Part shown: positions 1 to 37,192 of the stretch, piece after piece
Layout: the number at the start of each line of letters is the position of its first letter
Position numbering within the stretch: position 1 is the first letter of the stretch
Source: Bigelowiella natans CCMP2755
Lineage: Eukaryota; Protista; Cercozoa
NCBI GenBank assembly: GCA_000320545.1
Contig: ADNK01003423.1
Span: 1 to 37,192, forward strand
DNA: 37,192 nt
Direction of reading: 5' to 3'
Position numbers and translations under genes: made by a program
The notes under the pieces: model-generated
Told to the model about the DNA's origin: nothing
The model's input: only the letters and a program-made list of their open reading frames with translations
Database searches by the model: none

Positions 1-159
1 TCCTCCTCATCCATCCTCCATCCTCCTCATCCTCCTCCTCTGGCGTATGTGAGTTGTTTGCACAATACGCATAACACTATGCTCGAAAAAAGCAGAAGAT
101 ATGTGCAATATTGAATATTACAATCATCATCGTCATCTGCTGCTATGCTCTCTTCTCAG

Positions 160-407
160 TGATGGATCCTGGGAGAAACTTGATCAACGGGATGGAATGA
201 GCGAGGAAGAAATGCCAAAAAAAAGGGGCACATACGGGGTATAATAGTAGTCGCAGTAGTAGTGCTGGTGGTGGTGGTAGTAGTAGTGATGAAAAGCAAG
301 AAATATCATCGATATATCGAGCATTTCTGGCCACAAAGTATATAATCGATCGCATTATTACGAGAGAGGCAAGCATTCACTCTGTCATCCATATCATTTA
401 GAAATAT

Positions 408-446
<39 letters not shown>

Positions 447-808
447 CATATATACAACCGTCCAACATCGGACACTTGTGTTGTTGTTGTTGGTGTTGTT
501 GCTTTTCTTCTTCTTCTTCTTCTTCTTCTTCTTCTTCTTCCCATTGACTCTGTTGTGTGATTGCATGATGTTGGTATGGTCACTGGTTAGATGTGGTGTG
601 AGATTCCAGAGAACCAAACGCTCCCTTCCAGACTCGGTATAGTGATAGTAATAACACATAATAATAATAAATAGTGTTTGTTCTTCAAAATAGCCCAGCA
701 ACGACGAACGATGATGAGGCTGATGATGATGCATGATGATGGTGGTGATGCGCATAATACTAAACACACACACACACACACACACACACAACACATATAT
801 ACACATAT

Positions 809-846
<38 letters not shown>

Positions 847-896
847 CATCAGGATTGATATCGTCCAAAGCTAGCCAGTCTTCCACCACCCCAAAG

Positions 897-940
<44 letters not shown>

Positions 941-1077
941 GCACAGCAGCTGCAACGATAGAGCATTACAACACGAATCATCACGCACAGCAGCTGCAAC
1001 GATAGAGCATTACAACACGAATCATCACGCACAGCAGCTGCAACGATAGAGGAGGAGAACAAGAAAAACAGCAACCG

Positions 1078-1117
<40 letters not shown>

Positions 1118-1274
1118 TGTACACATGTATAAACCTTACACACGGCACAAGTTGCCCTTTGAGGAAAGGCAAACCACACTCTTCCTCCTCCTCCTCCTCC
1201 TCCTCCTTATCTTCCTCTCATACTCACACGTAAGCATAGGAAATAATACACACACTCACACGCATAAGTAAATG

Positions 1275-1305
<31 letters not shown>

Positions 1306-1686
1306 GGTACTGCTACATACATAATAACTCGATGATTATCATGATCGTCTCAGTGAGATCTGGGTTCCTACCACACTTCCTTCGCTCGAGAGGCAAAACT
1401 CATTTGAGGTGTTTTGCCCTCTCTCTCTGACATATACATATATAATGTAGTATGCACGTGTACTATTTCATCATATGCATGGAGTAGTAATACCGTTGCA
1501 TGCTACATGCCAATGAACATCGTTATCGTTATCATGATCATAATCATTATCATCCTCTCTATCCTCCTGCTCACCATCTTCTTCTTCATCACTCATTGTT
1601 GTTCTATGGTGCCGTCGTCAGCTTGTCAAGCTTTCTCGCCAGAAATCGATCAATGAAAGGGCAGGTCTACAGTGTGCACTCACGCG

Positions 1687-1756
<70 letters not shown>

Positions 1757-2200
1757 CACACACATACACACACACACACACACACAAGGATTCCTCACAT
1801 AAATACGCAGGTGCCGAAGTCGCAATCGCTGCCTTTGAAAGGCCTTTCACAAACCTCGCCAACGATCATAAAGTAACCACCCATTCCCCCCCCCCCCCCT
1901 CTCCATTCCTCCTCCACTTCCTTTGGTACACATATTCCTGACACCCCTCTGCCTCATGGGCATATGTACGCATTAAATAGTGCTGATATATTCCCCCAAC
2001 CGCATTCTCATCATCATACTCTGAATAAAAGCTCGGATTGTTCCTTAAAACCGCACCCGATGACCTACTCCAAGCTGAGCTCTACTTGCAGGTGTTATTC
2101 ACACATATCGTTACCATCCGTATAAATGCTGTGGGGGAGAGCTCTGAGGGGAGGGGGGGGGGGGGGGGGGATTAAGGGGTTTTTAAATTAAAACTTTCCT

Positions 2201-2240
<40 letters not shown>

Positions 2241-3431
2241 CGGTATTATACTGTAGGCTGCATTTCCTGTTGAGTTGCTGAATCAATCCGCATCAGTTAT
2301 TGAATTGGGTACTACTACTACTAGTAGTAGTAGTATTAAGTAGTAGTTGATATTACTACTACTAGTAGTAGCATCTCTAAAATGATATCTACTCTGTGCG
2401 TCAACAGAATAGTATATATATATATATATATATATATATACTGATAAGATTGTCTTCTTCTTCTTCTTCTTCTTCTTCTTCTTCTTTGTCGTGTTCGCTA
2501 TCTTGATCCGCTGTAGTCACTCAATATGCTGGGCTTCACATCGGAAAGCTCAACATCGAACGACAGGTATATGATGACGATGTGTTGTGTGAACTACGCA
2601 ATGTCAGTGATTGCGTGTGTATGATGACGATGTGTTGTGTGAACTACACAATGTCAGTGATTGCGTGTGTATGATGACGATGTGTTGTGTGAACTACGCA
2701 ATGTCAGTGATTGCGTGTGTATGATGTCTTCGCTAAACAACCCTCATTCAAACTTTCCTCTAAGGCAAAGGCAATGTTAACGCTCGCAAGCAATGCTAGC
2801 GTGAATCACAACGTGGAACTGCCAAATATTGAATTCAAGCCTGGCGACAGCGTCAAGATCATAGGTAAGTAGAAACACTCTGTATTCACTTAGATGTTAA
2901 TATGATCGTATGATGTCTAAGATATATGTGTATTCTTTACTCTTGAACAGAATTGACGTTGCGAATGATGATGATGATGATCATGATGATGATAATGATG
3001 ATAAATAACATTTTCAAGTCTTACCACTACCACCACCACCACCACAACCAAAAAAGAGATGATAGGCAAGTATTAACATGCAAGATTGATTTCAGGCCTC
3101 AAAAAGTCTAAAGTCTTCAATGGATTGGAGGGGTGGGTTTGAGATTTTTGCCGTCGTTAAAAAATCTCACGACTCTAATGATGAAGAGGCCGTTCGCACA
3201 GCTTTCAAATAATAAATAAGGGAGATTTTTGGGTGTTAGAGCGTCGTGTGTGTGCGGGAGGAGCGCGGAAAGGAAGCGGGTTTCATTGATTTTTTATGTG
3301 CGTAAATGTACGTGCACATGCGTCGTCGTCAGGATCATCGTCACGGAATTGAAAAAAGACCCCAAAGGCAATATGCGTCACGCGGTAAAAAACCCTAGCA
3401 GTACTAGCATTTGATGTTTAATCGTATAAAC

Positions 3432-3476
<45 letters not shown>

Positions 3477-3957
3477 GACGGCACTTACGGTGCATGACAC
3501 TTACGAAGCTCGTCTTCGCACGTAATGCAATGTATCCACTGGATGTTCATCCTATGAACCGTTCTCGGTCCCCACCCCCTCGCAACGGTTAAATGTTCTT
3601 TTTGGGGCTTGTCGTTTATGACGTAAAACGATGTAATACAAAAGGTACACTTCCCAGCAGAAGCAACAAGATAGTCAATTTTAAAAAAAGGTGACTACCA
3701 ACCCCTCTCCCCCCCCCCCCCACCCGTCCGCGTGGATGTTATCTCGCATATGTGTAGCGTGTATCAATATATGTCAAACGTTCTGCTGCTACTGTATTAC
3801 AATGGCATTCCTTTCTCACCCCCCCCTCCCTTCCCACAGTTAATCTGGAGCGATTCACAAAAGGGATCAAGTCGTCGTCGTCGATAAATGACGGCGAAGA
3901 GCTTCTACAAAGCGGAATTCGGTGATGACAACGACGATATATTGTAGAAGCAGATTG

Positions 3958-3994
<37 letters not shown>

Positions 3995-4211
3995 CAGATG
4001 GTAAGTTCTTGTGTTCTGCCGCACGGCAAACGACCGTTTGTTTGAGTTATACGCACACTGCTACCACGCACAATATACATGATGATTTCGAATATAATCA
4101 GGAAAATATATAGAGAACATCATATAAACTTAATACACACATGCAGCGTACGCACATTCATGTTATGGTATATTTTATCAGTATATTCATGCTCTGATAT
4201 TATAAATATTT

Positions 4212-4261
<50 letters not shown>

Positions 4262-4537
4262 GAAGAGACTGGGACCCGCCTTTGGAGGACTTGAGGACGT
4301 ATAAATATATGTATATATCAATATATAATATATATGAAAATTATATATCAATGTATATATTATATTGGGTTGCAATAATTATCATAAATACAACAAGCTC
4401 CCATTTCCCTTCCCTCTCACCACTAGTTAGTTGTTGACGTAACTGCCATTTCCAAAAGTCAAAGGGAACGTAGTAATGTTGATATAAGAGCGAGGGGGGG
4501 AGGGAGGAGGGGTTTATGTCTATATCGAGTAGTAGCG

Positions 4538-4587
<50 letters not shown>

Positions 4588-5241
4588 CGTCTATCTTTCG
4601 TTTGTTTTACAGGTAGAAGACCTTGACGAGGTTCACCTTGGTGCTTCTTACATGGAACTCCAAGTAACACTCAAAGCTCTCCAATTCCAGTTTAATATGG
4701 TTAGAGAGTACATGCCTTCTCCCCCCCCTTTCCCACCCCTCTATCGTAAACTTGTTGTATGACTTTACGTCGTATAAAGGATAACATTTGAGCCACAGCC
4801 ACCCAATATCGTACTTATGAATGGCCAGCAGGAGCTCTGCTCGGAAGAACAACACAACAATAACAACAACAACAACAACAACACCAGCACCAGCACCAGC
4901 ACCAGCAACAACTAGATGGTGTAGCTGTAGAATGTGACGATAATGTCGCGAGAGACTCTCTGCTTTGTGGATTATTACAACTGCAGCATCATGTTCATCA
5001 CTGAATCAACATCACCACCACCGTAATATGACTATAATCTGTGTTTCCTACTAGTAGTAGTAGTACTAGTAGTATTTGATCCACACTTGCCTTGTCTATT
5101 ATGTGTGTTTAGGTAACAGGATCAACAGGGATTCCTACCTACTTGGATGCCACCTACCTTATTAATGCCGGTACTACTAGGCTACATCTCATCTGGGGAA
5201 GGGGAAGGAGAAAGGGCTATTATCTTTCCATTCTGACAACC

Positions 5242-5275
<34 letters not shown>

Positions 5276-5281
5276 TGTTTA

Positions 5282-5322
<41 letters not shown>

Positions 5323-5621
5323 AGAGAGAAAGAGGAGAGGCATTTTTGACGATATTATTTGTTCTCTAACTGCATTATTACTACTACAAATTGGAGAAGA
5401 TACGAGAAGACAGACAGCACCGACGAGCAGTTCTGGCAATGCCAAAGGGTCATCCTTTTCATCGTACTACACGCAATCATTTATTCCACTCATCCTAAGC
5501 AATGAAGCGACGCATGCATGATGTATGATGCTGACCTTTTTTACTTACTTCTGCAAATCACGAACGGATTTTCCATCAACATGACGACGGCGATACAAGG
5601 ATTATAGCGTTGCTTCCGACA

Positions 5622-5655
<34 letters not shown>

Positions 5656-6511
5656 TGCGTGTTTCTTTGCTGGCTCCTCTTTGTATATATTAGGTATTCA
5701 GGATCTGCCGGAGAGGAGAAAGCGGTATTACTACAAAGTATTGCCAGTAGAGATGATTGTGCGGGGTGTGCGTTGTGCTGATCATCTAGAGGACGGATGC
5801 AAACACTAAGTCTTGAATATGAGTACAGCGATTGATTGAAGACCCTTTGCCTCCTATACAGTTAGGAACGTTGCTAGAAACGAAGAGAACAAAGGAAAAG
5901 GTGCTATCGATCGGTCTTACATGTAGCAGCTGTTTCATCGTCGTCATCATCGTCATCATTATCATCATCATCACCATTCTAACCTCTTCATTCGTTGGAG
6001 TAATTTGCGGTGTGGTCACCCTAAATCAGGCCCAAGATCGGGTAATGATGCTGCTTTTCCAGGCTCTCAGTAACATGTAATTGACTGCACATGTTTTTTG
6101 CCTTCTCCTTCTCCTCCTCCTCCTCCTCCTCATCCTTTATTGCCCATTAGACTTCTTCCTATGCCTTTTCTCTGACTCATCATCGAACACGTATTCCAAT
6201 GCAATATGCACAGAATCAGCAGACTTACAACCAAGAATAGGCTTGTCCGCTCTCACAAGGTTTCTGCTATGTATCCCCCCCCTCCCTATTAAGTCATAAA
6301 TGCTCTGCTATGAGTCATGGTGGTGATGATGATAACGATGTGTGTGTGTGTGTGTGTGTGTGCGCGCGCTTGAATCGTGTCTTAGTGTGTATGATCTCAC
6401 TCTTCTCCCCTCCCTCCCCCCGTCATTCTCAGATCCTTATCTCAAATTCCTGCATTATTAATCCATACTTGACCTACTACTTCCGACACTCGGTAAGAGG
6501 GTAGCATATAC

Positions 6512-6548
<37 letters not shown>

Positions 6549-6979
6549 TTTGTAACTAATACTAGTTGTGTGTATTAATTCGTTTGACGCACAACGGCGT
6601 TAACAAGCTCCTGTGTTTCTTGATGATGCAAATATCCTCCGTACGATAATCTTTTAGGTTGCTAGCATGGCGGAGAGAAGGGTAGAGGCAGTTTAGTATT
6701 ATCCGTAGTCTTAAAGACAGTAGTAGTAGTAGTAGTAGTGGTAGCGAAGAGTAAAGGAGAAGAGGAAAAAGAGAAAGGAATAAGAAAGAGGGAGGGAGGG
6801 AGGGAAAGAGAGAGAAAAGGGAGCAGCAGGTAACCTCACCTGCATAAAATAGCCGTTTATGAGCGGATGTGCGTGAATTCCTCTTCTTCCTTTTTTCTCC
6901 AAAGTATATGTGCATTTGGTTGTTGTTGTTGTTGTTGTTGTTGTCCTTGTGTTAAAGATGGTGAAGAAGAAGATGATAG

Positions 6980-7016
<37 letters not shown>

Positions 7017-7097
7017 ATGGTTAATCAAGGAGCTGTTTGTTGCGTTGGCACATGTCATCGAAGCTCTGTGCACCGACGAGGTCACCTATTCGAACAG

Positions 7098-7141
<44 letters not shown>

Positions 7142-7326
7142 GGAGGAGAGAGAGCGAGCGAGAGAGAGAGGGTCGCCGCCCTCTTAAAGCGTAGATTTTA
7201 TGCGAATTTTATCAAAGAGCAAGAGAAAATATTGAGTTAAAAATCATCTTCTGCAGGATCTCATCGAGATAATTCTAGGGAAATTTTCCACCAGGGTACA
7301 ATGCACATTAACATTATACATGTACA

Positions 7327-7370
<44 letters not shown>

Positions 7371-7487
7371 TCTTATTTTTTTGATATTCACACAAAATCA
7401 TATCAAGTATTTCTCATGTTTTTTAGCATTATCAGAGAGTAGATAGATGTACGCGCAAGGGTCATCCCAGAGATACACACTTACACA

Positions 7488-7539
<52 letters not shown>

Positions 7540-8817
7540 AAATAACACCATGTTTCATTGCAGAAAACTGGTCTACCAGCTATTTTCAAGACACTTGAGA
7601 AACAAACGGCGCTCATGATGTATGTGAATACAACACCATCATCACCTTTTCCTTTGTTCTTTCAAAAGGCAGTGTTACTTGTTGCGTCCTTTTTGAAAGC
7701 GTTTGCAAATGCATGGATGAAGCTGTGATGAATGCCACATCTTGCTCACGCGGACACATGAAGTGCGATGTGTGCACACATGTACACACACATGCACATA
7801 TGTGTGCACATATGCACATGTACACACATGTATGCACACACACTTGCATGTGTACACATGTACCATGTGCATATGTGTACATGTATGCATCTGTAGGGGC
7901 AGAATGAAAGAGAGCGAAGTAGTGAAAAAGGTAGGTGGTAAACATTTTTAAAGTTGAACGATCACGTACACCAGGCATTCCATTTGGATGTGTTGCCAAT
8001 TAGGTGTTTGTGCGACCGCCTGATTAGATGACAACAAAAATGATTCATTTTTTAATTGACATCAATAATGACACCGACAACAATGAAAAATCTAGAGCTC
8101 ATAGCTACCATCATCGTTGCAGACGTCTCGTGAAATTGCCTCAGATGCTCAGTTTGCCGGAGAGGTAGATCCAGCACGCACGAGAGAAATTTCAAAGGAA
8201 TAATCACATTAAGGAAGTGAGGGACATGTGCACGATGTTGTCCTTTTAAATGCATTGTTCACGCACTGATTGCTGTAGAAGCACATGGTTGTTGCATGTG
8301 TGAAATCTTCATTCCTATCTCCCTAATTAATCAGCTTAATCGAGTGCTATCGGCCGGGAACTTGCAGATACGAAGGAGGCTTAAAAGTAGTACAATCGGG
8401 ATATGTCTAACATTGTGTTCTGTTGTGTTTGAAACTTTATCCTCCCTGTCCCTCTCTCTCAGAGATTGCCACTAGCTCTAAGGGAGATGGTGATGAAGAA
8501 AAGAGTGATGAGAAAGACGATGAGGTGAGATCAATCATCATCATCATCTTCCAAGTTGAATTTCACAATGGCACAGTAACATGTGTATGAATACATGTAC
8601 ATATGTACATATGTACATGATAAGTATGATTACGTTTGTGTGTTTGCTTTATGCGTCAACATTGAACGGTATCGGATCGTTCCCCCCCCCTCCTCAGAAG
8701 AAGCAAAAGTTGGCTTTAGAAAGTTTCTATAATGAGGTGGGAGAGCAAAGCGAGCAGCTAATTTCCTAATGCTATCATCCAAAAATCAAAAACACACACA
8801 CACACATATACACACAC

Positions 8818-8867
<50 letters not shown>

Positions 8868-8947
8868 TTGCATACAGACACACCTAGGCACGAAGAAACG
8901 CATGTACATCATCATCATCCTCAAATGTGACGACATCCAACGCCACG

Positions 8948-8980
<33 letters not shown>

Positions 8981-9435
8981 ACCTTGCAGAACTGCGTCGG
9001 AATGGTGGAGATTTACGACGATAAAAGCCCCGAGCACGTCTTTAAGAAGGAGGCCAAGAATGTAAAGGTAAGAGGTCGTCGGCTGTGCGCTGCTTGCTTG
9101 ACACAATGCGTGCACACATCCGTCGTCTAATAATACATTTCCTCCTCCTTTATCATCCGCAACTAGGGTCTCTCCTCTAAGCTTATGTCGCGTTTAACAC
9201 GTGAGGTGGGTGCGATGATGAATGGCCTTCCTCCGGGGTATTTTTCTAAACATAACCTGCCGTATTTCAATCATATTCCTTCCTCCTCCTCCCTATCCTC
9301 CACCAAAACTAAATTTATCACCCTTGTTCCCTACTCTTCCCCCCCCCCCCCTCCCCTCCCCCTCATCGGTAGCATATTCCTGCGAGTTGATTCAAAAAGG
9401 ATGGACGTCATGAGAGCGATGATCATCGGTGAAGT

Positions 9436-9472
<37 letters not shown>

Positions 9473-10167
9473 GAATAGTAGTAGCCAATTACGTATGCAT
9501 TTGCAGATCTATTGACACATATAAAAAAAAAGAGAAAGAGAGAGAGAGGGGGGAGGGGAGGGGGGACGTACATTCTTCACAAATGAAATAATTGTATTGC
9601 TATCTAAGACTACAGCAGCAGCACTACCACCACCTTCAGCATAAAAATCATACTTGACGATTATTTTGTGATTGGTGGTGGTGGTGGTGGAACTAATCGA
9701 TGATAACGATGATAATGATGATATATCTCTTTATAGGGCCACAAGGATCTCCCTACACGAATGGTTATTACCTGCTACCGACACCCTAGCTCATCCCACA
9801 AATCACCAATCATCACACGTCCGCATGCTACGACAATGACAACTACGATGATGATGATGATGATGATGATGAGAGAGAGGAGATTTAGCACAACAAACAT
9901 TCATGAAATTCGAAGCTGTATAGTAGTAATAGTAGTAGTTTTGTAGTAGTAGCATACATCGGGAAGGTCGTGATTCAAGGAGAGAGCAGCATTCATTGAT
10001 GGGTGATTGTATAACCATTGCTTGCATTTGTCATTGTGCTGCTGCTACTTACTACTTTTGGTAGGTGTGTTTTTCTTTGACATCTATATGCCAAGCACCT
10101 ACCCGAGCGTGTCGCCCAAATGCAAGATCATTACAACGGGGCGAGGTGACAACAATACTACGATAGT

Positions 10168-10204
<37 letters not shown>

Positions 10205-10259
10205 GTTCCTGATATCATCTATAACTTTGCCGACAAACAAGCGTCTCTTCCTCTTCCTC

Positions 10260-10308
<49 letters not shown>

Positions 10309-10455
10309 CTCATTTTCTTTTCTCTCTTTCCCCCCCCTATTTCTTTGTGTTGTAATTGCGTCTATATGCGCCTTAGGTTCGTTCAGATTCAACGCCAATT
10401 TGTACACAAACGGTAAAGTGTGCCTCTCCATTCTAGGTAACATATGTACAATATG

Positions 10456-10493
<38 letters not shown>

Positions 10494-11797
10494 CATCGTC
10501 ACCGTCATCGTCATCAACATCATCATCATTATCATCATCATCATCATCGACATTACCCTCCTCCTCCCCATCAATTCCCCCCTGTCTTCAGGAACCTGGT
10601 CAGGCCCTGGGTGGGAACCTCGATATAGCACCTTAACCCAGGTAGTAGTAGTACATCGTGATGTTGCTGGTTGGTGGTGATGATGATGATGATGATGACG
10701 ATGATGATGATGATTATCACGATTGAAATGGAAGCAGCATGCAGCAGACAATCCTTTCCGTGTGGGTTTTGAATTAATGCTGTGGAAATCAATGCGAATT
10801 ACATTGATTTCGTAGAGACGCATACGTGTATTTATTGGTCTCTGTTGCTGCTTTTTCCTCTATTTTTCCTCCATCCAGTCTTTGCTTTTTCCTGTTAACC
10901 CGACGAATGTGTATTGAGGATGTACGCGCACACACGATGATGAGTATGATGATGAGGATGATGATGATGATGTTAAAACACAGGTGCTGCTTTCGATCCA
11001 AGCTATGATTCTTGGAGTTGAAGAGCCAATTGCCAATGAACCAGGGTCACCATGATTATAATGCCTCAAAACACCTTTCGCAACAATGAGCTGCAAACTT
11101 TCTCTGCGTATTCTAACGAATAAGGAGAGCGAGCAATCAAAAGATTGCGTGTTATTAATGAATGGTGATCAATATATACACATTATTTAGGTGGGAATAT
11201 GAAGTCGGCTCGAAACGCTCAAAGAATTATAACGGTTGTTGATTTTTGTTGCTACATCCATCCATTCATCATCGGCTACATTCATCCATTCATCATCGCC
11301 TCTAGGAGGGAGACGAGCAAGATTCAATAACACTTCCCCTCTGTCTCCCCTCCCTCCTCTGTATGACTGATGAGTTCCTTCCTTGAACAAGGCATACTTC
11401 AATGGGGCACGATGAAGTGGGCTATGCTGCACTATCTACAGAATGGGGCTCCTCAAGGGTCGTTGTTCTTGTTGTTGTTTGTTGTTGTTGTTGTTGTTGT
11501 TCATGATGTTTTTTGGGTGTTGCTGTGAAGCTGACTCTCCTTTACCTAATGTGTGATACATACACACAAACAGAGAGGGGGGGGGATTAGAAATATGATA
11601 GCTAAACGCTGCTAATAATGTCGCAGATTTGATGACATTGTGAAGGCTCATTTCTGGAATAAGCGAGAGTAATACGATTACTACTACTTCACTACTACTA
11701 CTACTACTACTACTAGCTAGCTAGCTACTGCTACTGCTTTATTGACAAATGCACAGCATGTATCATTGATGCGTTTAGAAAGCGCCATATTATAAAC

Positions 11798-11837
<40 letters not shown>

Positions 11838-11876
11838 CCTTTCTATCGTACATACACACACAGCGACAACAATATA

Positions 11877-11915
<39 letters not shown>

Positions 11916-12508
11916 TTATTTATTTATATAAGATTATAATATGTTCGCGCTTGCTCTCTTGCATATGGTATGTATGCAGCGAGCTTTTGAAGAAGCAGAT
12001 TCCTGAATGGAAGGCAGCCGCAGAGAGCGCAGGAGATTCTGGCAAAGTAGATCAACATTCGTCTTACAAACGAGCCATCTTTTTCAACCATTCGTAGAAT
12101 CAAAATCCCAGCAAGTGATTGCCAGAACACATCAGCGTAAAATAACACCACATATATTCACCCCGTGGTGGTGAAAATCGGTTTCTTCTTTTTTTTTGCG
12201 TGAAATCATGAAAAGCACTCCTGATTGTGTCTGTTGTGGATGTTGTACTATCAGGGCCCCTACTATGAGGAAAACAAGATTTCTGGAACGGTGCTGCTCA
12301 ATGAGATGATTATGACGACGAAGGATACAACGCAATTATGCAAAACACATGAATAACCCGAGCAACCTCCGCCCTCCTGCTCCCTACCTCTAAGGCATCT
12401 GATTTATGGTGTGAATGGGGCATTTTACAACAGGTAAATGACACGGTAAAATTGCTCACTGAGTCCCTGAAGAAACTGAAGCCGCCGAATCTGCAAGAGG
12501 AGGACGAC

Positions 12509-12545
<37 letters not shown>

Positions 12546-13036
12546 ATTTTGCTCAATGATAGCCCAGCCCCCTAATTGAACTTTTGTCGTCATTGGGGTA
12601 GCGAAGCGGTTGGATGGGGAGATGGGGAGAGAATGAGTGGGCCTTAAATATTGAATATATTGGCTAGCCCCCTTGGGGAGAGAAATTTAAAAAAGGAGAG
12701 AGGAAAGAAGAGAGAAGTTGTCATTCGTGACTACTAATTGTGCCACTGCTATCCCCCGCCCCCGTATTGTAGAAGACGATGACGAGGATGAATCAGACCA
12801 GGTACTACTGCTAGTAACAAACACATCGCTAGAACAAGCGAAAGGCTCAGTTGCAACAACCCTGGCCATCGGATTCTCTCCATAGATTTATCATGCACAC
12901 AACAAAGAACACGAGCGCAGCAGTGTCTTTTCGTTTTGGAGAGTTTGTTGAAAGCGAGAGCACGAGTGATATGAAAGGCATCAATGAAAAAGTAGGGAAA
13001 GTGTATTCTTTCCCAGTTTTCCGACCTCATGAATGA
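160..13036 (+). CDS. Multi-exon BIRC6/BRUCE-like E2 ubiquitin-conjugating (UBC) domain protein; 5' end lies outside the window or is unresolved
   Basis: Phase-consistent GT-AG exons at ~8990-12510 splice to ...GLSSKLMSRLTREVGAMMNGLPPGIFLRVDSKRMDVMRAMIIGPQGSPYTNGVFFFDIYMPSTYPSVSPKCKIITTGRGSFRFNANLYTNGKVCLSILGTWSGPGWEPRYSTLTQVLLSIQAMILGVEEPIANEPGWE...GFDDIVKAHFWNKR. This is a BIRC6/UBE2O/UBE2Z-type UBC, with the catalytic Cys codon TGC at 10421. Upstream exons (ILISNSCIINPYLTYYFRHS|VASMAERR|ELFVALAHVIEAL) resemble the BIRC6 pre-UBC helical region. Exons from 160 to ~5500 are on the same strand, but their linkage to the UBC part and the last exon (stop at 13034-13036) are less certain. Confidence 0.8.
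937..1051. repeat. 44-bp tandem repeat, ~2.6 copies
   Basis: Unit TCACGCACAGCAGCTGCAACGATAGAGCATTACAACACGAATCA starts at 937 and 981, with a partial copy at 1025. Confidence 0.95.
2570..2726. repeat. 50-bp intronic tandem repeat, 3 copies
   Basis: Unit TATGATGACGATGTGTTGTGTGAACTACGCAATGTCAGTGATTGCGTGTG at 2570, 2620 and 2670; copy 2 has one CG->CA change. Confidence 0.95.
7768..7890. repeat. Degenerate alternating purine-pyrimidine tract (CA/TG/TA mosaic) in a long intron
   Basis: ATGTGTGCACACATGTACACACACATGCACATATGTGTGCACATATGCACATGTAC... is almost strictly RY-alternating. Confidence 0.85.
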
Positions 13037-13868
13037 TGTGAATCTAGGATGACTTCTGAACTATCATCTGGCACGCATGGAGCTCACAAATGTGGCGCTT
13101 ATAGAGGTCATGAATGTGGACATGGACGAGATCTCTCGATAGACATGGAACAACATCTCGCAATACGCCTTGTTCTACCCATAAGCAATAGTAATTTTTG
13201 GGCGTTTGGGGATCCTATCCCGTCGAACACGCTACTAGCTGATGATTCATCTAGTCAATTGAGTCATCGTTGTCTAGTTGCACATGCGGTTGAATTTTGT
13301 GTCATTCACAATAAGCATGGTTCTGAAATGATTTTCATTATTTGTGACCATGCTGCCCACCACACAAGCTAGCAAGATTGAACTTGTCAATCATGATGAC
13401 ACGCGCATGTTGCAATGATCCAACGCATGCGCCAGATGAGTTGATGATTGGATCCAGAGATGAACACACATCGATTCAACGTCCACTTCTTGGAAAGTTG
13501 TGTGCACGAGGACATTGTTTGCAAGTGGAATCAAATTGTGTTTTGCACCACCGGCCCGAGCCGAGCGTGCATGCGCAGCGCTTTTGCATGCCGCCAGCAT
13601 CGCATGACGCTACGCCGCTTTCTAGCTTTGTGCGCCGGACAACTCCAGAACTCTCCAAGGATGCCACAAGATGATCTAGATGTGTCCAACAAGTGCAAAC
13701 TTTCGCTCAGCTCAATCGTTTTTGCTGCCCTGCTGCTGATGTGCATCTGAACACATCACAGGCTCTCTGGCTAGCTAGCTTCAGAGCTGTGATCGACAGG
13801 TGTGACACTCCACGGTGGCTGGCTGGCTTGTTTGGAGCTGTGGTGCAATGCCAGAAGAATGCTCCACG

Positions 13869-13960
13869 GTGATGTGAATGTGAATGTGAACAAAGCGTTG
13901 ATGCAAAACCACATGAGCAAGAACCACATGGGAGACATGCCAGCATGCACAAACACGTCG
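13869..13960 (-). mobile_element. Short remnant of a second, related LINE 3' end
   Basis: (GTGAAT)n followed by AACAAAGCGTTGAT...AAAACCACATGAGCAAGAACCACATGGGAGACA aligns with 14045-14093 (AACAAAGCGTTGAT...AAAACTGCATGCGCCAGAACCACATGGGAGACA). Confidence 0.6.
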
Positions 13961-14004
13961 CAGCGCCTCAACAAAAATCATTGCGAGGAAGCTAGCTGGA
14001 CAAC

Positions 14005-15810
14005 GAACAATGAACAATGAACAATGAATGAACAATGAACAATGAACAAAGCGTTGATCAAAAACTGCATGCGCCAGAACCACATGGGAGACAGGCATTT
14101 GCACGCAGCAGAGCCTCAACAACACTCGTTGCAAGGACTTGTCAGCACCCTGTTGGTGAAGAGACACAAAAAATCAGCTGCAACCCATCAGAGGCACACT
14201 CCAAGGCTGCGTGAAGGGATGAGAACACCATGGCCACTCATCTGAAATGCCGGAGACGGAACAAGGGATGAAATTGGCATGGATGCCGATTGATGGTGCC
14301 GTTGCAATGTGAATTGATTGGAACTGAAGCTGGCATCTTGGATGCCGAACAGCAGCAAAATTGTCAAGCAGGACAATGGTTCGACGGAAAGCCCTGTCGA
14401 TTTCTTTGTCAGTCGAAGGGACACCAGGTGTGGCCCCCAAAGCAAGGCAGAACTTGTCATGAGAAGACATGGCTGAGAAAGCACGCAACGTGCGACAACA
14501 TCATCATTGGCATCAGGTTGATGACGAGACACCAGGTGACGAATCCTGGTCCAAAAACGGTCTCTGATGTCGCACGTTCCTTGACAGGAGAACAAAAGGT
14601 GTTTCAGGGACACGTCTTCGTGAGGTTCGCACAAGGAGCACCAGCCCTCATGCTGCTCCAGTGCGAAGAATCTGGCAGTGTTGTGACGCCACCACAAGGC
14701 TCCACAACGAGCTTGGAATTTGAGGGACACACCACGGGCATCGTGCCATTCATCGAGGCACTTGGAGCAATGAAGATGGGCCTGTTTGCCCACTTCCCCA
14801 TGGCTCCAAGATTGCGACTTGGAAATCGGCTCCCATGAGCGAACCAAAAGACACCGAAGAGATTGCATTCTGCTCACCTGGGCACGCACCAAACGAGCAT
14901 CGCGAGAGGCAATTGAAGAGGCTTGAGAGTTCCATGCCGCAGCTCATTCCGTCATGGAATTGGAAGCCAGGAGGCTGGGAGGAGCACTTTGGAGAACCGA
15001 AAGGATCAGACGCTTGATGGAGCGAGCAGGAAGCAAGTCAAGTTGGAAGCAAGAACCCCACAAGGAACTGCAAAGACGCTCTGTGAAAGATGCACTCTTC
15101 AGGAAGAACCGCATTGTCAGAGTTTGGAGCCTTGAGGCCATTGATGGAAGACCCAATTCCAGTCGAATGGCCACAGCTGGAATGCGCACAGGCGCACGCA
15201 ATGCCCAGCGCATGGCTTCACTTTGAACCCCTTCAAGGAGGCGGAGCGAATGGGCCGGCAATGAAGGACTCCACACAGCTGCCGCACGCTCCACGAGCGG
15301 CCGCACCGTGGCCTTGTGAACGGTGATGAAAGCTCTGGGAGAGAGTTTTTCTCCGGCAGTTGAGCACATTCTTTTCATCGTGAAGAGGGCTCGACGGGCT
15401 TTGCGGGCATTGGAAGCAGCCTGTTCTTTCCAATCCAGAGAAGAATTGAAGATGACTCCCAAGCACGTGTGAGAGTCGGTCCTTTTTGGCCAGTGACCAT
15501 TGCAGCAGAACCTCAGCAATGACGTTCGACTGCGGTGAGGTGGTTGTGCACCGACGCACATCCACATCGTTTTTGGAGAAGGATTTGGTTTCAAACGCCA
15601 TTTTCTGAGGCAAGCATCCACCACCTGCAAAAGAATGCGGGTCTCAGCCGCCGAAGAGGCGAGTGGCACCATGTCATCAGCAAACAACAGAATGGCAACT
15701 CTCCCGAATGAAGTGGGCACCCCCAGATCCCGCCGACGTGACTCTGGGACCAAATCTTCCACAAACACACTGAAACACAAAGGCGATTCCACTGCCCCTT
15801 GAGGCAGTCC
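14005..15810 (-). mobile_element. 5'-truncated non-LTR (LINE) retrotransposon, hypermutated
   Basis: The RT frame begins abruptly at 15810 with GLPQGAVESPLCF, followed by LLFADD, HTCLGVIF (YxYLG-type), HKATVRPLVERAAAVWSP and a C-terminal zinc knuckle CSLC-x8-H-x4-C. A short tandem tail, (AACAATG)n on the + strand, lies at 14005-14047. Confidence 0.9.
14188..15810 (-). pseudogene. LINE ORF2 fragment (C-terminal RT, thumb, CCHC zinc knuckle) with one in-frame TGA
   Basis: ORFs 14944..15792 and 14188..14892 are in the same frame, separated by a single TGA at 14944-14946. Neither ORF contains a Tyr. The endonuclease and N-terminal RT are missing. Confidence 0.85.
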
Positions 15811-15828
15811 AACAAAGCGTTGATCAAA
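15811..15828. repeat. 18-bp direct repeat of 14045-14062 at the LINE 5' junction (TSD-like)
   Basis: AACAAAGCGTTGATCAAA is identical at 14045-14062 and 15811-15828; a 14-bp variant occurs at 13889-13902. Confidence 0.85.
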
Positions 15829-16372
15829 CAGCTGGCTGCTGCTGCCAATGCCCGTGCAACTTCATGATGCTGGCATTAGACGCTGTGAGTTTGTTCAATA
15901 ACAGGAGATCCTATGCCTGCGACAATGGTATTTCATTGTCGCAGTATCATAATAACAACAATAGTAGTGTGGTACTAACAGAGATCATGGGATCAAGAAA
16001 ATGTGTAAGGAGAGGAGGAGGAGGAGGAGGAGGAGGAGGAGGTGTAGAGATCTAGAGGATAACGAGGATGCCCGTGCGGTTCTATCACCATAAATCAGTG
16101 CGCGTGGTTATAGCCGCCTACTGAATGTAAGGAGCAAGGACTGGAAGGAGGACCTCGACAGACAGACAATAAGAATTGTAAGAAAATTTCAGACCAGATC
16201 AGAAGCACCGCCATTCGTGCTACTCGTACCAGTGACGACGACGATGACGACGACTGGTTGTATCAAGGGACTGCATGCTGTTGTCACCTACCTATACCTC
16301 TCATGTCATAGTATCATCGTGCGGAGAGGCTTTTACCATGCGGCCAAAATAAGTAGAAGACTAAATAATGGC

Positions 16373-16904
16373 ATGGGGTTGAGGAGGAAGATCAGGATAA
16401 TAGAACGGAGTCTTGCAATACTGATGACACTCATATTGCTCAACATTATTTTTGTTCTTGGAGGGGAAAAGCAATCCTTCCATCCTTCAATTCATGATAG
16501 CCGTGGGAAAAGCAGCCAAAAAGAAATCGCCTCAGATCATGCTTTTTGCGACGGGAGTCGTGATGTATGTGTGTTTGTAGGCCTGTGTTTTGTGTTATTC
16601 TTTGAAATTTCAAGTGAAAAATATTGAATGCCCATATCCCTGCTGCTGTCTGCTGATACTGCTACTATAACATCATTCACAATGCAGCTACCACCAAATT
16701 TTTGCTACCACTCTGTCTTCTTAGTGATATTATTCAATTGCCGCACCGTCGTTGCTGCTGCAGATGCTGCTGCTGCTGTACTATGAATGAATCATCATCG
16801 TTACTCCTCTCTTACTAACTTGATCTCATCGTTATCATCGTTGTTATCACGTTATGATCTCCTTCCTCGTCATCAATGCATATAATATATACACACACAC
16901 ACAC

Positions 16905-16946
<42 letters not shown>

Positions 16947-18902
16947 TCAGGTTGTGGTGGGTACTCGTTTTTGGGCTCAATCACCAAGAGACTTGGAGAG
17001 ATTGGACAATTTCATCAAAAATACTGAAAACGCAGTGGGAAGCCGATTATGTTCATTATTGATTACCATTAATGCGGACGAAGATAACGAGGATGCTGCA
17101 ACACTGCGTCACTTGCAGGATGTGAGTGCAATATCTAACCCTCTAGTTCAAGCATGGGAAATCAGGTGCTGAATGAATGGATGGCATACGAGTTGTGGTG
17201 ATGATGATGATGATGCCATTTTCTAAAGTGATGTAATCAACTTTGGAGTTATTGGGGACGGTCAAACAATATTATTAATATTAGAGACAATAAGAAAATA
17301 TTGAATATACTAAAACAAATACAATCATGTAGCACAGTAGATTTAACTCTAAAGATGACAATATAAATATAGGCCTTGGAGCATTACCACGCCTTTAAAC
17401 TCCATTCTTCACCACGCAAAAAAGTTAGGGTCAACGTTCGTTCTTTTTTTGTCCGTTGAGATTGAGCTGGATGCCGTACATTTTGCGGCTGTCATGAATG
17501 AGTTCTCCAATGTGAGTAGCAGAAGTAACAGCACCAGCAGCCGTAGAAGCATAACAACATCAGTAGCAGTACCAACAACAGCAACAACCATGGTTGCCGG
17601 TGTCGCATTGAGAGGACACAGAAACATGGAAAGACAACTCAGAGCATCATCATCATCATCATCATCATCATCACCGAGAAGAAGAAGAAAACCAACTTAC
17701 AACAAAGAAAAGAACAAAAATCCCAAAATTCCTACAAAGATCTGCGGCCACTGGGGCAACATAAAAACCACAACGACGACCGGTGAGAGAGGCCGCATGA
17801 GCAGTACTAGCATTCGATCAGAGATCGATGGGGACACCGTTCCATGGAATACATTTGCTGTGTGGCGTGTGAACATGCTGGCAACCTTAGGATTTCTCGA
17901 AGATGCAAATCTTCAGGTACGTTGTAGGTGAATGTATAGTAAGCATCTATGATGGTAGACTATGTACCTGCTGCTATACACAATAATACAGCAACAACGT
18001 TTCTTTTTTCCTTTACGACTCACAACTGAAGGAGTACTGCGACGACGATGACTACTACCAATACTACCACTACTACTACTACTACTACTATATTTCATTA
18101 TCGTTGCTTTGAGAAACAGAATAGAACAGCGCACGATGGAACATCATAATTCTTTCTTCTCCTTAGTATTATTATTCTCTAATGCCGTCCTTCTTCCTCC
18201 TTCCCCTCCTCCTACTACAACTACTCCCAATACCTATAAATAGGATCCTCCTGGAATGGAAGAGCCTGTTCCAATAGCTATTTTGCAAGAAAGATATGGA
18301 CAAAATCAGGCACAGGTAACGTTGATGTTGCTGCTCATGATAATGGATGGTGATTATTATTATTATTATTTTTATGGCCCTTAGAATTTGTCAACGTTTA
18401 TAATTATTGGGCATTTAGGAGATAATCGTTGCAAATACTAAGTTGATCCTCCTTGCCTTCTACTATATTCCCCGACTTACTCATTTAAAGGCGAAGCTTA
18501 TACATTTTTCTGAGGAATACAAACCGATGTGGAAAGTAAGGTTTGAATCAGATGAACGGCGGCTAAAGCAGGGTCGGTCGCTACTACTATCATTGTTAAA
18601 ATAATCACTAGCAGCTTCATTGATTATTGCTACTGCTACTGTGATTTTCTTGACCTAATATTTATCGTAGCAGTCACAAATCTGACCAACACTACTCTTT
18701 CCAACTATGTATCATCGCTGTCTTCTTTAATATCGTCGGCATGATGATATCATATCACTAGTGGAGATAATCATGAGTCATTTGTTGTCTCTACTCAGCC
18801 CGAAAGATGGCTAGTAAGAAGCTCCGGACGCAAAACCAGCTCCGGGAAGCTGGAAACAAGCAAGGCACGATAATCCACAAATTTGCTGAATGCATCGATT
18901 GA
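16373..18902 (+). CDS. Type II membrane protein of an uncharacterised conserved family (possibly glycosyltransferase-like)
   Basis: Spliced reading: MGLRRKIRIIERSLAILMTLILLNIIFVLGG (TM anchor)...|VVVGTRFW...|PWSITTPLNSIL...FLSVEIE...VAGVALRGH...GDTVPWNTFAVWR...LGFLEDANLQ|DPPGMEEPVPIAILQ...|AKLIHF...WKVRFESDERRLKQA|RKMASKKLRTQNQL...IIHKFAECID*, stop at 18900-18902. Splice phases of the last exons agree. The function is inference only. Confidence 0.75.
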
Positions 18903-19687
18903 CGTGTTCGTAGTGTCTAGCCATACATAACAATATCATTCTGTGCCGTATTGTATTACCTTCAAATTGCATTAACTTGAATTAAGCGCGAGTCGGCAGC
19001 ATGCTGATGCTATAAATTGATTGCAGCAAATGTGCTGCGTCTGCCGTCTAAATGTGTCGTGTCGTACAAATAGAATTTCGTTGTATCGTTTGTCATCAAT
19101 GCAAATGCAACATCAAACATCTTTGAATCATGCTCTGTGCGATGATGGCTGTGACATCAGTTTCCTATAGAAAGCCATCTCATGGAAGCCATGCATTGCA
19201 CGTAATGGTTAGAATCTATTTGTATCGTGCATTGTTTGACGCAGCGCATTTCTGTTTAGATGTCATACTACATGCTACTACCAGCAAACTAGCTAGTTAT
19301 ATGTCGCAGCACCATGGCCTGAGAATTGGCCATTATATGTTAACATTGAAGCAATTAAAATGCGTAGTAGGGCGCCCATAGCAATGGTAGAAGATACATG
19401 TCTAATCGCACATGATGTAATCTGCTAGTAATTAGCGGCAACAGTGCTATACTAACATGTTGTATCAGTTGTAATAAGGCAGACGACATGACCGACGTAT
19501 AGATCTCAGTTAGGAGCTTGCCCACTTTGCATGCTACATCCTGGATTAACTTATCTGGCGTCACCCGTCCAGCAATTTGCAGTCCATGCTTATTACATGC
19601 ACCGCACGACCACGACTACGTTCGGATGACCATGTTCAAAAAATATAATCATTATTTCATTACATCCGTCATACATGCTATGCATCA

Positions 19688-19732
<45 letters not shown>

Positions 19733-19994
19733 CGCTTGCCGCACACGCTTGTCATACCTCTAGCCTGCTGCCTGATGCATTTTGAGTTACATTGTCAACA
19801 AGGCATATGTTACAGCGAAGGATAGAAGGCTGCTGAGGCGCATTACAATAAACATTATGTGAACAACCGCAACATGCATCTGATTGTTTTCAATTACTGC
19901 ATGTTAAATGGAGAGATCCTGATGGTATCCTGCTCGTAGCACAGCACAATGTGCAGAGAACTAAGCAAAAGAAAACGTAATGCTTCTGCATTGC

Positions 19995-20336
19995 TTACTT
20001 CTGTAAGATTCTCAATGTTTGCTTGGAAATCTCCAGCTCTTGTTCAATGTCAACGGTTGTGTTTCTCATCTCCTTGTTTTTAAGGTTGCCAATGTAAGCT
20101 TCTACTTCATTCGTTGTAGATGTTAAGATTGCATCCGATTTCGCAAACAGGGAATCCTTTCTCTTCGTCATCTCCAGGTCCCATTTGAGAAACTTATCGT
20201 TTCTTCCAGCATTTTTCCATGCATTAGCAACTATTCGATAACTTTCCTAACACCAGCCAAGGTTTTTAGTGAGGGGATCATGATTTTGCAACATATCCCC
20301 ATGCCATTGCATCGTGTATGTATATAGTGTATTGAA

Positions 20337-20414
<78 letters not shown>

Positions 20415-21676
20415 CACATATACACATATATTATATTAAAACATTAAGCCGTTGTTCTGACCTCGTTTGGAGTGCAGTTGTGCTTCTGCATGAGAGAGAA
20501 GAGTTGTTCCGCCCGCTCACCGCTTTCCCCCTCCTCTTCACCTTCCAAATCGACGCAGCTATATATTGCTTTATTGTAAAAGTTAACGTCTAACATTATG
20601 CCTCTTTTGTGAGCTTCATTTAGCCAGTGCTCCGCCCTCCAAGTGTCATTCTCTTTGGCAGCAATCGTAACCAAGATTTGAAAGCTGGCACGATTCGGTG
20701 TGAGGCCCTGTCTAAGGAGGCGCCTTAGCCAAGCTTCAGCACAAGATTGGTTCCAACCTTTACCACCAGCACCGTGGGGAGCATACACGCATGCTAGCAT
20801 AACACAGTTGAAATCTGATACGTTAGGTTTGATTCCTCGTTTTTCCATTTCCATTAACATTTCTCCAGCGCTTTGCACATCTCCACTTACTGCGAATCCT
20901 GACAGTAACCCCTCCAATATTTCATATGATATCCACGAGGAAGAGGAGGAGGAGTAGGAGGAAGAGGAGGGGCCTTTTTCTTTTTCTTCTTCCCGGCTTA
21001 TGATAAGCTTTCTTTGCAAAAGCCTTTTTGCTTCATATGGCATGTTTGCCCTCACGTAAGATAAACAGACCTTCCCCAAGAGCTCATTTTCTGGAATAGC
21101 GATGATACTACGCCTATCATCATCACCATCATCATCGTCGATAACAGCAGCTGTAGCAGCAGCATACTGAAGCCACACTTCTGCACGGCGAGGTATAATT
21201 GCTTCGGCCCATGCGCTGCATACTAAGCAGGCAGCATCAAGCATATCAATGCTCTCAAAGCGAAGCGATGATGCTTTGCTTTTGCTGGTAGGCGTGGCCA
21301 CTGTTTTAAATGCTTTCTCATTACTACCCTCCCCCAGATATACCAAGGTCGTTACAAAGTATTCCAACGCCCTTGCGTATTCGTAAGATCCCTTTTCATA
21401 GTCTTCCCTGGGTTGCGTCTCAGCAATCTCCATCCACATTGTAACATTCTCTTCTTGCCCAAGCATCTTGAAGCACCGAATCACAGAGGAATAGCTTATC
21501 ATATCCGGCTTTCTTCCGCACCTTCTGATTTGATTGAACCACCTTAGAGACTCATTAATATCACCTTTTGAAGCTGCAGAGTCTAGCAACAAATTTAAGG
21601 TTTCCAAGTCAATTTGTGATAGATATTCCATAGTAGTTCCCACGTAGTCTCCTCCTCCTCGGAATGCTGTTGCTGT

Positions 21677-21709
<33 letters not shown>

Positions 21710-21897
21710 GCTATTATTATTATCTCCCTTTGATAACGGACTGCTACTTGTTCTCGGATGAGAAAGCCAACGCCACGCACGTTCTGGCTTGCCCGCAAGT
21801 GCACAGACTCGAAGCAGTGTGCGTAACGTTTTCAGATCGACACGGAGCCCATTGAATATTATAGCCTCAACCGTGCTTTCCGCCTAATGTAATATGG

Positions 21898-21934
<37 letters not shown>

Positions 21935-22932
21935 GTAAAATAATAAAGATGTGCGCACTCACTTCTTTGCGCCTGCACGATAGAGAGAATGAAAAGAAGA
22001 AAATATATTTAAGAGAGATAGAGAAAGGGAGGAAGAGAAAGAGAACGGGGGGTGGGGGGGGGAAAGAAGAATGCTAAAATTTGGTAGATATATAACGCAC
22101 CTCTATAGCGTCTCGAGCTGCTAGGCATGCTTCAAGGACAGAATGGTGTAACAGTTTCATTGTTTTAATGGGAAGCGTCTGGTTTAGTTGGCGGCATTTC
22201 CACATTGTGTACCGAGCTATTCGTTTTATATCGGCAAGCTTCGTTGCTGTTGGTGTAACGGGGTCGTCATTCATTCTTTTTGCTACTCAAGTGCCCAAAA
22301 AAATCAATACAAGAAGATAAACAAGATGTGAGAGATGCTACTATTGCTTCTTTCATTATTACTGGAAATTTTTAGGAGTTTGATCCTTCTCTCTTCCTTC
22401 CCCTCTCTACCCGCTACTCTTTTCATCCTCTATAAACACAATATGCATGTTTACGCACACAGTACTACTATTACATTCTAGATTCCTTCCGTCATCGATG
22501 ACTAAGTGTTTGTGAAGCAATTCAAAATCTTTATATCCTTCATTGCGACACCTATCGTTATAATGAGCACGAGGATATTAACATAATGAAATCTTAGCAG
22601 GAATCTTGATGATTGGCGTCGAGCAGTATAATAAACGTTTTGAAAGTAGGGAAGTACCTAGCGATCTTTGAGGGGGGCTCTCCTCCTAAGATGCTCTTAA
22701 TCTTAGTTGGTGAGCTATAGACGGAAGAGTTCCAATAGAGGTGTAGGAAGATAAGCAGGAGGAGGAGGAGGAGGAGGAAGACGCTGTTGCTCAAAGTAGG
22801 ACGTCGCTGCCGGATAAACCGCACACCAACAACCCTTTGTTCTTGTTGCCGATGATTATGCCAACAAATGATATGATTATTGCAAACCGGACAACAACTC
22901 CTTTTGCTTGAGGAGGAGGCCAATACATTCAT
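19995..22932 (-). CDS. Pentatricopeptide repeat (PPR) protein
   Basis: The large exon (~20462-21883) holds PPR units such as KPDMISYSSVIRCF, SYEILEGLLSGFAVSGDVQSAGEMLMEMEKRGIKPNVSDFNCVMLAC and DVNFYNKAIYSC...AEQLFSLMQKHNCTPNE. The last exon reads ESYRIVANAW...ILQK* (stop 19995-19997). Upstream exons lie at ~22101-22283, ~22476-22552 and ~22657-22932. The start codon is uncertain (22932 or 23136). Confidence 0.85.
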
Positions 22933-23327
22933 AGTTGCGCCCGTGCGCCTCCCATATAGTTTACATATCCAACTTCGGGGCGGGATGAGGGAATCCAAGG
23001 CACTTTTAAACACAGCATTTAGTGCTTTCAGGAGGAGGAGGAGGAGGCTGGAAGCAGACTTTCCGAAATTCAGGTTCAGTAAAAATACCCTACTACATCG
23101 AGAGCTTCTTTGACCAAGGTTTACTTCCAAAGACATCGATTATTTATTGTCTCATATGGATAAATAGAGGTGTTTTTCTTTTCCCACAAAGAATTACAGT
23201 GCCACCCTAAGATCTTAATCTGTGACACGTCGCCGTCTATTTCCGAAAGTGGAAGTGCTCCTGCTCCTCCTCCTCCTCCTCCTCGTCGTCCTCGAAGCAC
23301 CACCAAACGATTGCGATCGATCGAATA

Positions 23328-24580
23328 ATGGTGGAATTTCTCGACGCAGATGACCAGGAGCAAGAGATACGTCGATATGAAGAAAAAGTAGTCGGCAAAG
23401 AGGGTATTGATGCAGAAGGAATACAACACATGATTCATATCTATTCTTCAGGCTAAATGGAGGCAACGTTGCCTCGAGAACTCGTTAGTCGTTGGCGGGG
23501 GCTTCCTTTCCACTATTTTCCTATTCTATGCTGCTGGACAATTTAGAGAAATGTACCCTTCTTCTCCTCCTCCTCCGCCTTCCTTTCTTCTCTCAACTTC
23601 ATGTTCCACATGCTGTTAGTTACTAGCCCCCCCCTTCGCCCACTTCTTGTTCCATATGCTGCCCGCTACTTTATAACAAACTTTAATTCATCTAGAGGGG
23701 CAAAACGCTGCAACTTGACTTTTCCTATGCTTCTTTGTACTACATAATATTATTGTTTCATTAGGTATAGCGATGATGGCGATTTAGAGTTCAATCCTTC
23801 ACCATTTTATGGAAGAATCATTGGGTCCTTGGCATCTGCTTCGTCATTCATACTATCAACTCACATTACACGCACGAAGAGGTACTAATAAGCAGCGACA
23901 AAGGAAGAGGAGAAGGAGGAGGAGGAGGAGGAGGAGGAGGAGACAACAACGGGGGGTGGGGGAAGATCTCTTCTCCAAACACAATCTTCTGATAATATAT
24001 AACATTCATCCTGTAATACTGAGATAGATTAGAAATAATCTCTGTTCTTCCTCCACATGTGCTGCAAGTTACTACTGTGACGCCAGTGTCAATGTATGCA
24101 GACATGTTCAAGTGGGTGGCCTAGTTGCAGTTATCGCATCATCTTTGTGGATCATCATTTTCAACACACTATGGTATCGATCACTACTATTACGACTTTT
24201 CCGACAACGATAGAGATGACGATTTACGGTCATTGTCAAATGAAATCAATACGACGAAATGGTGATAATTTTGTAATGAGTATTTTTGTATTATTTCTAC
24301 AATATTAAGGACGGACGCCTTCTTCATATTCTACACGTTTCCTGTTGTGACAATATTATATTTCGCAATTTGCTACACCTCCCTAGATGTGTACAATATG
24401 GAACTGGTAACAACAATGTATGCTGCTTGTAAATGTGTCGTCTCTTTATTTCTTGTATCGTTTAAAACAGTTTACTTTTCAAAGCAGCATTCCAGAAAAT
24501 GTTACTTGACGTTATCGTGTTTATAATGGTAGGAATTTATGCTGTGGAGAGGGGCTAAGTATAATTATAAGCAGGCATAA
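23328..24580 (+). CDS. Small multi-pass transmembrane protein, uncharacterised (six short exons; absent from the ORF track)
   Basis: Phase-consistent exons give MVEFLDADDQEQEIRRYEEK|AKWRQRCLENSLVVGGGFLSTIFLFYAAGQFREM|YSDDGDLEFNPSPFYGRIIGSLASASSFILSTHITRTKR|HVQVGGLVAVIASSLWIIIFNTLW|TDAFFIFYTFPVVTILYFAICYTSLDVYNMEL|EFMLWRGAKYNYKQA*, with TAA at 24578-24580. Confidence 0.75.
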
Positions 24581-24753
24581 TCTTGCCACAGTTCAGCAAA
24601 TCCATGCAGAGTGTACACTTGGATAATTGTAAATAGTAACAACAAGCAAAACATTGTTATAAAGTGCTTACGATTGGCACAGCTTGTGAAATTCTCGATA
24701 ATAATCCACAAATTTTTGATGATGTACCTAGCTCCATAGCCAAGCTTAATGCC

Positions 24754-24823
<70 letters not shown>

Positions 24824-25245
24824 CATATGTGTGTGTGTGTGTGTGTGTAAGCATTATAAATATATGTAAATATGCAGACTATATCTTGGTATACGCTAAT
24901 TATCCAACGCTAGAACGCGCATCGCTAGCACGCACGTACAGCTACACTTCATTACCTCGTACATGCATGAGCTAGATGAGGCACATAGGCACATATGTAA
25001 ATAGAACGACCTGTCGAATCGTTTGATGCATGCCGATGGACAGTATTTATACAATATATAGTTTATTGCATGTCTATCATATGGCAACAGCGGCAGCAGA
25101 TGACACAACAATGCTAGAATAGTCATGCAGCGTCAACAATGCAAGATCACAATATATAGATAAAGCTGTGACATAGCCCTCCTGAGTTGTATTTATCTGG
25201 TTATCGCTGCACTAATATGCTGCGCTGGTCCTGATCGATGAATAC

Positions 25246-25285
<40 letters not shown>

Positions 25286-25635
25286 AGAGGAGCACATGCA
25301 CATGACCGTGAGCGTGTGGGCAGGACTTCCCTATATTCACACCGCTGCGAAAATTGAGTTGCATATCGTTCCTTCTGCATGAACGGACATGCACGAGGAG
25401 CAGTTCGCTTTTGCATAAAGATGAGAAAATAGCGTATATTCTTCCAATCTAGCAATGGAAAATCACCATGAAAACGCATGCTGTCAATGTTGTTATTGTG
25501 CTGAAAAATACCGCAGTAAAGATTTGTGAGACTAGTTTAGAAGTGATTCCCTATCTTCAATATTGTTACCACAATCAGCACTGTGATCGATCGCAATAGC
25601 TAGATAGCGAAACAAGATGTTGTTAGAATTTATGC

Positions 25636-27911
25636 TCATGACCGATTTGATTTATTTGAATTATATCCCTTGGCGACAAGGCTGAGTTTGCCTGTTCTCA
25701 CCAACAATTCCAGGCAGCGAGGTAAGCTCGTTTTCAATAGAGATGGGTTTGAGCGCGCATCAACGTGCAGCAATTCTTCCAATCTCGCAAGCTGTGGAGG
25801 CAACGATTGCAAGTGATTCCGACTGACATTGATCTTTCTGAGCTTGGTTGAGTCTACAAATAGTGTCTCAGGCAATGACACAAGCTTGTTACCATCGACC
25901 GATAAATCGCGCAGATATTGCATGGACTTTCCCAAGTTATCTGGAATGGTTTTGATCTCATTGTTTGATGCGTAGAGTCGCTCAACTTCTCCTTCACTGA
26001 AAACGGGCATTTTTTTTAGAGAATTACAGCGCAGGTCAACGCGATCAAGGCCTTTCATCTCCTCGACGCTGCTTGGGAGTGAAGTCAATGCATTTTGCCA
26101 CACATTAAATGACTTCAGCCGCGAAAGCTGCCCGATAGAATCCGGTAATGATATAAGTTGATTCTTGAACAGTGTCAGCCTTTCAATCTGTCGCAATGAG
26201 CCTATGGAATCAGGTAATGATGTTATCTTATTGCATCTCACATCAAGAGCTGTCAATCCAGAGAGCCGTGTTATGGACTCTGGAAGAGTCTTTAATCGAT
26301 TTTGCGACAGCAAGAGCGTACGAAGATGCTGCTTAAGCTCCCCTATTTCTGAAGGCAAGGGAGAGATCAACAAATTGGCGGAGAGATCTAGAATCTGTAG
26401 CTTGCTTAGATTTGAGATCGCACACGGCAACTTAGTGATTTTATTCATGGATGCATAGAGCTTTTCTAACGACCGCAGCTGACAAATCACTTCCATTGCA
26501 TCAACTGCTGTATTAGAAGGTCCAGTGACTTCTCTCTCTCTCTCTCCCCCCCCCCCCCCTCCTCCTCCTCCTCCTCCTCCTCCTCCTCCTCCTCCTATAG
26601 ACGGCAATGCTCTTGTCGTCATCATGACTGTGGATGATGATTCTAAATGGTTCTTGCTCACAGATAGCCACCTTAGTTTTTCAAGATTTTGCAATGTAAC
26701 AGGCAGATATTTTAAGTTGTTGCAGCTAAGATTTAGAATCTGAAGTTGTTTGAGTTCCCCCAGGCTATCAGGAAGGGAGGAGAGGTCGTTTGTGCTTAGA
26801 TTCAAGCTGGTGAGACTGTACAATCGGCTTATTTTAGGAGAAACAGTGACAAGACGGTTGTGGTTGATTTCGAGGCTCTCCAGTTTCAGCAGATCAAACA
26901 GCTGAGACGGCAGAGCACTTCCAGAGGGATGATGATGCTGCTGCTGCTGATGATGATGATGATGGCGAGAAGGGGAGGCGGTCAAGATGGAGGGGAAATT
27001 GGAGGGGGGTGACGACGACGACGACGACGAGGATGATGATGATGATGAAAACGGTGATAAAGGAGCATTGTTATTCATGCTGCCAAGTGCGAGCACCTTG
27101 AGAGATTGTCGCAACCCTCCGAAGTCTTGTGGCAAAGACACAAGATTTGAGCGCCAACAACACAGAACACTGAGTTTGGGGAGAAAGCAAAGGCCGTCTG
27201 GCAGCGAGACAAGGGGGTTATTTCTCAAAGCAAGTTCCCTTAGGTCATTGAGTTGGCCGATCTCATCTGGAAGGGACTTCAGCTTGTTGTCGCTTAAAAG
27301 TAGCCGTCTTAAGGTAGATAACTGCCCAATCTGCTTTGGAACTCTCTCGAGGTTATTACGCTCGAAATTCAAGACTCTAAGTTGCTTGAAGGCCAAGATT
27401 CCTAGTGGCATTGAAGTTCTAGGCTCACCCCAAGAAAAATCCAAAGTTGTCCTCCTTTCAGTCACAATTTGCCACACCTTCCTTACGAGTGACCGTGCGC
27501 TTTGCATCGCTGTGCCTGCAAATTTGTCTTCGTCGTCGTCGTCGTCATCGTCGTCGTTGTCCATGATAAAGTCGCGATCTTCCTCGCCATCATTTCTCAC
27601 TATCTTCTTCTCTTGCCTCTGCTGGAAGATAAGGATATTTTGGCCTTTATTCTCTCCCCTCCTATCCCCCCCCCTCCTCCTCTTTACAAGAATAGAGGAC
27701 ACACACGCTTCCAAGCCGACAGAATTGGAAGCATGGGAACCATCGACGGGGCTATCGTTCCACGGAGCAGTATAGGTATTGAATCTTGCTAAAGCACCAA
27801 GAGCTTTCATCGTCTGCATCGCTGTGGTAGACGATATACCCCCTGATCTCTTTAACCTCTGTAGTATTTTCAGTGATGAAACTAGGGACGGAACAACACG
27901 TTCCCTCCAGA

Positions 27912-27946
<35 letters not shown>

Positions 27947-30900
27947 TTACTACTACAACAAGAAGTAGACGATGAAGGCGATGAAGAAGGAGGAGGGGAA
28001 GATCGTTTCTCCTGCATCATTTGATACGACAGCAGGTGACTATGTGGTGGGGATACTCGTCGTTTTTCCTCGCCCTCCCCCTTTCTTGCTGCTGCTTCTT
28101 CTTTTTCTTTTTCTTCTTCTTGTTGTTTTTGTTGTTGTTCTTCTGATACTTGTGGTGGATCTTCTCCTTTCACGTTGTTTAGCAGCGTCGGCGTAGTATT
28201 CTTCCCCATTTTCAATGCTACCACCTTTTGCCCCTCCTCCTCCTCCTCCTCCTCCTTCTCCTCCTGATCATAGCTTGGATTGCTGCCAATAGTAGTAGTA
28301 GTATTGAATTTCTCGTCATAGGTGCTATCATGATGTATATAGCCTTCATTTTCCTTGCCATTCTCCAAGTATACGTCGTTTACAAGACATTTGTTGGCCT
28401 TCTTCAAAATAGCTTCCAGTAGAGCCCATTCCATGATATCCATGTGCTTGCACCGCACACTAAGAAGAGGTCGGCGACTGCTGCTGTCATCATTTTGGCC
28501 ACCATCGTCGTCATCATCATGTGGGGGCGGCCTCGTGCTGCTACCTGCAAATTTCCTTTTTTGAGTAGAAAAGGGGGGGGGGGGAGGAGAATTCTGCGCG
28601 ATATTATTGATACTTATTGTATCAGTAGTAGTTGTTGTAGTAGCAGCAGGTAATGGTTGCTTAAGAGGAGGACTATGGAAGAAGTCTTGAGGTGTGAGCT
28701 CCACACGGTTTGCATGATAATTGCGATTCAATACAAGCCTTCCCCAGGTTAAGATCTTGTGTCTCCAACAGGAAGGGCTGATCGCCACCACCCCACTGGC
28801 AGAGAAGGCATGCGAGAGAACAAGATGTAGGTGCCTCCTGGCTGTGGTCATAGGATTCAGAAACGAGCTCACCACCGGAGAAACCGATGTAATGCGGTAG
28901 CTTCTTTGTTTACGATGATGAATATTACTGCTACTACTACTGCTACTTCGTGGGTCCTCCATCCACCAATACTTGGAGCTCTGAAGAAACGTGGTATTCC
29001 ATGTAAACACTGGCGGATTGAAGAATCGAGCAAAGTGGACCTAGTATCATCAGTCAGTTCCGTAAGTTATTATTGTGGTAAGAAGCTGCTCGATGTTTGT
29101 ACGTTTCACTTATTCAGTAATCAATACATGAATCATCAACTGGGGTCATTATCCCTCTATTTTGCCAGGAGGGCGGATGGGAGATATGTAGTGTAAAAAG
29201 CAGCAGCATATACAACATGAGCATGCCGCAAAAGTCACAACAAATAGCAATGCGATCATGTTCCCGGGATAATTAGGAAAAACAACGTTGTCTGCGAGAT
29301 TGGTGTTCCATATTAAAACTGTTATGATTATGATTATGATTATTATAATATATCTGTCGTACGTGAGCATCATCGTCATCATGATCATCATGTACCTGGA
29401 GAGAGCGCATACGCATGAAATCTGCATAGTACGGTTTAATAGTGTTGCCTCCGACCTTCTCCCCCCCCCAGATGTTTGCCATAAACTCGACGTAACTATC
29501 AGGATGTAGCTGGGTGAATTCAATTGAGGCAGTTCTTCTTAGAAAGCAGACGAAATCGAGGTACTGCCCTGCATGCGACATAGAGAACAGCCATTGAGAT
29601 AAGGCCACATTATCATGCCTGTGTCCCGCACTTAAAGCACCACCACCAGCAGCAGCCGCTTCAGCATTATCATCAGTAGATTCTTTGCCCTTCTTCTTCT
29701 TCTTCTCTGCATTCTCTCCTGGCGCTTCGTGATGTTTCTCCTCCTTTAACGATGATGACTGGTGTTGCTGCTGCTGCCGATTGCTGCTGCTGCTGCTACT
29801 ACTACTACTACTACTACTATGATCCTTTTGATGAGTATTATAAAGATATAAGTAGCCATGCTCCGACACAAGATCGCATGTGGTGGTGGTGGTAGATGGT
29901 TTTCCTTCTAATTCCTCCTCGTCCTCCTCATCCTCTCCCTGCTGCTGCTGTTTTATAACAGTGTTACTTCTTCTTTGTATCATCATGGGAGAGAACCCAA
30001 AGCTCTTTTGTAAGTCTTCTTCTATAGAGTTCCAAAGCATTTGAGTCATCTGCTTCATTTTACTCTTCCTCTCCTGCCCCCCGTTGATATCCCCCTTTCC
30101 ACCGATGCTAGCGCCTTGTCCCTGTGGTTTCGCTGTTACGTCGCTGCGCGTATTGCATGCGGTAAGAACGTTCAGAAAGTGAGCTAATGCCATGGGTAAG
30201 TCGTGGATAGAACATGCACGCAGTACATCTCTCTTGAGGAGATGTTTTATGCTTCTCGCGACCATTTCTGCAGCGATACGGCTGCGTAGTAGCAGCAGTT
30301 TGGCCCTTCTCACGTGTGCAACTGAGCACCGCACATCGTCCAGCAGCATCTCCTCGTCGACAACGCCGCTAGTATTACCATTATTATTATTATTATTATT
30401 ATTGTTATTATTATTTGGTTTTCTTTTCTTCTTTTTCTTCTTCTTCTTGACTTTCATAATATTGCGAATTGCTTTTGTCTTTGGCATCAATGAGGCAGCT
30501 GTCATCGTTGTTTCCTGTTGTTTCCCCTCATCATTTTCCTCATGCTGGTGGTGGTGGTGGTGGTGGTTTGCTACTGCTATAGCCTTCTGTAGCACTAAGT
30601 TGAGGTGTCTAAGAGGGAGACCCTCCTGATGACACATCGAAGAAACATCGATGTTATCCGGAAACTTTGGGTGAAGGAGGTCATCAACGTGTGACTGCAG
30701 CTTGTTAAGGTTAAACTCATCGACTGGTATCATCATACGACCGAAGCTTCTCTCCACCATCGTAGTGCACATCAAGCGCGTTGCTATCTTCAAATTCTTT
30801 TGATGTCTCTCGTCCTGAAACGTGCCCCATCCTGCATAGCAAGGGAAAGGAGGAAAAGGAAGAAGAAGAAGAAGAAGAAGAAGAAGAGAGACGCACACCT

Positions 30901-31254
30901 TATCTTTTAAGGACCTTCATATTGATCATCATCTTCACCATCATCATTATACCGTCATTATCGTCATCATCATCGTTAATAAATCTTACCAGAACATGAA
31001 TCGGATGACAAAGCTGGTAGTCCGCTTGCTTTAAGGATCTTGAGAGTCTCTGGGCGCATGAGGCGGAAGAACACCCCAGAACGAACATGTGGTAAGTGCT
31101 TTCGTGTTTCTTCAAAATGCTCAGGGGGGGCCCATCGAGCAAGATCCAGCAAATCTATTTATGATGATATGTATATTATATCACAACAGCTTACTACTAC
31201 CAAGCCATCGCTACTGCTACTACTATTTCTACTACTACATTGTAGTAGTTTCCT

Positions 31255-31286
<32 letters not shown>

Positions 31287-31589
31287 TTCTTCTTCTTCCT
31301 CTGTCATCTCGGAGTGCGGTCTCCTCCTCCTCCTCCCCCTCCTTGCATGCATTGTACGATAGCGCTAATCACCCTTCATTCTACTGCTAGAAACATTTAT
31401 TTCTCTCCTCCTGCTGTTTAACTGTACCAGCAACAACAACAACAACAACAACAACTTCGTCTCTTCTTTAATTGCTATTGAGAACGACTCACAATATCTC
31501 CCCTTGTCTCTACTGCTGCCTGTGCTGCTGTTTAGTTTGTTATCATCCAGTACGATGTGCCTGATTTTTGTTGTTGTTGTTAATGATGG

Positions 31590-31621
<32 letters not shown>

Positions 31622-31752
31622 GTAATAGATGGGGGAGGAGGAGGAGGAGGAAGAGAAAAGTCATAGGATATAGTACAGATAGTTGCCATAACACTTACTA
31701 GAACAATAGTACTCACACACACACACACTCACACACACACACACACACACAC

Positions 31753-31793
<41 letters not shown>

Positions 31794-31978
31794 TTGAAAG
31801 CTTTGTTGTGTATGATGCCCCTCTCCCTCCCTCCTCTCTGAAATGATCATATGAGTAGTAGATAATAACCATCATCAACTACTGAATCGAACATCACATA
31901 TTATCGATGCTGCTTATTGTTTTTCTTCTACTCCTTGTTTCACTCTATTTCTTATTACTTCTCTTCTTCTTCGGACGT

Positions 31979-32014
<36 letters not shown>

Positions 32015-32372
32015 AACCCTTCCACATCGCCTCCTGTGCACAGCTTAACGTTCTGAACCCTGTGTTCTGCAAGGTGGAGGGCCTTCCCAGCTTTCTTCAT
32101 AAGGTCACTAAAGCGTTTATCCGAGTTGTGGACGATGCGCCCTCCATTTTTTGAACCTTGCCAACAACAATAATAATAATAATAATCATCATCATCATCA
32201 TCTACAACAATATTTTCATTGTTTTTGTTAGTGTGAAAACACCGTAAATCAGCCTCGATTTTGTCCCTCCAATGGGCAGAATTGGCATTGCGACAATTCC
32301 TACGTCGTGCAGACAAAACAAAGCAAAATAACCACCTAAGCTTTGATGTCAAGGCTTGTGAGTTGGGCATAT

Positions 32373-32410
<38 letters not shown>

Positions 32411-32641
32411 GGTGTGTCCATAAACATAAAGCAAATTATCAAAAACATCCTAGTTCGTTGCATCATCATCATCATCATCAGCTTCCTCGTTGTTGTTGTT
32501 GTTGTTGTTGTTTCCACATCATCACGTACAGGATTAGATTGTGTGTGCATGCTCGTCATCGTTGTTGCTATTGTTATTACGAAATCCACGGTAGTCCAAA
32601 ACCATCTGCCAGGGGACCTATTTATGGCAGTATGGGTCACA

Positions 32642-32693
<52 letters not shown>

Positions 32694-33064
32694 AAGTATT
32701 CAACTTCCAACCACTAGTACAACAACAACTACAACGACGGCGACGACTGCTGCTGCTGCTACTACTACTACTACTACTACTACAACCTGAATCGGTATGT
32801 TCTCCTTAAGGAATAAGCTGTTATTATGAGCATATAAGGAGTGAGTAATGATGGTGACAGTGATATTGATGATGATAACTTGATATTGATTGTGTACGAA
32901 GAGGGGCATAAACTATATGATGCCTTTCCATACCGTGTAGAAGGAATTAGCGCCATGTAGCTCACGGGCTGTTGCTTTAGCTGCACGATCAAGATCCTGC
33001 AAAATCAATGCCATTGATATGCCGTTGATGATGGAGAAGAGTTTGTAGAATAGCGACAGCGCTC

Positions 33065-33099
<35 letters not shown>

Positions 33100-34577
33100 T
33101 AGCAGCAGCAAATATGTAACAACACTATGAGGAAGCTGCTGCTTTCGAGCACTACAGCAACGTAATGGATTGTGAATAATCGCCATTATTGATCGCCACC
33201 CTTCGTTATTAAAGAGGTTGGTTGTTGTAGATTATCGCCATATCAATGAACAATACCGGGCAGTTGTTGTCCCCATATAAAAAGATAGCAGCTTTCTTTC
33301 CTAAGATCACATAATCGCAATAATCGTATGTGAATGTTACGAAGACGACTGAAAGGGCGTGTTGCTGCTAGCCTCACCATCTGATAATCTTTTTTCTCCT
33401 ATACTTGGGTCGGTGGACAACTTGAAGAAGAATCCTCCTGCAATGACTGTCACAGCAGCAGCATAAAAATAATCAAATATTCAACAAAGCTAGTGAGAAG
33501 AGGACGATGCACAGAGAGGCAATAGCACACCTTCTATGCATTGGGATGGAGAAGTTAAACGAAACTCATTCTTCTATACAACATAAGTGCTATTACCATC
33601 TAAGAGATAAGAGCTAGATTACTACTACTAATACTACTACTACTACTACTTCTACTACTGCTCTACTACTACCGCTGCTACCACTCCAGCACTCTAGCAT
33701 TCTAGCACTCTAGCACTCACATTTCGTTCCTCCAGCAAGCCCAGATGTATCACAGGGAGGATATTTTTTCTTCTTCTTCCTCTTCTTCTCCTTCTTTCTG
33801 CTAATTATCGTCGCATTCGTTGTATCTTTTCTCTCCTTAGCGGTGGGAACAGAATGCGTGCTGGAGGCAGTTTCCCCCTCCCCTTCACAGCTGCTGCTCA
33901 ACGTTGCCTTTTGCGCCATACGGATACTTGCCGCTTGTGCGACGACTGAAGCGAATAACATGGATGATAATTAGTAACTGTGAGCTTGAGACTGCTGTGT
34001 AGTAATACAACCAACAAACAAATGTTGCTATTGCATCCGAAAAGCTTCATTAAAAGTCAATGATGATTATTCACTCACAGTTGTTGGAAAAAATTTTCCA
34101 TTCCTGGTGGTTTTCATCGATTATCTCTCGGGCAATCTTCGTGACCCTCTCCTCCATCTTCTCCCTCATCTTGAACAGAAGTTCCAGCTTCCCTTCATAC
34201 CCCTGGCAATTTCGCAGATCTACGTGTCCCTGTGCCCATCGACAATTGTATTCATCATCATCGTCACGATGGTCATCGTTATCCTCCTCCTCCTCCTCCT
34301 CCTCCTCCTCCTCACTTTTCTCCTGCATGTTCTCTGTGCTCGATGATGACGACCCAACCAGGTGCTGGCTTAACAAGGAGCTGGAAAAAGGCCGTGTTAC
34401 ACCGTAAGAAGACGACTGTTGCTGTGATGGAGAATAAGAAGACTGAAATGATCTCTCCTCTTTCTGCGGCAATGGACTGTTATCATCATTTGAGCTCCAG
34501 TAGGCCCCGTAGTGATGACCATCGACGAGATCCTCCTCCCCCTTGTGACTATCATTCTGCTTCCCCTGTTGCTGCAT
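25636..34577 (-). CDS. CLU (clustered-mitochondria-like) domain + C-terminal leucine-rich repeat protein
   Basis: 5' micro-exons give CLU-type motifs: GLAGGTK, GFFFKLSTDP, AAKATARELHGANSF, VPWQMVLDYR, IVAMPILP...IYGSKNGGRIVH...LHLAEHRV...GGDVEG, DLARWAPPE...FFRLMRPE...LSSDSCSGWG. The exon at ~29396-30832 has HQEGLPLRHL and EMVARSIKHLL (CLU central region). A phase-0 splice joins it to exon 29040-25636, which has many LxxLxLxxNxLxxLPxxI repeats. Confidence 0.85.
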
Positions 34578-34993
34578 ATGTGCCGATAGTGATGGGATGG
34601 TGATGATGATGACTCAACTAGCTTCAACAGCACATTCTTGCATTTGAAGTGGGAGGCAGATTGTCGTAGAAGCAGAGCAGGAGTACCACTAACCCCCTCC
34701 CCTCCCTCAACTTAGCACACATTTAGGAGCGCACGATTAGAGCACTTGTTGGATCATCATCCATTTTTTAACTTAAATCGCATGTGTTTTTACGGTGCGA
34801 CAATGAAAAACAACAGTAATAATCTATGATAATACAGGTAATCGGAACAATCTCCAAACGATTTCTTGCTCCCTCCCCCAAGTGAGGCAAGGATCTCTTC
34901 CTTCCTCACACCCACAAGCACGGGCACTCTAATTCGTCTACCACCAAAAGCAGTATAGAAGCGGATAATTTCAGATTGATACCTCAGACAAAC

Positions 34994-37192
34994 ATGGCGC
35001 CTTCGCCTTTCTCGCTCTCCCCCTCCCCCTCCTCACTCGCGGGCATCTTGTGCTGTTATCTTGGTGTATTCGGAACATGCCAGTTGTTTTTAATGCAGCA
35101 CGCTAATGCACAGAGGTATCATTCTTTGAAACTGTAACACACGTTGTTTGTTCCATAAACGACCGATCATCATAATTCCCTCCCAATCAAACAGATTCGC
35201 CATGAAAGACGTACGCGAAATATTTGACCCAAAACCTGTCGCGGGTGAGGACGGCGGCAGCACAAAGGTCGGTTCCTTCGTCGGCACAGCTTGGACATCA
35301 TTCCACCCTTATTTGTCCAAATGTTCACGCCTGGTCATGGTTTCCGGTTGACAAATCAGGAAAGAACTTCTCGTAATAATAATAATAACATTGGGAACGA
35401 CGTCGTGAGGCCCAATGGATTTAAAGTACGTGGTAGTAGTAGTGGTAGTAGCAGTGCAGCAGCAAAGCAGCAGTTATGTGGTGTCGGTTGATGATATTGA
35501 TCGTGAAATCATTCGTGTATTATGCATCATGATACGTAAATCTTTATCTTTACCCTCTCCTGTGTATCCTCATATTTTATAATTACATGCCATGTTCTGC
35601 CAACAGATTATGGTTGATGCTCGATTCGAAGAGTTAATGGAAGTAAGTAGAGTGGGTGGGAGAAAGAAGAACAATAGATTTTCCTTTTCTATTACATTGA
35701 AATGCGAAAATTTATATATATATATATATATATGAAGTGCTCTCCCCCCCCCTTCCCTCTTTCGTCCGAAAATATAATTAAATTCCATCTTCCCCCAACC
35801 GGGGGAATGGTGTGTGTAGCTATGTGTAGCTATTCATATTGACTAATTGGGTAGTTACGTGAGTCATTAAACATATACATAAACAACAACAACTATAAAA
35901 GGCGTGTGTGGATGGGGACCTGGAAATGATACAAAAGATTCTCAAGGAACGGCCTCATTCAATAAATCACCGGTGTGTATCTGTGAGCAACTAAGTCATA
36001 CGACAAACAATTGCTCCCTCTTCCCCATTTAGACAACTCAAGCTTTACAATTGAGCTGCGTTCAGCAAATATGTCAATACGCACGAGCAGCATATCTTTT
36101 CCTCACTTTTGATCCCAATGATACTCCTCAGAGTGCTGCTGCTGATAATGATGATATTACCTATCACCCATCATTTTAAACATATATATACTAATATTGC
36201 TGCTACTGCTGCTCTTAGTACTTGGTGTTATAATCGTGTTCTTCTTTTTCTTCTTCTTCTTCAGATCTGTAGTGATGCCTCTCCACGCTGCAGTCCAGCA
36301 TAGAAGGTGCGTGCTATAATTATTAGCAGCACACGCAAACAACGATCTAGTGAGTGATGATGGATATATCATCCTATGAGCTTTGAGTGTTATAATAGCA
36401 ATGATAATAATATGTAATAATACGACGGTGTGTTAATTATGTTTATAATATACTGCCCACGAAGTAGTCATCCGTTACTACAAATATACTGGTTGGGATA
36501 AAGGCCATTCACATCAGCATCAGTGATGATATATTGTTGTTTAGGAAGAATGTTGTAGTGTGGTTATTGGAGCATGGGGCAAATGTCAATGCAAGGTGGT
36601 GGTGCTCACTGGCTATCTGTATGTGTGCGTACGCGTGCGCGCGCGCTCGTGTGTGTGTGTGTGTGGAAGAGAAAGAGGGGAAGAGACCACGATGGCTAAG
36701 TGAGAATGTATGGCTGCTTCTTCCTCTTCTTTTTCTTCTTCTTCTTCCTCACAAATTTTAGGACTGAAGATGGCTCTACGGCTCTTGCTCTTGCCGCGTA
36801 ATAATAATAATTAGAATGATAATGATGATGATGATACAGCATCATAGTCGCACATACTTCCTATGGTTCTGTGCGTATATCATCACAACACACACACACA
36901 CACACACACACAGACACACACACACATACACACACACCACAACTACTTTTAGGTACAATGGAGATCTTGAAATGGTGAAGATGCTCATTGAGAGGGGGGC
37001 GGTAATATTATGTACCTACATTCCTCCTCTTCTACCCCCTCCTTCCTCGCATGATCTCCTCCTCCTCCTCCCCCTCCTCCTCCTCCTCCTCCCCCTCTCC
37101 TTATTCAACTAAGCTATTGCCTTTCCTCTTCTACTTTTCGTTGTTTTTGTTTGTGTTCTCGGTTTTTGCTCTTTCTCTACTTGCCTTATATT
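34994..37192 (+). CDS. Ankyrin-repeat protein with a signal-peptide-like N-terminus; 3' end runs out of the window
   Basis: Phase-consistent exons: MAPSPFSLSPSPSSLAGILCCYLGVFGTCQLFLMQHANAQR|FAMKDV...|ACVDGDLEMIQKILKERPHSINHR|SVVMPLHAAVQHRR|KNVVVWLLEHGANVNAR|TEDGSTALALAA|YNGDLEMVKMLIERGA. Confidence 0.85.

What the first reader, a model, noticed from the sequence alone, without database searches (positions are those of the whole stretch)
13995..15877. A retrotransposon with every TpA erased: candidate repeat-targeted A:T->G:C hypermutation ('reverse RIP')
Seen: reading line by line, I found no TA dinucleotide between the TA at 13993-13994 and the TA at 15877-15878 (~1.88 kb). On the order of 100 would be expected from base composition (rough estimate), and the host genes and introns are full of TA. 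CpG is abundant in the element, so CpG decay does not explain it. The ~540-codon ORF2 remnant has no Tyr. Established LINE RT motifs show the expected substitutions: YxYLG reads H(CAC)-T-C(TGC)-LG; YKxxVRPxLEY reads H(CAC)KATVRPLVE-R(CGT); DDIVLLA-type reads DD-M(ATG)-V-P(CCA)-LA. Both T->C and A->G appear on the same strand, which implies action on both strands. Established contrast: fungal RIP is C->T and creates TpA; ADAR editing of an RNA intermediate gives only A->G on the sense strand. Inference: a genome-defence pathway that deaminates, or modifies and miscopies, the A of TpA in repeated DNA. I know no named pathway for this but cannot verify novelty.
Basis: partly seen in the sequence, partly recalled or inferred. 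Interest (0 to 1): 0.92.

Follow-up and report, generated by a model that had tools for sequence, protein, structure and literature searches.

The report
TA-erased LINE in Bigelowiella natans
A broken jumping gene in the alga Bigelowiella natans has had every TA turned into TG or CA; this is the footprint of a TA-specific DNA hypermutation that a 2026 preprint already showed by experiment in this alga, so it is real and striking but not new.

Summary
**Observation:** confirmed. Window 13995-15877 has 0 TA where about 100 are expected, and TG and CA are raised by about the same number.

**What it is:** a 5'-truncated non-LTR retrotransposon (LINE) on the minus strand. It lies inside a 2.5-kb TA-poor island between ordinary host genes.

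**Evidence for mutation:**
- Natural TA-bearing relatives from ocean metagenomes have 40 TA sites across two parts of the element. In the window these read TG (18), CA (19), CG (2) or a deletion (1).
- Tyr in the relatives is Cys or His here.
- The change is TpA-specific: 0.46 per A at TpA against 0.10-0.13 in other contexts. It hits both strands equally and shows no 3'-neighbour preference.

**What is known:** this matches the TpA→TpG/CpA hypermutation shown by mutation accumulation in B. natans (bioRxiv 10.64898/2026.01.13.699255). That work also flagged TpA-depleted reverse-transcriptase genes. This scan had already met the same thing on other DNA of this genome (s1-417271, s1-417380).

**Added here:**
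- Most of the erasure was inherited from an already-erased source copy that kept making copies. Only a few sites changed at this locus.
- TA loss spreads about 50-600 bp into host flanks.
- The process cannot create stop codons.
- CTAG is the one TA context that persists in erased islands, partly as later 8-bp insertion scars.

The enzyme and the trigger remain unknown.

The parts
13370..15877 (.). The whole TA-depleted island (about 2.5 kb). It has no TA from 13995 to 15876 and only 7 TA from 13370 to 13994.
14000..15810 (-). 5'-truncated copy of a non-LTR retrotransposon (LINE). It holds the C-terminal half of the reverse transcriptase, a Cys/His-rich C-terminal region, the 3' UTR and a microsatellite tail.
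   Evidence: RVT_1 match. More than 30 genomic copies at 76-99% identity have different 5' ends and a common 3' end. The 5' end of homology to other copies and to the TA-bearing relative L041 is at 15810.
14944..15792 (-). Reverse-transcriptase remnant ORF (282 codons, no Tyr). It ends at an in-frame TGA at 14944-14946, where sister transcripts have Trp.
14188..14892 (-). C-terminal ORF piece in the same frame (234 codons, no Tyr). Tyr in the Tara Oceans relative P0014 is Cys here, or His in the case of AHLYC versus AHLHC; other copies have His, Cys or Arg at these positions.
14000..14049 (-). Heptamer microsatellite tail at the 3' end of the LINE.
   Evidence: period 7, 7.6 copies
15811..15876 (.). 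66 bp of flank beyond the LINE 5' junction that is also TA-free, showing spread of the process into neighbouring DNA.
   Evidence: The same gradient is seen in 19 other loci.
13887..13989 (-). Second, partial copy of the LINE 3'-end unit (about 100 bp, a widely repeated unit), just downstream of the main copy.
   Evidence: matches at many loci and to window 14043-14137
13370..13886 (.). TA-poor stretch of uncertain origin. Part of it (13488-13791) is 75% identical to one other locus, which is only mildly TA-poor. It is either an older erased fragment or a hypermutated flank.
13365..13376 (.). 8-bp insertion scar of the type N4-CTAG-N4 (CAAG CTAG CAAG) at the edge of the island.
13618..13629 (.). 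Second N4-CTAG-N4 scar (CTTT CTAG CTTT) inside the TA-poor zone.

Best explanation
The stretch is a dead, 5'-truncated LINE retrotransposon of the alga Bigelowiella natans. It carries the saturated footprint of this alga's TpA-specific hypermutation: on chromosomal DNA, the A of 5'-TA-3' on either strand is read as G, so each TA becomes TG or CA. Shown: the signature, its TpA specificity, its strand symmetry and its spread into flanks. Inferred: the chemistry, most likely adenine deamination to hypoxanthine by a TadA/ADAT2-like or other zinc deaminase, and the targeting, probably a silenced-chromatin or RNA-guided domain rather than sequence repetition. For this copy, most of the roughly 100 TA losses happened earlier, in the source element it was copied from. 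That source had already been erased and still gave rise to many 5'-truncated copies. Only a handful of sites (about four identified), plus the adjoining flank, changed after insertion here. Because TA-to-TG/CA cannot create an in-frame stop codon, the element keeps long Tyr-free open frames that gene predictors call as genes.
For:: 0 TA against 100 expected, with matching TG and CA excess.
the TA-bearing relative L041 (TA O/E 0.67; its protein has 8 Tyr). All 11 of its TA sites in the 281-bp overlap are TG (7) or CA (4) in the window.
the Tara Oceans relatives L065 and L066 (TA O/E 0.88 and 0.81). The 29 TA sites of L065 in window 14346-14949 read CA 15, TG 11, CG 2 and a deletion 1.
A-to-G per A is 0.456 at TpA (the ceiling is 0.5) against 0.10-0.13 in other contexts. 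The 3' neighbour has no effect (0.48-0.54).
51 alignment columns are split CA versus TG. Sites q1141, q1575, q1665 and q1834 hold mixtures of TA, CA and TG across copies of both subfamilies.
the youngest sister copies (L021, L024) differ from the window only at TA sites. Against L002 there are only 7 CA/TG discordances where about 47 would be expected if erasure had been independent, so most erasure is shared by descent.
there is a third-codon-position excess between subfamilies (p about 1e-5).
in 19 clean loci TA O/E is 0.22 in the first 50 bp of host flank, with TG and CA at 1.35-1.39, rising to baseline by about 600 bp.
independent transcriptome and metagenome sequences show the same Tyr-free, TA-free state.
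the preprint's mutation-accumulation lines show de novo TpA-to-TpG/CpA changes in this species and TpA-depleted CDS enriched in RT domains.
Against: De novo mutation in LINEs has not been observed directly: the preprint's hypermutating regions were two viral insertions, and only some lines mutated. The TA-bearing relatives come from metagenomes of unknown organisms and are 12-16% diverged, so they are proxies and not the true ancestor. Some ancestral TA sites are now CG (q1272, q1287, q1401), which needs a second step outside TpA. The enzyme is unidentified. The genome has one A_deamin locus and about six CDA-fold loci, and none stands out.
Confidence: 0.85

Rival explanations
1. The lesion is on the T, not the A. 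A thymine-modifying activity at TpA (for example oxidation to a hydroxymethyl-uracil-type base, or glycosylase-driven error-prone repair) is miscopied as C. Because TA is its own reverse complement, this gives exactly the same TG/CA pattern.
For: The pattern is strand-symmetric, so sequence alone cannot tell A-to-G from T-to-C. No adenine DNA deaminase has been identified.
Against: Adenine deamination has a natural precedent for a 5'-U/T context: tRNA A34 follows U33 in the TadA/ADAT2 substrate (established knowledge). The preprint found an ADAT2-like protein with the residues linked to DNA editing. No T-modifying enzyme was tested here.
Confidence: 0.15
2. RNA-level editing: ADAR-like A-to-I hyperediting of LINE transcripts (or of the cDNA) before integration, so that copies are born edited.
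For: Most of the erasure in this copy was inherited from its source. The family is transcribed (MMETSP transcripts). ADARs prefer a 5' U.
Against: Editing of sense RNA gives only TG on the sense strand, yet TG and CA are equal. Specificity is near-absolute for TpA, not graded as for ADAR. Host flanks that were never part of the LINE RNA are TA-depleted. Sister copies differ at TA sites after insertion. The preprint sees the process on chromosomal viral DNA. Only one A_deamin locus exists in the genome.
Confidence: 0.05
3. Inherited compositional bias without mutation: the family was always TA-free through selection against TA or UA, for example to avoid a TA-cutting nuclease or TA-targeting transposons.
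For: All 30+ copies in the genome are TA-free, and no TA-bearing copy exists in the assembly.
Against: TA-bearing relatives exist at 84-88% DNA identity (one of them in a protein cluster at 90% or more), with Tyr at the positions that are His or Cys here. Different copies resolved the same site to CA or TG. Flanking host DNA is depleted too.
Confidence: 0.02
4. Assembly, base-calling or polishing artefact.
For: None found. Raw reads could not be inspected.
Against: The same Tyr-free, TA-free sequences occur in MMETSP transcriptomes, a JGI sample contig (L064) and ENA metagenome contigs. Dozens of copies on different contigs share the state. The preprint resequenced the strain with Illumina against this reference.
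Confidence: 0.01

Closest known systems
TpA hypermutation of integrated viral and foreign DNA in Bigelowiella natans (Mettrop et al., bioRxiv 2026, 10.64898/2026.01.13.699255)
   Same: Same organism and same signature: only TpA is hit, the outcomes are TpG and CpA, TpA is depleted and CpA+TpG is enriched. The preprint also lists TpA-depleted CDS enriched in reverse-transcriptase and endonuclease-RT domains and 124 depleted clusters genome-wide.
   Different: The preprint measured de novo mutation in two viral insertions and treated transposons only through Pfam enrichment. The sections read here (Results, Discussion) hold no family-level analysis. The present locus is a saturated LINE. Added here: comparison with TA-bearing relatives, shared versus independent erasure, spread into flanks, no 3'-neighbour preference, and persistence of CTAG.
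Repeat-induced point mutation (RIP) of fungi
   Same: A DNA-level, dinucleotide-specific transition hypermutation of mobile elements. It acts on both strands, saturates its targets and leaks into flanks.
   Different: The direction is opposite. RIP is C-to-T, mainly at CpA, and creates TpA and stop codons. Here TpA is destroyed and no stop can be created. RIP needs duplicated sequence and a premeiotic stage. Here a single-copy viral region mutates in vegetative lines (preprint), so repeat sensing is not shown.
ADAR A-to-I hyperediting of repeat-derived double-stranded RNA
   Same: A read as G, a preference for a 5' U, and repeats or foreign sequences as targets.
   Different: ADAR acts on RNA and marks one strand only. 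Its neighbour preference is graded. It does not alter flanking chromosomal DNA. All three points were tested and not met here.
APOBEC3 / AID cytosine-deaminase hypermutation of retroviruses and retroelements
   Same: A mutational defence against retroelements with a dinucleotide context. Edited copies can persist in the genome.
   Different: It is C-to-U on single-stranded cDNA, giving G-to-A on the plus strand only. It makes stop codons (TGG to TAG/TGA) and raises AT content rather than GC content.
TadA/ADAT2 tRNA adenosine deaminases and the adenine base editors evolved from TadA
   Same: They deaminate an A that follows U/T (U33-A34 of the anticodon loop). Evolved TadA acts on DNA and gives A:T to G:C. 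The preprint proposes the B. natans ADAT2 homologue as a candidate.
   Different: Natural enzymes act on tRNA. No B. natans enzyme has been shown to act on DNA. The six CDA-fold loci found here were not resolved further.

Membership tests
B. natans TpA-to-TpG/CpA hypermutation footprint (Mettrop et al. 2026) | Changes fall on TpA only | tested here: met
   A-to-G per A is 0.456 at TpA against 0.115 (CpA), 0.128 (ApA) and 0.102 (GpA), measured against the TA-bearing relative L041. 11 of 11 and 28 of 29 TA sites of the relatives are changed to CA, TG or CG in the window.
B. natans TpA-to-TpG/CpA hypermutation footprint (Mettrop et al. 2026) | Both outcomes, TpG and CpA, occur (both strands are hit) | tested here: met
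   Window: TG 18 and CA 19 at the 40 anchored sites. Across copies: TG 103 and CA 91.
B. natans TpA-to-TpG/CpA hypermutation footprint (Mettrop et al. 2026) | [quoted passage not shown] | tested here: met
   From: TA O/E is 0.00 and (CA+TG) O/E is 357/233 = 1.53 over 1.88 kb. A 2.5-kb island is about two and a half 1-kb windows, so it may fall just under the preprint's cluster rule of three windows.
B. natans TpA-to-TpG/CpA hypermutation footprint (Mettrop et al. 2026) | The sequence is from B. natans and of foreign or mobile origin | tested here: met
   Proteins in the same clusters at 90% identity or more are JGI Bigna1 models of Bigelowiella natans. The genome is 91.4 Mb against 94.7 Mb published. 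There is an RVT_1 domain.
B. natans TpA-to-TpG/CpA hypermutation footprint (Mettrop et al. 2026) | Elevated de novo mutation rate at TpA in present-day lines | not testable with these tools
Indirect support: the youngest copies differ only at TA sites.
Fungal RIP | C-to-T transitions (CpA to TpA) that enrich TpA | tested here: not met
   The direction is opposite: TpA is 0 and CpA and TpG are enriched.
Fungal RIP | Triggered by sequence duplication | not testable with these tools
   The family is repeated, but the preprint's main target is single-copy. The trigger is unknown.
ADAR-type RNA hyperediting fixed by retrotransposition | A-to-G on the sense strand only | tested here: not met
   The TG and CA excesses are equal.
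ADAR-type RNA hyperediting fixed by retrotransposition | Confined to the transcribed and retrotransposed sequence | tested here: not met
   Host flanks are TA-depleted in a gradient. In the window, 66 bp beyond the junction are TA-free.
Non-LTR retrotransposon (LINE) | Reverse-transcriptase domain | tested here: met
   RVT_1 scores 24.5 bits in the window, below the 29.6 cut-off; only the C-terminal part of the domain is present and it is erased. It scores 106 bits in the TA-bearing relative P0005.
Non-LTR retrotransposon (LINE) | Copies with variable 5' truncation, a common 3' end and a 3' microsatellite tail | tested here: met
   Query starts range from 90 to 1652 with ends at about 1874. 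There is a heptamer tail. The flanks are unrelated to one another.
Non-LTR retrotransposon (LINE) | Endonuclease domain (APE or restriction-like) and clade assignment | tested here: inconclusive
   No endonuclease family was found in the pieces tested. The VRPxLE...VWSP...LEGVQ motif resembles CR1/L2/Jockey-type elements, from memory only.

The most novel reading that the evidence does not exclude
The erased LINE lineage is not just a relic. After losing every TA, and with it every Tyr codon, the source kept producing new 5'-truncated copies. The TA-free state may therefore be an escape by target loss from the alga's mutational defence, with retrotransposition carried out either by a Tyr-free reverse transcriptase or in trans. 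Linked to this, CTAG may be a protected context, for example a modified base that blocks the mutator.
Probability: 0.15. Interest if true: 0.75.

Novelty: already known. Interest (0 to 1): 0.45.

Why it matters
TpA-directed A:T-to-G:C hypermutation mirrors fungal RIP in reverse and is a rare case of a eukaryote mutating foreign DNA in its own chromosomes at adenine or thymine. The discovery belongs to the 2026 preprint.

This locus extends the picture from two viral insertions to an ordinary LINE family and gives testable detail:
- The process works on chromosomal DNA.
- It spreads a few hundred bases into host sequence, a possible cost to neighbouring genes.
- It shows no neighbour preference beyond TpA.
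- It disables by missense only and never by stop codons. This explains the Tyr-free "genes" in the annotation.

The LINE copies also provide many natural replicates, with TA sites still segregating, for measuring the rate and finding the trigger and the enzyme.

Tried and rejected
- **Raw reads:** The artefact question was answered indirectly from independent transcriptome and metagenome sequences.
- **More relatives:** The search for related loci in metagenome contigs and genome contigs found no relatives. The TA-bearing relatives came instead from the protein search and the cluster look-up.
- **Context deciding the outcome:** I tested whether local context decides which strand is hit, which would mimic shared ancestry. 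It does not: the 3' neighbour gives 0.48-0.54.
- **A 5' C as protection:** I tested whether a C before the TA protects the A. This is rejected for CTAH sites, where the A on that strand is hit as often as the A on the other strand. CTAG itself is still retained more often than other TA.
- **Second TA-poor stretch:** 26835-27219 is a run of trinucleotide repeats that looks coding, not a clear hypermutation island.
- **Selection on the erased source:** a codon-position test within the window's subfamily cannot show whether the erased source was under selection, because differences between copies after insertion are neutral in any case.
- **Deaminase survey:** one A_deamin locus and six CDA-fold loci were found, with no outstanding candidate.
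- **Bacterial-type scan:** the promoter and terminator scan is uninformative for a eukaryote.
Full report
**1.
- In the 37,192-base window the longest stretch without TA runs from 13993 to 15877 (1,884 bases). The next longest is 241 bases.
- Between 13995 and 15877, TA is 0 against 100.4 expected from composition. TG is 160 against 97 expected and CA is 197 against 136. CpG is ordinary at O/E 0.66, against 0.73 for the window.
- The surplus of TG and CA (about 124) is about the size of the TA deficit.
- A sliding profile shows that the TA-poor state starts at about 13370, so the island is about 2.5 kb.

**2. What the sequence is.**
- It lies on the minus strand and encodes the C-terminal half of a reverse transcriptase (RVT_1), followed in the same frame by a Cys/His-rich region. 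Together these are 541 codons with no Tyr and two stops.
- A search of the window's own genome (91.4 Mb, 3,736 contigs) found at least 94 matching stretches. These include more than 30 copies at 76-99% identity with different 5' starts and a common 3' end.
- The flanks are unrelated to each other, and there is a heptamer microsatellite tail at 14000-14049.
- This is the anatomy of a 5'-truncated non-LTR retrotransposon. The window's copy spans about 14000-15810.
- Downstream lie a second ~100-base fragment of the same 3' end (13887-13989) and a low-copy TA-poor stretch.
- The neighbours are ordinary host genes: a ubiquitin-conjugating-enzyme exon near 10 kb and a PPR protein near 20-21 kb.

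**3. Organism and prior knowledge.**
- Earlier notes of this scan name the genome as Bigelowiella natans.
- I checked this. Proteins in the same clusters at 90% identity or more as the family's transcripts are JGI Bigna1 models of B. natans.
- A literature search found one directly relevant paper: Mettrop et al., bioRxiv 10.64898/2026.01.13.699255.
  - In a mutation-accumulation experiment with B. natans, two integrated viral regions mutated about 1,000 times faster than the rest of the genome.
  - 230 of the 231 changes were A-to-G or T-to-C, all on TpA, giving TpG or CpA.
  - The authors also found 324 TpA-depleted predicted genes enriched in reverse-transcriptase, endonuclease-RT and DDE domains, and 124 TpA-depleted clusters genome-wide.
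  - They proposed an ADAT2-like adenosine deaminase as the enzyme.
Two earlier follow-ups of this scan reached the same conclusion on other DNA of this genome (s1-417271, s1-417380).

**4. Direct proof at this locus.**
- A 2.7-kb contig filed under a Bacteroidota metagenome bin (L041) carries the same family with normal TA content (O/E 0.67). Its protein has 8 Tyr and a strong RVT_1 match of 106 bits.
  - In the 281 bases that overlap the window (15530-15810, 88% identity), all 11 of its TA sites are TG (7) or CA (4) in the window.
  - These include TAC to TGC (Tyr to Cys in "DAYLRRW" versus "DACLRKW") and CTA to CCA (Leu to Pro in "DDMVLLA" versus "DDMVPLA").
- Two ocean-metagenome contigs, one of them from Tara Oceans (L065, L066), have TA O/E 0.88 and 0.81 and cover window 14346-14949 at 84% identity.
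  - The 29 TA sites of L065 read CA 15, TG 11, CG 2 and one deletion in the window.
  - At the protein level their Tyr residues are Cys in the window, or His in one case, and His, Cys or Arg in other copies.
- Over 2.6 kb of the element compared with seven B. natans copies, A-to-G per A is 0.456 at TpA. The ceiling is 0.5, since one hit destroys the site. In other contexts it is 0.10-0.13.
- TG and CA outcomes are about equal, and the 3' neighbour makes no difference.

**5. Inherited or acquired here?** All copies in the genome are TA-free and no TA-bearing copy is in the assembly. The answer is mixed.
- *Evidence for independent change:*
  - 51 alignment columns are split between CA and TG. 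The analogous double differences in other dinucleotide classes number 2-26, and the larger of those (GT/AC) are what TATA runs would give.
  - Four sites (q1141, q1575, q1665, q1834) hold TA in some copies, CA in others and TG in others, across both subfamilies.
  - The youngest sister copies (L021, L024; 0.2-0.5% divergent) differ from the window only at such TA sites.
- *Evidence for inheritance:*
  - The window and L002 disagree (CA versus TG) at only 7 sites, where about 47 would be expected had they been erased independently.
  - At the 11 anchored sites, three copies agree at 8, against 2.75 expected (p about 0.001).
  - Since context does not decide the outcome, this sharing is by descent.
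- *Deeply diverged copies:* L007, L012 and L027 resolved roughly half or more of their sites independently. Divergence between subfamilies is concentrated at third codon positions (for example 42/35/81, p about 9e-6). The subfamilies therefore separated while still functional, and each was erased afterwards.
- *Conclusion:* erasure and amplification were interleaved. This copy inherited most of its TA losses from an erased source that was still being copied, and it acquired only a few in place.

**6. The process acts on chromosomal DNA.**
- In 19 loci with clean, unrelated flanks, TA O/E is 0.22 in the first 50 bases outside the 5' junction, with TG and CA at 1.35-1.39.
- TA O/E is about 0.5 out to 200 bases, about 0.65 out to 600 bases, and then at baseline (about 0.78).
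- The first TA lies a median of 56 bases out, against 13 for random positions.
- In the window the 66 bases beyond the junction (15811-15876) are TA-free.
- Together with the equal TG and CA outcomes, this excludes editing of the sense RNA as the main route.

**7. A consequence not stressed before.**
- TA-to-TG/CA cannot make an in-frame stop: TAA becomes TGA or CAA, and TAG becomes TGG or CAG.
- The element has no TAA or TAG in any frame, and its two stops must be TGA.
- At the first stop, a sister transcript has Trp.
- Damage is therefore by missense only: every Tyr is lost, and some Leu, Ile and Val codons change.
- Long open frames survive, which explains annotated gene models such as a 749-residue Bigna1 protein without a single Tyr.

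**8. Not an artefact.**
- The same Tyr-free sequences occur in MMETSP transcripts, in a contig of a separate JGI sample that carries a TA-erased copy next to TA-rich sequence (L064), and in ENA metagenome contigs.

**9. Mechanism: what is shown and what is inferred.**
- *Shown:* the TpA specificity, action on both strands, action on chromosomal DNA with local spread, and continued activity after insertion.
- *Inferred:*
  - Deamination of adenine to hypoxanthine. A TadA/ADAT2-type enzyme is attractive because its natural substrate A34 follows U33 (established knowledge).
  - Targeting by a silenced-chromatin or RNA-guided domain.
- *Open points:*
  - A T-directed lesion cannot be excluded from sequence, because TA is its own reverse complement.
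  - The genome has one ADAR/ADAT1-type locus and about six CDA-fold loci, none singled out.
  - 'Repeat-targeted' is not established, since the preprint's main target is single-copy.

**10. Side observation on CTAG.**
- In the window's TA-poor zone, 6 of the 7 surviving TAs are in CTAG, against 3.4% window-wide.
- Across about 38 loci, 104 of 204 TAs in erased surroundings are in CTAG, against 119 of 2,689 elsewhere (odds ratio 22, p about 5e-70).
- There are two causes.
  - Some are clean 8-base insertions of the form N4-CTAG-N4 inside LINE copies, so they post-date the LINE. They make up 36% of island CTAGs against 13% elsewhere. They match the 'CTAG scars' other follow-ups described in this genome.
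  - The only two TAs of L041 that survive in any B. natans copy are both in CTAG: 2 of 8 CTAG observations, and only a few retained among some 230 TA observations in all. This hints that CTAG is erased more slowly.
- CTAG density in islands is only mildly reduced (1.8 against 2.5 per kb), while other TAs fall more than 20-fold.

**11. A step left out.** Natural TA-bearing relatives and column tallies answered the question without it.

**12. Verdict.** The phenomenon is already described for this very organism, and this scan has met it before. The locus is a clean, saturated example in a LINE, with some new detail on its history, its spread into flanks and the persistence of CTAG.

Noticed in passing
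window 13370-13995; loci L001-L040: CTAG is the TA context that survives in TA-erased islands. It accounts for 6 of 7 TAs in the window's zone and 104 of 204 across loci, against 4.4% elsewhere (odds ratio 22). CTAG density is only mildly reduced in islands, while other TAs fall more than 20-fold.
   Followed up: partly
L012 (q1486), L018 (q1806), L022 (q1356); window 13365-13376 and 13618-13629; also window CTAGs at 11717, 24910, 25284, 25449, 25600 and 33710: There are 8-bp insertions of the form N4-CTAG-N4 with the N4 duplicated, inside LINE copies and absent from sister copies. These are footprints of an unidentified element with a 4-bp target duplication. They are about twice as dense in erased islands (0.64 against 0.34 per kb).
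   Followed up: partly
window about 14629, 14614 and 14500 (q1272, q1287, q1401): Some ancestral TA sites are now CG in many copies. That needs a second change at TpG or CpA, outside the TpA rule. Private T-to-C changes are about twice as frequent at TpG as at TpT or TpC, but the direction of change is uncertain because of CpG decay.
   Followed up: partly
L041 (GCA_039817665.1, contig JBCBVK010000623.1): A contig filed under a Bacteroidota metagenome bin carries a eukaryotic LINE 88% identical to the B. natans family, so it is probably a mis-binned algal contig. TA-bearing (P0014) and Tyr-free (P0015, P0016) variants in the same cluster at 90% identity or more are all ENA records; at least P0014 comes from ocean metagenomes.
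   Followed up: partly
window 26835-27219: This is a second TA-poor stretch (3 TA against 21 expected). It consists of GAT/GAC/CTG trinucleotide runs and looks like low-complexity coding sequence, not a hypermutation island.
   Followed up: partly
genome-wide (literature, PMC13746701): AC:GT dinucleotide microsatellites are reported to be very common in B. natans and another rhizarian. Conversion of (TA)n into (TG)n/(CA)n by TpA hypermutation could contribute to this. The idea is speculative and was not tested.
   Followed up: no
P0011 (Bigna1 model 82453, 749 aa) and P0013 (Bigna1 model 77451): Annotated B. natans gene models of this LINE family have no Tyr at all and raised His and Cys (about 4-5% each). 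They are erased transposon remnants called as genes.
   Followed up: partly
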